From Minisyncoccia bacterium (lineage in GTDB: Bacteria; Patescibacteriota; Minisyncoccia; Phycocordibacterales; UBA9973), in assembly GCA_965656375.1 (NCBI GenBank), contig CBFHKH010000001.1, positions 345,319-409,318 of the forward strand: DNA of 64,000 bases, in the 5' to 3' direction. Positions within the stretch are counted from its first letter, which is position 1. Each line of letters begins with the position of its first letter. Of this stretch, positions 1 through 64,000 are shown piece after piece. The notes below the pieces were generated by a model that saw nothing but the letters and a program-made list of their open reading frames with translations, ran no database searches and was not told the DNA's origin. The position numbers and the translations under genes were made by a program.

Positions 1-58
1 ATGAGATCAGCCAGTTTGTAAAAGACCTGGTAGGCTAAAAATTCTGCCAAAATCAAGA

Positions 59-88
59 AAAACGAGTGCATGTGCATTCGTTTTTTAT
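59..88. terminator. GC-poor hairpin (AAAAACGAGTGCA..TGCATTCGTTTTTT) with a T-run, probably terminating a gene left of the window
   Basis: Inverted repeat plus T-run read directly from the sequence. Confidence 0.35.
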
Positions 89-114
89 TTTGGAATATCT
101 GTTAAAATGGAGAT

Positions 115-366
115 ATGACGAGAAAACAACCCTCTAAAAGTCAGATTCATACACTTCCAACAGATGTAAAGAAAGCACTCGCCTCTGTTAAAAATGCGCA
201 GGCAGTGTGGGATGATATCACTCCCCTTGCTCGCAATGAATGGATATGTTGGATTACCTCAGGAAAAAAAGAAGAGACAAGAACTATCCGTATCAAAAAA
301 GCACTTTCAAAACTTTCTAGCGGCATGCGCCGTCCATGCTGCTGGGCTGGATGTACTCATCGATAG
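115..366 (+). CDS. YdeI/OmpD-associated family protein (PF13376-like)
   Basis: 83-aa ORF with a C-terminal ARNEWICWITSGKKEETR motif typical of the family; GGAG ribosome-binding site 4 nt upstream of the ATG. Confidence 0.55.
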   Translation: MTRKQPSKSQIHTLPTDVKKALASVKNAQAVWDDITPLARNEWICWITSGKKEETRTIRIKKALSKLSSGMRRPCCWAGCTHR

Positions 367-397
367 GCGGAAAGTATTTCGCCTGCACGCACTTTTG

Positions 398-787
398 TTA
401 GTTCTCAACGATTGTCTTGAACCCACCGGAAGCAAATCGCTTCATATCAAATAGCATAGCCATAGTTGCATACTTTTTCTTGTTTTGGGGACTGTCCATT
501 TCTTTCATAACCTTCTTATTTACTTCGTCTCTATGCTTTTTAGATTTATAGACAATCCAAGAGAAAACAACTGTTTCATCTTTCGCAAGCTTTGCAAGTT
601 TTTCAAAACCTTGTCCTCCCATTCCTTTCATTTGTAAATCATCTCCAATACATTCAAAGTATTCAAGTGCTCCGTATTTCTTCCATGTCTTTGCACCCCA
701 CTGTGCCATTTTCTTATATGCTGCAACATTTTTTTTCTTAAGAGGAATTACAAATCCATCAACATATTTTTTACTATTTGTTTTCAT
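398..787 (-). CDS. DUF1428 family protein
   Basis: 129 aa; KYVDGFVIPLKKKNVAAYKKMA and the overall pattern match DUF1428. Confidence 0.55.
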   Translation of the reverse strand: MKTNSKKYVDGFVIPLKKKNVAAYKKMAQWGAKTWKKYGALEYFECIGDDLQMKGMGGQGFEKLAKLAKDETVVFSWIVYKSKKHRDEVNKKVMKEMDSPQNKKKYATMAMLFDMKRFASGGFKTIVEN

Positions 788-887
788 ATCCTATAGTATA
801 TCAAATATCATTTACACCGCTAAACCGATAGATTAATAACAATAATTATATATTGACAATCGATAAGAGATAGATTACGATAGAGAT

Positions 888-1337
888 ATGAAAAAATCCT
901 TAGTTATATTCCTTCAAAGTATTGTTGTATTAGTCGGTATCGTAGTATTAATCTTCATGTTATGGGAACCTCATATCGAAGGGAGAAATCTCCATGCTAC
1001 CCTCTTTGAAATCTACTTCAAAGATACATTTCTCATATACGCGTATTTTGCATCTATTCCTTTTTTTGTGGGACTCTACCAAACATTTAAAATTTTAAAA
1101 TTTACTAGACAGAATAAATTATTCTCATTAAAAGTCATCAAAGCGCTACGAAATATACAGTATTGTGCAGTAGCTACTATTTGTTTTGCTATAGCAGGAG
1201 AAAATATATTTATCTTATACAACAATTCTGATGATCGTGCAGGTGGAGTTTTCATGGGCTTCCTCATTTGCTTCATTTCACTGATTGTCGGACTAACAGC
1301 AGTAGGGTTTGAAAAGAAAGTTAAGAAGTCAATGTAA
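888..1337 (+). CDS. hypothetical membrane protein with 4 predicted TM helices (DUF2975-like)
   Basis: 149-aa hydrophobic ORF. Confidence 0.35.
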   Translation: MKKSLVIFLQSIVVLVGIVVLIFMLWEPHIEGRNLHATLFEIYFKDTFLIYAYFASIPFFVGLYQTFKILKFTRQNKLFSLKVIKALRNIQYCAVATICFAIAGENIFILYNNSDDRAGGVFMGFLICFISLIVGLTAVGFEKKVKKSM

Positions 1338-1368
1338 GAACCTTAACTTAATTTGATATAATGAACGC

Positions 1369-1770
1369 ATGAATAAAAATACACATTTAGTATATGTAAT
1401 TGCAGGCTTTCTCGTAGGGATTTTAATAACAATTATATTCTTCCATTATAAGAAAGTAGACACAATAGGATCAAATCCTACGGGTATCCACCAAATGCCT
1501 GATGGAACACTGATGAATGATGATGGAATGTCCATGTCATCTATGATGGATGGAATGATGGCCGGTTTAGAAGGTAAAACTGGTGACGAATTCGATAAAG
1601 CATTTCTTTCTGAAATGATTACGCATCACCAGGGAGCCGTAGAGATGGCAAAAGCTGTACTCAAAACATCAAAGCGACCTGAACTTATAAAACTCGCAAA
1701 CGATATTATTTCTGCTCAAACAAAAGAAATAGAAATGATGAAAGGTTGGCAAAAAATCTGGTTTAAATAA
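1369..1770 (+). CDS. DUF305 domain protein (metal-resistance associated)
   Basis: N-terminal TM segment; HHQGAVEMA and AQTKEIEMMKGW motifs of DUF305. Confidence 0.65.
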   Translation: MNKNTHLVYVIAGFLVGILITIIFFHYKKVDTIGSNPTGIHQMPDGTLMNDDGMSMSSMMDGMMAGLEGKTGDEFDKAFLSEMITHHQGAVEMAKAVLKTSKRPELIKLANDIISAQTKEIEMMKGWQKIWFK

Positions 1771-1803
1771 ATCAACTCTAAACACAAGATAAAGCCCTCA
1801 GAG

Positions 1804-2205
1804 TTATACTTTCTCAGTGATGCACACTTCCCCATTCGAATAACCTTCAACTACTTTGACTTCTTTATCTTCAAAGTATTCGATAGTATTTGAAGAGATT
1901 GCTTTTTCAAATAGAGTTTTTGAATATAGAGGAGGTGCTCCTTCTTTGCGAGAAATTGTTATATGAGGATATTTATTCTTTGATTTTGTGTTCTCAACGA
2001 GGAGATCATCTCCGAATTCATCATAGGCTCTCCCGATTATCTTTATACTGTGTTCTTTTCCTATCTCTACTCCATCTAAACTACTAGGTTCAAATTCGAT
2101 AGTGGAATGATGCCCAAAAATCTTCTCGTGTTTTGGAGGGAATCTTTTTAATAAATCTTCTATATTTTTTACAAATAGTCCTGTGAATTTTATCTTCTCT
2201 TGCAT
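1804..2205 (-). CDS. small 2H-phosphoesterase-like protein (LigT-like) with two H-x-T/S motifs
   Basis: GHHSTIEF and PHITIS motifs. Start placed at the ATG at 2203-2205, which lies directly downstream of an extended -10 element (TGGTATAAT); the longer alternative-start ORF in the track was rejected. Confidence 0.4.
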   Translation of the reverse strand: MQEKIKFTGLFVKNIEDLLKRFPPKHEKIFGHHSTIEFEPSSLDGVEIGKEHSIKIIGRAYDEFGDDLLVENTKSKNKYPHITISRKEGAPPLYSKTLFEKAISSNTIEYFEDKEVKVVEGYSNGEVCITEKV

Positions 2206-2223
2206 AAAAAAATTATACCATAG

Positions 2224-2247
2224 GTTCGAACTCCTAACTTTGGCAAC
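2224..2247. repeat. intergenic repeat family, copy 1 (GGTTCGAACTCCTAACTTTGGCAAC), overlapping the extended -10 promoter of the 2H-phosphoesterase-like gene
   Basis: 14-nt identity (CATAGGTTCGAACT) with the copy at 2971. Confidence 0.6.
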
Positions 2248-2280
2248 AAAAAATTGCCTTATAAATGAAGGATGAAAATT

Positions 2281-2311
2281 TTGCTCCAGACGTGGGAGGA
2301 GGTTCAGAAGA
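2281..2311. repeat. intergenic repeat family copy (TTGCTCCAGACGTGGGAGGAGGTTCAGAAGA), about 80% identical to the copy at 2673-2704; the two bracket the small membrane-protein gene
   Basis: Aligned by eye. Confidence 0.5.
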
Positions 2312-2314
2312 TTA

Positions 2315-2647
2315 TTATTTTCGAAACACGAGTATGAAGGATGATACGACAAGTGCCGCTATGCACGTGAGGAAGAGCCATGCGTTCTCGGCGCCATTGG
2401 CCCACCATGCTCCAACAATTATTACGGTTGCCCCGGCAAGAATACCAAATACTAGCTTAGGAATCTTAGATGATTGAACAGAAGTACGTACCTGGAAGAA
2501 AGAAAAAAGAATCATCCAAATACTAAACACGTAGAGCCAAGTGTCGTTACTCTCGCTACCTTTGGTTAACCATGCCGCACCTACTATGATAAGCGCACCA
2601 ATAATTGAAAAGACAATTATTCCAGATTGATTGCGTAATGAAGTCAT
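2315..2647 (-). CDS. small integral membrane protein with 3 TM segments
   Basis: 110-aa hydrophobic ORF with its own extended -10 element; bracketed by two copies of the roughly 32-bp intergenic repeat. Confidence 0.4.
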   Translation of the reverse strand: MTSLRNQSGIIVFSIIGALIIVGAAWLTKGSESNDTWLYVFSIWMILFSFFQVRTSVQSSKIPKLVFGILAGATVIIVGAWWANGAENAWLFLTCIAALVVSSFILVFRK

Positions 2648-2672
2648 GTTTTAATTCTACCATAACTATTCT

Positions 2673-2704
2673 TGGCTCCGAACTTGGGACGAGGTTCGAA
2701 GAAC
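2673..2704. repeat. intergenic repeat family copy (TTGGCTCCGAACTTGGGACGAGGTTCGAAGAAC)
   Basis: Reverse complement GTTCTTCGAACCTCGTCCCAAGTTCGGAGCC matches the consensus GTTCnAACTTCGTCCCAGACGGAAAG. Confidence 0.5.
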
Positions 2705-2727
2705 TTTATTAGATATAAGCTAGTAAT

Positions 2728-2955
2728 TTATCTTCCAATAAATAAATCAGCCACATTCTCAATTCCTGATGTTGTTGTTTTATATAGTTCTGTATAGCCA
2801 CATTGCATACAAGAAACAGTAACAAATTTATTAGTTTGGAGATTGAAGACTTTAGTCAAGAAACCTCCTGTTGTTGAAATTTTATCTAAGATATAAGTTG
2901 TATTCCCGCATTTAACACAAATGAAAGATTTCTTCTCATTAGTAGTATTCTCCAT
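2728..2955 (-). CDS. Zn-ribbon nucleic-acid-binding protein (DUF2082-like, two CxxC pairs)
   Basis: CVKCGNT...CMQCGY. ATG at 2953-2955 follows an extended -10 element (TGTTATAGT). Confidence 0.5.
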   Translation of the reverse strand: MENTTNEKKSFICVKCGNTTYILDKISTTGGFLTKVFNLQTNKFVTVSCMQCGYTELYKTTTSGIENVADLFIGR

Positions 2956-2973
2956 ATTGTAACTATAACATAG

Positions 2974-2996
2974 GTTCGAACTTGTATAAAGGTAGC
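2974..2996. repeat. intergenic repeat family copy (GGTTCGAACTTGTATAAAGGTAGC), adjacent to the extended -10 element of the Zn-ribbon gene
   Basis: See the copy at 2224. Confidence 0.6.
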
Positions 2997-3030
2997 AAAA
3001 ATATCCATTGAAAAATATGGTTAAAAGTTT

Positions 3031-3149
3031 TGCTCCTCGGGTAGGGTATCTCGGCTTACCGCCGCTGGTACTTTCTCGATTGCAAATCAATACGAGAAAG
3101 TCTTTCGATCCCTACACGAAAGCAAAGCAGTTTGCTTTCTCCGAGGAGC
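3031..3149 (-). ncRNA. E1: structured tRNA-flanked element. The terminal 9-bp helix GCUCCUCGG/CCGAGGAGC reuses the tRNA-Asn acceptor sequence, and there are two internal perfect hairpins
   Basis: Lies 50 nt 3' of tRNA-Asn. Its last 15 nt are identical to the tRNA-Asn 3' end. Homologous to E2 with compensatory helix changes. Confidence 0.45.
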
Positions 3150-3151
3150 TC

Positions 3152-3184
3152 AAAAAATCAAAGGCCACCATTTCTGGTGACCTA
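3152..3184 (-). terminator. intrinsic terminator of tRNA-Asn (AGGUCACCA-GAAA-UGGUGGCCU followed by a U-run)
   Basis: Hairpin with a GNRA loop followed by 6 U. Confidence 0.5.
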
Positions 3185-3197
3185 AGATTTTTGCGAG

Positions 3198-3269
3198 CTC
3201 CTCGGGTAGGGATCGAACCTACGACCAATCGATTAACAGTCGATTGCTCTACCGCTGAGCTACCGAGGA
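3198..3269 (-). tRNA. tRNA-Asn (anticodon GUU)
   Basis: Cloverleaf read by hand: acceptor TCCTCGG/CCGAGGA, anticodon loop CTGTTAA, T-arm GTAGG-TTCGATC-CCTAC. Confidence 0.9.
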
Positions 3270-3404
3270 ATACTGATATGTTCCCAGGAGAGATTGAACA
3301 CATTACGGTTACCTGGAAAACGAGTACAGTCTATCAAAAAACGACTCAAAATGCAAAAGAAAACCCTCCTTTAAAAAGAAGGGTTTTCTTGGGGATATTA
3401 GAGA

Positions 3405-3965
3405 TTAGTGACTTGCAACTGTATGAACATGATGTGCAGGCTTTCGTCCAAGCATACGAGCGATAATGATAATCACAAGTATCAGTAGTATTACCAGGAG
3501 CCACTGCCAAATAGAACTTGGCATAAATGAACCTGAACCATTTACAGAAAGTGCTGTGAGTTCACTTCTATTGTTAGTTGGGTAGAGGCTACCATATACC
3601 TGATTTTGTGGGACATTGTTTGAAGTGTTTACAGTACTATTTGTATTTGTTGTATTCGCACGTGCTACGGTACGTGTAGTTGTTGTACGATTCGTTGAAA
3701 CAGTCTTTGTAGGTGTCTGTGTTTGCGCAGGTGCTACAGTCTGAGTGTTATTAGTAGTGGTAACTGTGTTTGAATTCGTAGTTGTAGGCTGGACTGGAGT
3801 AGTGTACGCAGTAGAAACTGGAGTCGAAAATGTAGGATTGCTATTTACTGGACGCGGCTGCGGATCCCACACACCTGGTACATATGCTGATGCAGTTTGA
3901 AAACTCACAAGTAGTAATACTGCTGTTCCGGCTGCTATTAGGTTTTTGATTGTTTTATTATTCAT
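3405..3965 (-). CDS. secreted Thr/Asn-rich low-complexity protein with a C-terminal hydrophobic anchor
   Basis: Signal peptide MNNKTIKNLIAAGTAVLLLVSFQTASA, followed by a T/N/Q-rich region, then WQWLLVILLILVIIIIARMLGRK. Confidence 0.45.
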   Translation of the reverse strand: MNNKTIKNLIAAGTAVLLLVSFQTASAYVPGVWDPQPRPVNSNPTFSTPVSTAYTTPVQPTTTNSNTVTTTNNTQTVAPAQTQTPTKTVSTNRTTTTRTVARANTTNTNSTVNTSNNVPQNQVYGSLYPTNNRSELTALSVNGSGSFMPSSIWQWLLVILLILVIIIIARMLGRKPAHHVHTVASH

Positions 3966-4111
3966 ATGAGTATTATAGCATATAAATATACCTTTTGTCA
4001 AGTACCTGTATTCCCTCTTTAACCCTTATAAAATAAGATATAATATGAAAGTATAAATTCTCAAGCAAAAAGAGTATAATAAAAAACATTACACATAACA
4101 CGCACAAAACT

Positions 4112-5332
4112 ATGAATAATCCATTCCAAAACGCGATGCTCCAGCTTGATCGAGCAGTAAAAGTAAAGCCATTTAATGCTGAATTCCTATCAAGATTGCA
4201 CCAGCCAAATCGCGAAATCCGCATCTCTATACCAATCACCATGGATGATGGATCATTGAAAATTTTTGAAGGGTATCGTGTGCAATACAACAACGCACGC
4301 GGCCCATATAAAGGCGGTATACGCTATCATCAGGATACAGATATAAACGAGGTCAAAGCGCTCGCATTTTGGATGGCACTCAAATGCGCAGTTGCAAACA
4401 TTCCAATGGGTGGAGGCAAAGGCGGCATCACTGTAGATCCAAAGAAGCTTTCGAAGAGCGAACTTGAAAAACTTTCTCGCGGATGGATACAACTCATGGC
4501 TCCGGTTATTGGACCAGACGTTGATGTCCCCGCTCCTGATGTAAACACAACGGGTGAAATCATGGCATGGATGGTAGATGAATACTCAAAAATTACAGGC
4601 GACAAAACAAATGCTGTGATAACCGGAAAGCCGATCGAGGTTGGCGGCTCAGAAGGCCGAGGTCCGGCTACTGGACTTGGAGGATTTTATGTATTTGACT
4701 CTATCCGCCAAAAAATAGCTCTTCCCGACTCTTGTCGAGTAGTTATTCAAGGATTTGGTAATGTGGGCGGTAATGCTGCAGAAATCCTATCAAAGAACGG
4801 ACATACAATCATCGCACTCTCTGACTCGAAAGGAGCAATTCTAAAGGAAGATGGGATCGATATTGCTGAGCTAAACGAATATAAAAAGGAGCATGGCCAA
4901 ATCGGCGGCTTTCCAGGATCTACAATGATCACAAACGAAGCACTTCTTCTCCTTGAATGCGATGTGCTCATTCCTGCAGCACTCGAGAACCAAATCACAG
5001 AAGAAAATGCAAATAATATAAAAGCAAAGCTTGTGCTTGAACTTGCAAACGGCCCTACAACTCCAGAAGCAGATGACATACTCTTCGATCGCGGCATTCC
5101 TGTTATTCCTGATATTCTTGCGAATGCCGGTGGAGTTACTGTTTCTACATTTGAATGGGAGCAAAATAGAAAAGGTGAACATTGGAGCGAAGCTGAAGTA
5201 TTTCAAAAACTAAAGAAAATAATGGATGAGGAAACTGACATGATATTCAACCGCTCTAAAGAATTGGGTACGGATATCCGAAGAGCAGCTTTTGTTGTCG
5301 CACTCGAGCGTATTGAACAAGCAACAAAATAA
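4112..5332 (+). CDS. gdhA: NAD(P)-dependent glutamate dehydrogenase (Glu/Leu/Phe/Val dehydrogenase family)
   Basis: GGIRYH...MALKCAVANIPMGGGKGG motifs; 406 aa. Confidence 0.9.
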   Translation: MNNPFQNAMLQLDRAVKVKPFNAEFLSRLHQPNREIRISIPITMDDGSLKIFEGYRVQYNNARGPYKGGIRYHQDTDINEVKALAFWMALKCAVANIPMGGGKGGITVDPKKLSKSELEKLSRGWIQLMAPVIGPDVDVPAPDVNTTGEIMAWMVDEYSKITGDKTNAVITGKPIEVGGSEGRGPATGLGGFYVFDSIRQKIALPDSCRVVIQGFGNVGGNAAEILSKNGHTIIALSDSKGAILKEDGIDIAELNEYKKEHGQIGGFPGSTMITNEALLLLECDVLIPAALENQITEENANNIKAKLVLELANGPTTPEADDILFDRGIPVIPDILANAGGVTVSTFEWEQNRKGEHWSEAEVFQKLKKIMDEETDMIFNRSKELGTDIRRAAFVVALERIEQATK

Positions 5333-5339
5333 ATATTCT

Positions 5340-7898
5340 ATGCCACGAATAACACAAAAAAAGAATATTCGGCTTGTTCCCCATGTGCGACCAGAGCGAT
5401 ATACCCTCACCATCAAGCCTGACCTCGAAGCATTTATATTTGAAGGTAAAGAAATCATATCGATAATCTTGGATAAGTCACTCCGTGCGATCACACTTCA
5501 CTCAAAAGATATCAAGATCCATACCGTAGAAATACACTCTGGTAAAGAAAGTCAGTTTGCAACAAAGATCACATATGACACTAAAAATGAAACTGCCACA
5601 TTCACTTTCAAACAACCCATCAAAAAAGGAAAAGCGAAGCTTTCACTTGTCTTTGAAGGAATCATAAGTGATACTCTTCGCGGGTTCTACCGGAGTCGAT
5701 ATACAATCGAAGGAAAAACTCGCCATTTGGCAACAACGCAATTTGAAGCAACAGATGCAAGGCGTGCATTTCCATGCTTTGATGAACCTGCGCAAAAAGC
5801 AATTTTCGACGTATCACTTATCGTTCCTGGTGATCATACTGCAATATCGAATACCCTGCCGACTCGTATACGCGAGCATGAAGGTGGATATAAGGTTATT
5901 GAATTTGCATCCACTCCTCGAATGTCCACATATCTACTCGCATTTATCATCGGCGAGTTTGAATACGTCGAAGGATATACAAAAGACAAAGTCCAGGTAC
6001 GGGTGTTCACAACGATAGGAAAGAAGCACCAGGCACAATTCGCACTCGACGTCGCAATTAAATCACTTGAATTCTATAACGAATATTTCAATATTCCCTA
6101 TCCACTTCCTGTACTCGATATGATTGCAATTCCAGACTTTGAGTCGGGAGCCATGGAGAACTGGGGCGCGATCACCTATCGAGAAACAGCTCTCTTAGTA
6201 GACAAGAATAATTCTTCCCTTTCCAACAAGCAGTGGGTAGCTGTCGTCGTTGCCCATGAGATCGCTCACCAATGGTTTGGTAACCTTGTGACTATGGAAT
6301 GGTGGACGGATCTGTGGCTCAATGAAGGATTTGCATCATATATGGAGAATCTCTGCACCGATCATATATTCCCCGAGTGGCGTATGTGGGATTTATACCT
6401 AGCCGATCGATATGCAGTAGCCCTACGCCTCGACGCACTTGCAAATTCGCATCCTATAGAAGTTACGGTACATCATCCAAATGAAATAAGTGAGATATTT
6501 GATATGGTCTCATATGCAAAAGGCTCTGCAGTGATACGCATGATTGCAGAATATGTAGGAGCGGAAAAATTCCGTGATGGATTACGTCACTATTTAAAAA
6601 AACATAGTTACAAAAATACAGTGACAACTGACCTCTGGCATTCATTTGAGAAAGCAAGCGGTAAACCTGTGAAAAAAATGATGGAATCATGGACAAAGAA
6701 AACTGGCTACCCGCTCGTTACGCTTTTACGTGGTAAAAATGGGTACAGCGCAAAGCAAGAACGGTTCTTTTCAAGCAGAATTTCTGCAAAAAAAAGTACG
6801 ACAACTACCGTATGGCAAATTCCATTCAAATATGAAAGTGATGCAGGATCCCACACTGTTCTTGCTACAGGAAAGTCTATCTCGCTCACAGGTAATTCAA
6901 TCGGAAAAATAAACCTAAACGAGGGTTCATTTATGCGAACTCGCTACGATTCAGCCACTCTTGAACATCTGAAAAGTAAGGTACTAAAAAATACTCTTGA
7001 TGTAAAAGACAGACTTGGGCTCATACGTGATTTATTCGCCCTCGCAGAAGGTGGCTATATTAAAGTAGTTGATGCCCTAGAATTCTCACGTGCATATAAA
7101 AATGAAAAGGAATATATCGTCTGGTCTGAGATCGCAAGTGGTATACAAAGAATCTACAACCTCATTTCTGACGAACCATTTACGGATACCTATAGAGCAT
7201 ACGCGCGTTCACTCTTCACACCACTTGCAGAACGTATGACCTTTGAAAAGAAAAAGGGTGAAGATCACTCAGATACATTTCTTCGTTCACTGGCACTTTC
7301 ACAAGCCGCATTCTATGGCGATGAGCGAGTAATTAAAAAAGCGCGCTCACTCTTTACAAAAATGAAGTCTCACCCAATACCTGCTGATATACGAAGCGTC
7401 GTATATACGATCGTCGCCCAAAATGGTGGAAAAAAAGAATATAATGCATTCATGAATCTATTTTTAAATGAAGAACTTCATGAAGAAAAAGATCGCTATG
7501 GTCGCGCACTCACTTCATTTAGAGATAAAACACTCCTTGCTCGAACGCTTATGTTTGCTCTCTCAAAGGATGTACGCACTCAAGATGCACCATATATGCT
7601 TGCTGCTGTATGGCAAAATACCACTGGACGAGATCTCGCATGGAAATTCATACAGCACAACTGGAAAATAATTCTTGCTCGTTATGGCGAGGGAGGATTT
7701 ATTTCGCGAATGCTTACTCCGCTCGGTAGTCATACCAAAACAAATGATGCAGTATATGCAAAGAAATTCTTTTCAAAAAATCTTGCCCCGGGAGCAGAAC
7801 GTACACTCGAACAAGCCTACGAACGAATTTTATCTAATGCGTTGTGGCTGAAAACTGACAAAACAAGTATTAAAAACTGGCTTCATAACAACTACTAA
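5340..7898 (+). CDS. pepN: aminopeptidase N (M1 family)
   Basis: GAMENWG, HEIAHQWFGN and WLNEGFASY motifs. The ATG at 5340 (MPRITQ) is preferred over the upstream TTG in the track. Confidence 0.9.
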   Translation: MPRITQKKNIRLVPHVRPERYTLTIKPDLEAFIFEGKEIISIILDKSLRAITLHSKDIKIHTVEIHSGKESQFATKITYDTKNETATFTFKQPIKKGKAKLSLVFEGIISDTLRGFYRSRYTIEGKTRHLATTQFEATDARRAFPCFDEPAQKAIFDVSLIVPGDHTAISNTLPTRIREHEGGYKVIEFASTPRMSTYLLAFIIGEFEYVEGYTKDKVQVRVFTTIGKKHQAQFALDVAIKSLEFYNEYFNIPYPLPVLDMIAIPDFESGAMENWGAITYRETALLVDKNNSSLSNKQWVAVVVAHEIAHQWFGNLVTMEWWTDLWLNEGFASYMENLCTDHIFPEWRMWDLYLADRYAVALRLDALANSHPIEVTVHHPNEISEIFDMVSYAKGSAVIRMIAEYVGAEKFRDGLRHYLKKHSYKNTVTTDLWHSFEKASGKPVKKMMESWTKKTGYPLVTLLRGKNGYSAKQERFFSSRISAKKSTTTTVWQIPFKYESDAGSHTVLATGKSISLTGNSIGKINLNEGSFMRTRYDSATLEHLKSKVLKNTLDVKDRLGLIRDLFALAEGGYIKVVDALEFSRAYKNEKEYIVWSEIASGIQRIYNLISDEPFTDTYRAYARSLFTPLAERMTFEKKKGEDHSDTFLRSLALSQAAFYGDERVIKKARSLFTKMKSHPIPADIRSVVYTIVAQNGGKKEYNAFMNLFLNEELHEEKDRYGRALTSFRDKTLLARTLMFALSKDVRTQDAPYMLAAVWQNTTGRDLAWKFIQHNWKIILARYGEGGFISRMLTPLGSHTKTNDAVYAKKFFSKNLAPGAERTLEQAYERILSNALWLKTDKTSIKNWLHNNY

Positions 7899-8503
7899 CT
7901 ATTCTTAAGAAAAGTTTTCCTATGAAGCACTGTCTCTCCGTACTTCTTGAGCGCATCATAATGCGCCTTTGTACCATATCCCATATGTTTTTCAAATCCA
8001 TATTCTCTATACTCTTCTCCATATTTTGTCATGAGCGTATCGCGAGAAACTTTTGCTATAATTGAAGCACACGAAATGACAGGATGAAGCTCATCACCTT
8101 TGATGATAGTTTCTTGAAAGATAAATTCCTGAGGTGCTTTTAATCCCCCATCTAAATAGACAAAGACTTCCGTAGGATTCGATACCACTTTTTTTAAAGA
8201 TGATTCTAGCGCTTTATTGATAGATCTGACAATCCCAACTTTATCTATCCATTCTGCAGATACAAGTGATACCGCAAAATCACAATTTCCTTTCCTTTTT
8301 TCCTCATTCAAAAATCGAAACCATGTTTCTCGTTGTTTTTTTGTAAGTTTTTTAGAGTCGCGAAGCGGAGTGTTAATAGAAATCACATCGAAAAAATCGG
8401 ACTTGCATTTAAATGAGCAGACCGCCACTGGCCCTGCAATTGGACCTCTTCCTACTTCATCGATTCCCACTCTATATGTGCCATTTTTAGCCTCTTTGTC
8501 CAT
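7895..8503 (-). CDS. rnhB: ribonuclease HII
   Basis: GIDEVGRGPIAGPVAV and DSKKL motifs. Confidence 0.9.
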   Translation of the reverse strand: MDKEAKNGTYRVGIDEVGRGPIAGPVAVCSFKCKSDFFDVISINTPLRDSKKLTKKQRETWFRFLNEEKRKGNCDFAVSLVSAEWIDKVGIVRSINKALESSLKKVVSNPTEVFVYLDGGLKAPQEFIFQETIIKGDELHPVISCASIIAKVSRDTLMTKYGEEYREYGFEKHMGYGTKAHYDALKKYGETVLHRKTFLKNS

Positions 8504-8539
8504 ATAGAGCTATAATACCTCATTTGCTATACTAGTGGA

Positions 8540-11500
8540 ATGAATTCGAAGTTTATTCATCTCCATACCCATTCGCACTATTCCCTACTCGATGGATTGT
8601 CAAAAATCGAAAAAATGGTTGAAATTGCAAAGGATGCGGGTATGCCCGCGATGGCACTTACTGATCATGGCAATATGTATGGAGCTATTGAATTCTATAA
8701 GGAATGCAAAAAAGCTGGAATTAAGCCGATATTAGGATGTGAAGTATATGTTGCTGAACGGCGTATGGAGGATAAGGAACCAGGTATAGACAACAAGCGC
8801 TACCACCTCATACTTCTTGCAAAGAATTTACAAGGATACAAAAACTTGATGCGGATAGTAACCGAAGCAAATTTGAAAGGTTACTATTACAAGCCTCGCG
8901 TGGATATGGAGCTACTCCGAGAATTTCATGAGGGCATCATTGCGCTTTCCGGATGCATGGGAGGAAAGCTCTCACGTGCAGTCCTTTCAGGTAATGAAGA
9001 AAATGTTGAAGAACTTATCCGAGAACATATCGATGTCTTCGGTAAAGAAAATTATTTCATAGAAATTCAGTCACACCCGCACATCGAACGTGATAGAGAG
9101 CTTCGAGAGAAACTCGTAACGCTTGCAAAAAAACATGACCTTACCTACGTAGCAACCCAAGACTCACACTACCCGTGCAAAGATGATCATGAAGCACACC
9201 ATACACTCCTTCAAGTAAACACTGGTGCAGATGGTAAGGATTCGAGTAAATTTGAATTCTCTGATGATGATTTTTCGCTTATAAACGAAAAGACTGCTTT
9301 AGAATACTTTAGTGACTTCCCTGAAGCCGTTACGAATGCAAAGTTTGTAAATGATCTCTGCGAAGAATATGATCTTGAGCTTGGGAAAGCATACTTCCCT
9401 GACTTTCCTATACCCGATGGAACTACCGCTGACGGAATGCTAAAAGATTTAGCGTATAAGGGATTTGCATTCCGCGCGCTTCCACAATCGCAAGAATACG
9501 TGGACCGCCTCGAATATGAGCTTGAAATAATACAGCAAAAAAAATACCCGACATACTTCCTTGTAGTGGGAGATCTGCTCAGGTACGCCCGCGAACACGG
9601 AATACTTACCAATATCAGAGGTTCAGTTGCAGGTTCGCTTACAACGTATCTTCTCGGTGTTACAAATGTCGATCCACTGGAATACAAGTTACCATTCGAG
9701 CGATTTCTCAATCCTGAGCGTCCATCACTGCCTGATATTGATATGGACTTCGCTGATAACAGACGAGATGAAATTATCGCCTATACAAAGCAAAAATATG
9801 GAGAGGATAAAGTGGCGCAAGTTGGAACATTTGGAACCATGATGGCCAAAGGCTCCATTCGCGATGTCGCTCGAGCACTCGGCTATCCGTATACAGTAGG
9901 AGATAGAATATCAAGCATGATTCCACTTGGTTCACAAGGTATGCCCATGACAATCGATCATGCATTTGAGCTTGTACCAGATTTAAAAACTGCCTATGAT
10001 AAAGAACCTGACACCAAAAGGATTATTGATCTTGCGAAAAAGATGGAAGGATGTGTTCGTCACATCTCTGTCCATGCAGCAGGTGTTGTGATCGCCCCTA
10101 AACCACTATATGAATTCTCTCCTGTACAATTTGATCCAAAAGGCGGAAATATTATTACTCAATATGACATGTATAGCATCGAGGACGCAGGACTACCGAA
10201 ATTCGACTTCCTCGGAATTCGAAACCTTGCCATCCTCGCTGACGCAGTATCACTCGTAAAAACTCTCCACGGTATAGATGTAGATCTCGACAAGATTCCG
10301 CTCAATGATCGAAAGACATTTGAAATGTTAGCCCGAGGAGAAACGATGGGCCTATTCCAGTTGAATGGTTCAGGTATGACGCACTTCCTCAAGGAACTTC
10401 GTGCGACGACGATTCACGATATCAATGCGATGGTGGCTCTCTATCGCCCAGGGCCGATGCAATTTATCCCATTGTATATTGAGCGCAAACACAACCCAAA
10501 ACTTATCAAATACATGGATCCTGCGCTCGAACCGATCCTCAAGCAGACTTATGGCGTCCTTGTATATCAGGATGATCTCCTTATGATTGCCATTCACATC
10601 GCAGGGTATAGCTGGGGTGAAGCCGATAAATTCCGTAAAGCAGTGGGAAAGAAAATTCCAAAAGAAATGGCCGAGCAGAAAGATCGCTTTATTAATGGCT
10701 GCGTAGAGCATAGTAAATGGCCACTCAAAAAAGCACAGCAGCTCTGGGATCAGATCGAACCATTCGCTGCGTATGGATTCAACAAAGCACACTCAGCAAG
10801 CTATGGCAGAGTCGCATACCAGACTGCATACATGAAAGCAAACTTCCCTGTCGAATACATGTGTGCCATTATGACTGCTGAGTCAGGAGATGTAGAAAAA
10901 GTCGCTGAAATTGTTCATGAATGTGAAAAGATGAATATACTAGTACTTCCACCGAGCATCAATGAAAGCTATGGCGGATTTACCGTCATAGCAGGTTCCG
11001 ACAAGACTACAGAACGAGCAATCAGGTTCGGACTTTATACGATTAAAAATTTGGGTACTGACATCGCAGATGCAATTATCGCTGAGCGTAAAGCAGGTCC
11101 ATATACGAGCCTTACCAATTTCTTCGAACGCATCAATCATAAAAATCTAAATAAAAAGTCAGTAGAAGCGCTTGCAAAGTCAGGAGCGATGGATGAACTC
11201 GGAGATAGAAATACCATCATTGGTAATTTGGAAATATTACTTGCGTTTAATAAGGAATCACGCGGAGTTGCAGCTCAAGATTCATTGTTTGGTGCTATCG
11301 GTGGTATTGAAGCAAAACTCGTACTTACATCACAACCTGAAGCAACGGTGAATGAAAAACTCACATGGGAGAAAGAGCTTCTCGGGCTCTATATCTCAGG
11401 TCATCCGCTTGATGCATACAGGGAAAAGATTGAAAAATTCGGCACTCCAATCAAAAAGATAAAAACAGAAACTAGAATAGGAATGCCCGTAACAGTAGCA

Positions 11501-11725
11501 GCAATTATTGATGATATTAGAGTCGTTACTACCAAGAACAATGCCCAAATGGCATTTATCAAAATCTCAGACTTTGCAGGATCAGTAGATGCTGTTATAT
11601 TCTCAAAGTTGTACACATCTACAAGAGACATACTCGTAAAAGACACAATCATCGCACTAGAAGGTAAAGTCACCGAACGCAACGGCGAACGGAGTATTAT
11701 GATCGAGAGCTTTAAGAGAATCTAA
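8540..11725 (+). CDS. dnaE: DNA polymerase III alpha subunit
   Basis: N-terminal PHP domain LHTHSHYSLLDG; 1061 aa. Confidence 0.95.
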   Translation: MNSKFIHLHTHSHYSLLDGLSKIEKMVEIAKDAGMPAMALTDHGNMYGAIEFYKECKKAGIKPILGCEVYVAERRMEDKEPGIDNKRYHLILLAKNLQGYKNLMRIVTEANLKGYYYKPRVDMELLREFHEGIIALSGCMGGKLSRAVLSGNEENVEELIREHIDVFGKENYFIEIQSHPHIERDRELREKLVTLAKKHDLTYVATQDSHYPCKDDHEAHHTLLQVNTGADGKDSSKFEFSDDDFSLINEKTALEYFSDFPEAVTNAKFVNDLCEEYDLELGKAYFPDFPIPDGTTADGMLKDLAYKGFAFRALPQSQEYVDRLEYELEIIQQKKYPTYFLVVGDLLRYAREHGILTNIRGSVAGSLTTYLLGVTNVDPLEYKLPFERFLNPERPSLPDIDMDFADNRRDEIIAYTKQKYGEDKVAQVGTFGTMMAKGSIRDVARALGYPYTVGDRISSMIPLGSQGMPMTIDHAFELVPDLKTAYDKEPDTKRIIDLAKKMEGCVRHISVHAAGVVIAPKPLYEFSPVQFDPKGGNIITQYDMYSIEDAGLPKFDFLGIRNLAILADAVSLVKTLHGIDVDLDKIPLNDRKTFEMLARGETMGLFQLNGSGMTHFLKELRATTIHDINAMVALYRPGPMQFIPLYIERKHNPKLIKYMDPALEPILKQTYGVLVYQDDLLMIAIHIAGYSWGEADKFRKAVGKKIPKEMAEQKDRFINGCVEHSKWPLKKAQQLWDQIEPFAAYGFNKAHSASYGRVAYQTAYMKANFPVEYMCAIMTAESGDVEKVAEIVHECEKMNILVLPPSINESYGGFTVIAGSDKTTERAIRFGLYTIKNLGTDIADAIIAERKAGPYTSLTNFFERINHKNLNKKSVEALAKSGAMDELGDRNTIIGNLEILLAFNKESRGVAAQDSLFGAIGGIEAKLVLTSQPEATVNEKLTWEKELLGLYISGHPLDAYREKIEKFGTPIKKIKTETRIGMPVTVAAIIDDIRVVTTKNNAQMAFIKISDFAGSVDAVIFSKLYTSTRDILVKDTIIALEGKVTERNGERSIMIESFKRI

Positions 11726-12789
11726 TGAGAGAGTAGAAAATTTCGAAGTATTTGATAATACTTTTCCATACTTGGAATATCAGCCCATTCATTGTCTCCT
11801 CCAATATCCCCACCAATTGGCCCGAATTCTATACCAGGACAATTTACTCTTGCAAAATGTCTTGCATCTGATGTTCCATTTGCTCCACGTAATGGTATTT
11901 TCTTGCCGAGCACCTCTTCGCATGTTTGTTTTAGTGATTGAATATACATGTTATCTGGAGCGGTTTGAAGAGCAGGTTCATTTTCAAGGATAGTGAGCTT
12001 AAATCCTTTTGGCATGATTTTTTTGAGGTTTTTAATAATAGAATCAGCGTTTTTTTCTACAAACCGTATGTCCAAACTAATAGTACAGTCATCTGGAACT
12101 TTATTAAGGGATGTATTACTTGTTTCTATCATACTTACATTCACTGTAGTAACCCATTCTTCTTTTTTAGGAATCGGATACTTTTTCTCTAATGAATTCA
12201 AGAATTTATTCATTGCCCAGATTGAATTTTTACCTCTCCAAGGATATGCTCCATGTGCTGATGTACCTTTTGTAGAAATACGTACAATTAAAATACCTTT
12301 TGCTTTATATACGATATCAAAATTTGTAGGCTCTCCTGCGAGCACAAAATCTGAGCGTACCCCCATATCAACTTGATACTTTGTTCCATCAAAACCTCCG
12401 ATCTCCTCATCAGTAACAAGCTGCAGACCTAAAGGGTACGAAACTGTATCTGCTACATCTTTAAATACTGTTACCAGAGCTGCAACGCTTGCTTTCATAT
12501 CCATAGACCCAACTCCGTACAATTTATTCCCTACTACTTTCGGAGTATATTGATACTCCTTACCAGCAACGACATCAATATGGCCATTTAGAATTATTTT
12601 AAATTTCTTAGGTCTTTTCTTTCTGTTGTATACCAATACACTTTTTACATTATTATGATCAAACCTTTCAATTGTAAATTTTTTTAAGTCTTGTATTGCA
12701 AGATCTAATGCCTCTTCGAGGATAAGAGGATTATCAGGTGTGGTCTTTAATTTTATAAGATTTTTAGTTAATTCAAGTATTTTCTTCAT
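11722..12789 (-). CDS. M20-family metallopeptidase (ArgE/DapE-type deacylase)
   Basis: 355 aa with the M20 dimetal-site pattern (HIDVV...GxxDMK...E). Confidence 0.7.
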   Translation of the reverse strand: MKKILELTKNLIKLKTTPDNPLILEEALDLAIQDLKKFTIERFDHNNVKSVLVYNRKKRPKKFKIILNGHIDVVAGKEYQYTPKVVGNKLYGVGSMDMKASVAALVTVFKDVADTVSYPLGLQLVTDEEIGGFDGTKYQVDMGVRSDFVLAGEPTNFDIVYKAKGILIVRISTKGTSAHGAYPWRGKNSIWAMNKFLNSLEKKYPIPKKEEWVTTVNVSMIETSNTSLNKVPDDCTISLDIRFVEKNADSIIKNLKKIMPKGFKLTILENEPALQTAPDNMYIQSLKQTCEEVLGKKIPLRGANGTSDARHFARVNCPGIEFGPIGGDIGGDNEWADIPSMEKYYQILRNFLLSH

Positions 12790-12834
12790 AAGAAATAAGC
12801 CGTATATATAAATATACAGCTTATTGTAACATAG

Positions 12835-14190
12835 TTACCGTATCTCAGCATATACAGTTTTCTCGTTCCCATGAATTCTTTTTCTTTTACCTTCTGAAGA
12901 ATCAAGTGGCATGAAGTTTCTAAATCCCCCGATGAAATCATAGTCTACGCCATCTGTAGCAAAAAATACTCTATCAATGTATGTAAACAAAGTTCCATCA
13001 AGACTACATTCAGTAGGAGTTTTTAATTCAGGCTGAATGATATATGGACCTCTCTTTTGCAAATTACTTTTTAGGTCATCTCTGAATTTCTTGTCAATCG
13101 GAAGTCCGCTGACATGACCATAACACCCATACGCATTTTTCATTGGTTTACCGCGAAGCGTAACCATGCCCGTCCTAATTTCCGTAGAGTCAACACCACA
13201 TGACAGTAAATATTCTTCGCATAAACGAGAGAAATAGATACCAGTATAGTCTTTTGCAGCATTCCCGTTCGCCAAATACTCAATAAATTCATGTGAGAAA
13301 ATATCTTTGGGCGAAGTAGCCGTATATCCCATACCCATACGTGGCATGTACTCCTTGGTGTCGTTGATCAGTGAAGAGTAACAAGCACCTGGAGTATCAA
13401 TATTAAGCGTAAGAGAATGAGTCTTTATCACGCTTCGAAGAAATGGATCCGATAATAGAGGATGGATAACCTCAAAATCAGGCTTCTTTAATTTATCAAG
13501 TGGATCTGAAGTTCGGGCATACAGTAGATATTTACACTTACCGTTGTTAGCTTTTACGTGTTCTTTGAATTCTTTTGGACCAAGCAAACAGTCAAAGCCT
13601 GAAGCTTTTTTTACTTCTTCGCTTGTTATAAGTTCATCTTTTGATTTGCCAAATTCAGATAATTTAATTTCTTCATACTTTTGATCAGTTACAGCAAGTA
13701 ATGCAATAGGCATATTGTAGATATACTGTATCTTATGAAGATGAGCCCGGAAAGCTTGTTTAAACAAACTTTCTTCTTCGCTTCCCGGAAACAAATTTTG
13801 CAGAAACTGATACACCGCAAGTGAATTTTCTATCTCAAATATTTTGTTGCGTACCATTTCTACGACATGATCAACTGAGAGCATACTCGCAGTATCTAGA
13901 AACTGTTGTGTGAGACCACACATATCTATTTGCACGAAACAATTAGCCTGTTTTAGTCCTGTTCTGCAATATTGATAGTCAGTTGTAAATTCTCTGTTTG
14001 CTTCCACTAGGGGTATGAACGCTTGATTGTACTCTTTGTACAGCCTTTTAAGTGCGTTTATAACTACATCCGGGTATACAACAGTATATTCCGAAAAAAT
14101 GAGAGGGTTACCGTTACAATATGTAACTCCTCTTTGTGTTACAGGGCTACCGAGCACCTGGTTCGTCATACGTAGGTTGTTGTTGTTCAT
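12835..14190 (-). CDS. conserved-looking hypothetical protein of 451 aa with no recognisable family
   Basis: Long ORF with GGAGGG ribosome-binding site 8 nt upstream of the ATG; a 36-bp palindrome lies in its leader. Confidence 0.5.
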   Translation of the reverse strand: MNNNNLRMTNQVLGSPVTQRGVTYCNGNPLIFSEYTVVYPDVVINALKRLYKEYNQAFIPLVEANREFTTDYQYCRTGLKQANCFVQIDMCGLTQQFLDTASMLSVDHVVEMVRNKIFEIENSLAVYQFLQNLFPGSEEESLFKQAFRAHLHKIQYIYNMPIALLAVTDQKYEEIKLSEFGKSKDELITSEEVKKASGFDCLLGPKEFKEHVKANNGKCKYLLYARTSDPLDKLKKPDFEVIHPLLSDPFLRSVIKTHSLTLNIDTPGACYSSLINDTKEYMPRMGMGYTATSPKDIFSHEFIEYLANGNAAKDYTGIYFSRLCEEYLLSCGVDSTEIRTGMVTLRGKPMKNAYGCYGHVSGLPIDKKFRDDLKSNLQKRGPYIIQPELKTPTECSLDGTLFTYIDRVFFATDGVDYDFIGGFRNFMPLDSSEGKRKRIHGNEKTVYAEIR

Positions 14191-14254
14191 CTGTAAGTCC
14201 CTCCATGGACTTTGTTTTGGTTTTTTAAATTTTAAAAGATCTGCTGCTTTCTAC

Positions 14255-14290
14255 AGCACGTTGGTGGGGTGGCCACTCCACCAACGTGCT
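14255..14290. promoter_or_regulatory. near-perfect 36-bp palindrome (AGCACGTTGGTGGGGTGG|CCACTCCACCAACGTGCT, one central mismatch) about 65 nt upstream of the 451-aa gene
   Basis: Read directly from the sequence; candidate operator or RNA hairpin. Confidence 0.5.
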
Positions 14291-14309
14291 AGAGATAGCA
14301 TGTAACCTA

Positions 14310-14340
14310 AAACACCAGCCTTAGAAAGCTGGTGTTTGTT
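14310..14340 (-). terminator. hairpin AAACACCAGC/GCTGGTGTTT with a flanking U-run
   Basis: 10-bp stem plus T-run. Confidence 0.4.
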
Positions 14341-14503
14341 TTGTTGGGAGAGGAGTCTAACAACGCAAAAATCAACTTTCTAAGGGGAATAGAAAGTGCC
14401 AAAAATATGCAACTGTTGCGATTTCATATTTCTTTTTTTGTGGCGCAGTAGTAACCATACTTAATTTGTAACATACAGTGAAAAATTATGCAATGGTAAT
14501 AGA

Positions 14504-14527
14504 AAATCCCCCATGCGGGGGATTTTC
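14504..14527 (-). terminator. intrinsic terminator of the glucosaminidase-like gene (AAAATCCCCC-ATGC-GGGGGATTTT)
   Basis: Perfect 10-bp stem immediately 3' of the stop codon. Confidence 0.55.
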
Positions 14528-14534
14528 TTGGTAT

Positions 14535-15107
14535 TTAAACTATTTCTTCGGTATCGTCGATCATTTTCATGATTCGGATTACTTTGCTTGTATAGGTAGG
14601 AATGACTGAATTATATTTTCCTAAGATTTGCTTGGTATTTTTCCCTTCATAGTGATGGGCAGTACTATCCAAGTTCCCCCCGAGACTTGCTGAGACTCTT
14701 TCTATGGATTCATCAACTGATTTGAAGTTGATTTTACATGAACCATATCCAAGGAAGCTATTTGTAGCCTTTTTACAGGCATGGCGTCCGAAAGTGGATT
14801 CTACTCCTGCGATTGCTGGAAGCAAGCGCCAGTCGATATTATTTTTATCTGCCTCGAGAACGAACTTCATACCATACCCTTCAAGCGGTGAGTTGTACGA
14901 TGCAAGCAATGCATCTACCTTCTCTGCACGTTCTTTGCGATCGAGAGCTTCTGGTGTTGTTATCACCGTTGCTTCATTCACTGCATTTTGGTCAAGAACT
15001 ACAGCAGGACTTGGAATAGGACTTACTCCTACAAGTGGTGTAGCTACTGCAAGCATTGGAATAGCTACTACTGACTGTACGAACTTTATAATTTTGTGTT
15101 TATTCAT
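14535..15107 (-). CDS. secreted glucosaminidase-domain protein (GH73 / FlgJ-like)
   Basis: Signal peptide; AIAGVESTFGRHA...NSFLGYGS resembles the ESGWG...NNLFG motifs of the family; ATG at 15105-15107. Confidence 0.45.
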   Translation of the reverse strand: MNKHKIIKFVQSVVAIPMLAVATPLVGVSPIPSPAVVLDQNAVNEATVITTPEALDRKERAEKVDALLASYNSPLEGYGMKFVLEADKNNIDWRLLPAIAGVESTFGRHACKKATNSFLGYGSCKINFKSVDESIERVSASLGGNLDSTAHHYEGKNTKQILGKYNSVIPTYTSKVIRIMKMIDDTEEIV

Positions 15108-15299
15108 AGTTGGTGGTCTACGGTCCACCGTAACGCTCCCTCTCGAGGAGAGAGTTTATCTCAAGAAGGTATCTAAAGATATCTGCTCAAAATAAAAAGC
15201 CCATATATATCATCAACGTGACAACATACTTGGACGTACTAGAATAGTATCACAAACTGGGAATAAAGTCAATAGTTATACAATGGTTTTTTGTATCGT

Positions 15300-15342
15300 C
15301 AAACATAAAATACCCTTATTTTATAAGGGTATTTTATGTTTG
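15300..15342. terminator. 19-bp perfect palindrome (CAAACATAAAATACCCTTA-TTT-TAAGGGTATTTTATGTTTG), likely the bidirectional terminator after secA
   Basis: Inverted repeat about 125 nt 3' of the secA stop codon. Confidence 0.5.
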
Positions 15343-15465
15343 AGTGCTTGACAAATTCATTTAAAAATTGTCCAATTAACCTTTAAAACAAGGTTTTTAG
15401 AGAAATTTTGACAAGAGTGAGACTTTATCTTTTAAAAAACCTTATTTTATAAAGATTTTAACCCA

Positions 15466-17946
15466 TTATTCTTTTCCATGGCAGTTCTTATACTTCTTGC
15501 CAGATCCACAGTAACAAGGATCGTTGCGGCCGATCTTTTGTTCATTTTTTACCGTTTGAGGGGCGGTTGTAGGAGTATTCCCTGTGTCGCTTGGAGATTG
15601 GAGGATGAGCGTAGGCTCAGCTTCCCTTATAGTTGAAGCACTATTCCCTGCCTGATCAGTCATAGTCTTTATAAGAGATACTACTTGTTCACGGAACAAG
15701 GCCTCCATCTCTTTAAATAATCGTAATCCTTCCTTTTTATACTCAATTAGTGGTTCTCGCTGACCGTAGGCACGCAGGTTCACAGATGAACGTGTATATT
15801 CCATAGTCTCAAGATGCTCCACCCACAGTGTATCTGTGGTATAGAGGGCTATACGGCGGACCGTTTCATAGAAATTGCTATCTCCAACTGAGGCACGCTT
15901 CTCGACGATACTCTCAGGAAGTTCCGTGTATTCACTGGATAGATCATCCAAGAAAGTCTGTATGGCATCGATATCGCCAGTAAGCATCTGACGTCTTCGA
16001 TCATAGATGACCTTACGCTGATGATTCATAACATTGTCGTATTCGAGGGTATGCTTACGAGCATCAAAGTGGAAACCTTCGATCTTTGCCTGTGCATTCT
16101 CAAGAGTTTTTGAAATAAACCGATTTTCAATAGGTTGATCTTCTGGAATGCCAAAGCGACCCATCATGGTCTTGATGCGGTCAGATCCGAAGATTCGCAT
16201 AAGATCATCTTCGAGAGATACATAGAATGCAGTCTCACCTGGGTCGCCCTGACGGCCTGAACGACCTCGAAGCTGATTGTCGATACGTCGAGCTTCATGA
16301 CGCTCAGTTCCAATAACAAAAAGACCTCCGAGAGCTTTTACTTCTTGGTAATGAGTGTCGTCATATGGTACACCTCCGAGCTTGATATCAACTCCACGTC
16401 CTGCCATATTTGTAGCTACAGTCACTGCACCTTTTCTTCCTGCATTCGCAATAATCTCACCCTCACGTTCATGGTTCTTTGCGTTTAATACGGTATGAGG
16501 AACACCTGCTTGAGTCAAATATGCAGAGAGCAGCTCATTTTTTTCAATTGATACAGTACCAAGGAGTACTGGTTGACCACGATCATGTAATTCTTTGACC
16601 TTTTTAGCAACTGCCTCGAATTTACCTTTTTCAGTCTGGTAGATAAGATCTGTATGGTCCTTTCTATTGATAGGACGATGAGTAGGAACGACGACAACAT
16701 CGAGGTTATAGACCTTTAAAAATTCCTCTTTCGAAGTTTCTGCAGTACCAGTCATACCGGCAAGCTTGTCATAAAATCTAAAGTAATTTTGGAATGTAAT
16801 GGATGCGACAGCTCGAGTTTCTTTTTCGATCTTTACCCCTTCTTTCGCTTCGATCGCCTGGTGCAAACCTTCGCTCCATCGTCTTCCTGGCTGCAACCGT
16901 CCGGTAAATGAATCAACAATGATCACCTCACCATCTTTAACGACATAATCCTTATTATTCTCATACAGCGCACGCGCTTTAACGGCAGTCTCGAGATGAT
17001 GAACGTACTTGATGCCTTTTTCTGTATATATATCTGTAATACCAAGCAAACTTTCTGCTTTCGTTATACCCCCGTCAGTCAAAGATATCGCTCGTAATTT
17101 CTCGTCGACTGTATAGTCTTCTTCTTTTCTCAATTGTCCGGAAATCTTTGCAAATGTATAGTAGAGATCCTCAGAATCTTCTGTCGCAGAGGAGATAATG
17201 AGCGGCGTACGAGATTCATCGATCAAAATTGAGTCCACTTCATCGACAATAGCAAAATGATGCGATCGTTGAGTGATCTCCCCTACACTACGGGCAAGGT
17301 TATCACGCAAGAAATCAAAGCCGAACTCGTTATTCGTACCATATGTAATATCACATGCGTATGCTTCGGTACGTGAGCACGGACGAAGAAACTCGTATTG
17401 AACTTTAAACGCAGTCATGTCCTCGGACTCGAGAGTATCCTGATGGGAAGAATCATAGATGTAAGATGTATTTTGAGAATTTACTACTCCTACAGTCATA
17501 CCGAGCAAAGAAAAGATCGGGCCCATCCATACTGCATCACGACGACTCAAATAATCATTCACGGTAACAATATGCACACCCTTTCCTGGAAGAGCATTCA
17601 GGTATGCGGGGGATGTCGCAACGAGAGTTTTACCTTCACCTGTTCGCATCTCTGCAATATTTCTATTATGAAGTGCAATGCCTCCGATAAGCTGCACATC
17701 ATAGTGACGTTCATTTCGAACTCGAAATGATGCCTCACGCACGAGCGCGAATGCTTCAGGAAGAAGATCGTCCAGAGTTTCACCATTCTCTAAACGGGTT
17801 CTAAATTCAGTTGTCTTCTCGGCAAAATCTGCATCTCTAAGCTCTTTAAATGTCGATTCGAGGGCATTTATCTTAGCCACAAGAGGGTTCCATTTCTTTA
17901 TTTGCCGGTCATTGGTATTTCCGAATATACTTTGTAATATAGCCAT
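15466..17946 (-). CDS. secA: preprotein translocase ATPase SecA
   Basis: 826 aa; DEAD-like motor motifs; C-terminal CYCGSGKKYKNCHG zinc site. Confidence 0.95.
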   Translation of the reverse strand: MAILQSIFGNTNDRQIKKWNPLVAKINALESTFKELRDADFAEKTTEFRTRLENGETLDDLLPEAFALVREASFRVRNERHYDVQLIGGIALHNRNIAEMRTGEGKTLVATSPAYLNALPGKGVHIVTVNDYLSRRDAVWMGPIFSLLGMTVGVVNSQNTSYIYDSSHQDTLESEDMTAFKVQYEFLRPCSRTEAYACDITYGTNNEFGFDFLRDNLARSVGEITQRSHHFAIVDEVDSILIDESRTPLIISSATEDSEDLYYTFAKISGQLRKEEDYTVDEKLRAISLTDGGITKAESLLGITDIYTEKGIKYVHHLETAVKARALYENNKDYVVKDGEVIIVDSFTGRLQPGRRWSEGLHQAIEAKEGVKIEKETRAVASITFQNYFRFYDKLAGMTGTAETSKEEFLKVYNLDVVVVPTHRPINRKDHTDLIYQTEKGKFEAVAKKVKELHDRGQPVLLGTVSIEKNELLSAYLTQAGVPHTVLNAKNHEREGEIIANAGRKGAVTVATNMAGRGVDIKLGGVPYDDTHYQEVKALGGLFVIGTERHEARRIDNQLRGRSGRQGDPGETAFYVSLEDDLMRIFGSDRIKTMMGRFGIPEDQPIENRFISKTLENAQAKIEGFHFDARKHTLEYDNVMNHQRKVIYDRRRQMLTGDIDAIQTFLDDLSSEYTELPESIVEKRASVGDSNFYETVRRIALYTTDTLWVEHLETMEYTRSSVNLRAYGQREPLIEYKKEGLRLFKEMEALFREQVVSLIKTMTDQAGNSASTIREAEPTLILQSPSDTGNTPTTAPQTVKNEQKIGRNDPCYCGSGKKYKNCHGKE

Positions 17947-17967
17947 AATCTCCGTATTTTAGCACAA

Positions 17968-17997
17968 AAAGAAAATCCCCGATAGAGAGGGGATTTT
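17968..17997 (-). terminator. hairpin GAAAATCCCC-GATAGAGA-GGGGATTTTC 3' of the small Lys/Ala-rich ORF
   Basis: 10-bp stem. Confidence 0.45.
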
Positions 17998-18021
17998 CTT
18001 AAGCTATTGAAAGAAAAGAGA

Positions 18022-18117
18022 TTAGATCTTCTTTTTCTTTGCTGCTGTCTTTTTCTTAGCTGCTTTCTTTACAGTTTTCTTAGCTGTCTTTTTAGCTGCC
18101 TTCTTTTTTGCTGCCAT
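18022..18117 (-). CDS. putative 31-aa Lys/Ala-rich basic peptide (MAAKKKAAKKTAKKTVKKAAKKKTAAKKKKI), resembling a histone-H1 tail
   Basis: Translated codon by codon from the sequence; too short to appear in the ORF track; no Shine-Dalgarno sequence. Confidence 0.3.
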   Translation of the reverse strand: MAAKKKAAKKTAKKTVKKAAKKKTAAKKKKI

Positions 18118-18299
18118 ATATTTTAAAAAATTATTTTTAAAAGATGTGTGATTTCACGACCTTACAAAATAAAAAAATTTTGTAAAAAAATTAATCACAC
18201 TCACACATACATTATCTTATATATAAAATGCAACTGCAATACTTTTTACAAGAAAAGTGTGGATAACTTTTTATTTTTATAAATCGTTACAAAAAATTT

Positions 18300-20381
18300 T
18301 TAACTCTGTGAACAAGAATTATTTATTTGTGCACGAGTGAGCGGACCAACTACTCCATCTTGAGAGAGACCAAAATATTTTTGCATTACCTTTATCGCTT
18401 GATCAGTTCCACGACCAAATATTCCATCGAGAGCACCTACTTGGAATCCAAGTCTCGTCGCATGAGTTTGCAAGCGCTTCACTTGAGTCACAATTCCCTT
18501 TGTAAAAGCATTATATTTACCGTCTCTTGATCCGATCTTGAGATTTTGTGATAGACGCATGGATTCCCCGCATTCTATAGCTGTAGGAGCAGTAACTGTA
18601 ATAAGTGTAGGAGTTACTGTAGGATTTGGAGCAATTGTTGTTTCACTTTTAGTGCGACAAAATGTAGTTATCGTATCAGTACAGTAGATCACACTTGGAG
18701 AGGAAGCTTTTTGATCATTATCAACAATCGAGACTGTTACGGTACTTGTAAGATTATTGTAGTTTGGATCTGAACTTGAATCAGTAATAGAGAGCGTATC
18801 GGAGTGACCACTTTCATAGTTACTATCATCAATAGCGGTCACTGTCACAACCTGCGGAATATTCCAGTTGAGTGAAGTGAACGTAAGACTCGTCGGACTT
18901 GGAGTGATCTGCGAGCCTGAAAGAGAAACAGTAACAGTACTTGTTGGTTTGGATTTGAGAGAAATACTAAACGTATCTGTTGCTCCACCTTCAAATACAG
19001 TGAGAGAAGTTTTGGTAATTCTATTGCCAAGCACTGGTTGCATAAAATGAAGAAATACGCGTCCATGCTGATTACCGACAGGTATCGTAGCAGAATCAGT
19101 ACTTGCTCCGACACCAATATCTATCGCGCCATCATTATTAAGATCACCAAGCGAAAAGACCGTATTCCCATATCGAGCACCTGAAGGACCTGCGGTAAGA
19201 TCAGTCGGGCCATTCGGTGTTGCGCTATTTATTCGGACAGTAGATTTGAGAGAACCATCGCGGTTCATGAAGTGAATGTAGAATGCGCCAAGATTTAAAC
19301 CTGAGCTATCATCAAAAAATGATCCTACTCCTATATCTGGTATGGCATCCCCATCAATATCGGCAAGATTTGCAATTGTTACCCCATAAAAATCGCTATT
19401 GCTGAGCGTTGGTCCATTTGCAGTTGTTCCATCTATTTTTTTTGTGGATTTAATAGTGCCATCACGATTCATGAAATGAATATAGACAGCACCGCGATCG
19501 GTACCAACACTATGATCACTGATAGCTCCGACACCAATATCTTGAATGCCATCCCCATCAATATCTCCAACAACTCCTACTCCGGAACCATACGAATCAG
19601 AATCAGCGAGTGTTGCGCCGTTTGCCGTTGCTCCAGTTAATTTAACTGTGGACTTTATGGAACCATCCCGATTCATGAAATGAATGTAGGCAGCGCCGCG
19701 ATTTGTACCTCCGGTATCGTCACCATCTGCTCCGATCAAAATATCTGGTATCCCGTCTCCATCCAAATCTCCAATTCCAGAAACGGAATATGCATATACA
19801 TCAGAATCAGCGAGTGTTGCGCCGTTTGCCGTTGCTCCAGTTAATTTAACTGTGGACTTTATGGAACCATCCCGATTCATGAAATGAATGTAGGCAGCGC
19901 CGCGGTCTATACCGCCTGTATCATCCTGCTTTGCTCCTACGAGAATATCAGGTATTCCATCATTGTCGAGGTCGCCTATACCAGAAGAAGCGTATCCATA
20001 AAAATCATTTGCTAGTAGTGTCGGACCATTGGCAGTACCGTTAGCAATTTTAACTGAGGATTTCAATGTCCCATCAGAATTTAAATACGTAATGTGCACT
20101 GCTCCTGCTCTGTTTGCCCCCGTATCATCTCCATATGCACCGATAAGGATATCAGAAACTCCGTCAGCATCAAGATCACCGATTACGTTTCCACTTGCCC
20201 CATAGAAATCATTAGGTAATAAGGTCGGGCCACCTGTCATACCATTTGCGATAGGCGAAGTCGATTTAACACCTCCCAGTGTCTCAGCGAAAGCGATAGA
20301 ATTAAAAGAAGTAATTAAAATAATAGCTATGATAATAGTTTTACTCAAATAAAATTTTTTAGATGTATATGTGCTCTTCAT
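18300..20381 (-). CDS. secreted FG-GAP/VCBS-repeat protein with a C-terminal peptidoglycan-binding (PG_binding_1-like) domain
   Basis: Signal peptide; repeated GDLDGDGIPDIL..DDTGG..RGAAYIHFMNRDGSIKSTVKL units; C-terminal GALDGIFGRGTDQAIKVMQKYFGLSQDGVVGPLT. Confidence 0.7.
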   Translation of the reverse strand: MKSTYTSKKFYLSKTIIIAIILITSFNSIAFAETLGGVKSTSPIANGMTGGPTLLPNDFYGASGNVIGDLDADGVSDILIGAYGDDTGANRAGAVHITYLNSDGTLKSSVKIANGTANGPTLLANDFYGYASSGIGDLDNDGIPDILVGAKQDDTGGIDRGAAYIHFMNRDGSIKSTVKLTGATANGATLADSDVYAYSVSGIGDLDGDGIPDILIGADGDDTGGTNRGAAYIHFMNRDGSIKSTVKLTGATANGATLADSDSYGSGVGVVGDIDGDGIQDIGVGAISDHSVGTDRGAVYIHFMNRDGTIKSTKKIDGTTANGPTLSNSDFYGVTIANLADIDGDAIPDIGVGSFFDDSSGLNLGAFYIHFMNRDGSLKSTVRINSATPNGPTDLTAGPSGARYGNTVFSLGDLNNDGAIDIGVGASTDSATIPVGNQHGRVFLHFMQPVLGNRITKTSLTVFEGGATDTFSISLKSKPTSTVTVSLSGSQITPSPTSLTFTSLNWNIPQVVTVTAIDDSNYESGHSDTLSITDSSSDPNYNNLTSTVTVSIVDNDQKASSPSVIYCTDTITTFCRTKSETTIAPNPTVTPTLITVTAPTAIECGESMRLSQNLKIGSRDGKYNAFTKGIVTQVKRLQTHATRLGFQVGALDGIFGRGTDQAIKVMQKYFGLSQDGVVGPLTRAQINNSCSQS
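19598..19904. repeat. 103-nt perfect direct repeat (19598-19700 and 19802-19904; period 204 nt, 68 codons) inside the FG-GAP gene
   Basis: Identical strings read directly from the sequence. Confidence 0.85.
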
Positions 20382-20465
20382 ACTATATATGATATCAAAT
20401 GCATATTTTGTTCACAACATAAAATGAAAAACACCCTGCTTTGGACAAGGCGTCTTTCATATAAT

Positions 20466-20870
20466 GATTTGTACCTATAAGCCGAATTCTGTACTCCGAC
20501 GCAAGGTCGGAGCGATAGATATTTATCTAGGCTTCTCGTTACCAAGAGGCTCAAGCGACTCTCCCCGACTATAACGTCGGGGCACGGTCTTGCACACACG
20601 TAAGGATTTAGCTCCGACGCCCTTTCGGGGTCGGAGAGCCGACAGAATCGTCGGCTCCGTTTCACCTAAAGAGTTACCTCAATAGCTTATCCCATGGGGA
20701 TATCCTACCCTTTCGGGATTAGACGTCTCTGCTCGCACCTCTACCGTTGCCGGCGACGGGCGTTACCCGCTACGGACCCACTGACCATGCCTGCGCAGGC
20801 AGGTTGCTCAGTGATATGTGTTCGGACTTTCCTCACTCAAGTTACCTCGAGCGCATCTATCCAATACAAA
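20466..20870 (-). ncRNA. rnpB: RNase P RNA, bacterial type A
   Basis: GAGGAAAGUCCGAAC (P4), GGUAACGCC, UAGGUGAAACGG, UUGAGCC...GCCUAGAUAAAU and ACAGAAUUCGGCUUAUAGGUAC blocks are colinear with E. coli M1 RNA; own promoter TTGTCA-17-TATACT. Confidence 0.85.
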
Positions 20871-20877
20871 CCGAACT

Positions 20878-20929
20878 GAGTATATCAGACAATGTTCTTC
20901 TTGACAATTGCATTTTATTTTGCTATACT
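20878..20929. promoter_or_regulatory. back-to-back divergent sigma70-like promoters with overlapping -35 elements. Minus strand: TTGTCA-17-TATACT for rnpB. Plus strand: TTGACA(20901)-17-TATACT(20924) for a short transcript
   Basis: Consensus hexamers read directly from the sequence. Confidence 0.5.
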
Positions 20930-20935
20930 CTTTAT

Positions 20936-21021
20936 GTGAGTAACGAATTCCAGTAATAAAATATTATTTATTACACAATTGCCTATCAAAACCCCCGAGC
21001 AATCGGGGGTTTTGTGTTTTT
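20936..21021 (+). ncRNA. candidate small RNA of about 85 nt, from the consensus plus-strand promoter to the intrinsic terminator AAAACCCCCG-AGCAATC-GGGGGUUUU plus a U-run
   Basis: Consensus promoter plus terminator with no ORF between them; contains an AT-rich hairpin GUAAUAAA/UUUAUUAC. Confidence 0.35.
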
Positions 21022-21133
21022 CGAGATGTAGTATATACTTATTCCATAGCAGTCGTTGTGTGTTCCAGTCAGCGGCTGCACTCACATAGGCAATTGTGTT
21101 GGAGTTTAGCACCCGCTGACTTGAGCACATAAG

Positions 21134-21162
21134 TAAAAATCCTTGAATAATTCAAGGATTTT
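21134..21162 (-). terminator. hairpin AAAATCCTTGAA-TAA-TTCAAGGATTTT 3' of the 202-aa gene
   Basis: Perfect 12-bp stem. Confidence 0.5.
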
Positions 21163-21167
21163 TATAA

Positions 21168-21776
21168 TTACTTTTTGAAGCGAATTGCTGGCTCATTGTA
21201 ATAAAACAATCGGGATAAATAATTCCACTCAATTGAAACTTCCTTTTTATAATCTAAAGATAGATATGCAACCATTAAATCGTCAGAACATTTTTTTACT
21301 GATTTCCATAAATACACACGATTATCAGTACCAAATGCATTGGCAAAGAATTTTCCACCTTTAAATTGAATAGCTACTCCATCGGATAAACCCATACATA
21401 GTTTAATTTCCCCTGTATCAACCAGATGTGTATAAATATCCTTTCCTAGAACTGTGAGCCTAGGTTTCTGATCTTCGTGACGCCAAAGTTCTGTTTCACC
21501 GAGATCATACTCCACTGGACCATTTTCAAACTCTAGTTCAGGATTAAACCTCTTATCTATACCCTTTGGAACATCTTTTAGGTTAATAGTAAAATCAAAA
21601 AGCCCTATTACTTTTTGAAAACCCCAACGATTTACATTCTCTAAATCTGCATCCAGCAAATCAGAAAATAGACCTGTGGTAAAAAGAAGATTGAATTTTT
21701 CCAGACTAGTTTTTTTCTGGTTAATTAAATTTAGCAACTGTAGTGCCTGGCCTAATGACGGTTTAGTATTGCTCAT
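21168..21776 (-). CDS. hypothetical protein of 202 aa
   Basis: ORF with an ATG start; no family recognised. Confidence 0.45.
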   Translation of the reverse strand: MSNTKPSLGQALQLLNLINQKKTSLEKFNLLFTTGLFSDLLDADLENVNRWGFQKVIGLFDFTINLKDVPKGIDKRFNPELEFENGPVEYDLGETELWRHEDQKPRLTVLGKDIYTHLVDTGEIKLCMGLSDGVAIQFKGGKFFANAFGTDNRVYLWKSVKKCSDDLMVAYLSLDYKKEVSIEWNYLSRLFYYNEPAIRFKK

Positions 21777-21845
21777 AATCTTAAATTATTAAGCGCTATT
21801 CCTTGCGGATAGCATACTGCTTTCTCCTCTCTTCAAAATGAAGTG

Positions 21846-21901
21846 GTTTGCCACAGTTTTCAATTCTCAATCTAGTCAAAGACCTGAAAACTGTGGCAAA
21901 C
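21846..21901. promoter_or_regulatory. 16-bp perfect inverted repeat (GTTTGCCACAGTTTTC ... GAAAACTGTGGCAAAC) with a 24-nt loop, in the leader or promoter region of the 202-aa gene
   Basis: Read directly from the sequence. Confidence 0.4.
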
Positions 21902-21957
21902 TTCTACAGATAAGGAATTTAAATTGAGATTACCACAAAAAATATGTTATGTCAAAA

Positions 21958-21988
21958 AACAAAAACACCCTTTCGGGTGTTTTTTGTC
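21958..21988 (-). terminator. intrinsic terminator of the 16S transcription unit (AAAAACACCC-UUUC-GGGUGUUUUUUG)
   Basis: Stem plus U-run about 200 nt 3' of the 16S gene. Confidence 0.5.
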
Positions 21989-22182
21989 TTGTAATAAAAT
22001 AGGTTGCAATATAATGAAGAGTTAAAATAAAATATCTTTTCTTTTGTTCCGTTCTAGGGGTCTTTCCCTCCTTGTCAGATTTCTTTTAGGACAAAAATCA
22101 TTGTCCATTGTGTAGTCAATTGAGCTACACAATATCGACGCCGTAAATTTTATATTTCCGAAGAAGATATAAAACTGATTCA

Positions 22183-23717
<1,535 letters not shown>

Positions 23718-23954
23718 CTAAAAAATAGAACGGAACAAAAGAAAAAACATTTATTCCTTGCCTGCATTTTTACATGCAGACTAACTGGTGCCTCACAGTT
23801 GCACCTGGAGGACTTTCTTCACCAAACCGATTGTGATTAGCATTGGTTTGGCTAGCCTGTTTCTATAGATACTATAGTCACAGGACTTACTATGATTGCA
23901 TACCTATTCTCTTATCAAAGAAATACAGCCCAATAAGTTACCGGACTGTGGGTT

Positions 23955-23984
23955 CTATTATATACATATCCGAAAAGAAGTCAA
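23955..23984 (-). promoter_or_regulatory. 16S promoter TTGACT-18-TATAAT, about 230 nt upstream of the mature 5' end
   Basis: Consensus hexamers on the minus strand. Confidence 0.5.
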
Positions 23985-24097
23985 GCTTTGGTAGCCTTTA
24001 GCTCTTAGCCCATAGCGCCTAGCAAAATAAGGCTGTTTTGCCATTTACAAAAGGCATAATATTTGCAATAATGACAGGGTTCAAAAGTCCACTGTTT

Positions 24098-24170
24098 GCC
24101 CTGTTAGCTCAGCTGGTAGAGCAGCTCCCTCTTAAGGAGATGGTCGGGGGTTCGATTCCCTCACGGGGCA
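24098..24170 (+). tRNA. tRNA-Lys (anticodon CUU), followed by a terminator hairpin
   Basis: Acceptor GCCCTGT/ACGGGGC, anticodon loop CTCTTAA, T-loop TTCGATT. Confidence 0.85.
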
Positions 24171-24200
24171 CAATAAAAAAATCCTCAATTGAGGATTTTT

Positions 24201-25172
24201 TTATTTCTTTTTCAATAACTTCGACAAACTTTTCATAAACGCCTTGATCGAAGCATCATCATAAAGTGATAGCGTAAGTACTGGCTTACCAAGCTTTTCG
24301 AATTCTTTTATTTTTTTATCTATAGTCTTTTGATCAGTCACATCAGTCTTCGTGAGAACAATTACTTCTTTCTTTTCTAGCATTGATTTGTCATACGCAC
24401 CGAGCTCTTTACGGATTTGTTTATAGACTTTCATCATGTCTTTGTCATTCTCAAATGACACGAGATGTGCGAGCATTTCTGTACGCTTTGTGTGTTTTAA
24501 AAATTTGATACCGAGACCCTTTCCTTCTGATGCTCCTTCGATGAGACCTGGAATATCTGCAATAATCTTGCCATAAAAATCTCCAAGATTCGGATCAAGA
24601 GTCGTGAATTGATATGATCCAATCTTTGCTTGAGCATTGGTCACCGCATTCAAAAGTGAAGACTTCCCTGCATTTGGGAGGCCGATAAGTCCGATATCAG
24701 CAAAAAGTTCGAGCTCAATTTTAAAGTGACCTTGCTCGCCAGGCTTTCCTTTTGTAGCCTTGGTTGGAGTCGTATTAATAGAAGTTTTAAACTGCTCATT
24801 TCCCCAACCACCCAAACCACCTTTGAGAAGCAATTCTTTTTGCCCTGGTGTATCAAGCGAGACTGAAGCATCATTTTCTATATTTGTAATTATAGAACCG
24901 ACTGGAAGCTGTATGATAAGATCTTTACCATCTTTACCATGCTTACTGCCTCCCATTCCAGGCTCACCAGGTGATGATTTGAATTCCTTCTGATGTTTGT
25001 ATTTTGAAAGTAAGTTAATATCAGAGACTGCAACTGCAAAAATACTGCCACCTCGGCCGCCATCGCCACCGTTCGGACCACCTTTGTCTATGAATTTCTC
25101 ACGGCGCCAACGAACAACCCCGTCTCCCCCGCGGCCAGCCTGTGCATGAATTGTAATTTCATCTATAAACAT
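24201..25172 (-). CDS. obg: GTPase Obg/CgtA
   Basis: MFIDEITIHAQAGRGGDGVVRWRREKF, Gly-rich N-terminal domain and G1-G4 motifs; start taken at the internal MFIDE methionine. Confidence 0.9.
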   Translation of the reverse strand: MFIDEITIHAQAGRGGDGVVRWRREKFIDKGGPNGGDGGRGGSIFAVAVSDINLLSKYKHQKEFKSSPGEPGMGGSKHGKDGKDLIIQLPVGSIITNIENDASVSLDTPGQKELLLKGGLGGWGNEQFKTSINTTPTKATKGKPGEQGHFKIELELFADIGLIGLPNAGKSSLLNAVTNAQAKIGSYQFTTLDPNLGDFYGKIIADIPGLIEGASEGKGLGIKFLKHTKRTEMLAHLVSFENDKDMMKVYKQIRKELGAYDKSMLEKKEVIVLTKTDVTDQKTIDKKIKEFEKLGKPVLTLSLYDDASIKAFMKSLSKLLKKK

Positions 25173-25188
25173 TGGGTAGCAATTAGCT

Positions 25189-25551
25189 TTAGCCATTAGC
25201 TTCTAGCTTTTTAATAAAAGAATTTAACATCTTCATTACTTCGTTAAGTTCACTTATAAGTTCTTTATAGCGTATTTCATTTAAATAACCTAATCGAAAA
25301 GATATTTCAAGATGAGTCTCAAGTTCTCCACCAGATGCAAAAGCAATGAGAAGAAAGCGTCTAAACTCAATATCTCCTCCTCTCAATTTACCTTCTGCGA
25401 TGTTCGCTGGCAAAGATACTACTGCACTTCTTATTTGAGAAGTGAGACCGTAGATTTCATCTTGTGGAAATGTTTTTGTTGCATTGTAGATATGAGTAAC
25501 TAGCTCGATTGATTTCTCCCATATTTGTAATTTTCTATAGTCACCAATCAT
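25189..25551 (-). CDS. four-helix-bundle protein (the family usually encoded in 23S rRNA intervening sequences, TIGR02436-like)
   Basis: 120 aa; IWEKSIELV...NIAEG...ETHLEIS pattern. Confidence 0.55.
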   Translation of the reverse strand: MIGDYRKLQIWEKSIELVTHIYNATKTFPQDEIYGLTSQIRSAVVSLPANIAEGKLRGGDIEFRRFLLIAFASGGELETHLEISFRLGYLNEIRYKELISELNEVMKMLNSFIKKLEANG

Positions 25552-25566
25552 GCTAGTTGCTAATAG

Positions 25567-26454
25567 CTAACTGCTAAGGGCTATGTTCGCAAGAGCGATT
25601 GCTCCTTCTTTTGATTTCGCAACTGCGAGGAATCGTCCATTGTGACAAAATGTCGCATCGGGTACTCCACTTGCATGGGCCATTGCTTCACCTGAAAGTC
25701 CTGCCCAGGCGACTGGAAGTGATTTTCTATTCTCAAATGAATTCTTTTCTTTGCGCACACATCCTAGACGCCACAATCCTGCTCTCTCCCATACTACATA
25801 GAGCGGCTCAGGATAGCTCATGAGGATATCATCCCATGGATAATTACCTTCGATGATGACAAGCCTTTTGTCTTTTGCTTGTTCGTAATCTTTTCGTACA
25901 AATGCTTCTGCTTCGAGCGACGCTTTACTCTTCTCTATCTTTCTCATCAAAAATTTCTTTGCGAATCGAACAACCTCCATAAATGGTGTGTCATACTCTT
26001 CTTCCTCATTCCAACTCGGACGAAATGCGCCAAACACGCTCTCAATAAGATACGGCCCCACTGGGCCTTCAACTTTAAATGTAGAGATGCCGTTATCATG
26101 TGAATCGATAGCTTGAACCAAATGCTCATCAATCCGCTCTGCTACTTCTTTTGAGCCGCATAATTTTTCTCCATATGTCTTCCATACTAATCCGAATGCT
26201 GCATATGGGACGCCATTTGGTCGCACGCCTGCACCGCCTTTTTGATGATGGTCAAATCTATTGAGAGCAGGGTCATATATTCCCCCGACATCATACACGT
26301 AATCTCCTTTCTTAAACATCTCTTCATCTCGAGTGCGAACGACTTTGATATTACCATCAAGTAATATGGAAAGAGTTGCCGTCGCAAAGATATCGTCGGC
26401 ATGAAACGTCGCATTATGAGTAACAAGTAATTTCTTTTTTTTGAATAGTGACAT
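25567..26454 (-). CDS. MYG1-family metal-dependent hydrolase (UPF0160)
   Basis: VTHNATFHADD...DHHQ motifs. Confidence 0.7.
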   Translation of the reverse strand: MSLFKKKKLLVTHNATFHADDIFATATLSILLDGNIKVVRTRDEEMFKKGDYVYDVGGIYDPALNRFDHHQKGGAGVRPNGVPYAAFGLVWKTYGEKLCGSKEVAERIDEHLVQAIDSHDNGISTFKVEGPVGPYLIESVFGAFRPSWNEEEEYDTPFMEVVRFAKKFLMRKIEKSKASLEAEAFVRKDYEQAKDKRLVIIEGNYPWDDILMSYPEPLYVVWERAGLWRLGCVRKEKNSFENRKSLPVAWAGLSGEAMAHASGVPDATFCHNGRFLAVAKSKEGAIALANIALSS

Positions 26455-26455
26455 A

Positions 26456-27070
26456 TTATTTCTCTGATTCTTCTGCTTTAATATTCTGCCATAGTTCAAT
26501 TATAAACGCTATTATTTTCTCAAGGATAAAGAATCCAATGAAAAAGATGAGGAGAATGCCTAAAAACTTGCGAACATCACGACTAATTGACAGCGCTGCA
26601 AAACTAAAAAAGTACCCTACTGAAAGCATGATGACTGACCACACAAGGAGTGAGAGCGCTTCAGCTCGGGCGAATGTCCGAATCTTGATCTTCTGATATC
26701 CGGTATAAATAAGCCCAAACCAATGTATTCCAAGTATCAGAAACCGTGAAAGGAAGATAGACCAAAATGGGCGTTTATGAAAATTTGGTAAAAAATAACT
26801 CACTCTATGTTGTGCCTGATGGACAAGTTTTTTGTTTGAGTGTTTATTCTGAAGGTAGTACCCAAAACTATACCCGAGTACTGACTTCAGGCTTCCTCCG
26901 AAGATCGTCGCCACAAACGCATAAAAAATATTGATCGATCCAAGATGCGCAAAGATACCAGCAATAACTACAACGATCTCTCCTTCTAAGATCACGCCGA
27001 TGATAATAAGAGCGTAGGCGATCTCGGCATGAAGTTCGGCAAAATGCCGTATGTAGTTAAGGGTGAGCAT
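26456..27070 (-). CDS. DedA/VTT-family membrane protein (probable)
   Basis: 204 aa, multi-TM, GVILEGEIVVVIAG motif. Confidence 0.4.
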   Translation of the reverse strand: MLTLNYIRHFAELHAEIAYALIIIGVILEGEIVVVIAGIFAHLGSINIFYAFVATIFGGSLKSVLGYSFGYYLQNKHSNKKLVHQAQHRVSYFLPNFHKRPFWSIFLSRFLILGIHWFGLIYTGYQKIKIRTFARAEALSLLVWSVIMLSVGYFFSFAALSISRDVRKFLGILLIFFIGFFILEKIIAFIIELWQNIKAEESEK

Positions 27071-27072
27071 AG

Positions 27073-27417
27073 TTAACGATCAAAGTGGAAAATCTTTGAG
27101 ATGATCCAATTTAGCACTGATACAAGTAACGCACCGATGAATGCCGCAGTAAATGTCGTAACAGAAAATCCTCGAATGATCGTACCGAGATACCAGAATA
27201 GTAGACCATTAATTATGAGAGAGAATATTCCGAGTGTAAGAATGTTAAGTGGGAGTGTGAGGATGTTGATCACAGGCTTCAAAAACATATTAAAAAGAGT
27301 GAGGCACGCTCCGATGATAAGTGCAACCCACACAGGATCCACCGTCACACCAGAAACAATCTGTGTTGTGAGCCACACTGCACCAGAGAGTATAATCCAA
27401 TGTAAAATAATTCTCAT
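27073..27417 (-). CDS. phage-holin-family 4-TM membrane protein (DUF360 / Phage_holin_4_2)
   Basis: LTLPLNILTLGIFSLIINGLLFWYLG pattern. Confidence 0.5.
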   Translation of the reverse strand: MRIILHWIILSGAVWLTTQIVSGVTVDPVWVALIIGACLTLFNMFLKPVINILTLPLNILTLGIFSLIINGLLFWYLGTIIRGFSVTTFTAAFIGALLVSVLNWIISKIFHFDR

Positions 27418-27427
27418 AAAATTTAAA

Positions 27428-27880
27428 TTAAAATAATGAATCAACAACTTCTTTGACGACCATACCATCTGCTTTGCCTTTCAAGTCTTTCATAAGAGCG
27501 GACATGAGCATGCCTTTCTTTGATGGATCAGTAATGCCAAGCTCGCTTTGCTTTGCTTTCGCAATAATCTCAACTTCACTTTTATCCATAAGCTTCGGCA
27601 AGTATGCTTCAAGCACAGCAAGCTGTGGTGCCTCTTCCGCTACGAGATCCATACGCCCACCTTTTGTAAACTGCTCTATAGAATCTTTGCGCTGTTTTGC
27701 ACTTCGAGTTATGACAGCAAGTGCTTGCTCATCAGAGAGAAAATCTTGTGGTGTTTTACCAGTAGCGACGAGTTCATTTGTAAATGCTGTAACAAGTCCA
27801 CGCATAACTTCAAGTCGTACAGTGTCTTTTGCCATCATTGCCTTTTTTATTTCCCCTTTTATTTCTTCGTGTAATGACAT
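27428..27880 (-). CDS. GatB/YqeY domain protein
   Basis: 150 aa; typical N- and C-terminal helices (MSLHEEIKGEIKKAMMAKD...). Confidence 0.75.
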   Translation of the reverse strand: MSLHEEIKGEIKKAMMAKDTVRLEVMRGLVTAFTNELVATGKTPQDFLSDEQALAVITRSAKQRKDSIEQFTKGGRMDLVAEEAPQLAVLEAYLPKLMDKSEVEIIAKAKQSELGITDPSKKGMLMSALMKDLKGKADGMVVKEVVDSLF

Positions 27881-27942
27881 ATCTTATATTCTATCAAATC
27901 TCAATCTAGATGTAAAAAGACTAATTCTTGCTATCAAAATAA

Positions 27943-28062
27943 CTTCTCTCAAAAAGCACATATAATTCCGTGCTCGGAATTTGCTCTTCTCGTCGCTCAA
28001 GGAAATAATAGTCTGAGTACATACTTTATTTCCTAAGCTCCTGCGAAAGACTTTTTGAGAGA
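27943..28062 (+). promoter_or_regulatory. E4: nested-hairpin structured element 5' of the exonuclease gene (outer 14-bp stem CTTCTCTCAAAAAG/CTTTTTGAGAGAAG, inner AATTCCG-TGCT-CGGAATT and GGAAATAA/TTATTTCC)
   Basis: Inverted repeats read directly; shares the 12-nt word CGAAAGACTTTT with E1 and E2. Confidence 0.3.
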
Positions 28063-28100
28063 AGCTATTTTGAACGCAGTATATATGTTAAAATAACTTT

Positions 28101-28826
28101 ATGAAAAAAATTATCTTCCTCGATACTGAAACCACAGGAACAGAATCTACCGACGTACTTTGTCAGCTTGCATATAAAAGTGGAAACGAACTATTTTGCG
28201 AGTTATTCAAGCCAAATAAAAAGATCTCTATCGAGGCGAGCTCTGTCACCCATATCTCGAATAAAATGGTCGCAGATAAACCAAGCTTCAAAGAAAGCCC
28301 TGACTACACAAAAATAAAAGCTATGCTTGAGGATGAAAATTCCATTATGGTTGCTCACAATGCCAAGTTTGATCTTGGTATGCTCGAACACGAAGATGTA
28401 GTACCATTCAATCACATTTGTACTCTTCGAGTTGCTCGATATTTAGATAAAGAGCACAAGATTCCACAGCACAAGCTTCAGTATCTCCGATATTATCTCG
28501 AGATTGAAATAGAAGCACAAGCGCACGATGCCCTCGGTGATGTATTAGTACTTGAGAAACTCTTTGAACGAATGCTTGCAGCGATTAAAAAAGAGAATGA
28601 TGATTGTACTGATGAAGAAGCGTTCGCAATTATGATAGATATATCGAGTAAACCTTCACTTATGTATTCGTTCTCGTTCGGTAAATATAAAGACAAGACA
28701 ATCCAAGAAGTCCTCACTCTTGATCGTGGATACCTCGAATGGTTCCTCAGCACCAAAGAAAAAGACAATCCCTTAGATGAAGACTGGATTTATACCCTTA
28801 AATATTATTTAGGAAAAATAAAATAA
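28101..28826 (+). CDS. DEDDh 3'-5' exonuclease (DnaQ/ExoX-like) with an ExoX-type C-terminal domain
   Basis: FLDTETTG...HNAKFD...HDALGD motifs; terminator hairpin at 28828-28860. Confidence 0.65.
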   Translation: MKKIIFLDTETTGTESTDVLCQLAYKSGNELFCELFKPNKKISIEASSVTHISNKMVADKPSFKESPDYTKIKAMLEDENSIMVAHNAKFDLGMLEHEDVVPFNHICTLRVARYLDKEHKIPQHKLQYLRYYLEIEIEAQAHDALGDVLVLEKLFERMLAAIKKENDDCTDEEAFAIMIDISSKPSLMYSFSFGKYKDKTIQEVLTLDRGYLEWFLSTKEKDNPLDEDWIYTLKYYLGKIK

Positions 28827-29155
28827 AAAACATTCTTACAGAGAATGTTTTTTGGTTTTAAAATTTAATTTTACAGTTAGTCTTTCAGTTTGAGAGCAAT
28901 AAGTGCAGAAATCGTCGCCCCAGCAAACAATGAAGAAGCGGGATAACTTTTAGTAAGATTAAAAACAGCAGCGCCAACGCAAAGACCTGCTAGGATTATA
29001 GAATACGCCCTTTTGTTTGACATACAATAATTTTTATTCAGCTTTTCTCAAAGCCTACATTAACAATTTAAAGTCCATTTATTATTTTTAAATTATCACA
29101 TAAGCTAAATTTTGTCAATAAGAAGAAATTAGTATGAACCTGCTAAAATAGCTAT

Positions 29156-30208
29156 ATGAATATCCTTATAATTATTTTCTTTATAATTCTAATTGCGCTT
29201 ATACTCTTTTCAATGCGTAAAAAACCAGTAGTTAATAATGACACTGCTGTGCAATTACTTCTTTCTCAGATCAATGAACTCTCACGCACCATTGATCACA
29301 AGCTCGGCGAATCACAGAAAGAAATGAGTCAGACAATGCGGTACCAATCAAGCGAGACATCACGCATTGTGGCTGACATCACCGAAAAGATTACTCGCCT
29401 TGATGAGACGAACAAGCAAGTCGTTTCATTCGCTGACCAGCTCAAGAATTTACAAGATATATTGAAAAATCCTAAGCAGCGTGGAATCCTTGGCGAATAC
29501 TATCTTGAAACACTCCTTAAGAACGTCATGCCACCTGGCTCGTACAAGATGCAGCATCCATTCCCTGATGGAACGATTGTCGATGCGGCAGTATATATAA
29601 AAGACAAGATCATCCCTATCGATTCAAAATTCTCACTCGAGAACTACAACCGTATATCAGAAACAAATGACAAGGCAGAAAAAGAACGGCTCGAAAAAAT
29701 TTTCCTGAATGATTTGAAAAATAGAATAATTGAAACCTCAAAATACATTCAGCCCGAGGAAAACACAATGGATTTTGCTTTTATGTTCATTCCTCACGAA
29801 GCAATCTATTATGATCTTCTTGTAAATAAAATTGGCCTGTCTGCGCAGGCAGGTGGAGACGATTTTGATAACAATTTAATTCAGCGTGCAGCATCAAAAT
29901 ACAAAGTTATCATCGTCTCCCCTACCTCGTTCCTCGCATATTTGCAGACAGTACTTCAAGGATTAAAAGCGCTCCAGATCGAAGAAAGTGCGAAAGACAT
30001 CATCAAACGTGTCGGCGAACTCGGGACTCATTTGCGAGTCTACGAAGAAGCACATCAGAAACTTGGGAACGCCCTCGCAACTACCGTGAACCACTTCAAC
30101 AAATCAAATAATGAATTTAAAAAGATAGATAAGGATGTAATGCGTATTACCGGTGATGCGATCAGTATCGAGACACTGACCCTCGACAAACCACAAATGG
30201 AAGAATAA
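29156..30208 (+). CDS. rmuC: DNA recombination protein RmuC
   Basis: N-terminal TM segment, coiled coil and the RmuC domain (FMFIPHEAIYYDL). Confidence 0.8.
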   Translation: MNILIIIFFIILIALILFSMRKKPVVNNDTAVQLLLSQINELSRTIDHKLGESQKEMSQTMRYQSSETSRIVADITEKITRLDETNKQVVSFADQLKNLQDILKNPKQRGILGEYYLETLLKNVMPPGSYKMQHPFPDGTIVDAAVYIKDKIIPIDSKFSLENYNRISETNDKAEKERLEKIFLNDLKNRIIETSKYIQPEENTMDFAFMFIPHEAIYYDLLVNKIGLSAQAGGDDFDNNLIQRAASKYKVIIVSPTSFLAYLQTVLQGLKALQIEESAKDIIKRVGELGTHLRVYEEAHQKLGNALATTVNHFNKSNNEFKKIDKDVMRITGDAISIETLTLDKPQMEE

Positions 30209-30249
30209 CAAAAAGCACTCCGATCGGAGTGCTTTTTGTTAGAGAACCA

Positions 30250-30738
30250 TTAGCATGAACGAGTCATGCATACTGGCTGACTGTATGTCATCGGATTGTA
30301 GTAGTTGCTAGAGTAATTCTGACCCTGATACCATCCTTGTGATGGAGATACTACACCGTATCCGTACCCACTGTTGTATGAACTACATGGGTTGTATCCA
30401 CATGTGCTATATACAGGATAAACATCATAGTACTGGTTACAGCCATAGTCACAGTAGTCATCATAACCACCGTATCCATATCCGTAATCATTGTAACCAT
30501 AGTTACTATAGCCACAATCATTGTAATACTGACAATCATCGTATCCATACCCATAATCGTCGTAACCGCCATACTCATCGTAGCCATATCCATTGTTATA
30601 GCCACCATTACCAAAACCAAGGCCTAAGCTTATTGAGAAATTATCCCAAAATGAAGCTTCTGACTTTGTAGGCATGACGAAAAGTCCGAGAACAAACATA
30701 CTGATAATAATTGAAAATGTTGCGATTCCTTTTTTCAT
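30250..30738 (-). CDS. secreted Tyr/Gly/Asp-rich low-complexity protein with 8 Cys
   Basis: Signal peptide MKKGIATFSIIISMFVLGLFVMPTKSEA followed by (Y/G/D/N)-rich repeats; the antisense His-rich ORFs are artefacts. Confidence 0.5.
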   Translation of the reverse strand: MKKGIATFSIIISMFVLGLFVMPTKSEASFWDNFSISLGLGFGNGGYNNGYGYDEYGGYDDYGYGYDDCQYYNDCGYSNYGYNDYGYGYGGYDDYCDYGCNQYYDVYPVYSTCGYNPCSSYNSGYGYGVVSPSQGWYQGQNYSSNYYNPMTYSQPVCMTRSC

Positions 30739-30759
30739 AATAGGCGTATTATACACCTT

Positions 30760-31029
30760 CTATGAATTTTTGTCAATACCCCTCCTACCCCACTGCCATT
30801 TTGGCTTTTCACCCGTTTTATAGCAGATACAAATGAGAATTACTGTCAAAAACAGTACAGAAGCAACGAAACCTACAGGTGCCGTGCTTGTTCTATTTAA
30901 ATCTACATCAAAGATATATGAGATCTTTATAAGTGCCCCGATATAGAGAGCCATAATAAGCCACCCTTGCCATGTTGATGGATACCATCCCCATCCATAT
31001 AATTTTCTTTTAAACCAAATTTTTTTCAT
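30760..31029 (-). CDS. small membrane protein of 89 aa, Trp-rich
   Basis: ORF with 2 TM segments. Confidence 0.35.
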   Translation of the reverse strand: MKKIWFKRKLYGWGWYPSTWQGWLIMALYIGALIKISYIFDVDLNRTSTAPVGFVASVLFLTVILICICYKTGEKPKWQWGRRGIDKNS

Positions 31030-31031
31030 AT

Positions 31032-31496
31032 TTATTTATACTGCTTACCAATAAAATTCATAGAGAGTTTTACTTTAAATTCAGGAAATGCATCGAGGAC
31101 CCATTGAACGAAGGTATTACTATTCGGCCCTGTTAGCACATACGAGTACCGATACGGATATGTATCTTTTGATTGTTCGATAAAGTGAATGATACGGTTT
31201 ACGAGCGAGCCTTCTTCCCCTTCTATATACCCGAGAACCATACTCTTCCAAAAATATTTTTTTACAAACGGCAAGATACTCACACCTTGGAATGGAGGAA
31301 GTATATCTTTGTGAAGATGTCCCCAGCTCGTTTCATCATCTTTTGCTGTGAAAAGAACTTCCCAGCGTTCAAGCGTACCTTTCTTGTTGATAACGATCCA
31401 AGAATGCATCGCAAGACTAAACGGAATATGCGCATGCGAACCGCAGATGAATATTTGGTATTTCGTATTGTCTAAAATTTCCGAAATATCTTCCAT
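31032..31496 (-). CDS. hypothetical protein (possibly DUF3750-like)
   Basis: 154-aa ORF. Confidence 0.35.
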   Translation of the reverse strand: MEDISEILDNTKYQIFICGSHAHIPFSLAMHSWIVINKKGTLERWEVLFTAKDDETSWGHLHKDILPPFQGVSILPFVKKYFWKSMVLGYIEGEEGSLVNRIIHFIEQSKDTYPYRYSYVLTGPNSNTFVQWVLDAFPEFKVKLSMNFIGKQYK

Positions 31497-31563
31497 ATCT
31501 ATATGGTACCAGATTATCTCTCCATTGTCTTTTACTATTTTTTAGTGTATTTTAAAGATACAT

Positions 31564-31637
31564 TTGGGGATCGTCTAATGGTAGGACAGCGGCCTTTGAA
31601 GCCGTTAATTGGGGTTCGAATCCCTGTCCCCAAGCCA
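31564..31637 (+). tRNA. tRNA-Gln (anticodon UUG), with CCA encoded
   Basis: Acceptor TTGGGGA/TCCCCAA, 3-bp D-stem, anticodon loop CTTTGAA, T-arm TGGGG-TTCGAAT-CCCTG. Confidence 0.85.
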
Positions 31638-31660
31638 AAAAATCACGCAGTAATTTTTGC

Positions 31661-31837
31661 TTGGGGAAGCAACTAAACTGCTTTAGTTGCGTCAGGGATT
31701 CGAAAGACTTTTCTGTCATTTGGTTACAAATGCAGAAAAGTACCTGGCTACGTGGTAGCCGAAAAGCGTACTCGCGGTCCTTGTTCTTAAAAGGTGTACT
31801 GATCCTGTAAGGATCGAAATTCCCTGTCCCCAAGCCA
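31661..31837 (+). ncRNA. E2: structured tRNA-flanked element. Begins TTGGGGA (the tRNA-Gln 5' acceptor strand) and ends CCCTGTCCCCAAGCCA (an exact copy of the tRNA-Gln 3' end); contains the hairpins GCAACUAAA-CUGC-UUUAGUUGC and CUUUUCUG...CAGAAAAG
   Basis: Lies 24 nt 3' of tRNA-Gln; colinear with E1, with compensatory changes in both helices; conserved GGGAUUCGAAAGAC linker. Confidence 0.45.
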
Positions 31838-31848
31838 ATAAAAAAACC

Positions 31849-32421
31849 TTACTCTTTCAAGTAAGGTTCATTGCGAAGAACTTCGAGAACTGGAATTTGA
31901 GGAATAATATTATTATCTTTCTTAAATAAAACATTGAATGCATTTACCATTATTTTGACATCAAATGCAACTCCAAAATATTGATCTGGTTTGTAGGCAT
32001 TAGGAGGATGTTGCAATGAAGTGTAATCAAGCACTGCCCCTTTGTATGTCATAAATGTATGATTTCCAATAAAATATTTTTTATCTGTTGGAACATCATC
32101 ATCAATTGCCTTCATACCATAAAATCCTGAAACAAATGAAAAATCACAAAGAACTTCAGGTTGCATTTCAGCCAGTACGGCTCCATATAAGATATTATTA
32201 GAGTGACACTGATACGCTTGTATTCGATGAGGACGCAATACTCCCTCTGGAGGCATTTCAAGTATTTTTGTGAAATATCTTCCAGCTTCACAAAGAAATT
32301 TAAAAATTGCTTTAGGTTCCATTTGAGTTTGATGAGCATCCTCAACCCATTCTTTAAGGGAAATCTTTGCGGGAAGTTCTTCTCCAAGAAGCATTCCATT
32401 AGCTTTATAAAGTTTTGCCAT
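31849..32421 (-). CDS. hypothetical protein of 190 aa
   Basis: ORF with a TTGACT/TGnTAGTGT-like promoter and the upstream intergenic repeat. Confidence 0.45.
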   Translation of the reverse strand: MAKLYKANGMLLGEELPAKISLKEWVEDAHQTQMEPKAIFKFLCEAGRYFTKILEMPPEGVLRPHRIQAYQCHSNNILYGAVLAEMQPEVLCDFSFVSGFYGMKAIDDDVPTDKKYFIGNHTFMTYKGAVLDYTSLQHPPNAYKPDQYFGVAFDVKIMVNAFNVLFKKDNNIIPQIPVLEVLRNEPYLKE

Positions 32422-32474
32422 AAAATAATTTTTCTTTTACACTACCATTTCCGCAGTATTAGTCAACAAAATAG

Positions 32475-32507
32475 TTCTAACTTCATCTCAGACGGAAAGC
32501 TCGTAAA
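32475..32507. repeat. intergenic repeat family copy GTTCTAACTTCATCTCAGACGGAAAGCTCGTAA, just upstream of the -35 element of the 190-aa gene
   Basis: Three near-identical copies in consecutive intergenic regions. Confidence 0.65.
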
Positions 32508-32556
32508 AAATAAAGAACCTGCGTATGTATTAGCAGGTTCTCTTTATCATTTTTCT

Positions 32557-33363
32557 TTAAGAAAGAATTATTTTCTTTTCCATAAGAATCTCATTTACTT
32601 TCTCTTTAATTCCTTCACGGGCTGGATATGTTTCCATAGAGCCAAGGTTCCTCCTAAAATGGACAACAAGGAGAAGAATTGCCATTTCTGTACCAATCAA
32701 ATTACTGGCGGAGTTCACTCCTTCTAATCCATTTTCTTCAATAAGCTGTGCAGCACGATGATACTGCTCAAGTTTAATACTGGAAGTTTCTTTTGTATAC
32801 CATTCTCCGTCAATTTCATAAGCAATTGTTTTTTCATACAATTCTTGTATTGTAATCTTCAAACTTTCAGCAACAGCTTTTCTACTACCATTGTGTTCTT
32901 TCAATTGCCTAATTATTTCTGTTTTTTCTGATACCAATGTTCCTCTAACTTCCATAAGAAGATATCCGAGGTGGTTTTTACCAACTCCTTGGCATGTCCC
33001 CCAAAATGTATCCTCCCAGGTATTTCCTTCTTCAAGATAACAATCCCCTGTTGCAATCAACGATCTTGTGAGGAATGGTTCTTTGCCGCCAAATTTAATT
33101 AAAAGTAACTTTTCCATAACTCTTAATTTTTTTGGAATTGTCCAGTCATGGTCAGGTTTCAGATTATGATCATCAAGGTAACTTTTCGCTTTACCAGGTG
33201 TTTGGCAATTCTGTATCATTTTTTTGACATGAGGACTCTCTACTTTTGATGCAGCATATGCATGTTCGAGAGTTGGATAAAGTAGGCCTTCATATACTAT
33301 ATGAGATGGCCAAAAATTTGAGAGGAATCGATATCCTCCTTGAAAAGAACTAATCTTGCTCAT
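32557..33363 (-). CDS. NADAR-domain protein (YbiA-like, ADP-ribose processing) with a C-terminal extension of about 110 aa of unknown function
   Basis: GGYRFLSNFWPS...YPTLEHAYAASK motifs of NADAR; ATG at 33363 preferred over the upstream GTG. Confidence 0.6.
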   Translation of the reverse strand: MSKISSFQGGYRFLSNFWPSHIVYEGLLYPTLEHAYAASKVESPHVKKMIQNCQTPGKAKSYLDDHNLKPDHDWTIPKKLRVMEKLLLIKFGGKEPFLTRSLIATGDCYLEEGNTWEDTFWGTCQGVGKNHLGYLLMEVRGTLVSEKTEIIRQLKEHNGSRKAVAESLKITIQELYEKTIAYEIDGEWYTKETSSIKLEQYHRAAQLIEENGLEGVNSASNLIGTEMAILLLVVHFRRNLGSMETYPAREGIKEKVNEILMEKKIILS

Positions 33364-33502
33364 AACTCTAATTTTTAGAACATCTTCTGTTGATAAGGGA
33401 AGAAGATTTACCCTGTTACCATTTCTAGTCACCTATTGCGATAAATAGGAATTATTTATTACCTTCATAGTACATATATTATCAGAACTTGTCAATAATA
33501 AG

Positions 33503-33535
33503 GTTCCAACTTCGTCCCAGACGGAAAGCTCGTAA
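33503..33535. repeat. intergenic repeat family copy GTTCCAACTTCGTCCCAGACGGAAAGCTCGTAA, just upstream of the TTGACA-17-TACTAT promoter of the NADAR gene
   Basis: As above. Confidence 0.65.
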
Positions 33536-33604
33536 GTTTTTATATTTTAAAAGTAAAAACCCACCAGTGAGCGTGAGCTTCTACTAGTGGGTCGTTGAAT
33601 GTTT

Positions 33605-34231
33605 TTAATTATTGAAAAATTGTAATTTCGTAGCATCAGCTACCATGGTTCCATGAGAACCATCTTTATCCTCACAACCAACGTACGGACCACCATCCAG
33701 GTACACTGCATTTAAGCAATTTTCCTGAACAAATAAATTTGCAAATTCGTAAAAGGTTACGGGCGTCAGAGAAATAATTGCAACAAGAGTGCCGTCTTTT
33801 TTGTATCCAATACCTGACCTTGCAAACTTAGATTGCGATGTTCCTCTTACATTAACACCGCCTTTTACTAATACCGGGCCATTTTGAAATGCCCATTTCA
33901 TAATTGGTAAAGAATCTTTTAAAGAAAACGGTACCATGTAGAACCTACCATCAGTGCCGAATCCGAAGATCGTGTTATCAACGGCGAAATTTCCTACTCC
34001 ATACGCTGGATCCATCCAATTCTTCATCATAACTGTGTTATCAATGTATCCACCAACTGGTGAACCATCTGTTAACACAAGTGGACCGTTTACAACGAAA
34101 TCCAAAAATTGGTTTGATTTCGTAACTTTTCCAAAACCTATGTTTGGATTGCTGGTACGGTGGTAAATAACTTGTGCAGATAAACTGCTGAAAAGAATAA
34201 GAGTTGCGATGCTTAAAATTAACTTTTTCAT
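33605..34231 (-). CDS. secreted phosphodiester-glycosidase-like protein (DUF2233 / NAGPA-like)
   Basis: Signal peptide; YLDGG motif. Confidence 0.4.
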   Translation of the reverse strand: MKKLILSIATLILFSSLSAQVIYHRTSNPNIGFGKVTKSNQFLDFVVNGPLVLTDGSPVGGYIDNTVMMKNWMDPAYGVGNFAVDNTIFGFGTDGRFYMVPFSLKDSLPIMKWAFQNGPVLVKGGVNVRGTSQSKFARSGIGYKKDGTLVAIISLTPVTFYEFANLFVQENCLNAVYLDGGPYVGCEDKDGSHGTMVADATKLQFFNN

Positions 34232-34414
34232 TTTATAATTGATTTAGTTTTGCGTGATTGCTCCAGAGAAATCAATGACTGACATCCGTAGAGCAATACA
34301 CAAAACTATCAATTCGATATCAAGGAGCTACTATAGCTATATATAATAGCATAAAATAGTTAAAAAGTCAATAGAAGTATTCCCTATGAAAAATCTGTAT
34401 GCAAACATAAAATC

Positions 34415-34444
34415 GTTCCAATTTCGTCCCAGACGGAAGGAAAG
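34415..34444. repeat. intergenic repeat family copy GTTCCAATTTCGTCCCAGACGGAAGGAAAG, upstream of the phosphodiester-glycosidase-like gene
   Basis: As above. Confidence 0.6.
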
Positions 34445-34561
34445 TTTGACAGTCGTACATTCTAATGTTATTGTTCAAGCAATCACGGTTTTTTAAATAT
34501 GTTTTAAATGTTACCAGAGTAGGTTGTTTACCTTTTTTGGTAACATTTAAAACAAAATATC

Positions 34562-35071
34562 ATGAGAACAATACCTTTGCTCACTTTTAGTGATCTTGAG
34601 AATACAAGATTCACAGGATTTTTTAAATTTATTATTTTAACCATTAATCAATTTGAAAATTCCAGGAAATTTATATTATTGGGACCATGCGCAGAACATG
34701 TATATCATCGCCAGATAATATTAAGTTTCTTAGAAGAAAAGAAGCTTACAAATTCAAATGTTAGAGTAACCATATTTGGAGGCGGTTTATTTTTCCTATG
34801 TAATCCAATTATAATAGCTGGGATGGACTTGAATAAAGTCATCGATAGGGCTTTCGACCGAGAAAGACCAATAATGATTTTTTCCGGGAAATCAATGATG
34901 TTTGGGCCTACGTCCAAAGACCATATAGTAGAATGCTTACAGGATGGAGGGTTACTACAAACTAATTTTTTACCTGTAATGTCTTTAGATAATGGAATAC
35001 TTCTAACCAGAGAGAAAGATATAAAGAAAAAAACGTATTCAGTCAAAGCACTGAGAGAAATTGAAGATTAG
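34562..35071 (+). CDS. hypothetical protein of 169 aa
   Basis: ORF only. Confidence 0.4.
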   Translation: MRTIPLLTFSDLENTRFTGFFKFIILTINQFENSRKFILLGPCAEHVYHRQIILSFLEEKKLTNSNVRVTIFGGGLFFLCNPIIIAGMDLNKVIDRAFDRERPIMIFSGKSMMFGPTSKDHIVECLQDGGLLQTNFLPVMSLDNGILLTREKDIKKKTYSVKALREIED

Positions 35072-35144
35072 GAAATGCGTTTCTTAATAGAGAAAACAGA
35101 TGAATCATTTGATCCATCTGTTTTTTATATTTACAGCATGTATT

Positions 35145-35486
35145 CTATGCTGCTTTACTATATATTTGCTTTTTCTTCTTTTCAGAAGTATTGATTTTAC
35201 TTTTTTGCCGGCTTATGTTTTTTACAACTGATTCCAAGGCGCTCTGGAATGATTGTTCAAAACATTTTGACGAATGGCTGATAAAAATCTTTTTACATTT
35301 GGGAATATGCACTTCGATGCCTACCACTTTATCCTTAATCTTCCGGGTCAGGTTGTCCAGCTTTAGAAATACGTTTACCCTCATAATGGAATCATTGAAG
35401 GTTTTCAACTTAAGGATTTTCGAATTTACAAAATTTAATAACTTTTTGTCCACTTCAAAGCGAACAGTTTGAATGTTTACCGTCAT
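35145..35486 (-). CDS. hpf: ribosome hibernation factor (HPF/RaiA family, probable)
   Basis: 113 aa; beta-alpha-beta-beta-beta-alpha pattern (NIQTVRFEVDKKLLNFVNSKILKLKTF...VVGIEVHIP). Confidence 0.5.
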   Translation of the reverse strand: MTVNIQTVRFEVDKKLLNFVNSKILKLKTFNDSIMRVNVFLKLDNLTRKIKDKVVGIEVHIPKCKKIFISHSSKCFEQSFQSALESVVKNISRQKSKINTSEKKKKQIYSKAA

Positions 35487-35729
35487 AACAATCGTTTTTT
35501 GGTTTGGTTAAGAAAATATTTGTTTTCAAATTTGCTTGTTTTTAGGCGTTATTGCCTTCATAAAGCGATGGTATGTTCTAACTATACAAAACAGTAGAAC
35601 TGCAAGTAAGCTTGGCTTGATAAATAGCATAGGCGGTAATTTTTTGGTTTATAAAAATGGTACTACATGGCCTACAATCAGTCAACTCTCTATCCCCTCA
35701 TATCTATAGATATGATATACTCTACTCAT

Positions 35730-36746
35730 ATGAAAACAGCTATGATTGAAAAATATTTCTTGTTCATCTTACTTGCCGCCACTATCATTTTTACGCTCGC
35801 GATATTCTATCCGTTTTTGACTGTAGTTATCTTGGCTGCAGCATTCGCTGTTGTCCTTCACCCGCTCTATCTATGGATCAAGAAGCGCATAACAAAAGGT
35901 GTGCGGTGGATTGCTTCACTGCTCACAGTCATCATATTTATAATCGCTCTTTGCGGGCCGCTCTTCCTTATCGGCAAAGCTGTATTCAATCAAACTCAGA
36001 CAGCGTATAGCTCGATCGCAAAAACTGAAAGTACAAGCAGTATCCTTACAAAAATCGATACCTCGATAAACAAAATCATGCCTTCTGGCTTTCGGTTTGA
36101 TACTCATGAGAAGGTCACTGAGATAGCTACCTATCTAACGAATAATGTCACAAGGTTCTTTGCTTCGACCTTCCAAACCATCATCTTATTTATCCTTATG
36201 ATTCTCACGCTCTTTTATCTCTTGAAAGATGGGGATCACTGGAAGAAGAATTTCTTGCTCCTCTGCCCTCTCTCAGAAGAAAATGCAAAAGAAATCTTGG
36301 ACAAGCTCGGTGCGGCTATCAATCGAATACTCAAAGGATCATTTTTGATAGCAATCGTTCAGGGAATTCTCGTCAGTATCGGACTTGCTATTTTTGGTGT
36401 CCCCAATGCTGCGATCTGGGGAGTAGTTGCAGGCATTGCTTCTTTTATACCTACGCTTGGTACTTCGATCGTCTCTATCCCGGCGATATTGTTCCTCTTC
36501 TTTACTGGTATGGAGATTCAGGCTCTCGGATTTCTGATCTGGTCAGCAGTTCTCGTCGGCCTTGTAGACAACGCATTGACACCATATGTCATCTCAAAAA
36601 ATACTGAAATACCTTCACTGTTTATACTTTTCTCGATCTTGGGAGGGATATCACTCTTGGGTCCGGTAGGAATATTGATAGGTCCACTTGCACTTTCACT
36701 CCTCTATAGCCTTATCGCTATTTATAGAAAAGAAGTACATATCTAA
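35730..36746 (+). CDS. AI-2E family transporter (UPF0118)
   Basis: 8-TM topology; length and motifs typical; start uncertain between 35667 and 35730. Confidence 0.7.
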   Translation: MKTAMIEKYFLFILLAATIIFTLAIFYPFLTVVILAAAFAVVLHPLYLWIKKRITKGVRWIASLLTVIIFIIALCGPLFLIGKAVFNQTQTAYSSIAKTESTSSILTKIDTSINKIMPSGFRFDTHEKVTEIATYLTNNVTRFFASTFQTIILFILMILTLFYLLKDGDHWKKNFLLLCPLSEENAKEILDKLGAAINRILKGSFLIAIVQGILVSIGLAIFGVPNAAIWGVVAGIASFIPTLGTSIVSIPAILFLFFTGMEIQALGFLIWSAVLVGLVDNALTPYVISKNTEIPSLFILFSILGGISLLGPVGILIGPLALSLLYSLIAIYRKEVHI

Positions 36747-36750
36747 AATT

Positions 36751-37995
36751 CTATACTTCCTCTCCTGCAATGGTTCCTGATGTCCAGCAAATCTGAAGGC
36801 CGTAGCCACCAGAAGGCCTGTTTATGTTGAGTAGATCACCTGTGATAAATAGATTGTCGAATAATTTCGAACGCATTGTTTTCGTATCAACTTCAGAGAG
36901 AAGCACTCCTCCATCAGCAACGACTGCTCTGTCATACCCCATGAGGTTCGTGATCGTGATTGGAAGTGCCTTGAGTGTATCTACGATTTTTTTACGATCT
37001 TCTTTCGTGATGCTATGAACCTTGGTTTCAAAATTAATCATTGGCAAGATTTGCTCGATAGCTTTTGCGGTACCATCTGGAGCGATGTCTTTGAATACGG
37101 TTCTGAGCATTTTATTTTTGTTTGCATCAAAAATTTTCACAATTCGGGCTGATAGATCACCATGATTCGTATCAGGAAATGCATCGATCGCTGCTGTCAC
37201 GACGCCAGAATAGAGAAGATCACTCACCATACTTGCACTATTTAATATAAGCGGACCAGAGAGGCCGAAATGAGTAAACAAGATTTTACCAGTTTTTGAA
37301 AATGATTTCTTCCCCTCAAGGAAAAATGTAATTTTCATGAATGAAAGTGATACACCCGCAAGCATTTTTACCCATGCATCAGCCACTTCAAGTGGCACAA
37401 TAGATGGAGTTGGCTCTTTGATACTATGACCGATATTTTTTAAAAATCTGAATCCATCTCCCGTCGATCCCGTCTCAGGATGTGACATTCCTCCGGTTGC
37501 AAGGATATATGACTTTCCGATAAATGTACCTTGATCTGTGTCTATAGATATAATTGATTTTTCTTTCTTATTGATCTTCTGTACACTGCAATTGGTTTTG
37601 ATAGTAGCGTTATATTTTATGAGCTGGTTGTAGAGTACTTTGTATACATCTGGCGCCTTTTCAGTATGTGGAAATGCACGCTTCCGCGCCTGAATTACAA
37701 GCGGGAGGCCGAGACTTTCGAAATAACGAAATGTATCCTTCATCCCAAACCGCATAAAAGGTGAATAGAGAAATTGCTCTGCTTTACCATAATTTTTAAG
37801 GAATATGCGTATATCTTCTTCGGCATTTGTAATGTTGCATCTTCCTCCGCCGGTGATCTTGAGTTTTTGCCCAAGAGTCCTGTTCTTCTCAAGTATGAGC
37901 ACAGATTTACCACGATGAGAAGCAACAGCACCTGCCATCATACCGGATGCGCCGCCGCCGATGATTATGACATCCCAGATAGTACTATTTTTCAT
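36751..37995 (-). CDS. HI0933/BaiN-family FAD-dependent oxidoreductase
   Basis: N-terminal dinucleotide-binding motif VIIIGGGASGMMAG. Confidence 0.75.
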   Translation of the reverse strand: MKNSTIWDVIIIGGGASGMMAGAVASHRGKSVLILEKNRTLGQKLKITGGGRCNITNAEEDIRIFLKNYGKAEQFLYSPFMRFGMKDTFRYFESLGLPLVIQARKRAFPHTEKAPDVYKVLYNQLIKYNATIKTNCSVQKINKKEKSIISIDTDQGTFIGKSYILATGGMSHPETGSTGDGFRFLKNIGHSIKEPTPSIVPLEVADAWVKMLAGVSLSFMKITFFLEGKKSFSKTGKILFTHFGLSGPLILNSASMVSDLLYSGVVTAAIDAFPDTNHGDLSARIVKIFDANKNKMLRTVFKDIAPDGTAKAIEQILPMINFETKVHSITKEDRKKIVDTLKALPITITNLMGYDRAVVADGGVLLSEVDTKTMRSKLFDNLFITGDLLNINRPSGGYGLQICWTSGTIAGEEV

Positions 37996-39031
37996 CTTGA
38001 TCGAGAATTTTGATGAGTGCAAGCTGAAGCGGGAGCTCACGTATCACGGACGTACGAAGTGACTGATACGAATCAAGGAGAATTGAAAGTGCTCGTGATG
38101 ATATATGCTCTGGTTTTGAAGCGATCAGTTTTTCAAGATATTCAAAATTCTTTTCAGTGAGGGACTCTCGGATGGATTTTTTCGAACCTGGAGCATACCG
38201 AAGCATCAATGCATAGCGAAATTTTGAAAGAATCATTTTCAAATAAACATGCATTTCGATGTTTTGCTTCCCTGCTTTCTCGATCGCATCAAAACCTTTA
38301 CCAATATCAGGATCAACAAGTGCTTGCAAGAATTCATCTACTAAGGCCTCGTTTGGCGCACCTGTGATTTGTTCAATTTCGGCCAGGCGGATTGTCTTTC
38401 CAGTGGTAAATGATATTACTTTTTGCAACGTACCGAGCGCATCACGAAACGCTCCATCTGAAAGAAGCGCTATGAGTTCTGCTGCCCCTTCCTCGAGCGT
38501 GTAGCCTTCTTTTTTTGCTGTAGCAGTAATAACTGAAGAAAGCACTGCATCTGTTGGTTTATTTAGAGAAAATGTCTGACAGCGAGACACAATAGTGTCA
38601 GGAACTTTATCGAGTTCCGTTGTTGCTAATATAAATATCACATGTGCTGGAGGCTCTTCAATAGTTTTCAAAAGAGCATTCCATGCATCCTTGGTGAACA
38701 TATGCACTTCATCAAGAATATAAATTTTGTATTTTGAATCAAATGGCATTGTATTCACACTCTCACGAATTTCGCGAATATCATCAATACCACGATTAGA
38801 AGCGGCATCCATTTCATATACATCATTGGGAGATGTTCCAAGTTCACGGGCAATGATACGAGCAATTGTAGTTTTACCTGTACCACGAGGGCCACATAGA
38901 AGATACGCATGGGCCACTTTGCCCGCATCGAGAGCTCCAGAAATAGCGCGGACAATATGATCCTGCCCAATTACATCGGCGAATTTCTCCGGTCGGTATT
39001 TCCTATATAATGCAATATTAGAATCTTTCAT
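37985..39031 (-). CDS. dnaX: DNA polymerase III gamma/tau subunit, short form
   Basis: YRKYRP..F.DVIGQ, GPRGTGKTT, DEVHM and SRCQ motifs; 348 aa. Confidence 0.75.
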   Translation of the reverse strand: MKDSNIALYRKYRPEKFADVIGQDHIVRAISGALDAGKVAHAYLLCGPRGTGKTTIARIIARELGTSPNDVYEMDAASNRGIDDIREIRESVNTMPFDSKYKIYILDEVHMFTKDAWNALLKTIEEPPAHVIFILATTELDKVPDTIVSRCQTFSLNKPTDAVLSSVITATAKKEGYTLEEGAAELIALLSDGAFRDALGTLQKVISFTTGKTIRLAEIEQITGAPNEALVDEFLQALVDPDIGKGFDAIEKAGKQNIEMHVYLKMILSKFRYALMLRYAPGSKKSIRESLTEKNFEYLEKLIASKPEHISSRALSILLDSYQSLRTSVIRELPLQLALIKILDQDEK

Positions 39032-39054
39032 GAATGTAGTATAGCAAAAATAAC

Positions 39055-40011
39055 CTAATCCAAGAATTCGCGAACAAGGATTTCGACTTCTCGAGCATTT
39101 TCAGCTTCCATAAGCTTTATGCGAAGTTCTTTAGCCCCATCAAAGCCGTTTACATATGCTTTGTAATGCTTTTTCATAATGGAAAAGTTCTTGAATTTTC
39201 CAAGAAGCTCCTCGAAAAGCTTCGTATGCTCTATCATGACTTCGAGCTTTTCTTCTCTCGTAGGTGTATATCCGCTAAAGAGCCAAGGATTACCAAAAAT
39301 CGCTCTACCGAGCATCACACCATCGCAGCCGGTTTCTTTTACTAATTCTCGCGCATGAGCAATATCACGTGCATCACCATTACCGAGAATCTTTGTCGCA
39401 CATCCCATCTTGTTCCTGATCTCTACTACTTCTCGTACATGCTCCCAACGAGCAGGTACAAGAGACATTTCTTTACGAGTACGCGCATGGATAGTAAGCG
39501 CTGCGATATCTTGTGCGAGCAGAAATGGAATCCATTCATCAATCTGTATCTTATTATATCCGACACGAGTTTTTACAGAGACAGGGATTTCTTTCCCAGC
39601 ATCTTTAATCCCGTCTTTGGCTGCCTGGATCACTAACGCAGCAGATTTTGGATTCTTTATCATTGCAGCTCCTGCACCTTGCTTTTCAATAGATTTGTCC
39701 GGACATCCCATGTTTATATCAATACCGTCAAAACCCAGCTCCGCACAGAGTTTGGCTGCTTCACGCATTTTCTCGGGATGTGAAGTAAAAAGTTGGGCAA
39801 CGATGGGTCGTTCTGCTTCTGTGTACATCAAATCCAATTTCAATACTTCCCGTCCAGGACTTGCCAAGCCATCGGCTGAAACGAATTCCGTCCACGTAAC
39901 ATCTGGCTTGCCGTACGTTGCGATAATACGCCTGAAAGCTCTATCAGTGACATCAGCCATCGGTGCAAGGACAAAAAATGGTGTATTAAGTTTTTCCCAA
40001 AAGTTAGACAT
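39055..40011 (-). CDS. dus: tRNA-dihydrouridine synthase
   Basis: FVLAPMADVTDRAFR motif; TIM-barrel flavoenzyme. Confidence 0.85.
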   Translation of the reverse strand: MSNFWEKLNTPFFVLAPMADVTDRAFRRIIATYGKPDVTWTEFVSADGLASPGREVLKLDLMYTEAERPIVAQLFTSHPEKMREAAKLCAELGFDGIDINMGCPDKSIEKQGAGAAMIKNPKSAALVIQAAKDGIKDAGKEIPVSVKTRVGYNKIQIDEWIPFLLAQDIAALTIHARTRKEMSLVPARWEHVREVVEIRNKMGCATKILGNGDARDIAHARELVKETGCDGVMLGRAIFGNPWLFSGYTPTREEKLEVMIEHTKLFEELLGKFKNFSIMKKHYKAYVNGFDGAKELRIKLMEAENAREVEILVREFLD

Positions 40012-40167
40012 ACTATATTGACTACATATTAAGCATTAAAATAGCTCCTCTCACAGGACACGCGTAAAATCCTGCTGGATTTTCTGCTCCGCTCGGCTCC
40101 AGTCGAGCCTGCGCGAGTTCCTGCTCAAGGACTATTTTAATACCAAATATATAAAGCGCAGAAAACA

Positions 40168-41037
40168 TTACTGAAACTTATAGACAACTTTGTTATTGAA
40201 CCGCAAGTCTATATACAAGAGTGTACTATACTTGGATTTGATTTCATTGGCAAATTCCTGCTTCGCCATTGATGCTCGCAAATTATCGAGCATTGAGAGT
40301 ACCGTATCAGTATTCTTGAATATTATTTTTGGAGAGGTCGCCATATCTGCATGATCGAGATAGAGTGTCCCTGTATCTTCCCCATCTACCACTACATATG
40401 TGGGATCAAGTCCAAGCATAGACACACCGTCAATAAATTGCGCGAGCATATAGAATCGCTCTTTTGCTATCATTTGCTTACCAAGTGGATTCGAAGATTC
40501 ATCTTCAGGAATCTTCATATAATATTTAAAATACACATTACCAGAAAAATACGGCGCTTTATCAAATACGTACCCATCGCTATTTATAAAATAACAATTT
40601 TCCCCGATCTCAGAAACAAGCTCAGGAACAGCCGCTCCACAATACAAGTATGAACCAGAACGCTCAGTGACCGCAACATGAAGCGTTGTAAGATTATCTC
40701 TATAGATAGAGAGGTTCTCGATTCGCGTGTACTCACGAGACAGAGTATCGTAAATTCGTTTACGTGGATAAATAAGGCTATTTGATTTTTTAAAGAGATA
40801 GGCGTATTTACCGGTAAGGTTTTCTCGAACAGTGTCTTCTAAATCTTCAGGATTGATGATGCGTGTACCGCTCACTACTACTGTAGAAATGGTAACGCGA
40901 GGGTGCGCAGAAAAATACGCGAGTGCTCCAACAAATACGACAAAGAGAATCGCAAGAAGTATCAGCATACGTCTTCGGCGTGCGCGACGTTTGCGCTTCA
41001 TGTCTTCTAGGCGAGGTGATGTGAGAGTATCTCGCAT
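40168..41037 (-). CDS. ftsQ: cell-division protein FtsQ/DivIB-like (TM segment plus POTRA domain)
   Basis: Basic N-terminus, a single TM segment, POTRA-like VVVSGTRIINPEDL. Confidence 0.5.
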   Translation of the reverse strand: MRDTLTSPRLEDMKRKRRARRRRMLILLAILFVVFVGALAYFSAHPRVTISTVVVSGTRIINPEDLEDTVRENLTGKYAYLFKKSNSLIYPRKRIYDTLSREYTRIENLSIYRDNLTTLHVAVTERSGSYLYCGAAVPELVSEIGENCYFINSDGYVFDKAPYFSGNVYFKYYMKIPEDESSNPLGKQMIAKERFYMLAQFIDGVSMLGLDPTYVVVDGEDTGTLYLDHADMATSPKIIFKNTDTVLSMLDNLRASMAKQEFANEIKSKYSTLLYIDLRFNNKVVYKFQ

Positions 41038-41045
41038 AGCATATA

Positions 41046-42308
41046 TTAGGAAATAGTGTCCTTACCGAAGTATTTCTGAAGCACCTCTGGAATTTTAATA
41101 CTCCCGTCTGCTTGTTGGAAATTCTCTACGAGAGATACAAGTATGCGCGGAGTGGGAATCGCTGTTGCGTTTAGGGAATGAGTATATCGTATTTTTCCGA
41201 GCTCGTCCTTATATCTGATACCAAGTCTCCGTGTTTGAAAATCGTGGAAATACGAGGCTGAAGATATTTCACGATACGTCTCCTCTTTTGGAACCCACAG
41301 ATTCGTATCATTCATCCGAACTTTTGCAAACCCCATGTCTCCAGTGCATGCATCTACAACTTGATATGGAATACCAAGTGATTGAATAAAGTCTTCAGTA
41401 TTCTTCTGTATTTCTTTATGTTGTTTAACCGATTCATCGTGGCTGCCTTCACAGAGAATCACTTGTTCAAACTTATAGAATTCATGAACCCGAATAAGGC
41501 CTTTTACATCTTTTGCATGACTTCCCGCTTCAAGACGGTAGCACGGAGAGAATCCAAGCATCTTTACAGGGAGCTTTGATTTATCGAGTACTTCATCCAT
41601 ATACATACCCATCAAAGGAACTTCTGATGTACCAACAAAATAAGATCCATCTTGCGCTTTATAGATATCCGCTTCTCCCTGAGGGATAAACGCACAACCG
41701 AGAAGTGATTCACGCTTTGTATTGATTGGAGGAATAATTGGATTGAATCCACGAGTGGTCCAAAAATCAAGCGCATAATTCCATATCGCAAAACAAAGCT
41801 TTACCCCCTCACCCATAAGAAAGTATCCGCGGAAACCATGAACTTTCGTACCACGTTCAAGATCAAGCATACCGAGCTTGGTCATTATCTCTATATGGTC
41901 CTTTGGTTCAAAATCAAATACGGGTTTATCACCCCAGGTAGTGACTACTACATTTTCTTCTTCAGATTCCCCAAGCGGAGCTGTCGGCTCTGGAACATTC
42001 GGGACTTGGAGCATCAAAGACTGCCACTCAGTCATAAGCGAAACAAGTTCCTCCTCTTCTTTTTTGAAATCTTCTTTGACTAATCGCATCTCTTCGATCA
42101 TCTGCATTCTCCTAGTCTCGTCTTTTTCCATAGCGATAGAAGAGTTCATTTTGTTTTGCTCAGCACGAAGATCTTCTGTCTTTTTCATGCTTTCCAGACG
42201 CCTATCGTCAAGCGTAAGTAACCGATCAATATTAACATCTACATGCTTTTTCTTAGCACCTTCTATGACAATGTCTTTATTTTCGCGGATGAATTTAATA
42301 TCTAACAT
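41046..42308 (-). CDS. serS: seryl-tRNA synthetase
   Basis: N-terminal coiled coil and class II motifs; 420 aa. Confidence 0.95.
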   Translation of the reverse strand: MLDIKFIRENKDIVIEGAKKKHVDVNIDRLLTLDDRRLESMKKTEDLRAEQNKMNSSIAMEKDETRRMQMIEEMRLVKEDFKKEEEELVSLMTEWQSLMLQVPNVPEPTAPLGESEEENVVVTTWGDKPVFDFEPKDHIEIMTKLGMLDLERGTKVHGFRGYFLMGEGVKLCFAIWNYALDFWTTRGFNPIIPPINTKRESLLGCAFIPQGEADIYKAQDGSYFVGTSEVPLMGMYMDEVLDKSKLPVKMLGFSPCYRLEAGSHAKDVKGLIRVHEFYKFEQVILCEGSHDESVKQHKEIQKNTEDFIQSLGIPYQVVDACTGDMGFAKVRMNDTNLWVPKEETYREISSASYFHDFQTRRLGIRYKDELGKIRYTHSLNATAIPTPRILVSLVENFQQADGSIKIPEVLQKYFGKDTIS

Positions 42309-42412
42309 ATAGTCTCAGTATATAGAAATTTGGTCTAATTAACAAATTATATATTTCGCTTTGAGTATTCGGTTTAGAAGTTCATTAACGAGATACATAT
42401 AGAGTAAATAGA

Positions 42413-43276
42413 ATGCATGATATCATAAAATTAAAATACAAACAGTTTCCCAAAGCATTGCTTGAAATACCTCAACCACCCACGGAGCTCTATATGCAAG
42501 GAGTGTTGCCTCCCGAAGAGTACATTCATTTGGCTGTCGTTGGTTCGCGTAAACATACTTCGTACGGGAGAGATGTATGCGAAAAATTGATTAAGGGATT
42601 AAAAGGATACCCTATCGTTATCGTTTCGGGGCTTGCACTTGGAATTGATTCGATCGCCCATCGTACGGCACTCTCAGTAGGCCTTATCACACTTGCTATG
42701 CCTGGTTCTGGGCTCGACAGAAGGGCACTCTATCCAAAGACAAACGTACGACTTGCGGACGAAATAATAGAAAGTGGTGGATGTATACTCTCTGAATTCC
42801 CGCCACTTTTAAAAGCCGAACTCTATACATTCCCCAAGCGCAATAGATTGATGGCTGGAATATCAAAAGCAACGCTGGTCATCGAGGCAGCGGAGAAATC
42901 AGGAACACTGATCACTGCTCGAATGGCACTTGATTACAATCGTGATGTATTAGTCGTACCTGGGTCAATATTTTCTTCTACATCAAGTGGTACGAATAAA
43001 CTGATCCATCAAGGAGCAACCCCCATAACTACCAGTGAAGATATACTAGAAGCACTTGGGTTTGAAATAGAGCGCCCAAAACAAACTGACAAAGAAAAGT
43101 ATGCGGATTGTTCACCAGAAGAAATGAAACTCATTGGGCTTCTCAGTGAACCAATAGAACGTGATCTACTTATCCGAGAATCCGGCATGGACACTCCCAC
43201 CGCCAATGCCCTCCTTTCTATAATGGAAATAAAAGAATTGATCAAAGAAGAATTCGGTGAAATACGAAAACTATAA
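42413..43276 (+). CDS. dprA: DNA-processing protein DprA/Smf
   Basis: AVVGSRKHTSYG...SGLALGIDSIAH motifs. Confidence 0.85.
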   Translation: MHDIIKLKYKQFPKALLEIPQPPTELYMQGVLPPEEYIHLAVVGSRKHTSYGRDVCEKLIKGLKGYPIVIVSGLALGIDSIAHRTALSVGLITLAMPGSGLDRRALYPKTNVRLADEIIESGGCILSEFPPLLKAELYTFPKRNRLMAGISKATLVIEAAEKSGTLITARMALDYNRDVLVVPGSIFSSTSSGTNKLIHQGATPITTSEDILEALGFEIERPKQTDKEKYADCSPEEMKLIGLLSEPIERDLLIRESGMDTPTANALLSIMEIKELIKEEFGEIRKL

Positions 43277-43281
43277 CTGTT

Positions 43282-44073
43282 TTAGATTTCAATCTCACCT
43301 ATAAATACAGTTTCTGCAGGACCACGCATTATAACTTCACCATTTTCACTTGAAGACATGTAAAGAGATCCTCCGGGTAAATGGATGGTAGCTTCGTCCT
43401 TAATCATTCCTTTTTTTCGTGCAAGTGAATAAACCCCGACTGCACCTGTCCCGCAGGCAAGAGTCGCACCGGAACCTCGCTCCCAAACCCGCATCATAAG
43501 CTCACTATCTGATAGTTTTTCAACAAAGTGAACATTTATCTTGTGAGGAAAATGTGTATCAGATTCTACACGCGGACCAACAGAAGAGAGATCCACACTA
43601 TCGATAGTATCCATAAAAGTAATCGCGTGAGGATTCCCCACTGAAACACACTCGAAAGTAAAACCATCAATATCGACTGGTTCATGTGGAAAATCTGAAT
43701 GTATAAATAAAGGCACTCCCATAGCGACCGAATATGTCGTATCGTCGTGACAGAGGACTTCCTTTATTCCAGATCTCGTATCGATTTGAAGTAAAGTCTT
43801 CTCACTTGAAATATTCTCTCTGAAAAATTGTGCGGTGCATCGTATTCCATTGCCACACATTTCAGCAAAGCTACCGTCGGCATTTATATAATTCATAAAA
43901 CAATCGGCTCCTTCACTACCCTCTACAAGGATTACACCATCAGCGCCGATGCCAGTGTATCTGCTGCACATCAATCGCACATCACTCTCTTGTAGGGTTA
44001 TATCGCCATTCATATTGTTTATCATGATGAAATCATTACCGAGCCCGTGCATTTTTATAAATTCAATACGCAT
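43282..44073 (-). CDS. dapF: diaminopimelate epimerase
   Basis: MHGLGNDF, with Cys in the GNGIRC motif. Confidence 0.9.
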   Translation of the reverse strand: MRIEFIKMHGLGNDFIMINNMNGDITLQESDVRLMCSRYTGIGADGVILVEGSEGADCFMNYINADGSFAEMCGNGIRCTAQFFRENISSEKTLLQIDTRSGIKEVLCHDDTTYSVAMGVPLFIHSDFPHEPVDIDGFTFECVSVGNPHAITFMDTIDSVDLSSVGPRVESDTHFPHKINVHFVEKLSDSELMMRVWERGSGATLACGTGAVGVYSLARKKGMIKDEATIHLPGGSLYMSSSENGEVIMRGPAETVFIGEIEI

Positions 44074-44161
44074 ACAGAGAGTATAACAGAAATAAATCGA
44101 GAGAAATATGAACCCTACAGTTGAAAGATATTTGCCAAAAAATTAACTTTCGTGTAATACT

Positions 44162-46414
44162 ATGGCACATATGAAACTTTTGATCGTCGAGTCGCCATCG
44201 AAAGCAAAGACTATCGAGAAATATCTTGATGGTGCTTTTACCGTACGCGCATCTGTTGGCCATATTCGTGATTTACCAAAATCAAACAAGGCAGCGATCG
44301 ATATTCCAGCTGGATTCGTACCTCACTATGAAATATCCAAGGGTAAAGAAAAGGTTGTCCATGAACTTGCCACTCTCGCAAGAAGCGCTAGTGAGGTGAT
44401 GCTCGCAACTGACCCGGATCGTGAAGGTGAAGCGATTGCATGGCATATAGAGGAACTGCTTCACGCAGACAAAAAAGTAAAAGCTCCTATCAAACGAGTT
44501 ACATTTCATGAAATTACCAAAGAGGCGGTAGAGGAAGCCCTCAAGGCTCCACGTGATATCGATACAAACCTCCGCAAAGCACAAGAGGCCCGTCGCGTGC
44601 TTGATCGACTCGTCGGGTATGATCTCTCTGGTATCATCTGGAAAAAAGTCCGCTACGGTCTCTCTGCAGGACGTGTCCAATCCCCTGCGCTTCGTATCAT
44701 CATGGAGCGTGAACGTGAAATCCGAGCATTCATTCCCGAGCAGTATTGGGTACTCGAAGGATTATTTGAAACTCACAAAAAAGAAAAGATCACTCTTTCA
44801 TGTACCGATGAACCTCGTGATCGAGCCATCGTAGACACAATCCTCACACTTGGAGAGAAAGAAAAATGGTATGTTAAAGATCTAAAGACTTCTGAACAGA
44901 AGCGTAGTCCGCGTGCTCCGTTTACTACTTCCACGCTTCAGCAGACAGCAAGTACTCGACTAGGTTTTTCTCCTTCACGCACTATGCAGGTTGCTCAGAA
45001 GCTCTATGAACAAGGATTTATCACCTATATGCGTACCGATAGTACAAACCTCGCAGCAACTGCACAAGAACAGATCAAAAAAGTTATTGAGAAGAAATAC
45101 GGCATAGATCAAGCAGAGCCTCGCGTATACAAAACCAAATCAAAAAATGCCCAAGAAGCCCACGAAGCTATTCGTCCAACCCACATTGATTCAATGAACG
45201 AAGGATCAAATGATGAACAAAAACGATTGTATCGCCTTATCTGGGAGCGAACGGTATCATCACAGATGGTGGATGCGAAACTTATGAAGACGAAGATCGT
45301 AGCAAATATAAAAGAAGGCACCCTGCCTGCGCAGGCAGATATTCCCGACTTTACTGCTAATGGCTCACGAGTACTCTCACCGGGATGGCTTGCAGTCGAT
45401 ACTGAAGCTCGTGGTGAAGATGTAGAACTTCCACTTGTAGAAATCGGCGAGGAATTAAAACTACTTGAACTCAAAGATATAGAGAAATTCACCGAGCCAC
45501 CAAATCGCTATACAGAAGCTGGTCTTGTCAAAGAACTCGAAGCCCGCGGCATTGGACGCCCAAGTACCTACGCATCGATCATGCGTACTATAGAAGAGCG
45601 CGGATATGTCACAAAAGAAGGACGAACACTTTTCCCGACTGATACCGGCGATGTCGTCTCAAGTTTCCTTGAGAACAACTTTAAAGAATATATCAGTGAT
45701 ACTTTTACAGCAGAATTGGAAGATGAGCTTGATGATATCTCAAACGGTGTGCGCGAATATGAAAAAACATTAAAGGATTTCTATATCCCATTTCAGAAAG
45801 ATTTGAAGGAAAAAGACAAGCTCGCCAAAGCTACAAATATGGGCGAAGCTCCAGCCGATATGAAATGCCCAAAATGCGGTGGAGATATGATCATCAAACT
45901 TGCTCGAAACGGTAAATTCTACTCTTGTGCGAAATATCCAGAATGCGATGGCGCGCGTACAATAGAAGGACTCGAGCTCGAAGGTCCAAAAGAGACTGGT
46001 GAGATGTGTCCACTCTGTGGAGAGAAGAAAGGTAAATCAGGCGGAGGAAAGCTTGTTGTCAGACAGGGTAAATTCGGAGCATTTATCTCCTGTTCACGAT
46101 ATCCTAAATGTAAATTCATAAAAGAAGACGAGGAAGAAAAGAAAAAGAAAATGACCGATGTAGACTGCCCAGTGTGCAAGAAAGGTAAGATGATGGAGCG
46201 ACGCGGTCGATTCGGAATTTTCTACTCATGTTCGAACTACCCAGATTGTAAGAACGCAATAAAAGCAAAGCCGACTGGTCGCATCTGTGACCTCTGCGGC
46301 TCACTCATGATGGAAGGGACGAAGACTATCCCGGAACGCTGTAGTAACAAGATGTGTCAAATGCATAACCCTCATAAGATCGGTGAAGATATAAAAAAGA
46401 CAAAGAAAAAATAA
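44162..46414 (+). CDS. topA: DNA topoisomerase I with C-terminal C4 zinc ribbons
   Basis: TOPRIM domain LLIVESPSKAKTI; three CxxC...CxxC ribbons. Confidence 0.95.
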   Translation: MAHMKLLIVESPSKAKTIEKYLDGAFTVRASVGHIRDLPKSNKAAIDIPAGFVPHYEISKGKEKVVHELATLARSASEVMLATDPDREGEAIAWHIEELLHADKKVKAPIKRVTFHEITKEAVEEALKAPRDIDTNLRKAQEARRVLDRLVGYDLSGIIWKKVRYGLSAGRVQSPALRIIMEREREIRAFIPEQYWVLEGLFETHKKEKITLSCTDEPRDRAIVDTILTLGEKEKWYVKDLKTSEQKRSPRAPFTTSTLQQTASTRLGFSPSRTMQVAQKLYEQGFITYMRTDSTNLAATAQEQIKKVIEKKYGIDQAEPRVYKTKSKNAQEAHEAIRPTHIDSMNEGSNDEQKRLYRLIWERTVSSQMVDAKLMKTKIVANIKEGTLPAQADIPDFTANGSRVLSPGWLAVDTEARGEDVELPLVEIGEELKLLELKDIEKFTEPPNRYTEAGLVKELEARGIGRPSTYASIMRTIEERGYVTKEGRTLFPTDTGDVVSSFLENNFKEYISDTFTAELEDELDDISNGVREYEKTLKDFYIPFQKDLKEKDKLAKATNMGEAPADMKCPKCGGDMIIKLARNGKFYSCAKYPECDGARTIEGLELEGPKETGEMCPLCGEKKGKSGGGKLVVRQGKFGAFISCSRYPKCKFIKEDEEEKKKKMTDVDCPVCKKGKMMERRGRFGIFYSCSNYPDCKNAIKAKPTGRICDLCGSLMMEGTKTIPERCSNKMCQMHNPHKIGEDIKKTKKK

Positions 46415-46426
46415 AACTTTCGTAAA

Positions 46427-47932
46427 TTGAAGGCGTACGCTATACTCAAGTATATGCCTCATAGTAAAGACATTACATCCCTTCTCCACGGATTAAACAC
46501 TGAAGATACAAAGCTCATAGAAAAAGCTTATGTGTTCGCTGAAAAAGCGCATCAGGGGCAAAAGCGTAACAGCGGTGAACCGTATTTCAATCACGTTTTT
46601 GAGACTGCAAAGATTCTTGCAGAATTCGGAATGGATACAAAAACAATCGTCGCAGGCCTTCTCCACGATGTACTCGAGGATACTCCGACTGAAGAAAAAA
46701 CATTAGAGGATGAATTCGGTGAAGAGATCGTTCTTTTAGTTAATGGAGTGACAAAACTCGGTAAAATGAAGTACACAGGAACGGAACGCCATGTTGAATC
46801 TCTGCGTAAGTTTTTCATGGCAATGGCAAATGACTTACGGATTCTCATTATCAAACTTGCAGACCGATTGCACAATGTGCGCACCTTACAGTATGTAAAG
46901 CCGGAGAAGCAAAAGCGCATCGCACTTGAAACGATTGAGATTCATGCTCGCCTTGCTGATCGCATCGGCATGCACAAACTAAAAGGAGAGCTCGAAGATG
47001 CGGCATTCCCGTATGTGTACCCAAAGGAATACAAAGATATAGAAAAATTGCTCGAACTCAATTCAAAGAGTAATCAGAAAGAGCTCGACCGAGTAAGCAA
47101 TGAACTCAAAGAAACGTTAGCCGAACAGAATGTAAAAGTCATAGAAATAAGTGCTCGTGCCAAGCATAAATACAGCCTCTGGATGAAAGTAAAGCGATAC
47201 GGAATGGACATCGAAAAAATCTATGACATTGTCGCACTACGAGTTATCGTGGATGACATAGAAAATTGCTACCGAGTGCTTGGTATCATCCATGGCCTTT
47301 TCCAACCTGTCCCAGGCCGCATTAAGGATTATATCGCTACTCCAAAGAGAAATGGCTATCGATCGCTCCATACGACAATATTTACGGGTAATGGTGGCGT
47401 AGTAGAAATCCAAATTCGAACTCCACAAATGCACGCTGAAGCTGCGTACGGTATTGCTGCGCACTTTATCTATAAAGAAATGGGCAAAGGAGCACATAGT
47501 GCAAATAGTGAGAATATAAACAAGAAGCTCGAATGGATTGATCAATTGAAAGAACTTCACAAGATCGTGGACAAGCCAGCTCAATTCCTCGAACATTTGA
47601 AAATGGATCTCTTCCAGGATAGGATTTTCGTATTCACACCAAAAGGAGATGTTGTGGATTTGCCATTTGATTCGAGCCCTATTGATTTTGCATATGCAAT
47701 CCACTCAGATATTGGTAACCATGCTCAAAGTGCAAATATAAACAACAAGATGGCACCACTTCATACCAAACTAAAAAACAATGATATCGTAGAGATCATT
47801 GTGAACAAGAAAGCAAATCCTTCGAGCAAATGGCTTGATTATACAAAGACGACCATGGCAAAAAAGCATATCAATACATACCTCAAAGACCATAGTCTCC
47901 TATCAAGATTCCTCTCATTCGGCAAGAATTAG
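46427..47932 (+). CDS. rel: (p)ppGpp synthetase/hydrolase of the RelA/SpoT family, short form (HD + synthetase + TGS domains, no ACT domain)
   Basis: HD motif LLHDVLEDT, synthetase core RSLHTTI, TGS domain; 501 aa. Confidence 0.85.
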   Translation: MKAYAILKYMPHSKDITSLLHGLNTEDTKLIEKAYVFAEKAHQGQKRNSGEPYFNHVFETAKILAEFGMDTKTIVAGLLHDVLEDTPTEEKTLEDEFGEEIVLLVNGVTKLGKMKYTGTERHVESLRKFFMAMANDLRILIIKLADRLHNVRTLQYVKPEKQKRIALETIEIHARLADRIGMHKLKGELEDAAFPYVYPKEYKDIEKLLELNSKSNQKELDRVSNELKETLAEQNVKVIEISARAKHKYSLWMKVKRYGMDIEKIYDIVALRVIVDDIENCYRVLGIIHGLFQPVPGRIKDYIATPKRNGYRSLHTTIFTGNGGVVEIQIRTPQMHAEAAYGIAAHFIYKEMGKGAHSANSENINKKLEWIDQLKELHKIVDKPAQFLEHLKMDLFQDRIFVFTPKGDVVDLPFDSSPIDFAYAIHSDIGNHAQSANINNKMAPLHTKLKNNDIVEIIVNKKANPSSKWLDYTKTTMAKKHINTYLKDHSLLSRFLSFGKN

Positions 47933-48936
47933 ACTGAGAAATTCTTGATATTGTAGAGATCAGTTTCTTCTTCAGCTTCTTTGATCTCATCAATACTTCT
48001 GTCATCAAGAAGCTTCCCTTCATCTTCACGAGCAACTTCTGGTACTGCTTCGGTAAATTCTGGAGTTTGCGTAGCGATAAACTTCTCGAGCATTTCATTC
48101 GGATTTTTTTCCTGATTTGATTTCAAGAGATCTAGAATTGTACGGAGATCTTCATTTGAGAAAAAGTCGATCATGATCTGCCCACCATTTTCTCTGCGGT
48201 CAATATGCACTCGAGTACCAAGAGTTTCTTGTAATTTATCTTCAAGATCTGCAAGTTCTGGATCTGGTAAGTACTGCTTTTTGCGGATGCGATCTACTGC
48301 AATTCTACGTGCAATCTTTTCGGCATCGCGAACGGTCATCTTTTTAAACATGATTTCTTTGAAAAGAACCATTTGCTCTTCAGGCCGGTCAGCAAGCATA
48401 AGTATCGGCCGAGTATGACCTTCAGTAATTTTTTGCTCTGAAAGTGCGTCGAGAATTTCTTGTGGGAGAGAAAGAAGGCGCATAGTATTAGACACATGTT
48501 CACGACTCTTCCCTACCTTTGCACCGATCTGATTGTGAGTAAATTTGAATTCTTCAGCCAAACGGAAAAATGCTCGAGCACGCTCTACAGGATTAAGATC
48601 TTCACGCTGCAAGTTCTCGATAATAGCGAGCTCAAGCTTTGCCATGTTATCATCGCCAACGCGGATAATTACTGGAACCTGATCAAGTCCTGCAAGCTTT
48701 GACGCACGCAAACGACGTTCACCAGCGATGAGCTCGTATTCAACTACAATACCGCCATCTTCTGTAACAACTTCACTACGTGACACGGTAAGCGGTTGAA
48801 GAACCCCATATTGGCGAATAGAGTCAGAAAGATCGCGAAGTCGCGCTTCATCGAACTCACGACGAGGCTGAAATGGATTTGGTTTTACTTTATCGACATC
48901 AACCCAGAAGATTGAATTGCTATATAACTGTGACAT
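47929..48936 (-). CDS. parB: chromosome partitioning protein ParB/Spo0J
   Basis: GERRLRA motif, HTH and an acidic C-terminus; no parA in the window. Confidence 0.85.
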   Translation of the reverse strand: MSQLYSNSIFWVDVDKVKPNPFQPRREFDEARLRDLSDSIRQYGVLQPLTVSRSEVVTEDGGIVVEYELIAGERRLRASKLAGLDQVPVIIRVGDDNMAKLELAIIENLQREDLNPVERARAFFRLAEEFKFTHNQIGAKVGKSREHVSNTMRLLSLPQEILDALSEQKITEGHTRPILMLADRPEEQMVLFKEIMFKKMTVRDAEKIARRIAVDRIRKKQYLPDPELADLEDKLQETLGTRVHIDRRENGGQIMIDFFSNEDLRTILDLLKSNQEKNPNEMLEKFIATQTPEFTEAVPEVAREDEGKLLDDRSIDEIKEAEEETDLYNIKNFSV

Positions 48937-49015
48937 AGGTCCTATTTTAGCATGTTTTTACTCTGTTGAAAAATGAAAAAACTCATCATATATGATGAGT
49001 TTTTTCATTTTTTTG

Positions 49016-49098
49016 TGCGCCGGGGAGGATTCGAACCTCCGTAGGCCGAAGCCGACAGATTTACAGTCTGTTGTAATTGACCACTCTACCACCGACGC
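49016..49098 (-). tRNA. tRNA-Tyr (anticodon GUA), class II with a long variable arm
   Basis: Acceptor GCGTCGG/CCGGCGC, anticodon loop CTGTAAA, variable arm GGCTTCGGCC, T-loop TTCGAAT. Confidence 0.85.
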
Positions 49099-49141
49099 AT
49101 AGAGGAGAGTATACAGCATCTAACTCAATTTTTCAACATAA

Positions 49142-49166
49142 AAGCCTCCTAAAAAAGGAGGCTTTT
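49142..49166 (-). terminator. clpB terminator AAAGCCTCC-TAAAAAA-GGAGGCTTT
   Basis: 9-bp stem immediately 3' of the stop codon. Confidence 0.5.
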
Positions 49167-49167
49167 A

Positions 49168-51864
49168 TTATTTATTATATGGACTTGGTTTTGCCACTTT
49201 GAAGTTAGATTTGATCTTTTTCTTGTTCATCTCAACAACAATCTCGTTATCCTTGAGAGTAACGTTTACAATATCCCCTTTCTTTACCCCCTTACCAATG
49301 ATGACTGACGCTACAGGATTGAGGATCTTATTCTGAATCAAGCGTCCAAGTGGTCTCGCACCGTAGTGCGGATTGTATCCCTCGCGTGCAAGATACGCGA
49401 GCGCATCTGGCGAGATATGGAGCTCGATATCTTTTGAGCGCAATCGCTCACGGATGACTTGAATCTTGAGATCTACAATATGGCGGATCACATCTTCAGG
49501 AAGAATATCAAAGACAATAATATCATCGAGTCGATTTAAGAATTCTGGACGGAAGTGATCTTTGAGACTCGCCAAGACTTTTTCCTTGGTGGCAGTGTAT
49601 TCGTCTTTCTTGGAATTATTGCTAAATCCAAGCGACTCCATCTTCTCTATCAAGTGCGAACCTATGTTTGAAGTAAGGATGATGATGGTATTTTTGAAGT
49701 TTACTACGCGGCCTTTTGCATCGGTAAGCCTCCCATCATCAAGAACCTGAAGAAGCACATTGAAAACTTCTGGATGAGCTTTTTCTATCTCATCGAAAAG
49801 AATGACTGAGTATGGGCGGTGACGAACAGATTCAGTGAGATTGCCTGATTCTTCATGTCCGACATAGCCCGGTGGTGAACCGATGAGTTTTGAAACACTA
49901 TGACGCTCCATGTATTCACTCATATCCACTCGTATCAATGATTTTTCATCGTTGAACATAAACTGTGCGAGCGTCTTGGTAAGCTCAGTCTTACCGACAC
50001 CAGTTGGGCCAAGGAAAATGAATGAGCCGATTGGTTTATTCGGATCAGAAATGCCTGCACGCGAACGTCGCACCACATCGGCGATTTTTGTAATCGCTTC
50101 GTCCTGTCCAACAACACGCTTTCGAAGCTCTCGTTCCATATTTGCAAGCTTCTCACGCTCTTCTTCAAGCATCTTTACAAGAGGGATACCGGTCCATCGC
50201 GAGACAACCTCAGCAATATCTTCACCAGTGATATCTTCTTTGAGTATTCTTCGTGATTTCTGGAGCTTCTTGAGTCGAGAAAGCTTTGTCTCGAGTTTGT
50301 TCTGTAGATCTGGAATCTGACCATAACGAATCTCAGCAGCTCGAGCAAGATCTGCACGCATCTCTGCGTTTTCACCTTCGAGGCGAAGCACTTCGAGCTC
50401 CTTCTTTATGGCACGTATACCGACAACCGTCTCTTTTTCATTTTTCCATTTGAGTTCAAGCTCGCGAGTTTTTTCCTTGAGGTTTGCGATTTCAGTGTCG
50501 ATATCTCTTACACGTGCTTTTGTATCCTTACTCTCTGGAGATTTGTTTGAAACGCGAGATATTTCCTTCATCAAAGCTTCTTTTTCTATCTCAAAACGCA
50601 TAATTTTTCTATGAGCATCTTCAAGGACTTGAGGCTTATTCTCAAGTGCAAGACGGAGCGCAGATGATGCTTCATCAATGAGGTCGACTGCTTTGTCTGG
50701 AAGGTATCGATTTGTAATATACCGAGTACTCAAGTTTACTGCTGCAAGGATTGCATCATCAGTGATGCGAACACCATGGAAAAGCTCATACTTTTCTTTA
50801 AGCCCTCGAAGGATCGCAATAGCATCTTCTGGACTTGGTTCATCGACAAAAATCGGCTGGAAACGACGAGCAAGTGCAGGATCTTTCTCAATATGCTTTT
50901 GATATTCTTTGAGTGTTGTCGCGCCGATAGCACGAAGCTCACCTCGTGCAAGAGCTGGTTTTAACATATTCGAAGCATCAAGCGATCCTTCTGCTGAACC
51001 CGCACCAACGATAGTATGAATCTCATCGATAAATAGTATTACTCGGCCTTCAGTCTTTTCTATTTCTTTCATGATACCGCGAAGGCGTTCTTCAAATTCA
51101 CCTCTGTATTTTGTACCAGACAAAAGGAGTCCAAGATCAAGCGCGACTACTTCTTTATCACGAAGGCTTTCCGGTACGTCATTTTTTGCAATACGAGTAG
51201 CAAGCGCTTCAGCAACTGCAGTTTTACCTGTTCCTGCTTCACCGATGAGTATTGGATTATTCTTTGTACGACGAGAAAGGATCTGCATCATACGCATGAT
51301 CTCCGTATCGCGTCCAATAACAGGATCGAGCTTATCAGCACGAGCAAGGTCGGTAAGATTACGGGTAAATTTCGCTAGAAGTTTTGGCTTCTTCGAAGTG
51401 CCAGTCTCCGTGATATTCTCATTACGAAAGAGCTCAAGGACCGAAAGAACCTGATCCTTTTCGATTTTGAATCGTGCGAGGAATTCTTTCGCTTCACCAA
51501 CAGTCTCAAGAAGTGAGACAAACAGGTGTTCGGTGGATACGAATTCATCTTTGAGTGCTGTCGCTACTTTGCTTGAATTCTCAATTGCCTGAGCAAGATC
51601 CGGAGTAAGATAGAGCTGGTATGATGGAGAGATTGTATTTCTACTTTCTGGCGCTTCTATCATTTCGATCAAATTATCGGTCATAAGCATTGTATCAACA
51701 TCCATCTTATCGAGTATTGATATGACAAGGGAATCTTCCTGTATAAGGAGGGATGTGAGAAGATGGAGACCGCTTACATGATTCTGTCCACGCTCAATAG
51801 CAAGCTCATGAGCTTTACGGATTGCTTCTTTTGCTTTGGTTGTAAAATGATTAAATGGTGGCAT
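49168..51864 (-). CDS. clpB: ATP-dependent chaperone ClpB
   Basis: Clp N domain, two AAA+ modules and a middle coiled coil; 898 aa. Confidence 0.95.
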
Positions 51865-51903
51865 ATATATGTATTACGAATTACTAAACTTTTTGGTGCA
51901 CAT

Positions 51904-52482
51904 TTACTGTGTCCCTCCCGTAGATGGTGTAGCAGCTGATGCACCTTGAGTACTACTATCGGTTTTCGGATCTGCAGCTTTTTTCTGAGAGATCTTGAGT
52001 ATTGCAAATCCGTTTCCGAATTTCTTGAGGACTGTTGCATCAAAGTCCACATCACCGAGTACAACTTTGTAAACTTCTTTGTCTGTAAGTATTCCTGAAT
52101 CAACTAGCACGAGCCCCATATCAGAAATGATGATCCCTTGCCCAAGTGCTTTTGGTGCATCTCCTGTAGGAGACGAACCAGGACCTGGATTTATGACAGG
52201 CGTATCTGCTGGATAAATTGAGATCATCGCATTACCATCACCGAATGTCGATTTAGTCCCTGTGTCGGTATTTGTAGGAGTCTTAGTTTCGACGGTCGGA
52301 GCAGGAGTTGTAGAGACCTTCTCGATCGTACGCTGGATAACGTTATTTATCGTTGTTGGAACACTTTTTGGAGCTTGCTGCATAAGAGAAACCGTAATGA
52401 TACCTGTGGCAATAGAGACCACAAAAGTGATCAAAAGGGTCAGTAAAATAAGCTGCTTTTTGTTGAGTTCTTTTATATCCAT
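51904..52482 (-). CDS. membrane-anchored hypothetical protein with a T/P-rich linker
   Basis: N-terminal TM segment plus low-complexity region. Confidence 0.4.
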   Translation of the reverse strand: MDIKELNKKQLILLTLLITFVVSIATGIITVSLMQQAPKSVPTTINNVIQRTIEKVSTTPAPTVETKTPTNTDTGTKSTFGDGNAMISIYPADTPVINPGPGSSPTGDAPKALGQGIIISDMGLVLVDSGILTDKEVYKVVLGDVDFDATVLKKFGNGFAILKISQKKAADPKTDSSTQGASAATPSTGGTQ

Positions 52483-52509
52483 ATATTGAGTATAGCACAG
52501 CCGTCAAGC

Positions 52510-53739
52510 CTATTTCCAGGTACTATATTTCTTTAAAATATCAGTCAGAACTCGTACAAGAGTATCGATATCGCTCTTTGTTGTCTCACGACCAAGAGAA
52601 ATACGGATAGAGCCGTCGGTAGTAGTATGCCGAGCGCCCTCTGCTTCCCGCAACGCAGTGATGACATATGATTCATCGGGCTCATCGCTTTTGCATGCGC
52701 TCTTTGCAGATACTTCTATTCCCTTCGCATCAAGCTCAAGTACAAGGAGTTCGCTTGAAATACCTAGAATAGAAATGTTGATATTGTTCGGTAATCGATC
52801 GATCTTATCGCCGTTCAAACTAATTTCATATCCCGAAGTTTCTGAGAGTTTTAGCAATTTTTCAATTCCGTAATCACGGATGCTGATCAGGCGAGTAGAT
52901 TCTTTTTCTTTTATCTTGTTTGCCTCTTCTAGTGCAGCGGCAATACCTACGATGCTTGATACATTCTCTGTACCTGAACGTAAATCTGATTCTTGCCCAC
53001 CGCCTTTATACAAAGGCTCGAGCGCTATTCCACGCTTTTTGTACAACACTGAAGCACCTTTTGGTCCGTATATTTTTGAACTATTGAAAGCAAGTAGGTC
53101 TACGCCAAGCTTCTCGATATTCTCTGTAAATAAATAGTTCATCGCCTGACAAGCGTCAGTATGGAAAACAGGGAAAGGAAATTTATTTTCCAGTTTCTTT
53201 CTCTTCCGAAAATGCCGTATCACTTTCGCAATCTCCATGATCGGTTGGATCGTGCCGATCTCATTATTCGCATACATAACTGATACCAGAATAGTATTTT
53301 CTTTCAGTGCGTCTCGTATATCCTTCGGATCAACGATCCCTTTTGCGTTCACATTCACATATGTAACTTCTGCTTCACCTCGACTCTCGAGCAGTTTGCA
53401 ATTCTCAAGTACTGCTGAGTGTTCGATTCGCGTAGTGATGATATGCGGCATATCAATTCCGCAGCCACGTACCACACCAAGTATCGCAAGTGCATCACTT
53501 TCTGTTCCGCTTCCGGTAAAGAAAATCTCATCAGGGTGCGCAAAAAGTGCGGCTGCGATTTTTTTTCGAGCACCTTCTATGAGCGCGCGCGCATGGAGAC
53601 CTCCTGTATGAATGGAACTTCCATTTGCAAAAACACGAGACACATCTGCTAGCACCTTACGGACGCTTTGATCGATAGGCGTACCGGAAGCATAATCAAG
53701 ATATATCGTTTTCTTTGGATTCCGAGAGAATATTTTCAT
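52510..53739 (-). CDS. cysteine desulfurase (class V aminotransferase, NifS/IscS-like)
   Basis: PLP-lysine region SSKIYGPKG and a C-terminal catalytic Cys region. Confidence 0.85.
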   Translation of the reverse strand: MKIFSRNPKKTIYLDYASGTPIDQSVRKVLADVSRVFANGSSIHTGGLHARALIEGARKKIAAALFAHPDEIFFTGSGTESDALAILGVVRGCGIDMPHIITTRIEHSAVLENCKLLESRGEAEVTYVNVNAKGIVDPKDIRDALKENTILVSVMYANNEIGTIQPIMEIAKVIRHFRKRKKLENKFPFPVFHTDACQAMNYLFTENIEKLGVDLLAFNSSKIYGPKGASVLYKKRGIALEPLYKGGGQESDLRSGTENVSSIVGIAAALEEANKIKEKESTRLISIRDYGIEKLLKLSETSGYEISLNGDKIDRLPNNINISILGISSELLVLELDAKGIEVSAKSACKSDEPDESYVITALREAEGARHTTTDGSIRISLGRETTKSDIDTLVRVLTDILKKYSTWK

Positions 53740-53809
53740 AATCTATATATGAACCACTATATCACGATATTGTAAAAAAGGCTTTATTAGTATATACTCT
53801 TTCACAGAT

Positions 53810-54253
53810 ATGACTACATCTATCCTACTTTATATACTCTCGGGCGTCATTGTTATCCTTCTTGTATGGATAGGTCTTCTTGAACATAGATTGAAGAAAT
53901 TCTTCGCTGGCACAAAAGCAAAAAACCTCGAGGAAGTGATGCTTGCTCTTGGTGCACAAGTGAACGCTCTCAAGGAAAGAGAAAGTAGTATCGATGCACA
54001 TTTGTCTACGATCGATGGACGCCTCGATACATCTATCCGAAAAATCCAAACTATCCGATTCAATCCATTTCTTGATGCAGGCAGCAATCAGAGTTTTGCC
54101 ATATCGCTTCTCAATGATAAAGGCGATGGAGTAATACTTTCGAGTTTGTATGCGCGCGATCGAATGAGCATTTTTGCAAAGCCAATACAAAATGGGAAGT
54201 CAGAGTTTGAGCTTTCAACCGAAGAGAAACAAGTTCTCAAGAAATCAATCTAA
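53810..54253 (+). CDS. DUF4446-like small membrane-anchored protein
   Basis: N-terminal TM segment; RFNPFLDAGSNQSFAISLLND motif. Confidence 0.4.
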   Translation: MTTSILLYILSGVIVILLVWIGLLEHRLKKFFAGTKAKNLEEVMLALGAQVNALKERESSIDAHLSTIDGRLDTSIRKIQTIRFNPFLDAGSNQSFAISLLNDKGDGVILSSLYARDRMSIFAKPIQNGKSEFELSTEEKQVLKKSI

Positions 54254-54259
54254 ATAATT

Positions 54260-55774
54260 ATGAAAGATACCGATACACAAAAAAATACAGTGGCACGCCC
54301 TCCCGTTGTTGTAGTAATGGGTCATGTTGATCATGGCAAATCGACGCTTCTCGATTATATCCGCAAATCAAACGTTGTGGCAGGAGAATCAGGAGGTATC
54401 ACACAGCATATAAGCGCCTATGAAGTCACACACAAAGGCGATACTGGTGAGAACAGACAGATAACATTTCTCGATACTCCGGGCCACGAAGCATTTTCGA
54501 AAATGCGTGCACGTGGCGCACTCACCGCAGATATTGCGATACTCGTAGTATCAGCAGAAGACGGAATCAAAGCGCAGACACTTGAAGCCTACAACACTAT
54601 ACTCGAGAGCAAGATCCCTTACATTGTAGCGATCAACAAAATAGACAAACCAAATGCAAATGTCGAGCGAGTCAAGATGGAGCTCGTCGAGAAAGGTATT
54701 TATCTCGAAGGTTTGGGTGGTGATATCCCGTTCGTACCCATATCTTCAAAGGAAGGTACGGGTATTCCAGAACTCCTCGACATAATACTCCTCGTCGCTG
54801 ATTTGCATGCGTTTATGGGCGATGCGAACCTCACCGCAAGCGGCGTTGTGATCGAAGCAAATCGCGAACCAAAGCGTGGGATATCTGCTACCTGTGTAAT
54901 CAAGAACGGAACACTCCGATCCGGTATGTTCGTTGTAGCGGGATCTGCACTCGTAACCACACGTATTATGGAAAACTTTTTAGGCAAACCAGTCAAAGAT
55001 GCTACATTCTCCTCTCCTATCCGTCTTGTCGGCTTTGAATCAATGCCAGAGGTCGGAAGTGTATTTGAATCATTCAAAACAAAAAAAGAAGCAGAAGAGT
55101 ACATCCGAATGGTGAAAGATGGATCTCTACAAGAGAATAAAGAAAGTTCATCTTTGCAATCGCAGCCAGGCAAGCGCATACCACTCGTCATAAAGACTGA
55201 TGTATCAGGCACCATAGAAGCACTTGAAAAAGAAATCGAAAAACTTGGTAATGATGAAATTTCTTTTAAGATAATTCAAAAAGGTGTCGGCGCTATAAAT
55301 GAATCAGATGTAAAGATGGCACGTGACAACAAAGAGACGATCATCGTAGGATTCAATGTAAAGATGGACACTGGTGCACGCGACCTGAATGAACAGCTCA
55401 AAGTGACGATAGAGACTTTTGATATTATTTATAAACTTACTGATTGGCTCAAAGAAGTGATCGAAACACGCCGCCCACGTCAAGAAGTTATGGAAGTCAC
55501 TGGTACGCTTAAAGTGCTAAAAACATTTGGAGCAACAAAAGAAAGACAAGTTGTCGGCGGCAAAGTTACAACTGGCCGTATTACTGATGGTGGGATCGTA
55601 CGGATCATTCGTCGTGACTTTGAAATTGGACGCGGAAAAATCGTAGGACTCCAGCTCGCAAAGATTAAAACAAAAGAAGTACTTGAAGGTACAGACTGTG
55701 GGGTGATGGTTGAATCAAAGATCGATATCGCCCCGAGTGATATGCTCGAAGCATTTATCACTGTCATAAAATAA
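54260..55774 (+). CDS. infB: translation initiation factor IF-2, N-terminally truncated form typical of CPR
   Basis: [13 protein letters not shown]-domain plus C-terminal beta-barrels; 504 aa. Confidence 0.9.
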
Positions 55775-55781
55775 ATACATC

Positions 55782-56108
55782 ATGTCACAATTTCGAGGAG
55801 AAAAGATATCAAATCATATACGAGAACTTGCAGCTACATTCATAGAGCGCGAAGCTGGTCCTACATCACTCATTACTGTCACTCGAGTACTACTTTCACC
55901 CGATAGTAAACGCGCTGTAATTATGATCACGGTACTACCACGTGAGAAAGAAACTGCCGCATATGGATTCATAAAGCGCAACTTGGGTGAACTACGAAAA
56001 TTCGTAACAAAGAATTTGAAGGTAAATCCAATTCCCTTTCTCAATGTAGAGATAGATGAGGGTGAGAAAAACCGTCAGAAAATTGACGAATTACTGCTAA
56101 ACAGTTAG
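55782..56108 (+). CDS. rbfA: ribosome-binding factor A
   Basis: 108 aa; placement after infB and KH-like fold motifs. Confidence 0.85.
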   Translation: MSQFRGEKISNHIRELAATFIEREAGPTSLITVTRVLLSPDSKRAVIMITVLPREKETAAYGFIKRNLGELRKFVTKNLKVNPIPFLNVEIDEGEKNRQKIDELLLNS

Positions 56109-56140
56109 GATATAAAGTATTGTTTCTCTAAGAAACACAC

Positions 56141-56212
56141 GGCCTAGTCGCCAAGTGGTAAGGCAAGAGTCTGCAAAACCCTTATACGGCGGTTCGATTC
56201 CGCCCTAGGCCT
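56141..56212 (+). tRNA. tRNA-Cys (anticodon GCA), with an A-C mismatch in the anticodon stem and CCA encoded
   Basis: Acceptor GGCCTAG/CTAGGCC, anticodon loop CTGCAAA, T-loop TTCGATT. Confidence 0.7.
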
Positions 56213-56246
56213 CCACAAGGAATGTTCTTGTGATACAAACAAATAT

Positions 56247-56328
56247 GCCCGGGTGGCGGAATTGGTATACGCGCTAGTCTTAGGAACTAGTGGAGCAATC
56301 CTTGGAGGTTCAAGTCCTCTCCCGGGCA
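56247..56328 (+). tRNA. tRNA-Leu (anticodon UAG), class II
   Basis: Acceptor GCCCGGG/CCCGGGC, anticodon loop CTTAGGA, long variable arm, T-loop TTCAAGT. Confidence 0.85.
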
Positions 56329-56387
56329 CAACATAGGACAAGTCCTAATAATAGCCTACAAGCAATAGATATTGTAGACTGTTCCTT

Positions 56388-57110
56388 ATGGGTAAGTGTT
56401 ATTTATGTAATTTAGAAAAGCCATTAATCGAGGCCCATATTATTCCTAAATGGGCTTATAAATATCTATACCCTGAGGATGGAAACAAAAAATCTCTTAT
56501 TTTAGTTTCAAAAACTGCTAAGCCTATTAAAAGACCTATTGGTTCATATGATCCAAAAATTCTTTGTGCAGATTGTGATAATTTTATCGGGGTCTATGAC
56601 GGATATGCAAAAATCATATTAATAGATTCTCCTTTAGAGCAAAAAGATAAATACTCTGTAATAAAGAATGTTAACCGTATTAAATTTACTCTTTTTGTTC
56701 TATCTGTAATATGGAGGGCTTCAATTTCAAAATTGCCTGAAAATAATCGTATAAAGTTGGGCCCCTATGAAGAAAAATTGAGAGATATTTTATTATCTGC
56801 TAAAAATGGTTCTAGTAATCCTATGATAATTAATTTTCCTTTCGTGGTTACAAAATTTGCTGTAGGAAAACTTCCATCAGATGTAGTAAATAAAAACATC
56901 CAAACTCCGCATACTGAACGACTAGATGGATTAAACATGGCTGTTTTCTATATGCCAAATGGGTACAAAATATTTACCAAAACAGACAAACGACCTTTCA
57001 ATTCTGTCCTTCAAAAAATGAGTGGACATTGGCAAGAAGGATTGTTTGTATTAAATTTTATAGATTACGAGACATCGAAGGAATATAGAGATTTACTAAA
57101 AATTGTTTAG
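56388..57110 (+). CDS. HNH-nuclease-like N-terminal domain (CxxC...HIIP...CxxC) fused to an uncharacterised C-terminal domain of about 180 aa
   Basis: CYLCNLEKPLIEAHIIPK ... CADCDNFIG motifs. Confidence 0.45.
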   Translation: MGKCYLCNLEKPLIEAHIIPKWAYKYLYPEDGNKKSLILVSKTAKPIKRPIGSYDPKILCADCDNFIGVYDGYAKIILIDSPLEQKDKYSVIKNVNRIKFTLFVLSVIWRASISKLPENNRIKLGPYEEKLRDILLSAKNGSSNPMIINFPFVVTKFAVGKLPSDVVNKNIQTPHTERLDGLNMAVFYMPNGYKIFTKTDKRPFNSVLQKMSGHWQEGLFVLNFIDYETSKEYRDLLKIV

Positions 57111-57116
57111 CTTAGA

Positions 57117-57281
57117 TTATTCATGTTTTGGATAAATAACATTCCCCTCACGATCAATCAACATTCCATCTTTGATAACATACCCTTCAGCAATAAGTCG
57201 GTTATGTATCTTCTGTAAAATCTTCGCTAAACCAATGAGCCCTTGAATTGTCTCAGGTGGTAACCTTTTTTGTTTTTTCAT
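57117..57281 (-). CDS. putative 54-aa protein (MKKQKRLPPETIQGLIGLAKILQKIHNRLIAEGYVIKDGMLIDREGNVIYPKHE) immediately 3' of the XRE gene
   Basis: Translated by hand from the sequence; below the ORF-track length cut-off. Confidence 0.25.
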   Translation of the reverse strand: MKKQKRLPPETIQGLIGLAKILQKIHNRLIAEGYVIKDGMLIDREGNVIYPKHE

Positions 57282-57332
57282 ACTATTCTTTGTATTAGTA
57301 ATAACAAAGAGTGTATGAGCTATATGTAACGA

Positions 57333-57548
57333 TTACAACTCTGGATATATCTCTTCAGATTTAACCTTAAAGAGCTGAGAGAGCTTGATGAGATTAACTG
57401 CACTTGGCATAGCCTGTCCTCGTTCCCATCTACTAATCCTCTCTTCCCCTGTGAAGCCCATATGTAGAGAGACATCAGTTTGTTTGAGGTTGTGTATAGT
57501 GCGTAATTCTTTTAATTTATTTGGATACTTAAATTGAATGTTTTTCAT
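57333..57548 (-). CDS. XRE-family helix-turn-helix transcriptional regulator
   Basis: LKELRTIHNLKQTDVSLHMGFTGEERISRWERGQAMPSAVNLIKLSQLF matches a Cro/C1-type HTH. Confidence 0.7.
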   Translation of the reverse strand: MKNIQFKYPNKLKELRTIHNLKQTDVSLHMGFTGEERISRWERGQAMPSAVNLIKLSQLFKVKSEEIYPEL

Positions 57549-57696
57549 ATTAATATAGTAGCTAGGTTATAAATAAAAAATAAGAGAGGGTAAAATTCCC
57601 TATGTTGGAGGCTTGTTAGAATAATTTTTTAATTCTTCAATGCTATAAATTATTTTCTCTTGATGAGAGGGCAGTTCGTAAATCCATTCCTTTAGC

Positions 57697-57746
57697 GCAC
57701 ACATACAAAAAATGCACTCATTGAAGTGCATTTTTTGTATGTGTGC
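57697..57746. repeat. 21-bp perfect inverted repeat (GCACACATACAAAAAATGCAC-TCATTGAA-GTGCATTTTTTGTATGTGTGC) directly abutting E3
   Basis: Read directly from the sequence. Confidence 0.8.
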
Positions 57747-57870
57747 CCGGAGTTCCGACTCTACAGTCGGAACGTGAGAGAACTTGAAAACCCTGAGTAT
57801 ATCGCACGTAGTGAAACGAGTACGATACGAAGGGTGTACAGATCCTGTAAGAATCAAGATTCCTCGACCA
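57747..57870 (+). ncRNA. E3: partial third member of the E family. The 3' half GUGUAC-GAUCCUGUAAG-AUC-A-AUUCC is homologous to E2, and its termini resemble the tRNA-Leu acceptor and T-arm
   Basis: Block alignment to E2 nt 31790-31826; own hairpin GTTCCGACT-CTAC-AGTCGGAAC. Confidence 0.3.
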
Positions 57871-57945
57871 ATTTCCTTTCATTGACTTACACATTCTACA
57901 GTGGTATTGTTTTAGAAACAATCACTAAACCTAAAACAAAATATC

Positions 57946-58419
57946 ATGGCAACCAAGACAACTCCACCAACAGAAGAAGTAATTCCAATGAAAAAAACAG
58001 TTACTTCATTATTCCTATTCTGGAATGATAAGATGTTATTTATTCCATCGAAAGCAAATCACAGGCTTGTTGGACAAATAGATCCCCCATGTTGTTCTGA
58101 CTGCTTCACTTCAGAATCTGAGAGATTAGATTATGTAGTGAATAATTTCCTCCCTGAAAAATTATGCGGGAAAAACTTTCACAGTAATTTTTTATTAGGT
58201 GATACTCCAATAAAGTTTAATTATGATGATGAGTTGGGACACAAGTTATTTACAGGATATACTGCCTGGGTTAAACATGAAAAACGGAGGGAAATTCAAG
58301 CGGTAGAATTTCTTGTTGACCCCTCAGAAATGTGGGTAGACACAGTGGAAGTTAGAATGAACCCTGGTATTGTTGTAAGTCCTATGTTTAAAAAAGCCCT
58401 TGAACTACTATTCCCTTAG
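57946..58419 (+). CDS. hypothetical protein of 157 aa
   Basis: ORF with a TTGACT...TATTGT promoter-like sequence upstream. Confidence 0.4.
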   Translation: MATKTTPPTEEVIPMKKTVTSLFLFWNDKMLFIPSKANHRLVGQIDPPCCSDCFTSESERLDYVVNNFLPEKLCGKNFHSNFLLGDTPIKFNYDDELGHKLFTGYTAWVKHEKRREIQAVEFLVDPSEMWVDTVEVRMNPGIVVSPMFKKALELLFP

Positions 58420-58519
58420 TGTAGAATTAAAGTTTTTAATAATACCCTTGCTGCGTAATATATTACGAAGTAAGGGTATTTTATTTGCATTCCTCCCCCC
58501 AATATAGTAGTATATCCAT

Positions 58520-58753
58520 ATGACGATTATTGCTACTATATTACCGTATATACAGATTATACTGTCTATTATTTTGGTTGTTGCGATCCTATTCCAGCAA
58601 TCAAGCGCAGGTGTCGGAGGCGCACTCGGAGGAGGAGATGGAGGTGGTCTTTACCACACTCGAAGAGGGTTCGAAAAGTTCCTCTTTGTCACGACTATTG
58701 TCGTTGGCATCCTATTTGCTGTTTCAGCATTTGTTGCAATACTCGTTAAGTAA
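58520..58753 (+). CDS. secG: preprotein translocase subunit SecG (probable)
   Basis: 77 aa, two TM segments with a Gly-rich loop AGVGGALGGGDGGG. Confidence 0.55.
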   Translation: MTIIATILPYIQIILSIILVVAILFQQSSAGVGGALGGGDGGGLYHTRRGFEKFLFVTTIVVGILFAVSAFVAILVK

Positions 58754-58810
58754 AGGTTTTTACTGTTACTCTTAACTTGAGATATACTCTCAAACATTAC
58801 ATGCAATAGT

Positions 58811-60610
58811 ATGCATACATTTCTCACATTCATAAAAGAATTTCGTATTCCAAAAAAAAGAGAACTTCGAGGTGCGCTCGCATCATTCACCCGTAAAAAG
58901 TTTTCCCTCTTTATAGCAGCACTCCTTGTAGCACTTGTTTCTATGATTGTGCTCCTTGAGAAGGTAAACACATCATTTATGGTTACTATCCCAGCTGATG
59001 GTGGCACTCTTGTCGAGGGAATCGTAGGCACTCCTACACTTGTAAACCCTGTACTTGCGCTTTCGGATGCAGATAAAGACATCGTATCACTTGTGTACTC
59101 TGGACTTATGAGAAAAACTCCGGATGGAACGTTTATTCCAGATCTTGCAGAGTCATACACGATATCACCTGATGGAATGACTTATACATTCGTAATGAAG
59201 AAGAATGTGAAATTCCATGACGGAACTCCTGTTACAGCAGACGACGTACTCTTTACCATCGCAAAAATTAAGGATCCGCTCATTAAAAGCCCACGCAGGG
59301 TTGGATGGGAGGGTGTAACCGTTGAGAAGACAGATGCAAACACTGTAGTGTTTACTCTCAAGCAGCCATTTATATCATTTATGGACAATACTACGATCGG
59401 CATATTACCGACTCATATCTGGAAGAACGTCACTGAAGCGGAATTCTCTCTTTCACCTCTTAACATCAAAGCAATTGGATCAGGACCCTACATGATAGAT
59501 GAAGTTATTAAAAATGATGACACTATTCCTGAAGGTTACAACTTGAAGCGCAATACGAATTTCGTACTCGGTACACCACACATCAAGAACATCAATATCG
59601 TCTCATATGCAAACGAAAAAGATCTAGTAAAGGATTTGGAAAACCATTACATCGATCAAGCAAGCGGGCTTTCTCCTCTCAATGCAGCAAATATAAAAAA
59701 AGCAGGATACACCATCCACACTGCAACCCTACCACGAATATTTGGTATGTTTTGGAACAGTGCAAACAATAAAGTACTTTTAGATCCGAACGTCATACAT
59801 GCGTTTGATGTAGCGCTCGATAGAAGTAGTATTGTAAATGAAGTTCTTGATGGATATGGAACAACAATTCATAGCCCAGTACCTGAGACTATTATAAAAG
59901 ATGCATCCGATACGATTAGAAGTACATCAGCGCTTGATGAGGCACGTGAAATCCTTGAAAAGGGCGGTTGGACAGTCGGCGCTGATGGGATCAGAACTCA
60001 TGGTGGAACAAAGACTGTCACGCAAACAAAAAAAGTTGGGAAGAAAACAGTAACGCAAAAAGTAACCGTAAATACTGGACCAGTGACAAAACTTGCATTT
60101 TCACTTTCTACCGGTAACACTCCTGAGTTACAGAAAGCAAGCGCCCTTATAAAAGAACAGCTCGAGGCGATCGGCGCACAAGTTGAGATAAAAGTGTATG
60201 AAACCGGTCCTCTCAATCAGCTTATACGAGAGCGTTCGTACGAGGCATTATTCTTTGGACAGATCATCAATCATGAATCAGACCTCTTCTCTTTTTGGCA
60301 TTCTTCCCAACGAGCAGATCCAGGGCTCAATATTGCTCTCTATAGCAACAAGGCAGTAGATGATATTCTCCTTTCAGTACAAAAGATATCAGACCAAAAC
60401 GCTCGCCTCGCAAAATACAAGGAATTCATAAAGCAGTTTGATACAAACATGCCTGCGCTCCTTATATATTCACCAAAATACTTATACGCAACATCATCAA
60501 AGCTTAATAACATAACCTTAGATACACTCACAATCCCGTCAGATCGTTTTGTATCAGTTCACACGTGGTATGCAAATGAAGAACACGTATGGAAAATATT
60601 TACTAAATAA
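58811..60610 (+). CDS. ABC transporter substrate-binding lipoprotein, family 5 (oligopeptide/dipeptide type), orphan: no permease or ATPase genes adjacent
   Basis: 599 aa; N-terminal anchor and SBP_bac_5-like core. Confidence 0.8.
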   Translation: MHTFLTFIKEFRIPKKRELRGALASFTRKKFSLFIAALLVALVSMIVLLEKVNTSFMVTIPADGGTLVEGIVGTPTLVNPVLALSDADKDIVSLVYSGLMRKTPDGTFIPDLAESYTISPDGMTYTFVMKKNVKFHDGTPVTADDVLFTIAKIKDPLIKSPRRVGWEGVTVEKTDANTVVFTLKQPFISFMDNTTIGILPTHIWKNVTEAEFSLSPLNIKAIGSGPYMIDEVIKNDDTIPEGYNLKRNTNFVLGTPHIKNINIVSYANEKDLVKDLENHYIDQASGLSPLNAANIKKAGYTIHTATLPRIFGMFWNSANNKVLLDPNVIHAFDVALDRSSIVNEVLDGYGTTIHSPVPETIIKDASDTIRSTSALDEAREILEKGGWTVGADGIRTHGGTKTVTQTKKVGKKTVTQKVTVNTGPVTKLAFSLSTGNTPELQKASALIKEQLEAIGAQVEIKVYETGPLNQLIRERSYEALFFGQIINHESDLFSFWHSSQRADPGLNIALYSNKAVDDILLSVQKISDQNARLAKYKEFIKQFDTNMPALLIYSPKYLYATSSKLNNITLDTLTIPSDRFVSVHTWYANEEHVWKIFTK

Positions 60611-60629
60611 TTAATACCACATAGACCCT

Positions 60630-62621
60630 ATGAATGAATCAACTCAGCACGGCCCTGGCAGTCAAAATCGAAGACCACGAAGCAGTCAGAATAATCGCTT
60701 TCATGCCCGGAAAGCAAATCCTGTGCGCGTATTGCATAAGAACAATACTCCTCACCACACAGGCACACCATCCAAAGGAGGACATGCGCCGCATGCAAGA
60801 ACGCCTCATCCTAAGACAGCAAGCAAATCAAGCTACCAATATGGGAGTGCTAAAGGCGGCAGACGCCCTCGAGCGGCTGCACCTGCCATAAACGAAAAGC
60901 CTGCTCTTCAAAAAAAGAAGACTAATCTAATTCCCCCACCAGCGCCAGGAGTCATTCGGATTATTCCGCTCGGCGGAGTCGAAGAGATTGGTAAGAACAT
61001 GACTGCGATTGAAATCGGTAATGATATTATCGTTATAGACGCAGGAATGCAATTTAAAACAGAAGATACGCCCGGTATCGATTACATTATCCCGAACACT
61101 ACCTATCTTGAAGAGCGTAAGGACAAAATCCGCGGCATGTTTGTCACGCACGGACACCTCGATCACATTGGGGGTATTCCTCTCGTTATGAGCCGCATCG
61201 GCAATCCACCACTGTATTCGCGCAACTTATCCATTCTTCTCATGAAGAAACGTCAAGAAGAATTCCCCCACCTTCCAGCACTCAATTGCCAGATCGTGGA
61301 GAAAGACTCAGTGATCTATGCAGGAGAAATGCGAATCAGATTCTTTGGAGTGACTCATACAGTCCCTGATTCTATGGGCATCATCATAGAGACTCCCTAT
61401 GGATCTATTGTTACTCCTGGTGACTACAAGCTCGACCAGATCGACGGCAAAGTCTCTGATGAAGAAGAAAAAGAATATAAATTCTTTGATAAGGAAAATG
61501 TTCTCCTCCTTTTGACTGACTCTACCAATATAGAGAATGAAGGCTTTTCATTACCAGAATCGAAGGTGAATGAAGGTTTGGGAAGATTGATCCGCTCATG
61601 TAGCGGGCGCATTATTATTGCGGCATTCGCTTCTCATATCACCCGCCTTGTAAAGATCGTCGAGACTGCAGAAGAGCTCGGTAAAAAAGTTGTACTTGAC
61701 GGGCGATCACTCAAAACCAATATGGAAGTTTGCGAGCAGGCTGGTCTCTTCAAACCCAAAAAAGGTACAATCATCCCTGTAGAAGACGCCGATAATTATC
61801 CGCCAAACAAAGTCATCGTGCTGATGACTGGAGCTCAGGGTGAAGAATTTGCTTCGCTCAATCGAGCAGCTAATAAGACCCATAAGAAATTTACCATTAG
61901 AAAAGGAGACACCATTATCCTTTCTGCTTCGATCGTCCCAGGCAATGAAATTTCTGTTCAACACCTCAAAGATAATCTTGCCCGCCACGGAGTAAAGATC
62001 ATAAGCTACAGAACTTCAGAAGAAACAATTCACGCCACTGGTCACGGAAATCAGGAAGACGTAAAATGGCTTCACCGGAAAACACACCCAAAGTTCTTCA
62101 TTCCTATTCACGGCTGGCATTCAATGCTCGTCAAGCATAAGGAAATAGCAATGTCTATCGGCATGAGTGAAGAGAACATTGTAGTTCCAGACAACGGATC
62201 TATTATCGAAATCACCAACGAAGGTACCAAAATCGGTGTCCGAAAAGAAAAGGCACCATCAGGACCGATGATGGTTGATGGATTCTCAGTAGGTGATGAG
62301 CAGGAAGTTGTCATCCGTGATCGAGTGATGCTCGCCCAAGATGGTATGTTCGTCCTTATTGCAACGATTGACTCTACAACTGGCAAGCTTCGCAAATCTC
62401 CAGATATCATCTCACGTGGATTCATCTATCTCAAGGAAAATCAAGAATTACTTCACCAGGTGCGACTCATTATCAAGAAGAGTATTGAGGATGGAACCCG
62501 TGGGATGAATCCTATCAACTTCGACAACATCAAAACTACTCTTGGGGATAATATATCGAAATTCCTTTTCCAAAAAACAGCTAAGCGTCCGCTTGTTATA
62601 CCAGTACTCTTAAGTGTTTAA
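60630..62621 (+). CDS. rnj: ribonuclease J (metallo-beta-lactamase plus beta-CASP) with a basic low-complexity N-terminal extension of about 105 aa
   Basis: VTHGHLDHIGG motif and beta-CASP motifs; N-terminal region rich in R/K/P/H/T. Confidence 0.9.
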   Translation: MNESTQHGPGSQNRRPRSSQNNRFHARKANPVRVLHKNNTPHHTGTPSKGGHAPHARTPHPKTASKSSYQYGSAKGGRRPRAAAPAINEKPALQKKKTNLIPPPAPGVIRIIPLGGVEEIGKNMTAIEIGNDIIVIDAGMQFKTEDTPGIDYIIPNTTYLEERKDKIRGMFVTHGHLDHIGGIPLVMSRIGNPPLYSRNLSILLMKKRQEEFPHLPALNCQIVEKDSVIYAGEMRIRFFGVTHTVPDSMGIIIETPYGSIVTPGDYKLDQIDGKVSDEEEKEYKFFDKENVLLLLTDSTNIENEGFSLPESKVNEGLGRLIRSCSGRIIIAAFASHITRLVKIVETAEELGKKVVLDGRSLKTNMEVCEQAGLFKPKKGTIIPVEDADNYPPNKVIVLMTGAQGEEFASLNRAANKTHKKFTIRKGDTIILSASIVPGNEISVQHLKDNLARHGVKIISYRTSEETIHATGHGNQEDVKWLHRKTHPKFFIPIHGWHSMLVKHKEIAMSIGMSEENIVVPDNGSIIEITNEGTKIGVRKEKAPSGPMMVDGFSVGDEQEVVIRDRVMLAQDGMFVLIATIDSTTGKLRKSPDIISRGFIYLKENQELLHQVRLIIKKSIEDGTRGMNPINFDNIKTTLGDNISKFLFQKTAKRPLVIPVLLSV

Positions 62622-62627
62622 CATCGT

Positions 62628-63803
62628 ATGAGACTGACTAAGCTCAACCGCATGTATCTTCTCTCGTTCCTCTTTACACTTCATATATCGCTCTCAGCGT
62701 ATGTAAATTCAACATTCCTTGCGGATGTTATCTCACCCGGATATGTGGGCATCATTTATACGATCGCATCACTTGTAACACTATTCTTGCTCTCTGAGAG
62801 TGCTGATATCTTGAAGTATTTTGGCAATCGGAAACTTGCTATAGCGCTCCTTTTGATCAATATGGCCGCCCTCACTGGACTTATTGCCTCAAATGATCCA
62901 TACATAATCGGACTTTCCTTTATCGCATTTTCAGTTACAAATACACTGGTATTTTTCTGTATCGATATCTTTATCGAGCATTTCGGTGATCCCGCTACAA
63001 TCGGCAAAACCCGAGGACTCTATCTCACGATTGGAAGTATCGCATGGATGATCTCCCCCCTTATCACTTCCCTTCTTATCGGGAGCGGTGGAAGTAGTTA
63101 TAGAGTTATCTACTTGATCTCATTCATCGCATGTGCGATTACTGCCCTTGGCCTAGTATTTTCGATTAGGAAATTCACTGATAGCGTATACAAGAAGACT
63201 CCTTTCCTTGCAACCTATCGATATTTAAAGGCGAATCATCACATGCTTGCAATCACAATCATAAACTTTATTCTTCAATTCTTTTATGCATGGATGGTGG
63301 TATACACACCGATATATCTCTTTGAACATCTTGGATTCGGATGGGACCAAATTGGAGTTATGTTTACTATTATGCTTGCTCCATTTGTGATTTTTGACTT
63401 ACCGATCGGTATCTTGATCGACAAATATCACGTAAGCAAACGAAAACTTCTGTACATCGGTATCGGCATTATGAGTATAGCTACGTTCTCTATCGCTTTT
63501 ATTGGAGTAGAAAGTATCGCGCTGTGGGCTCTGGTTCTCTTTTTAACCCGAACCGGAGCTGCAATCGTCGAAACGACATCAGAGATCTATTTCTTCACGC
63601 ATATCACTGAGAGTGATGCGTACCTCCTCGGAGTCTTTCGTGATATGTCTTCTGTCGCATATATCATTGCACCACTTATCGCCACTCTCCTTTTCTTATT
63701 CTTGCCATTCAAATACTTGTTCATTATCCTTTCTTGTATTATCTTAGCTGGACTTTACTACATTCCATATCTAAAATATTCCCATGAACCAAGCAAAAAT
63801 TAG
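62628..63803 (+). CDS. MFS transporter
   Basis: 12-TM topology; 391 aa. Confidence 0.7.
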   Translation: MRLTKLNRMYLLSFLFTLHISLSAYVNSTFLADVISPGYVGIIYTIASLVTLFLLSESADILKYFGNRKLAIALLLINMAALTGLIASNDPYIIGLSFIAFSVTNTLVFFCIDIFIEHFGDPATIGKTRGLYLTIGSIAWMISPLITSLLIGSGGSSYRVIYLISFIACAITALGLVFSIRKFTDSVYKKTPFLATYRYLKANHHMLAITIINFILQFFYAWMVVYTPIYLFEHLGFGWDQIGVMFTIMLAPFVIFDLPIGILIDKYHVSKRKLLYIGIGIMSIATFSIAFIGVESIALWALVLFLTRTGAAIVETTSEIYFFTHITESDAYLLGVFRDMSSVAYIIAPLIATLLFLFLPFKYLFIILSCIILAGLYYIPYLKYSHEPSKN

Positions 63804-64000
63804 CACCTATCCAATCAGAATTAATAGATATCTCGCCCTTCACAACTATGCTACCCGCACCGGCGCGGATGATCTTATAAAAAAGGGTTTTGTGACTATC
63901 AATGGTAAACGCGCAATCCTCGGTGATCAAGTAGAAAAAGGAGATGTTGTGGAGGTTAGTACCAAAGCCCCAAAGAAGAACTATGTATATTATGCATACA
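63784..64000 (+). CDS. pseudouridine synthase of the RsuA/RluB type, 5' part only (S4 RNA-binding domain), runs off the window
   Basis: IRINRYLALHNYATRTGADDLIKKGFVTINGKRA matches an S4 domain. Confidence 0.6.
   Translation, partial: MNQAKISTYPIRINRYLALHNYATRTGADDLIKKGFVTINGKRAILGDQVEKGDVVEVSTKAPKKNYVYYAY

Follow-up and report, generated by a model that had tools for sequence, protein, structure and literature searches.

The attC sites of integrons are imperfect palindromes of 57–141 nt, built from R''(RYYYAAC)-L''...L'-R'(GTTRRRY) boxes with extrahelical bases, of which the structure is conserved and the sequence is not; the VCR-type attC sites of chromosomal integrons are sequence-conserved. 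The integron array starts from a fixed primary insertion point, attI, next to intI with Pc, and clusters of attC sites lacking an integrase are known as CALINs. Another type of accretion is found in the islands of 10–100 kb that tyrosine integrases insert at the 3' ends of tRNA genes, or in the case of SCC at the 3' end of rlmH/orfX, with direct-repeat att scars on one strand between successive modules and the integrase next to attL. In the naturally transformable Neisseria, short repeats with inverted termini occur at the joints of reassorting intergenic modules, which are hot spots of rearrangement and integration; dRS3, of about 20 bp, is dispersed in hundreds of copies, NIMEs are non-coding arrays, and minimal mobile elements are cassettes between conserved genes. 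The genomes of CPR bacteria are tiny, and few mobile elements are usually ascribed to them. A literature search, including gene exchange in Patescibacteria, gave no description in this group of arrays such as those reported here.

The window, by which we mean the whole stretch of 64 kb that was analysed, contains five copies of a 26-nt motif, called B, all in two arrays, one at 2.2–3.2 kb and one at 31.6–34.4 kb, that are anchored by tRNA-Asn and tRNA-Gln, respectively (Table 1). Its consensus is TYCGARCnTCRTCCCARGTTCGGAGC, laid out as TTCGAAC-aTCgTCCCAa-GTTCGGAGC with TCGTCCCA at the centre. The first copy of the tRNA-Asn array is an exact match to this consensus, which was derived independently from metagenomes; the second is degenerate (22/27 aligned positions, one 1-nt gap). 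An earlier note on this DNA had described repeats at 2281–2311 and 2673–2704 as flanking the membrane-protein gene in the manner of a cassette. Both are real and mark unit boundaries.

Table 1 Position of the features that make up the tRNA-Asn and tRNA-Gln arrays of the window
Feature	Position	Strand	Evidence
tRNA-Asn(GTT), array anchor; 3' end ...CCCGAGGAGC is the first junction	3197..3269	-	ARAGORN + Rfam
Post-junction module: TCGCAAAAATCTTAGG, terminator hairpin (3162-3183) and T-run	3151..3196	-	terminator scan
tRNA-mimic structured RNA; junction after base 3032	3032..3150	-	sequence, RNAalifold
50-nt linker opening cassette 1; weak hairpin CCAT...ATGG and T-run	2982..3031	-	sequence
GTTCGAACC box (T-arm-like), copy 2	2973..2981	-	
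Extended -10 TGTTATAGT of Zn-ribbon gene, ATG 6 nt on (leaderless)	2962..2970	-	
Cassette 1 gene: Zn_ribbon_13 (DUF2082), 75 aa	2728..2955	-	Pfam E = 4.6e-26
B motif, exact consensus TTCGAACCTCGTCCCAAGTTCGGAGC; cassette 1 3' boundary; junction after base 2675	2675..2700	-	
Extended -10 TGGTAGAAT of membrane-protein gene; with CAAGAATAGTTA, start of cassette 2	2654..2662	-	
Cassette 2 gene: 110-aa membrane protein	2315..2647	-	
Degenerate B motif TTCTGAACCTCCTCCCACGTCTGGAGC; cassette 2 3' boundary; junction after base 2283	2283..2309	-	
51-nt linker with hairpin GGCAA-TTTTTTG-TTGCC (2242-2258)	2232..2282	-	
GTTCGAACC box, copy 1	2223..2231	-	
Extended -10 TGGTATAAT of 2H-like gene, ATG 6 nt on	2212..2220	-	
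2H-phosphoesterase-like gene, 133 aa; conserved distal flank of array	1804..2205	-	weak Pfam match
tRNA-Gln, second-array anchor	31564..31637	+	ARAGORN + Rfam
tRNA-mimic RNA, Gln type; ends in tRNA-Gln 3'-end duplicate CCCTGTCCCCAAGCCA (31823-31838)	31660..31838	+	
B-variant D5a GTTCTAACTTCATCTCAGACGGAAAGC, then TCGTAA and terminator	32474..32500	+	
B-variant D5b GTTCCAACTTCGTCCCAGACGGAAAGC, then TCGTAA and terminator	33503..33529	+	
B-variant D5c GTTCCAATTTCGTCCCAGACGGAAGGA	34415..34441	+	

When the external consensus was scanned against all intergenic regions of the window on both strands, the four highest scores were 47 (2648–2727), 24 (2206–2314), 22 (33364–33604) and 21 (34232–34561), over a background of at most 16. 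These four regions are exactly those of the copies listed in the earlier note. A score of 24 or more was reached in 6 of 200 family-wise shuffles, which corresponds to a family-wise p of about 0.03 for the degenerate copy. The family at 32.4–34.4 kb is solid by itself (3 matches against 0.00 expected), and its link to the copies at 2.2–3.0 kb is marginal if only the window is considered (nhmmer E 0.5–1.5). Intermediate copies elsewhere, such as GGTTCCAACTTCGTCCCAAGTTCAAAG in locus L052, bridge the two families. The kinship between them that had been proposed earlier holds for the B copies in this way and fails for the box found at two promoters: the GGTTCGAAC box belongs to the same composite module as the long hairpin repeat but is a different element from it.

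B recurs in many ultra-small bacteria (Paceibacteria/CPR). As a 47-bit pattern, it matched 82 metagenome contigs, for which about 0.01 would be expected by chance according to our own estimate; most of the contigs sampled are short metagenome pieces of unknown taxonomy. A profile search of the 528 kb that were fetched added about 45 more divergent copies at E <= 0.01, bringing the total to 140. The site is near-invariant over 26 nt (33 with flank), including the 10-nt centre, but its conservation is overstated because the loci were retrieved by exact motif match. Local alignment to all 36 tRNAs of the loci gave no more than T-loop-level similarity, with tRNA-Asn doing no better than others, so B was dropped as a copy of a tRNA 3' end. 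It has GGAGC in common with tRNA-Asn and loosely resembles the end of tRNA-Gln. A coding function was also discarded, as stops occur upstream in all frames and no consistent frame was seen by eye. For an attC-like long-range fold from B to the box the predictions were ambiguous, local or long-range, with equal energy on both strands.

Multiple copies of B are present in 23 non-redundant loci (68 copies), on one strand per locus and never in mixed orientation. The copies are spaced by 0.2–2.8 kb, and the 53 units between them have a median length of about 680 nt, 32 containing one ORF and 13 containing two. The genes are heterogeneous and include NUDIX, NYN, kinase, methyltransferase, glyoxalase, HIT, deaminase, GNAT and AviRa members. 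Unlike the promoterless and co-oriented ORFs of integrons, they bring their own promoters (extended -10 or -35/-10) and terminators, and 21 of the 80 ORFs between copies (26%) are on the strand opposite to B, the other 74% being co-oriented with it. Twelve loci, besides the window, have the array 3' of tRNA-Asn on the same strand, and the same holds for L087, L089 and L093. Altogether tRNA-Asn represents 16 of the 36 tRNAs in B loci, always upstream and same-strand, and the insertion lies at the 3' end of a tRNA that is left intact. Contig ends near B occur on its 3' side nine times against 4.2 expected, which is weakly suggestive.

At six junctions the sequences are identical over 54–69 of 70 nt (77–99%; five at 67–69 of 70, 96–99%) up to GGAGC and unrelated after it; in all six, which share their upstream side, the break falls on one and the same base. 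At a seventh, between L066 and L076, the DNA that follows is identical at 69 of 70 positions and is preceded by a degenerate B in one locus and by a genuine tRNA-Asn 3' end in the other. These left partners have only GGGGAGC (7 nt) in common, the break is exact, and the synteny breakpoint is the 3' end of the homologue of the tRNA-mimic RNA at 3032..3150. None of the seven junctions shows a target-site duplication. If identical duplicates are set aside, no pair of B copies has both flanks alike, 6 pairs are alike upstream only and 37 downstream only. Modules that follow a junction in the window are also found 3' of B motifs elsewhere: the TCGCAAAAATCTTAGG/terminator-hairpin module in L018, L031 and L026, and the linker type of cassette 1 in L007, L049, L046 and L081.

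Gene content at the orthologous locus varies. Between tRNA-Asn and the 2H gene, L093 has no cassette, L087 one, the window two and L002 four, and L090 has at least eight B copies. The 2H-like protein has 150 homologues at 63–80% identity in Paceibacterota/Patescibacteria; in L087 a B copy occupies the position of the degenerate B upstream of this gene, and in L087 and L090 a B-like site comes after it. The presence or absence of the membrane-protein cassette, proposed earlier as a check, could be followed in the other genomes in which tRNA-Asn and 2H were seen. The unit is missing from all four (L002, L087, L090, L093), and it occurs elsewhere in other contexts: in L095 and L097 the same promoter and gene directly follow a degenerate B-like site. 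This protein has 19 homologue clusters, mainly on short contigs, and an exact-sequence look-up gave no record. L081 also contains a 3.25-kb block, carrying three B copies, that L048 lacks.

Of the possibilities raised in the earlier note, ends of small gene cassettes fit best, as B separates units of one or two genes in co-oriented arrays behind tRNA-Asn and synteny between close relatives breaks exactly at the 3' end of B. It is likely, in our judgement, that the repeats mark the boundaries of small mobile gene cassettes, which accrete co-oriented directly 3' of a tRNA gene. A unit would start right after the ...GGAGC junction and usually open with a terminator-like hairpin or a promoter module, a common form being a hairpin, the GTTCGAACC box and an extended -10 driving a leaderless mRNA. 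It would contain one accessory gene or two, unrelated and on either strand, and be closed by the 26-nt B motif. The left half-sites, namely the tRNA-Asn 3' end, its duplicates that end the tRNA-mimic RNAs, and the B motifs, would be interchangeable, with exchange at or within the common GGAGC core. Catalysis may be due to a sequence-specific recombinase that is encoded elsewhere in the genome and recognises the near-invariant 26–33 nt, and the cassettes would move as discrete units, in the manner of integrons or of elements accreting in tandem at a tRNA att site. Excised or circular cassettes are not visible in these data.

Such cassettes would resemble those of integrons and CALINs in several respects. 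These are arrays in which a partly palindromic site recurs two or more times in one orientation, units with a single small accessory gene that has no functional relation to the others, the site at the unit's 3' end and the crossover at the far 3' edge of the site, a primary point of insertion that is fixed at one end, and cassette numbers that differ between relatives; with CALINs, they also share the lack of an adjacent integrase. In contrast to attC, B is short and sequence-conserved, with arms that are loosely like R boxes and without L boxes; the anchor is a tRNA 3' end, and non-coding RNA cassettes occur in the arrays. The targeting of a conserved gene at its 3' end and the scar-like direct repeats on one strand between modules recall tRNA and SCC islands, as do true duplicates of tRNA 3' ends (3032–3050; 31823–31838; L066/L076). 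However, B units are single genes of 0.2–2.8 kb, most B repeats share only the GGAGC core with the tRNA end, and an integrase next to attL is absent. With Neisseria the arrays have in common a short repeat with inverted termini at the joints of modules that reassort, the rearrangement and integration at such hot spots, and cassettes between conserved genes; the Neisseria repeats are without tRNA anchoring or strict polarity.

A recombinase gene was found neither in the window, which was scanned by eye, nor within 6 kb of the arrays, nor in five loci with precomputed Pfam annotation. A Pfam census of 76 cassette ORFs revealed no linked recombinase either, and no integrase was found adjacent to the tRNA-proximal end. 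For 146 flanking ORFs, the listed Pfam families number 25 and do not include Phage_integrase; these are all families with at least two members, so a single occurrence is still possible. A pattern scan of IMG/VR and blastn against phages and plasmids gave no match. Because no recombinase was found, we can only infer that site-specific exchange at GGAGC is the mechanism.

The arrays are accompanied by tRNA-mimic RNAs. In the one next to tRNA-Asn, the 5' strand equals the 5' acceptor strand of tRNA-Asn, a hairpin whose loop is AACUGCUU and a T-arm that is split are also present, and the 3' end GATACCCTACCCGAGGAGC (3032–3050) duplicates that of tRNA-Asn; RNAalifold with nine members gave compensatory changes in 18 of 29 pairs. 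Searches with Rfam 15 returned only tRNAs, 16S rRNA and RNase P RNA above the gathering threshold and no family for B, and the tRNA-mimic RNAs are a second family without Rfam match. A more ambitious and rather speculative proposal is that Paceibacteria (CPR) possess a gene-capture platform in which tRNA 3' ends are the primary site and the 26-nt site closes the cassettes. The tRNA-mimic RNAs, with an acceptor stem copied from the anchor tRNA and a 5' strand complementary to the GGAGC junction, might then help in targeting, via a recombinase not related to IntI or an RNA-guided (bridge-RNA-like) mechanism.

The alternative that survives best, although we regard it as improbable, is that the units are mosaic and that B is no recombinase site but owes its conservation to another role, for example as a protein-bound insulator or punctuation element from a terminator to the next promoter or as a small RNA, serving only as portable homology for swaps by natural transformation with RecA or by microhomology joining. 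B usually has a terminator on its upstream side and a terminator or promoter on its downstream side, and its upstream flank has a -10-like profile. Several other non-coding modules reassort as well, and the L048/L081 rearrangement has a B copy on one side only. DprA and RmuC-like genes were recognised in the window by eye, without a profile test, and an integrase was not. However, the 7 nt shared by the L066/L076 partners are too short for homologous recombination, the break there being exact nevertheless, and it would be difficult to explain why the six upstream-shared junctions all end at one base. An insulator or an RNA belonging to the gene transcript also leaves unexplained that B is co-oriented with the tRNA, independent of gene strand.

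It is less probable still that B is a structured RNA element acting on transcripts, which might stabilise 3' ends, signal processing or be a tiny sRNA reaching as far as the terminator that often comes next. The arms TTCGAAC/GTTCGGA form an inverted repeat with a 7-bp stem and a conserved 10-nt loop, the common variants T2C and C21T preserve pairing on the written strand, most cassette ORFs are co-oriented with B, and B, like the tRNA, often has a terminator-like hairpin after it. On the other hand, 26% of the ORFs are antisense to B, as are all three genes of the tRNA-Gln array, and the loop varies as little as the stem and carries insertions of 20–40 nt in some copies. Compensatory changes are absent, there being too little variation to judge covariation, and a Rfam match is lacking. 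The terminator of the upstream gene often precedes B, which places B outside that mRNA.

The earlier note had also suggested an operator for a palindrome-binding regulator, and had stressed three extended -10 promoters. Its 14-nt identical block, CATAGGTTCGAACT, indeed occurs exactly twice (2219–2232 and 2969–2982), and the two box-bearing promoters have 20 of 22 nt in common if aligned in register (AGTTCGAACCTATGnTATAnTT). Extended -10 elements are present at all three minus-strand genes as it stated, with a gap to the ATG of 6 nt and not 7–8 nt. In 12 genes of the window a TGnTAnnnT sequence is spaced from the ATG in this way, in 3 more the spacing differs by 1 nt at most, and one lies equally far from the start of RNase P RNA. 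A -10 placed 6 nt before the ATG, giving leaderless mRNAs, is the genome-wide default, so the stress on three promoters was misplaced. The GTTCGAACC box is situated 50–51 nt downstream of a junction in the window, against an extended -10, and across loci 12 of 112 B copies have it 40–70 nt downstream, with about 0.7 expected. A LexA (Cheo) box reading of CGAACCTATGTTAT was dropped, as its right half is simply the -10 element.

It is very unlikely that GTTCGAAC serves as operator for a transcription factor which binds palindromes and co-regulates the three genes. The sequence is fully palindromic over 8 bp and precedes the -10 hexamer by 7 nt at two promoters, separated by 750 bp, but the third promoter is without it. 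In relatives the box is 5–17 nt from a -10, beside a -35 or far from any promoter. The L087 orthologue of the 2H promoter reads AGTTGGAACgtgTGaTATAATttttttATG, and those in L090 and L093 keep the promoter and are without the box. Furthermore, the box is always the end of the 50-nt linker after a junction, and the unrelated downstream genes form no coherent regulon. For the repeats in general, a distance to the promoter of 0 to more than 60 nt, often with a terminator in between, and a strict polarity argue in the same direction. Finally, REP- or MITE-like selfish repeats spread by transposition, also considered in the earlier note, would suit elements that are short, partly palindromic, intergenic and multi-copy, and an IS30-like ORF adjoins one copy in L022, but this origin of B and the box is largely refuted by the orientation test. 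The copies are clustered behind tRNA genes instead of dispersed and lack terminal inverted repeats with target duplications, no RAYT or IS200-type gene was seen, and phage, plasmid and IMG/VR collections gave no match.

The B consensus offers a simple handle for cassette mining in metagenomes. If B is the boundary site of mobile cassettes, the arrays would be a route by which CPR bacteria swap nucleotide-modifying enzymes, resistance-like methyltransferases and membrane proteins.

In loci that carry the B motif, a 26-nt repeat ending in GGAGC, exchangeable units form a polar array that is anchored at a tRNA and has its joints at GGAGC. The search pattern TYCGARCnTCRTCCCARGTTCGGAGC (47 bits) was derived from the window copy and from those of L002, a related genome with three B copies and a 2H-phosphoesterase-like (2H) protein that is 78% identical. 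It matches 82 metagenome contigs, which are short and of unknown taxonomy; with L002 and the window this gives 90 distinct instances. Searching the 528 kb fetched with a profile made from these added, at E <= 0.01, about 45 more divergent copies (140 in total), some with 20–40-nt insertions in the central 10 nt and one with a deletion there. When every intergenic region of the window was scored with the external consensus, the four highest values fell on the note's copies at 2.7, 2.3, 33.5 and 34.4 kb. The two longer repeats that the earlier note saw flanking the membrane-protein gene are real, and the 14-nt identity that it reported between two promoter-proximal copies is exact. The three copies at 32.4–34.4 kb, in the second array, form a tight sub-family, and their proposed kinship with the main family is borne out by intermediates, for example in L052.

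Features of the tRNA-Asn array and other elements (window positions unless a locus is named; gene calls by a simple longest-ORF heuristic)
Feature	Position	Strand	Remarks
tRNA-Asn	3269-3197	minus	head of array
Terminator	3183-3162	minus	3' of tRNA-Asn
Non-coding stretch, ~120 nt		minus	ends in tRNA-Asn 3'-end duplicate GATACCCTACCCGAGGAGC at 3050-3032
Linker, 50 nt		minus	between tRNA-Asn 3'-end duplicate and first box
Box GTTCGAACC	2981-2973	minus	upstream of Zn-ribbon promoter
Extended -10 TGTTATAGT		minus	6 nt, then Zn-ribbon ATG
Zn-ribbon gene	2955-2728	minus	
B motif, 26 nt, TTCGAACCTCGTCCCAAGTTCGGAGC	2700-2675	minus	between Zn-ribbon and membrane-protein genes
Extended -10 TGGTAGAAT		minus	6 nt, then membrane-protein ATG
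Membrane-protein gene, 110 aa	2647-2315	minus	
Degenerate B copy TTCTGAACCTCCTCCCACGTCTGGAGC	2309-2283	minus	3' of membrane-protein gene
Linker, 51 nt		minus	small hairpin; between degenerate B and second box
Box GTTCGAACC, other copy	2231-2223	minus	upstream of 2H promoter
Extended -10 TGGTATAAT		minus	6 nt, then 2H ATG
2H gene	2205-1804	minus	
tRNA-Asn-array-2H-DUF1428 block	1-3300		compared with L002 4671-12069, L093 4072-6686
tRNA-mimic RNAs	3032-3150; 31660-31838	minus; plus	also L009, L018, L026, L031, L034, L038 (x4), L041, L058, L066, L075 (x2), L076, L079, L081, L093
TTGACA-17-TGCTATAAT module	L002 9516-9680		also L018, L026, L032, L034, L071
Iteron-like repeats GTGAACnTTGTGAAnnTGGTGAAGG	L075 5994-6030, 6676-6710, 7176-7200; L034 276-310		also L050, L057, L064, L085
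bAvd + reverse transcriptase	L092 8585-10004		
Extended -10, examples among 12	1354-1362, 3972-3980, 8525-8533, 28086-28094, 39038-39046, 52489-52497		
694-aa ORF	18300-20381		
204-nt repeats	19095-20182	minus	
RNase P RNA	20462-20872		
16S rRNA gene	22183-23723		
27-nt inverted repeat	22030-22056; 23726-23752		
Small secreted-protein ORF	30250-30738		
30-39-nt repeats	30438-30606	minus	
tRNA-Cys + tRNA-Leu	56141-56329		
Run of small genes	56388-58419		

Junctions were compared by blastn and base by base, upstream identity being counted over the last 70 nt. Among 4186 pairs of B copies, both flanks are alike only in identical duplicates; the upstream flank alone is common to 6 pairs and the downstream flank alone to 37. 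Upstream identity gives way to random sequence after GGAGC in L002/L055 (68/70), L031/L053 (54/70; 94% over 728 nt), L032/L060 and L032/L077 (67/70 each), L040/L045 (69/70) and the second site of L066/L076 (69/70). At the first junction of L066/L076 one locus has a degenerate B as its left partner where the other has the genuine 3' end of tRNA-Asn, and the right sides are 69/70 identical from directly past GGGGAGC. Chimeric assembly, possible for individual contigs, is unlikely at a 26-nt repeat given usual k-mer sizes.

The orthologous interval between tRNA-Asn and 2H holds a tRNA-mimic RNA alone in L093/L094, one unit (HIT + B) in L087/L089, a tRNA-mimic RNA and two units in the window, and four units in L002. 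L090, in whose 12.4 kb tRNA-Asn was not found, has at least six B copies upstream of 2H, and a B-like site 3' of 2H and likewise of DUF1428. Homologues of the window's cassette genes were absent from the loci first fetched; those of the membrane protein in L095 and L097 have the same promoter and begin directly past a B-like site. The breaks at GGAGC and the variable number of units before 2H agree with the suggestion that the repeats are ends of small gene cassettes. Homologues of the 2H protein, where named, belong to Candidatus Paceibacterota, Patescibacteria, Nomurabacteria and Staskawiczbacteria. A Logan contig matches the window identically, and an 840-kb NCBI contig also carries the 2H protein. 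With the conserved fmt/S30AE neighbours as reference, the whole tRNA-Asn-array-2H-DUF1428 block of the window runs in the opposite direction to that of two related genomes, L002 and L093. A diversity-generating-retroelement pair lies about 2.2 kb downstream of a 2H orthologue on another Paceibacteria contig (L092).

In all 23 non-redundant loci with two or more copies (68 copies), B lies on one strand, a co-orientation unlike that of the REP or MITE repeats which the earlier note had considered. Spacing is 219–2837 nt (median ~680), with one ORF in 32 and two in 13 of 53 inter-B units; 59 ORFs run with B and 21 against it. Their families are mutually unrelated (NUDIX, NYN, P-loop kinases, methyltransferases, glyoxalase, HIT, deaminase, GNAT, AviRa, DUF305). 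tRNA-Asn, which accounts for 16 of the 36 tRNAs in B loci, invariably shares the strand of the array and precedes it, 0.4–3.3 kb from the first copy; the anchor is tRNA-Arg/Val and tRNA-Glu in two other loci and tRNA-Gln in the window's second array. The tRNA-mimic RNAs are a family of structured RNAs just 3' of B or of tRNA-Asn, -Gln, -Val or -Arg. They begin with a copy of the 5' acceptor strand of the tRNA next to them, followed by a 9-bp hairpin with loop AACUGCUU and a T-stem split by a 60–130-nt insert, and the 3' end is identical to that of the tRNA. Compensatory changes occur in 18 of 29 predicted pairs; Rfam gave no match.

Of 112 B copies, 12 have the box, with at most one mismatch, 40–70 nt downstream (~0.7 expected), and in the window both boxes are 50–51 nt past a GGAGC junction. 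The box is part of a composite module and resembles the tRNA-Asn T-arm (TAGG-AGTTCGAA-CCTA versus GTAGG-TTCGATC-CCTAC). Since it is followed by an extended -10 at 5–9 nt, by a -35 hexamer or by something else, it is not a fixed promoter element. This variable spacing, with the unrelatedness of the array genes, speaks against an operator. The same modules are found 3' of both tRNA-Asn and B; a recurrent one, with TTGACA-17-TGCTATAAT, a conserved leader containing GTAGTTCTTTGATATTTGG and a downstream hairpin, could be a small RNA or cis-regulatory leader. Iteron-like direct repeats directly follow some B copies.

All 26 nt of B are near-invariant, centre included, a conservation that retrieval by the exact pattern inflates; this points to recognition by a sequence-specific protein. 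With the core of only 7 nt shared in L066/L076, which argues against plain homologous recombination, it favours site-specific recombination at B/tRNA junctions as the probable step. B would then play the part of attC or of a site derived from attP, and the 3' end of the tRNA that of attI or attB. Against site-specific recombination counts the L048/L081 indel, which has B on one side only: three B copies lie in a 3.25-kb block of L081 that L048 lacks. No recombinase gene was found by eye in the window, among the Pfam families with two or more members in 146 flanking ORFs, or in the precomputed annotations of five loci. Integrons and CALINs are arrays that work in the same way, but B arrays differ from them in attC length and boxes, promoterless co-oriented ORFs and IntI. 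Elements that accrete in tandem at the att site of a tRNA are likewise similar in their mode of working. Classical tRNA islands have repeats equal to the tRNA end and an adjacent integrase; in B loci some true duplicates of the tRNA end occur, but most boundaries are B motifs that have only GGAGC in common with it, and no adjacent integrase was found. B arrays had no match in Rfam, IMG/VR, phage or plasmid collections, and none was found in the literature.

Elsewhere in the window, five to six tandem 204-nt (68-aa) repeats, 61–82% identical, lie in a large secreted-protein gene, and degenerate 30–39-nt repeats encode a small secreted protein rich in Gly, Tyr and Asp. Directly downstream of tRNA-Cys and tRNA-Leu is a further run of small function-unassigned genes with long intergenic gaps, including, by eye, a putative HNH-like Cys-rich ORF and a putative XRE-type HTH small ORF; no B-like site was detected in it. 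The 16S rRNA gene has no adjacent 23S gene and is bracketed by a 27-nt inverted repeat (93% complementary), presumably a processing stem.

The extended -10 promoters that the earlier note stressed are not special to the three array genes: in 12 window genes exactly 6 nt separate TGnTAnnnT from the start codon, in three more the distance is within 1 nt of that, and the element also precedes the RNase P RNA. This fixed distance across many genes implies that leaderless mRNAs are in general use in this Paceibacteria genome.

Follow-up and report, generated by a model that had tools for sequence, protein, structure and literature searches.

Organization of the E1 and E2 loci

The window, that is, the whole 64-kb stretch of DNA analysed here, carries on its minus strand the gene for tRNA-Asn, a terminator-like spacer and a structured element of 119 nt, E1 (Table 1). 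This order, put forward in a preliminary description, was confirmed by ARAGORN, by Rfam and by the terminator call. CCA is not genome-encoded in this tRNA-Asn. The spacer contains the hairpin AGGUCACCA-GAAA-UGGUGGCCU (3183-3162), followed by UUGAUUUUUU; it scored as terminator-like and combines the two features of an intrinsic terminator, a GC-rich hairpin and a U-run (downstream sequence TTGATTTTTT). Pairing between the 3' strand of the tRNA (3205-3197) and the 5' strand of E1 (3149-3141) could lengthen the stem of this hairpin, to a total of -47.8 kcal/mol. Between this terminator and E1 no promoter-like site is present. The predicted fold of E1 (-58.8 kcal/mol) is far more stable than that of shuffled sequences (-30.5 +/- 3.7 kcal/mol; z = -7.6), and none of 200 shuffles was as good.

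The long-form paralogue E2 lies behind tRNA-Gln. The two elements are colinear, as had been proposed (nhmmer E = 4.6e-5), and a covariance model derived from relatives picks out these two alone in the window, with 99.3 bits for E1 and 93.9 bits for E2. E2 also folds strongly (z = -6.4), and a 17-mer that it shares with tRNA-Gln, TCCCTGTCCCCAAGCCA, is present twice; like E1, it closes with an exact copy of the end of its tRNA and opens with the complement of that copy. The interval between tRNA-Gln and E2 holds just a weak A/U hairpin and no real terminator.

Table 1. Features of the E1 and E2 loci and their coordinates in the window.
Feature	Coordinates	Strand	Basis
tRNA-Asn (GTT), host gene of E1	3197..3269	minus	ARAGORN; Rfam tRNA, 71.9 bits
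Spacer: GC-rich GAAA-loop hairpin (3183-3162) and U-run (3161-3152)	3152..3183	minus	terminator-like
E1, structured element of 119 nt	3149-3031	minus	sequence and fold
E1 P1 5' strand, GCUCCUCGG	3141..3149	minus	sequence, fold, family statistics
E1 hairpin 1, stem of 7-9 bp, conserved loop AACUGCUU	3118..3139	minus	covariation in relatives
E1 P2 5' strand, GUAGGGAUC	3107..3115	minus	sequence and fold
E1 junction GAAAGA, within motif CGAAAGAC, at three-way junction	3101..3106	minus	invariant alignment columns
E1 hairpin 2	3071..3100	minus	folds; outer stem covaries
E1 junction UACC(A), within motif AAGUACC	3066..3070	minus	invariant in alignments
E1 hairpin 3, CGGC-GGUAA-GCCG	3052..3064	minus	fold; family position of conserved GUA loop
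E1 P2 3' and P1 3' strands, GAU-A-CCCUAC CCGAGGAGC	3032..3050	minus	sequence, nhmmer, 15-mer search
tRNA-Gln (TTG), host gene of E2, CCA encoded	31564..31637	plus	ARAGORN; Rfam
E2, long-form paralogue of E1	31659..31837	plus	fold, covariance model, repeat search
E2 P1 5' strand	31659-31667	plus	
E2 hairpin 1	31669-31690	plus	
E2 P2 5' strand	31693-31701	plus	
E2 junction GAAAGA	31702-31707	plus	
E2 hairpin 2	31708-31740	plus	
E2 junction UACC	31741-31744	plus	
E2 hairpin 3	31746-31760	plus	
E2, two additional GUAC modules	31762-31815	plus	
E2 P2 3' strand	31816-31826	plus	
E2 P1 3' strand, then CA	31827-31835	plus	

The closing arms and their match to the local tRNA

Both arms of E1 derive from the last 21 nt of tRNA-Asn (positions 54-74). 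Positions 66-74, which comprise the acceptor 3' strand, the discriminator and C74, reappear in reverse complement as the P1 5' strand, and positions 57-65 (3' part of the T loop and T-stem 3' strand) likewise as the P2 5' strand. Hairpin 1 sits between these two antisense arms, and the GAA after the P2 5' strand is complementary to positions 54-56. The 3' strand of E1 repeats positions 57-74 directly, apart from one additional A, and its final 15 nt are exact, as described before. This 15-mer, CCCTACCCGAGGAGC, to which the 5' end of E1 is complementary, occurs at two sites only in the 64 kb, even with as many as 3 mismatches allowed: once at the end of the tRNA (3211-3197) and once at that of E1 (3046-3032). 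A third copy of the tRNA-Asn tail was found neither in the window nor in the 5.9 kb beyond it, which disposes of a larger island bounded by a further tail.

The same arrangement returns in related copies, whose closing helices differ from locus to locus: positions 57-74 of the local tRNA recur in the 3' strand, and the 5' strand, split by hairpin 1 at the boundary of acceptor and T stem, reads as positions 74-54 in reverse complement. In 89 of 95 related copies the P2 5' strand agrees with the copy's own tRNA at no fewer than 8 of its 9 positions. For the 3' copy, 13 or 14 of 14 positions match in 40/95 copies against 2/910 with other tRNAs, and the P1 5' strand matches at 9/9 in 34/95 against 5/910. 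The earlier argument that the likeness of the ends to the tRNA is no coincidence evidently holds. The direct repeat has a sharp start at C56/G57 and in many cases extends over 20-25 nt to include a few trailer bases (15 nt exact in E1, 17 nt in E2, up to 25 nt in relatives); 45 of the 95 copies lack the 3' strand copy. P2 is paired in 97.9 % of the cells of an alignment of 27 relatives, and P1, perfect in both E1 and E2, is optional (66 % of cells).

Are the elements then tRNA genes or remnants thereof? Their ends do look like acceptor and T stems, but a second tRNA-Asn gene, or a decayed pseudogene, can hardly be what E1 is: of the six tRNAs that ARAGORN calls in the window none coincides with E1 or E2, the Rfam tRNA model makes no call at E1 at E <= 10, the D arm, anticodon arm and T loop are all absent, and the same core follows tRNAs of at least 30 anticodons. 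Judged by sequence, moreover, the 5' arms do not reproduce the 5' half of the tRNA. The 5' end of E1 had been taken for the 5' acceptor strand of tRNA-Asn and turns out to be the reverse complement of the 3' strand; across the family, at non-Watson-Crick pairs of the tRNA, the 5' arms mostly track the reverse complement of its 3' strand, by 19 to 2 in the T stem and 12 to 3 in the acceptor stem. Of three copies next to tRNA-Ala, one has lost the G3.U70 pair (L057), one has kept it (L067) and one has altered it (L120). The equivalents of the discriminator and C74 are base-paired in the element, the T-loop residues pair within P2, and a three-way junction stands in place of the T loop. The suggestion that the element adopts the identity of its neighbouring tRNA thus finds no support, given the tracking of the 3' strand and the loss of G3.U70 in one of the copies next to tRNA-Ala.

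Mismatches within P1 and P2 are strand-symmetric (G.U about as frequent as A.C), whereas hairpins 1 and 2 show a clear excess of G.U over A.C (16 to 3 and 36 to 11, respectively). This fits a copying of the arms as DNA, and for the core a structural selection acting on a single strand.

Two readings start from the pairing potential of the arms. Arms of 9 + 9 nt, in both senses and addressing one 18-bp site, resemble the spacer geometry of TIGR systems, which use two 9-nt spacers against opposite strands of an 18-bp target and are found in parasitic bacteria (PMC12045711). The element might accordingly be a dual-strand guide RNA for tRNA-gene DNA in the manner of a TIGR-Tas tigRNA or an IS110 bridge RNA, with its 9-nt antisense and 9-nt sense segments each pairing with one DNA strand of site 57-74. 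We rate this as highly improbable. The two arms complement each other along their full length and lie in helices instead of open loops, box C/D motifs were not seen, no Tas, IS110 or other recurrent gene is adjacent in the 118 loci listed, and such a guide would also target the host locus of the element itself.

The other reading is that of a T-loop intron-like element or cis-acting ribozyme: the 3' part of a read-through tRNA would pair with the antisense arms, the 3' copy would complete the cloverleaf, and the core would act by cleavage, with or without ligation, processing or exchanging tRNA 3' ends. This strand-swapped form is the predicted minimum-free-energy fold of tRNA plus element in 30 of 39 loci, E1 and E2 included (-124.0 against -109.4 kcal/mol for the tRNA-Asn/E1 transcript), the antisense arm reaches positions 54-56 and hence crosses the 56/57 junction, and the compact junction with its invariant nucleotides recalls small ribozymes. 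Repeated sequences, however, produce the swapped fold automatically, so that it is not evidence of use, and no splicing is needed because the upstream tRNA is intact. The extra A in the E1 copy would make a T loop of 8 nt, many copies are preceded by terminators, and none of the self-cleaving ribozyme models (hammerhead, twister, pistol, hatchet, HDV and others) matches over 2950-3350 even at E <= 10. We deem a processing role of this kind quite improbable.

A family spread over the Patescibacteria

E1 is a copy of a large, apparently undescribed family of structured elements that extends across the Patescibacteria, with more than 150 copies in their genomes. The pattern scan yielded at least 118 genome loci and the covariance model 129 + 22 hits. 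Copies are 110-190 nt long and lie immediately 3' of a tRNA or tmRNA gene on the same strand; their host genes comprise tRNAs of at least 30 anticodons and also tmRNA. Among the sampled loci, which were selected for holding a copy, the element is found at about half of the tRNA genes. A genome can carry several copies, for example eight in MAG JBBRWS. At about 19 of 95 copies the element abuts the tRNA directly; at many loci a seemingly efficient terminator lies upstream of it, and in these terminator-type spacer copies the repeated tRNA segment is 30-45 nt away from the core. Many relatives, E2 among them, have no real terminator between tRNA and element; given this and the missing promoter-like site, the independent transcription that had been suggested for E1 finds no support.

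The core has a constant order: hairpin 1 with its loop AACUGCUU, CGAAAGAC, hairpin 2, AAGUACC, and hairpin 3, sometimes with extra GUAC modules. In alignments of relatives hairpins 1-3 covary strongly and loops and junctions are invariant, although the invariance of GAAAGA is partly a product of the search pattern used. Hairpin 1 shows compensatory changes at 7/7 stem pairs, with 100 % of cells paired in the 27 relatives. Across lineages the core is conserved to a level near that of tRNA. A locus from Vogelbacteria (L112) carries a two-module form.

No family in Rfam 15 matches the element at gathering thresholds over the whole window, and at E <= 10 over 2950-3350 no tRNA, intron or ribozyme model falls on E1. 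A hammerhead-like junction of 7/4/1 nt, a T-box, a K-turn, box C/D, a retron and an omega-RNA were considered; none fits by eye and none appears in Rfam at E <= 10. A literature search returned no description of the element; group I introns in Patescibacteria tRNAs and TIGR-Tas came up. The positions of E1 after Asn and E2 after Gln invited a link to transamidation tRNAs, which we rejected on account of the at least 30 anticodons followed by copies. Likewise, genome-encoded CCA bears no relation to element presence (10/95 tRNAs with the element and 11/91 without); this idea had been prompted by loci L144 and L156.

Turnover and genomic neighbourhood

Presence of the element is patchy among syntenic relatives, and decayed, tandem and composite copies occur. 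The preliminary description had called for a comparison of the tRNA-Asn locus in related genomes. Among relatives syntenic around GDH the element is present in two (L133, L134), decayed in one (L152) and absent from two (L144, L156), so occupancy does differ; a clean empty site was not obtained in this comparison, all DNA past the tRNA being different in L144 and L156, and the borders of an insertion are thus not fixed by it. Synteny could not be followed through the downstream Zn-ribbon gene either: its nine homologues stand in other contexts with no tRNA nearby.

Duplication within a genome is plain. In one MAG the cores behind tRNA-Arg(GCG) and tRNA-Arg(TCT), whose T arms are identical, have sharp boundaries and differ by only 4 mismatches in 112 nt (about 97 % identity). 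Cores behind different tRNAs of the same genome are more alike (0.437) than those behind the same tRNA in different genomes (0.363), and cores of about 90 % identity occur behind different tRNAs in different lineages. Tandem arrays occur, as do mixed ones with different subfamilies behind one tRNA. Some pairings of subfamily and tRNA recur across genomes, such as one hairpin 3 type mostly found with tRNA-Ser; they could reflect vertical descent. Single loci show a duplicated core without the expected right-hand repeat (L051), compensatory changes between paralogues (L039), and an island between a tRNA and its element (L058).

The 3' side of the tRNA is a synteny breakpoint, and the T-loop-to-3'-end repeat of about 20 nt has the form of classical tRNA and tmRNA integration sites. 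Such repeats reportedly run from the T loop to the 3' end over about 20 nt (Williams 2002, Nucleic Acids Res). The copies could therefore be CIME-like scars, or miniatures, of integrase-mobilised elements, the repeat representing attL/attR of a tyrosine integrase and the core an attP remnant; use of tmRNA, tandem accretion and the island of L058 would be in keeping with this. Nevertheless we find it improbable. Within the 8 kb inspected at each of the 118 loci listed no integrase is near, nor is there one among the uncharacterised ORFs of the window; the elements measure 110-190 nt only, without cargo; a single core stands behind about 30 tRNAs, each with its own matching repeat; and the inverted arm and covarying hairpins are foreign to att sites. 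The search for any linked protein gene in the same 8 kb gave no recurring family (maximum 11/118, a housekeeping one), and Pfam detected no recombinase, reverse transcriptase or Nop-domain protein in 10 window ORFs. A phage origin was discarded, the viral contigs of IMG/VR giving zero matches to the element.

The main rival to an insertion element is a small RNA of the host. It would be co-transcribed with the tRNA, excised by tRNA-processing enzymes, with RNase P acting on the acceptor-like P1 and either RNase Z or exonucleases on the 3' copy, and would work via its conserved core, in tRNA 3'-end metabolism or in another cellular process. We hold this to be possible but doubtful. It agrees with the constant orientation on the tRNA strand, with the spacer-free copies, with an E1 that has no promoter-like site of its own and an E2 not preceded by a real terminator, and with a core that covaries, keeps its loops and junctions, favours G.U over A.C on the sense strand and is conserved nearly as well as tRNA. 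Precedent exists in the dicistronic tRNA-snoRNA genes of plants, where small RNAs mature from tRNA transcripts (work cited by PMC12045711). A host RNA leaves unexplained, however, why the closing helices come from the neighbour, when any helix would close the fold. The optional P1, patchy presence and decayed copies, even at one orthologous tRNA, arrays that combine different subfamilies behind one tRNA, and the seemingly efficient terminator that precedes the element at many loci also speak against it.

A proposed insertion element aimed at tRNA ends

Our preference goes, tentatively and short of calling it probable, to an insertion element, non-autonomous and duplicative, that would be directed to tRNA 3' ends by a base-pairing arm. 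The antisense arm would act as a guide by pairing with the segment from the T loop to the 3' end, its main portion being the complement of the T loop and the T-stem 3' strand; insertion would duplicate this segment and leave the host tRNA intact. The conserved core would provide the scaffold or catalyst for spread, with the help of a factor whose gene lies elsewhere. Retargeting may proceed by insertion at a near-cognate tRNA and subsequent compensatory change of the guide. What the data show directly is the build of the copies, their fit to the local tRNA, the covarying core, the patchy occurrence, the arrays and duplication within a genome; we infer mobility as such, the role of the guide, the nature of the intermediate (RNA, single-stranded DNA or a circle) and the enzyme.

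Several observations weigh against such an insertion element. No recombinase, reverse transcriptase or nuclease partner was found at the 118 loci listed or among the window ORFs, IMG/VR offers no viral contig as a possible vector, L144 and L156 do not supply a clean empty-site pair, and the duplicated core of L051 has no right-hand repeat. A simple target-site duplication does not explain the repeat, because in copies with a terminator spacer the repeated segment lies 30-45 nt from the core, and known transposition chemistry leaves the inverted arm unexplained. The conserved core, the compensatory changes of L039 and the constant co-orientation would fit a host-selected RNA equally well, and the recurring subfamily and tRNA associations (e.g. 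the hairpin 3 type with tRNA-Ser) could be due to vertical descent.

A bolder version, which we think rather unlikely, sees here a new programmable, RNA-structured mobile unit: a conserved core of about 100 nt, led by its antisense arm to the stretch between T loop and 3' end in any tRNA or tmRNA gene, would insert beside that stretch and re-template both closing strands from the target. It would do so either alone, by ribozyme chemistry or a circular intermediate, or together with an undiscovered enzyme of the Patescibacteria able to use a base-paired dual-strand guide.

The genomes of Patescibacteria are among the smallest and most streamlined in bacteria, and yet about half of the tRNA genes at the loci sampled, all selected for holding a copy, have the element. 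If mobile, it would choose and copy its target in a way not described for transposons, introns or integrative elements, with arms in both orientations made of the local tRNA tail, and could represent a new RNA- or hairpin-guided recombination chemistry. If a host RNA, it would be a new tRNA-linked class specific to a major bacterial phylum. Either way it accounts for extra tRNA-like fragments and assembly breaks beside tRNA genes in such MAGs, and a covariance model is ready for annotating copies.

Comparison with known systems

Several known systems share part of this anatomy. The tRNA-like domain of tmRNA, viral tRNA-like structures, YrlA and external guide sequences of RNase P also have a coaxial closing helix, acceptor-like and T-stem-like, and the element could similarly be cleaved by RNase P or RNase Z. 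It differs in that no mimic of the T loop or D loop is present, and hence no T arm with an elbow-forming T loop, that the acceptor-like helix is optional, that the discriminator and C74 are paired, and that identity elements are not always retained (G3.U70 is missing in L057). The primer-binding sites of retroviruses and retrotransposons are likewise complements of the 3'-terminal 18-21 nt of a specific tRNA; here the stretch is broken by hairpin 1, masked by the sense copy, usually matched to the genomic and not the CCA-tailed sequence, and without a linked reverse transcriptase.

Group I introns are common in tRNA genes of Patescibacteria (PMC13011429). With the internal guide sequence of group I and the EBS/IBS pairing of group II introns the element shares the principle of a structured RNA with a segment complementary to the flanking host, in which retargeting requires a change of guide. 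It is far smaller, however, matches no intron model in Rfam at E <= 10, leaves the tRNA complete and uninterrupted, and contains a sense copy of the target. The attC sites of integrons are also imperfect palindromes in which stem structure prevails over sequence, with a one-strand branch or extrahelical feature, and they too form arrays, but the element is devoid of an R/L box consensus, an integron integrase and cassette ORFs, its apical part is highly conserved, and its stem sequence is that of the target gene.

Closest in location are the integrative elements of tRNA and tmRNA genes and their CIMEs: these equally occupy the 3' end of the gene, are flanked by a direct repeat from the T loop to the 3' end, leave the host intact, accrete in tandem and mark synteny breakpoints. 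The present element is distinguished by its size of 110-190 nt without integrase (inside or beside it, in 118 loci of 8 kb listed and the window ORFs) or cargo, by an inverted copy of the target, by a core of covarying hairpins, and by one family serving about 30 tRNA targets. Finally, like MITEs, REP/BIME sequences, PATEs of IS200/IS605, Correia elements and RPE, it is short, multi-copy, intergenic, non-coding and strongly folding, and like them it may be co-transcribed with its neighbours, decays, and varies between strains; with IS200/IS605 it would share the recognition of a target by pairing with an internal guide. Those repeats have terminal inverted repeats that stay constant from copy to copy and short fixed targets, whereas here the arms vary per locus and follow the local tRNA tail, and the guide would measure 9-21 nt and not 4 nt.

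Organization of the elements behind tRNA-Asn and tRNA-Gln

The minus strand from 3269 to 3031 reads as the preliminary description had it, with tRNA-Asn, a terminator and the folded element E1 in that order. That E1 ends in a 15-nt exact copy of the tRNA-Asn 3' end is likewise borne out: with up to three mismatches allowed, CCCUACCCGAGGAGC occurs at two sites in the window, the end of the tRNA and the end of E1, and no third copy was found in the window or in the 5.9 kb beyond it. The fold of E1 has a predicted energy of -58.8 kcal/mol against -30.5 +/- 3.7 for shuffled sequences (z = -7.6). The 3' strands of its closing helices, P2 (T-stem-like) and P1 (acceptor-like), equal tRNA-Asn positions 57-74 plus one additional A, and the reverse complement of positions 74-66 and 65-57 makes up the 5' strands of P1 and P2, respectively. 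As the GAA following the P2 5' strand is complementary to positions 54-56, the antisense arm repeats the final 21 nt of the tRNA in inverted orientation and is split by hairpin 1 precisely at the acceptor/T-stem boundary. The arms of E2 show the same pattern, derived from tRNA-Gln; its 3' end is a 17-nt exact copy of the tRNA-Gln end, including CCA, and its fold has z = -6.4. E1 and E2 are indeed colinear paralogues (nhmmer E = 4.6e-5), with arms that track differing T loops (GAUCGAA and AUUCGAA, respectively). Independent transcription of E1, which the terminator had seemed to imply, could not be upheld: no promoter-like site lies between the terminator and E1, so that E1 could be produced only via read-through. 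Between tRNA-Gln and E2 there is no real terminator.

Coordinates of the two tRNA loci and their elements in the window
Feature	Position	Strand	Remarks
tRNA-Asn(GTT)	3197-3269	minus	ARAGORN; Rfam tRNA 71.9 bits
Terminator-like hairpin	3183-3162	minus	9 bp, GC-rich, GAAA loop, then UUGAUUUUUU
E1	3149-3031	minus	begins GCUCCUCGG, ends CCCUACCCGAGGAGC
E1 P1 5' strand	3149-3141	minus	
E1 hairpin 1	3139-3118	minus	loop AACUGCUU
E1 P2 5' strand	3115-3107	minus	
E1 junction GAAAGA	3106-3101	minus	
E1 hairpin 2	3100-3071	minus	
E1 junction UACC(A)	3070-3066	minus	
E1 hairpin 3	3064-3052	minus	
E1 P2 3' strand	3050-3041	minus	
E1 P1 3' strand	3040-3032	minus	
tRNA-Gln	31564-31637		
E2	31659-31837		behind tRNA-Gln

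Elsewhere in the window, the 16S rRNA gene (22183-23723) stands alone, with neither 23S nor 5S adjoining, the unlinked rRNA arrangement of a small Patescibacteria genome. RNase P RNA and tRNA-Lys adjoin it (20462-23723, minus; 24098-24171, plus), the former scoring 110.6 bits, barely above the Rfam threshold of 100. A 168-aa ORF (30250-30756, minus) has a hydrophobic N-terminal segment and a remainder made almost wholly of G/Y/D/N repeats (GYGYDEYGGYDDYGYGYDD...); the product is an unusual low-complexity protein, putatively secreted.

Distribution

No Rfam family matched E1 or E2 at gathering thresholds across the window, nor the E1 locus in a local search even at E <= 10, and literature searches brought up no description of the element. 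A pattern scan of one genome per species, based on three motifs that are conserved in both E1 and E2, returned at least 118 loci; among the matches listed, nearly all belong to Patescibacteria (Paceibacteria/Parcubacteria, Saccharibacteria, Nomura-, Vogel- and Lloydbacteria), and one genome often yields several. A covariance model derived from 30 copies of the short form finds E1 (99.3 bits), E2 (93.9 bits) and no others in the window, gives 129 + 22 matches in the genome loci and none in IMG/VR viral contigs. Six pattern matches lie in other phyla; the model scored none of them, and they behave like chance hits. Divergent variants with other hairpin 1 loops exist, so that part of the invariance in the set is imposed by the search pattern.

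Link of the arms to the neighbouring gene

Among the matches listed, 95 of 120 pattern-type copies have a same-strand tRNA at most 260 nt upstream, with 30 different anticodons represented. The other 25 comprise three behind tmRNA, eight at a locus edge, two behind T-arm/acceptor ends without an ARAGORN call, and about 12 true orphans in which tRNA-like arms are still present. The P2 5' strand matches its own tRNA at 8 or 9 of 9 positions in 89 of the 95 (other tRNAs, 9 %), the 3' copy at 13 or 14 of 14 in 40 (other tRNAs, 2 of 910), and the P1 5' strand at 9 of 9 in 34 (other tRNAs, 5 of 910). Coincidence, which the preliminary description had thought unlikely, does not account for the match. 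Its derivation of the E1 ends from tRNA-Asn also stands, except that the 5' arm does not copy the tRNA 5' strand but is the reverse complement of the 3' strand. At G.U pairs of the tRNAs, the reverse complement prevails over the 5' strand by 19 to 2 (T stem) and 12 to 3 (acceptor stem); among tRNA-Ala copies, G3.U70 is lost in locus L057 and kept in L067, and L120 shows neither form. On these counts the element is no tRNA paralogue, and a second tRNA or pseudogene is scarcely credible.

The elements following tmRNA (L068, 1462-2013, minus; also L048 and L066) have arms that match the T arm and the acceptor end of the tmRNA (…CCCGCCATCTCCAC). The two uncalled 3' ends precede elements in L063 (57-188, minus) and L115 (3422-3542, minus); that in L063, about 70 nt upstream of the element, is tRNA-Asp-like, and both may belong to intron-containing tRNA-Asp/Asn genes, as reported for Patescibacteria (PMC13011429). 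Three tRNA-Ser-armed elements without an upstream tRNA (L015, ~4740-4990; L017, ~150-400; L103, ~3620-3865) share a conserved block consisting of an extended -10-like TGCTAgAAT, about 50 nt ending GAGTACACCGC and a terminator, possibly a small RNA unit that stands alone and has its own promoter.

Structure and variants

In spliced 73-nt excerpts, every cell of hairpin 1 is paired (100 %), with double changes at all seven pairs; P2 is paired in 97.9 % of cells, with covariation at six of nine pairs, and P1 in 66 % only. G.U is commoner than A.C in both hairpin 1 (16 to 3) and hairpin 2 (36 to 11), which identifies the tRNA-sense strand as the structured one. In P1 and P2 the two mismatch types are about equal, as would be expected if an initially perfect inverted repeat had decayed. 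The whole tRNA and element transcript is predicted to fold strand-swapped in 30 of 39 loci, both window loci included: the 3' copy in the element pairs with the tRNA 5' strands, and the antisense arms take up the true 3' part of the tRNA. In this model the topology is that of a tRNA with a large T-loop insertion, as a T-loop intron or ribozyme would have it; the swap arises because the sequences are repeated and does not on its own show that it is used, and we consider that explanation very improbable.

About 19 copies begin directly at the tRNA end, with an exact 20-25-nt 3' copy and a weak P1 5' strand. About 64 others have an intervening palindromic, terminator-like spacer, so placed that tRNA 3' strand, spacer and P1 5' strand form one long near-perfect hairpin; in 28 of these the 3' copy is reduced to its T-stem part. 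Copies with long spacers are not accounted for by a simple target-site duplication. The element-free tRNA-Lys and tRNA-Tyr of the window have long A/T-flanked palindromic terminators (24172-24210 and 48975-49014) stopping exactly at the tRNA end, which appears to be the state to which the P1 5' strand was added in occupied loci. Long forms, E2 among them, carry additional GUAC-containing modules, and tandem and mixed arrays occur (L089, period 150 nt; L025, two subfamilies behind a single tRNA-Ser; L068, three units). In L068 (5582-6120, plus) a single tRNA-Ile (TAT, ARAGORN) is followed by the three units and two palindromic terminators; in the third unit the 5' arm (TGGTCCGCCCT) complements a tRNA end with a CCA tail. 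Such an end is not encoded at this locus; the related locus L016 does encode CCA.

Turnover and duplication

The tRNA-Asn locus was compared in relatives, as the preliminary description had proposed for an empty-site analysis: among five with synteny of GDH and tRNA-Asn, L133 and L134 hold an element of a 3' type unlike E1, L152 a decayed one, and L144 and L156 none. The DNA past tRNA-Asn is unrelated to the window in all five, so the element-free relatives offer no clean empty site. At the tRNA-Asn locus of Vogelbacteria the element takes a two-module form. In MAG CAZWJJ a 112-nt core, differing by 4 mismatches, stands behind tRNA-Arg(GCG) and tRNA-Arg(TCT), which have a common T arm; identity extends from 3 nt before hairpin 1 to just past hairpin 3. 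Cores about 90 % identical occur behind different tRNAs in different lineages, and core likeness is 0.437 for different tRNAs of one genome versus 0.363 for the same tRNA in different genomes. No recurrent protein family accompanies the copies among the matches listed, and Pfam revealed no recombinase among 10 uncharacterised ORFs of the window; scars of integrase att sites, with which the direct repeat would agree, are improbable. In L058 (1546-4440) a tRNA-Lys(CTT)-armed element lies 2.7 kb from its tRNA-Lys; the DNA separating them, with unknown ORFs and a fragment of an IS3-type transposase, looks like an inserted island. Two contigs of MAG JANOFO01 break inside 100 % identical tRNA-Gln-type elements (L012, contig start; L077, contig end); the repeat appears to interrupt short-read assemblies.

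Interpretation and comparison with known systems

Tentatively, and at not quite an even chance, we regard the element as a non-autonomous, duplicative insertion element. Sharp repeat borders, strand-symmetric arm decay, arrays, patchy presence, decayed copies, and the near-identical core pair behind two tRNAs with a common T arm favour this reading. The antisense arm, near-universal in its T-arm part, would serve as guide, the 3' strand would be the duplicated target, and the core a scaffold or catalyst. The main rival, a small host RNA processed from tRNA transcripts, is on the unlikely side; it accounts for the core but leaves arms and turnover unexplained. A dual-strand guide RNA is very improbable. 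Since a purely structural need gives no reason for helices equal to those of the neighbour, the sequence is best explained by copy origin. Location and direct repeat are common to the element and tRNA-targeting integrative elements; size and copy number resemble those of MITE/REP-type repeats, an element-borne guide is found in introns and IS200/IS605, and the closing helix recurs in tRNA-like domains. The element nevertheless fails at least one defining test of each of these, and we place it outside the kinds described so far, any function being putative.

What the first reader, a model, noticed from the sequence alone, without database searches (positions are those of the whole stretch)
31564..31837. 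tRNA-Gln followed 24 nt later by E2, a 177-nt structured tRNA-like element that copies the tRNA's acceptor ends (type member of a new element family)
E2 starts with TTGGGGA, the tRNA-Gln 5' acceptor strand, and ends with CCCTGTCCCCAAGCCA, which is identical over 16 nt to the tRNA-Gln T-stem-acceptor-CCA 3' end. It can therefore close an acceptor/T-like minihelix of its own. Inside it are two perfect hairpins (GCAACUAAA-CUGC-UUUAGUUGC and CUUUUCUG..17 nt..CAGAAAAG) and a conserved single-stranded GUCAGGGAUUCGAAAGAC segment, whose CAGGGA can pair long-range with the 3' UCCCUG. The paralogue E1 next to tRNA-Asn has the same architecture, but its helix sequences differ while staying perfectly paired (GAAAGCAAA/UUUGCUUUC and CUUUCUCG/CGAGAAAG; long-range GUAGGG/CCCUAC), and its ends match tRNA-Asn instead of tRNA-Gln. 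Compensatory changes of this kind argue for a functional RNA structure, not a decaying tRNA duplicate. The exact 15-16-nt direct repeat of the tRNA 3' end is also the classical signature of site-specific integration into tRNA genes. The elements could therefore be (a) a novel family of tRNA-like small RNAs processed by RNase P and RNase Z, (b) miniature integrase-mobilised elements that reconstitute the target tRNA, or (c) both. The GGGAUUCGAA linker is reminiscent of the conserved GGAUUCGAC of the tmRNA tRNA-like domain, but the elements are too short for tmRNA and carry no tag reading frame.
Basis: seen in the sequence. Interest (0 to 1): 0.88.

Follow-up and report, generated by a model that had tools for sequence, protein, structure and literature searches.

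The report
New tRNA-tethered structured RNA family
Directly behind many tRNA and tmRNA genes of Patescibacteria sits a conserved, tightly folded 110-180-nt RNA element whose closing stem is a fold-back copy of the neighbouring tRNA's own 3' end. It matches no described RNA family, and its function is still unknown.

Summary
E2 (31661-31837, +) follows tRNA-Gln, and E1 (3032-3151, -) follows tRNA-Asn. A covariance model built without E2 finds it at 97 bits and finds nothing else in the window. The same model finds 123 further copies in about 90 Patescibacteria loci and none in about 30 control loci. Of all 124 hits, 93 lie within 120 nt downstream of a same-strand tRNA. All 20 isotypes are covered, and four copies follow tmRNA. 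Helices P2, P3, P4 and P5 are 91-99% paired, and every pair shows double changes. Rfam 15 and the literature searches give no match.

The left arm is the Watson-Crick reverse complement of tRNA nt 54-73, not a copy of the 5' acceptor strand, so Ala G3.U70 becomes A3-U70. The right arm is a direct repeat from nt 57 onward. The acceptor-like helix is intact in only 24 of 67 copies; both window copies have it.

My best reading is a functional non-coding RNA gene family born by fold-back duplication of tRNA 3' ends. The conserved payload is the T-stem-closed three-way junction plus P2. A protein-less mobile element is the main rival. Function was not shown.

The parts
31564..31637 (+). tRNA-Gln(UUG) with encoded CCA; donor of the arm sequences of E2
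   Evidence: ARAGORN; Rfam tRNA model, 61.1 bits
31638..31660 (+). 23-nt A/T-rich spacer. Together with the tRNA 3' strand and the E2 5' strand it forms an imperfect palindrome.
   Evidence: Sequence; no terminator-like site was called here
31661..31667 (+). E2 left arm, part a (P1 5' strand): complement of tRNA nt 66-72
31669..31690 (+). P2 hairpin, 9 bp with a CUGC loop. The AAACUGCUUU tip is conserved in the family.
   Evidence: Fold; 99.3% of cells paired and all 9 pairs with double changes
31693..31704 (+). E2 left arm, part b (P3 5' strand plus GAA): exact reverse complement of the tRNA-Gln T loop plus T-stem 3' strand (nt 54-65)
31705..31744 (+). AGAC, the P4 hairpin (31707-31741), and the GUACC junction of the three-way-junction core
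   Evidence: (P4 98% paired)
31745..31761 (+). P5 hairpin with a GUG triloop
   Evidence: (P5 91% paired)
31766..31815 (+). Optional 3' modules of the long subtype: the small hairpin GCGUACUCGC (31766-31775), an inner degenerate copy of the T3'/acceptor 3' strands (31778-31790, UCCUUGUUCUUAA), and a type-B module GGUGUACUG plus hairpin (31793-31815)
   Evidence: R1 aligns its 3' closure to 31778-31791; the same modules occur in L006, L009, L011 and L042; coordinates
31816..31837 (+). E2 right arm: direct repeat of tRNA-Gln nt 57-76 with a 1-nt insertion, including the discriminator and CCA
3197..3269 (-). tRNA-Asn(GUU), no encoded CCA; donor of the arm sequences of E1
3152..3183 (-). Terminator-like hairpin plus T-run between tRNA-Asn and E1
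3032..3151 (-). E1: leader plus left arm a (3139-3151), P2 (3118-3139), left arm b = reverse complement of tRNA-Asn nt 54-65 (3104-3115), P4 (3070-3101), P5 (3052-3065), right-arm direct repeat (3032-3050)
   Evidence: (103.4 bits)

Best explanation
E1 and E2 are genes of a Patescibacteria-specific family of structured non-coding RNAs. Each gene is anchored to the 3' end of a tRNA or tmRNA gene.

**Composition.** Each element has family-specific modules:
- AG, then the P2 hairpin with an ACUGCU tip, then CGU;
- AGAC, then P4, GUACC and P5, which form a three-way junction.

These modules are set inside a fold-back copy of the neighbouring gene's 3' part. The left arm is the Watson-Crick reverse complement of tRNA nt 54-73 plus trailer, interrupted by P2 exactly at the acceptor/T-stem boundary. 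The right arm is a direct repeat of nt 57-73 plus trailer.

**What is shown.**
- The family exists.
- Its arms follow the local tRNA.
- P2, P3 (T-stem sequence plus 4 bp), P4 and P5 are maintained by compensatory evolution on the tRNA-sense strand.

**What is inferred.**
- The element is made by read-through co-transcription with the tRNA.
- The P3-closed junction plus P2 is the functional payload, probably a protein- or RNA-binding platform that acts in trans.
- The acceptor-derived arms are mainly a birth mark of a DNA-level direct-inverted-direct duplication. Its switch points are two palindromes: the tRNA terminator and the universal T-loop TTCGAA.
- In copies that still have both acceptor strands, such as E1 and E2, the arms may also let RNase P and the 3' tRNA-processing enzymes trim the RNA.
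For: **The family is real.**
- Model R1, built without E2, scores E2 at 97.0 bits and E1 at 103.4 bits. The next best hit in the 64-kb window scores 8.8 bits.
- R1 gives 123 further hits in Patescibacteria loci and none in about 30 non-Patescibacteria loci that were fetched by the same DNA pattern.

**The structure is conserved.**
- 92% of cells are paired, against 45-49% when the partners are slid. All 33 pairs show double changes. Per helix: P2 99%, P4 98%, P3 93%, P5 91%.
- G.U to A.C is 52 to 19 in P2-P5, which points to an RNA of the tRNA-sense strand.

**Position.** 93 of 124 hits have a same-strand tRNA within 120 nt upstream, against 1 on the opposite strand. All 20 isotypes are covered. 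Four copies follow tmRNA.

**The arms follow the local tRNA.**
- The 12 nt ending in the GAA of GAAAGAC equal the reverse complement of the T loop plus T3' strand with at most 1 mismatch in 54 of 67 copies. They follow T-loop variants.
- tRNA G.U pairs are Watson-Crick in the element.
- The direct repeat can run through the trailer and terminator.

**Maintenance and turnover.**
- Orthologous tRNA-Gln elements in five genomes differ by compensatory changes in P2 and P4.
- Copies within one genome are as divergent as copies between genomes.
- No protein gene recurs next to the elements.
Against: **No expression data.** A terminator-like hairpin separates the tRNA from the element in 43 of 92 cases, and no promoter is evident. 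Transcription therefore rests on read-through.

**Signs of gain, loss or replacement.** These fit a mobile element as well.
- Occupancy of orthologous tRNA sites varies between genomes.
- The same tRNA can carry a type A core, a type C core or nothing.
- Core similarity does not follow isotype.

**No binding partner is known.**

**Limits of the data.**
- The covariation counts come from a model-fitted alignment.
- The sample was gathered with an exact pattern (AAACTGCTTT...GAAAGACTTT), which inflates the apparent conservation of those motifs.
- G.T tolerance on one strand would also fit a single-stranded DNA hairpin.
Confidence: 0.45

Rival explanations
1. The element is a protein-less, or trans-mobilised, miniature mobile or selfish element that inserts behind tRNA and tmRNA genes. 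It rebuilds its arms from the target. One route would use the universal T-loop TTCGAA palindrome and the terminator palindrome as template-switch or recombination points. The structured core would serve propagation, not the host.
For: - A direct repeat starts at the centre of the T loop, as at T-loop-type integration sites, and an inverted copy lies beside it.
- tmRNA genes are also targets.
- There are tandem arrays and truncated copies.
- Orthologous tRNA sites are empty, type A or type C in different genomes.
- At least three core types share the same kind of arms.
- Acceptor arms decay independently, like scars.
- Core similarity cuts across isotypes. For example, an Arg element and a Gln element from different genomes score 0.83.
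Against: - No integrase, transposase or reverse transcriptase recurs in 89 loci.
- There is no genuine hit in viral contigs.
- There are no near-identical copies within a genome apart from tandem duplicates.
- Orthologues persist with compensatory change.
- P2 always sits exactly at the acceptor/T boundary. That position reflects RNA architecture, and a simple DNA event does not explain it.
Confidence: 0.25
2. The element is a cis-acting partner of the upstream tRNA. In read-through transcripts the left arm pairs with the tRNA's 3' acceptor and T strands plus trailer. The left arm is a better, fully Watson-Crick partner than the tRNA's own 5' strands. The pairing gives a strand-swapped or long-hairpin precursor that controls maturation, storage or decay of that tRNA.
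For: - Where the element's own 3' copy differs from the tRNA, the 5' arm is Watson-Crick to the tRNA strand at 31 of 34 positions.
- 27 of 67 copies keep the 5' arm without a partner of their own.
- tRNA G.U pairs are replaced by Watson-Crick pairs.
- The leader also pairs with the tRNA trailer.
- The minimum-free-energy folds of both whole window transcripts are strand-swapped.
Against: - The same pattern is expected if both arms were perfect at birth and the 3' copy simply decays or is truncated faster.
- The placement of decayed 3' copies is uncertain.
- The tRNA folds first during transcription.
- Fourteen copies have poor 5' arms.
- This reading gives no role to the conserved core.
Confidence: 0.12
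3. The element is a tRNA-like small RNA closed by an acceptor/T minihelix. It is recognised like its cognate tRNA by RNase P, RNase Z, the CCA-adding enzyme and perhaps the aminoacyl-tRNA synthetase.
For: - E1 and E2, and 24 of 67 relatives, have both acceptor strands, the discriminator and, for tRNA-Gln, the CCA.
- P2 leaves the helix where the D and anticodon arms of a tRNA would.
Against: - The acceptor helix is only 77% paired, and its two strands are not co-retained: 24 copies have both, against about 29 expected if retention were independent.
- A3-U70 replaces the AlaRS identity pair in five of six alanine-tRNA elements and in the tmRNA elements.
- P3 is 9 bp and has no T loop, so the 12-bp acceptor/T geometry is lost.
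- There is no anticodon loop.
- Encoded CCA is not enriched.
Confidence: 0.08
4. The elements are non-functional debris: decaying tandem tRNA duplicates or replication-error palindromes behind tRNA genes.
For: - The arms decay.
- Partial and truncated copies exist.
- The direct-inverted-direct layout is what template-switch errors produce (inference).
Against: - Sequence motifs and four helices are conserved with compensatory changes across many Patescibacteria lineages, in streamlined genomes.
- Neither the tRNA model nor ARAGORN recognises the elements.
Confidence: 0.04

Closest known systems
Genomic islands and cis-mobilisable elements integrated at the 3' end of tRNA or tmRNA genes (tyrosine-integrase att sites, T-loop sublocation; from established knowledge)
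   Same: The position is the same: directly 3' of tRNA and tmRNA genes. The element is flanked by a direct repeat that starts in the T loop, runs to the 3' end or beyond, and leaves the tRNA intact.
   Different: The 'island' is only about 100 nt. It carries no integrase and no recurrent protein gene. It also has an inverted copy of the same segment, and its cargo is a covarying RNA structure.
tRNA-like non-coding RNAs and processing signals (mascRNA, plant mitochondrial t-elements, the tmRNA tRNA-like domain, bacterial YrlA Y RNAs; from established knowledge)
   Same: The 5' and 3' ends can form an acceptor-like helix stacked on a T-stem-like helix. In E2 a discriminator and CCA follow.
   Different: There is no T loop, D arm or anticodon arm. 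The acceptor helix is often missing. The arm sequences are not fixed but copied from whichever tRNA lies upstream. Neither the tRNA model nor the tmRNA search gives a hit.
3' external-transcribed-spacer RNAs of tRNA operons, such as 3'ETS-leuZ of E. coli (from established knowledge)
   Same: Both would be functional RNAs made from the trailer of a tRNA transcript.
   Different: 3'ETS-leuZ is an unstructured sponge released by RNase E. It has no tRNA-derived arms and is not a multi-copy family.
[quoted passage not shown]
   Same: Same phylum, and both are structured RNA physically tied to tRNA genes.
   Different: Those introns sit inside the anticodon loop (position 35/36), are self-splicing group I ribozymes, and are detectable with Rfam. 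The present elements lie outside an intact tRNA and match no intron model.
Quasi-palindrome template switching and DUP-TRP/INV-DUP rearrangements (DNA replication-error mechanisms; from established knowledge)
   Same: The layout is direct, inverted, direct copies of one short segment. The junctions lie at palindromes: the terminator and the T-loop TTCGAA.
   Different: Those are sporadic mutations. Here the product always carries the same conserved RNA modules and is kept across a phylum.
ROOL and GOLLD large non-coding RNAs (from established knowledge)
   Same: They are orphan structured RNAs often found next to tRNA genes.
   Different: They are 500-800 nt, mostly phage-borne, and their sequence does not depend on the neighbouring tRNA. 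No Rfam hit was found here.

Membership tests
tRNA (Rfam RF00005) or tRNA pseudogene | Cloverleaf with D arm, 7-nt anticodon loop and T loop | tested here: not met
   ARAGORN and the Rfam tRNA model find only the six true tRNAs. Nothing is found at 31661-31837 or 3032-3151, even at E <= 10.
tmRNA | tRNA-like domain with a G3.U70 acceptor and a T arm, plus a tag reading frame and pseudoknots | tested here: not met
   ARAGORN finds no tmRNA in the window, and Rfam gives no hit. The GGGAUUCGAA similarity is the reverse complement of the neighbour's T loop and T stem.
Group I intron in a tRNA gene | Group I catalytic core inserted within the tRNA body | tested here: not met
   No Intron_gpI hit. 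The upstream tRNA is complete and the element lies outside it.
Integrase-mobilised island or CIME at a tRNA gene | Direct repeat of the tRNA 3' segment on both sides of the insert | tested here: met
   Exact 16-nt and 15-nt repeats in the window. In relatives the repeats start at nt 56/57 and reach up to about 45 nt.
Integrase-mobilised island or CIME at a tRNA gene | A tyrosine or serine recombinase encoded in the element, or recurrently nearby | tested here: not met
   ORF clustering over 89 loci gives only syntenic housekeeping genes. The test is limited to 8-kb tiles, so a recombinase encoded elsewhere in the genome is not excluded.
MITE or REP-type repeat | Constant terminal inverted repeats and many near-identical copies per genome | tested here: not met
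   The terminal arms differ at every locus and follow the local tRNA. Same-genome copies are no more alike than copies from different genomes.
RNase P/RNase Z-processed tRNA-like RNA (mascRNA or t-element type) | Acceptor/T coaxial helix that the tRNA-processing enzymes recognise and cut | not testable with these tools
   The helix is present in E1, E2 and 24 of 67 relatives. Cleavage needs an enzymatic assay or end mapping.
Guide RNAs of RNA-guided recombinases or nucleases (IS110 bridge RNA, TnpB/IscB omega RNA, TIGR-Tas) | Encoded next to the effector gene, with unpaired guide segments | tested here: not met
   No recurrent effector gene. The tRNA-matching segments are paired with each other. 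The TIGR array architecture is different.

The most novel reading that the evidence does not exclude
The elements are a protein-less 'target-templated' mobile RNA-gene cassette, or the guide-like RNA component of an unrecognised system that addresses tRNA genes. The universal T-loop sequence GTTCGA would act as the common entry or recognition point. The adjacent 16-20 nt, which differ in every tRNA, would be written into both arms of each new copy. That would explain how one conserved core comes to sit behind every tRNA isotype and tmRNA with perfectly matched arms.
Probability: 0.15. Interest if true: 0.95.

Novelty: categorically new. Interest (0 to 1): 0.8.

Why it matters
**Scale.** Patescibacteria have some of the smallest and most streamlined bacterial genomes. 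Even so, many of them keep several copies of this element; single 8-kb stretches hold up to four.

**If it is a functional RNA.** It would be a new, phylum-wide RNA class tied to the translation apparatus of organisms whose biology is largely unknown.

**If it is mobile.** It would be a new way for a gene-sized RNA cassette to spread without any protein of its own, by writing the target tRNA's sequence into its own stem.

**Practical consequences.**
- The elements break assemblies at tRNA genes.
- Their tRNA 3'-end repeats could be mistaken for integration scars.
- They are a ready target for metatranscriptomics and for structure determination.

Tried and rejected
1. **Gln/Asn link to the GatCAB transamidation route (U1-A72).** Rejected. 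Elements follow all 20 isotypes and tmRNA.
2. **Known RNA family.** Rfam 15 was run at gathering and at permissive thresholds on the window and on six loci. It returned only tRNAs and chance hits.
3. **Literature.** Six full-text searches found only the group I intron paper and the unrelated TIGR-Tas paper. A seventh search failed on syntax.
4. **Phage carriage.** A viral-contig scan gave one chance match with no tRNA and no AAGTACC.
5. **Associated protein.** ORF clustering gave only synteny of tRNA clusters: CCA-adding enzyme, YraN, LeuRS, IF2 and SmpB.
6. **Encoded CCA enriched in elements relative to their tRNAs.** It is not: 4 cases against 2.
7. **Do cores cluster by isotype or by genome?** Only weakly. 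The nearest neighbour has the same isotype in 14 of 65 cases, against 5.5 expected.
8. **Strain-level filled and empty sites, by exact-protein look-ups of flanking genes.** Only the same organism and sample was returned.
9. **A promoter for the element itself.** None was found.
10. **Not used.** The metagenome scan, structure prediction and the protein-representative search; none bears on an RNA element.

Full report
**1. The observation**

tRNA-Gln(UUG) lies at 31564-31637 and includes its CCA. After a 23-nt spacer comes E2, 31661-31837 (177 nt). E2 ends with the same 16 nt as the tRNA, CCCTGTCCCCAAGCCA. That 16-mer occurs only at these two places in the window, and none is expected by chance.

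E1 lies on the minus strand downstream of tRNA-Asn (3197-3269). A terminator-like hairpin (3152-3183) stands between them. E1 ends with a 15-nt copy of the tRNA-Asn 3' end.

Both elements fold much better than shuffled sequence: z = -6.3 for E2 and -6.8 for E1. They adopt the same architecture, with different but paired P2 and P4 sequences.

**2. A real family**

A homologue follows tRNA-Gln in a relative whose flanking DUF3750 protein is 88% identical. It shows compensatory changes in P2.

Of the matches, 89 also carry AAGTACC. All of these come from Patescibacteria records, mostly labelled Paceibacterota/Parcubacteria (record titles). The matches in other phyla lack AAGTACC.

A covariance model (R1) was built from 15 elements, without E2.
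- In the window it scores E1 at 103.4 bits and E2 at 97.0 bits. The next best hit scores 8.8 bits.
- Over all held loci it gives 123 further hits. Several 8-kb tiles hold two to four.
- It gives none in about 30 non-Patescibacteria loci, which serve as a control.

On the 109-sequence alignment, 92% of cells are paired, against 45-49% when the partners are slid. All 33 pairs show double changes. Per helix the paired fractions are:

| Helix | Cells paired |
|---|---|
| P2 | 99% |
| P4 | 98% |
| P3 | 93% |
| P5 | 91% |
| P1 (acceptor-like) | 77% |

The alignment is fitted to the model, which favours the structure. G.U pairs outnumber A.C pairs 52 to 19 in P2-P5, so the folded strand is the tRNA-sense strand.

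Rfam 15 has no matching family. Six literature searches returned nothing relevant.

**3. Where the elements sit**

- 93 of 124 hits have a same-strand tRNA within 120 nt upstream. One has an opposite-strand tRNA there.
- All 20 isotypes occur.
- Seven hits follow another element, forming tandem arrays. Four of the apparent solos follow the 3' end of the tmRNA gene.
- In the window, two of the six tRNAs carry an element. tRNA-Lys and tRNA-Tyr are followed by plain terminators.

**4. Anatomy, corrected**

The left arm is not a copy of the tRNA 5' strands.
- Wherever the tRNA acceptor stem has a G.U pair, the element has the Watson-Crick complement of the tRNA 3' strand. This holds for Ala G3.U70 and for Tyr, Val, His, Glu and Ile.
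- The tmRNA-linked copies read GGAGATG, the complement of CATCTCC.
- The 12 nt that end in the GAA of the 'conserved' GAAAGAC equal the reverse complement of the neighbour's T loop plus T-stem 3' strand. The match has at most 1 mismatch in 54 of 67 copies and is perfect in 35. It follows the T-loop variants TTCGATT, TTCGAAT, TTCAAAT and TTCAAGT.

So the left arm is the inverted copy of nt 54-73 plus trailer, split by AG-P2-CGU exactly at the 65/66 boundary. The right arm is a direct repeat that begins at nt 56/57, the centre of the TTCGAA palindrome. It can run through the trailer and even the terminator.

The T-derived helix P3 is kept almost everywhere: 66 of 67 and 67 of 67 copies have at most 1 mismatch on the two strands. 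The acceptor strands behave differently:

| Acceptor strands intact | Copies (of 67) |
|---|---|
| 5' complement | 51 |
| 3' copy | 38 |
| both | 24 |
| only the 5' complement | 27 |
| only the 3' copy | 14 |
| neither | 2 |

About 29 copies with both strands would be expected if the strands were retained independently. There is therefore no co-retention.

Where the element's own 3' copy differs from the tRNA, the 5' arm still pairs with the tRNA strand at 31 of 34 positions. The placement of decayed copies is uncertain.

The acceptor/T 'minihelix' is thus present in E1 and E2 but is not a conserved feature of the family.

E2 belongs to a long subtype. It has an extra small hairpin, an inner degenerate closure (31778-31790), a type-B module (31793-31815) and an outer perfect repeat.

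**5. Dynamics**

- No protein family recurs beside the elements beyond the synteny of tRNA clusters. No integrase or reverse transcriptase was seen.
- A viral-contig scan gave one chance match.
- Cores do not group by genome and group only weakly by isotype.
- P4 comes in several discrete sequence types that are shared across isotypes.
- In a syntenic cluster (CCA-adding enzyme, Arg, Gly, YraN, Pro, Gly), the same tRNA carries a type A core, a GC-rich type C core or nothing, depending on the genome.
- tRNA-Lys(CUU) is empty in the window, carries type A in L061 and type C in L111.
- Tandem and truncated copies exist.
- A terminator-like hairpin lies between the tRNA and the element in 43 of 92 cases, and after the element in 19 of 92.
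- The minimum-free-energy fold of each whole tRNA-plus-element transcript in the window is strand-swapped, as the repeats predict.

**6. Interpretation**

Shown:
- a phylum-specific, covarying RNA structure;
- its attachment to tRNA and tmRNA 3' ends;
- arms dictated by the local tRNA.

Inferred, best reading (0.45): this is a functional non-coding RNA gene family. Its payload is P2 plus the P3-closed junction. It is made by read-through from the tRNA. The acceptor-derived arms mainly record a direct-inverted-direct duplication that switched at the terminator palindrome and at the T-loop TTCGAA. In intact copies such as E1 and E2, the arms may also permit tRNA-type end processing.

Rivals:
- a protein-less or trans-mobilised mobile element (0.25);
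- a cis-acting partner that captures the tRNA 3' strand (0.12);
- the literal tRNA-mimic reading (0.08);
- debris (0.04).

**7. Comparison and verdict**

The elements share position and direct repeat with tRNA-targeting islands, but they lack the recombinase. They share end-pairing with tRNA-like RNAs, but they lack the T loop, the D arm and the anticodon arm. They fail the tests for tRNA, tmRNA, group I intron, MITE/REP and guide RNA.

I know of no described element whose stem is rewritten to match whichever tRNA it follows.

- Novelty: categorically new.
- Function: unresolved.
- Interest: 0.8.

Noticed in passing
L092 downstream of tRNA-Gly(gcc) 3744-3815 (-); L104 downstream of tRNA-Gly(tcc) 6502-6573 (+); L111 downstream of tRNA-Lys(ctt); L014 2242-2420; L020; L021: A GC-rich 'type C' core (GACGGAG ... 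CGAGUCnGGGUCG ... GUGACC / CUGACCAC) sits between the same kind of tRNA-derived arms, sometimes without P2. It has no Rfam match and may be a second undescribed RNA family that uses the same docking site.
   Followed up: partly
L104:2771-2904 (+); L028:6329-6441 (-); L012 minus strand 520-772; L058:5697-6126 (+); window 31793-31815: A 'type B' core variant (GAARAcC, P4, GGUGUACUG, then a hairpin with a CUGUAAG loop). A GUAC motif after a GAAAAG run recurs in the P4/P5 junction, the small extra hairpin and the B module. This suggests repeated binding sites or alternative pairings with the CUUUUC strand.
   Followed up: partly
L002 start; L003-L005 ends; L006/L066; L125 end: Independent assemblies of relatives break inside tRNA-Gln or its element. 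One MAG splits the element between two contigs, so the repeats fragment short-read assemblies at tRNA genes.
   Followed up: no
window 22183-23723 (-) and 20462-20872 (-): The 16S rRNA gene has no 23S gene anywhere in the 64 kb. The RNase P RNA gene lies 1.3 kb downstream of it. At 411 nt it is longer than the 367-nt model and scores only 110.6 bits (gathering score 100), so it is a divergent RNase P RNA.
   Followed up: no
L042, L048, L058:1459-1581, L064: Elements also follow the tmRNA gene. In L048 the direct repeat spans the whole terminator, which has diverged by compensatory changes. Both terminators therefore appear to be kept functional.
   Followed up: partly
window 30250-30756 (-): A 168-aa ORF with an N-terminal hydrophobic segment and an extremely Gly/Tyr/Asp-rich low-complexity body. 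No Pfam scan was run on it.
   Followed up: no
window 32557-33432 (-): A 291-aa protein that combines a NADAR domain with a Fis-type HTH_8 motif. It lies two genes downstream of E2 on the opposite strand.
   Followed up: no
window 31778-31790 versus 31822-31834: The inner copy of the T3'/acceptor 3' strands in E2 differs from the outer copy by four C-to-T changes. All four keep G.U pairing with the 5' arms. This is compatible with two alternative closures, but also with AT-biased mutation.
   Followed up: no
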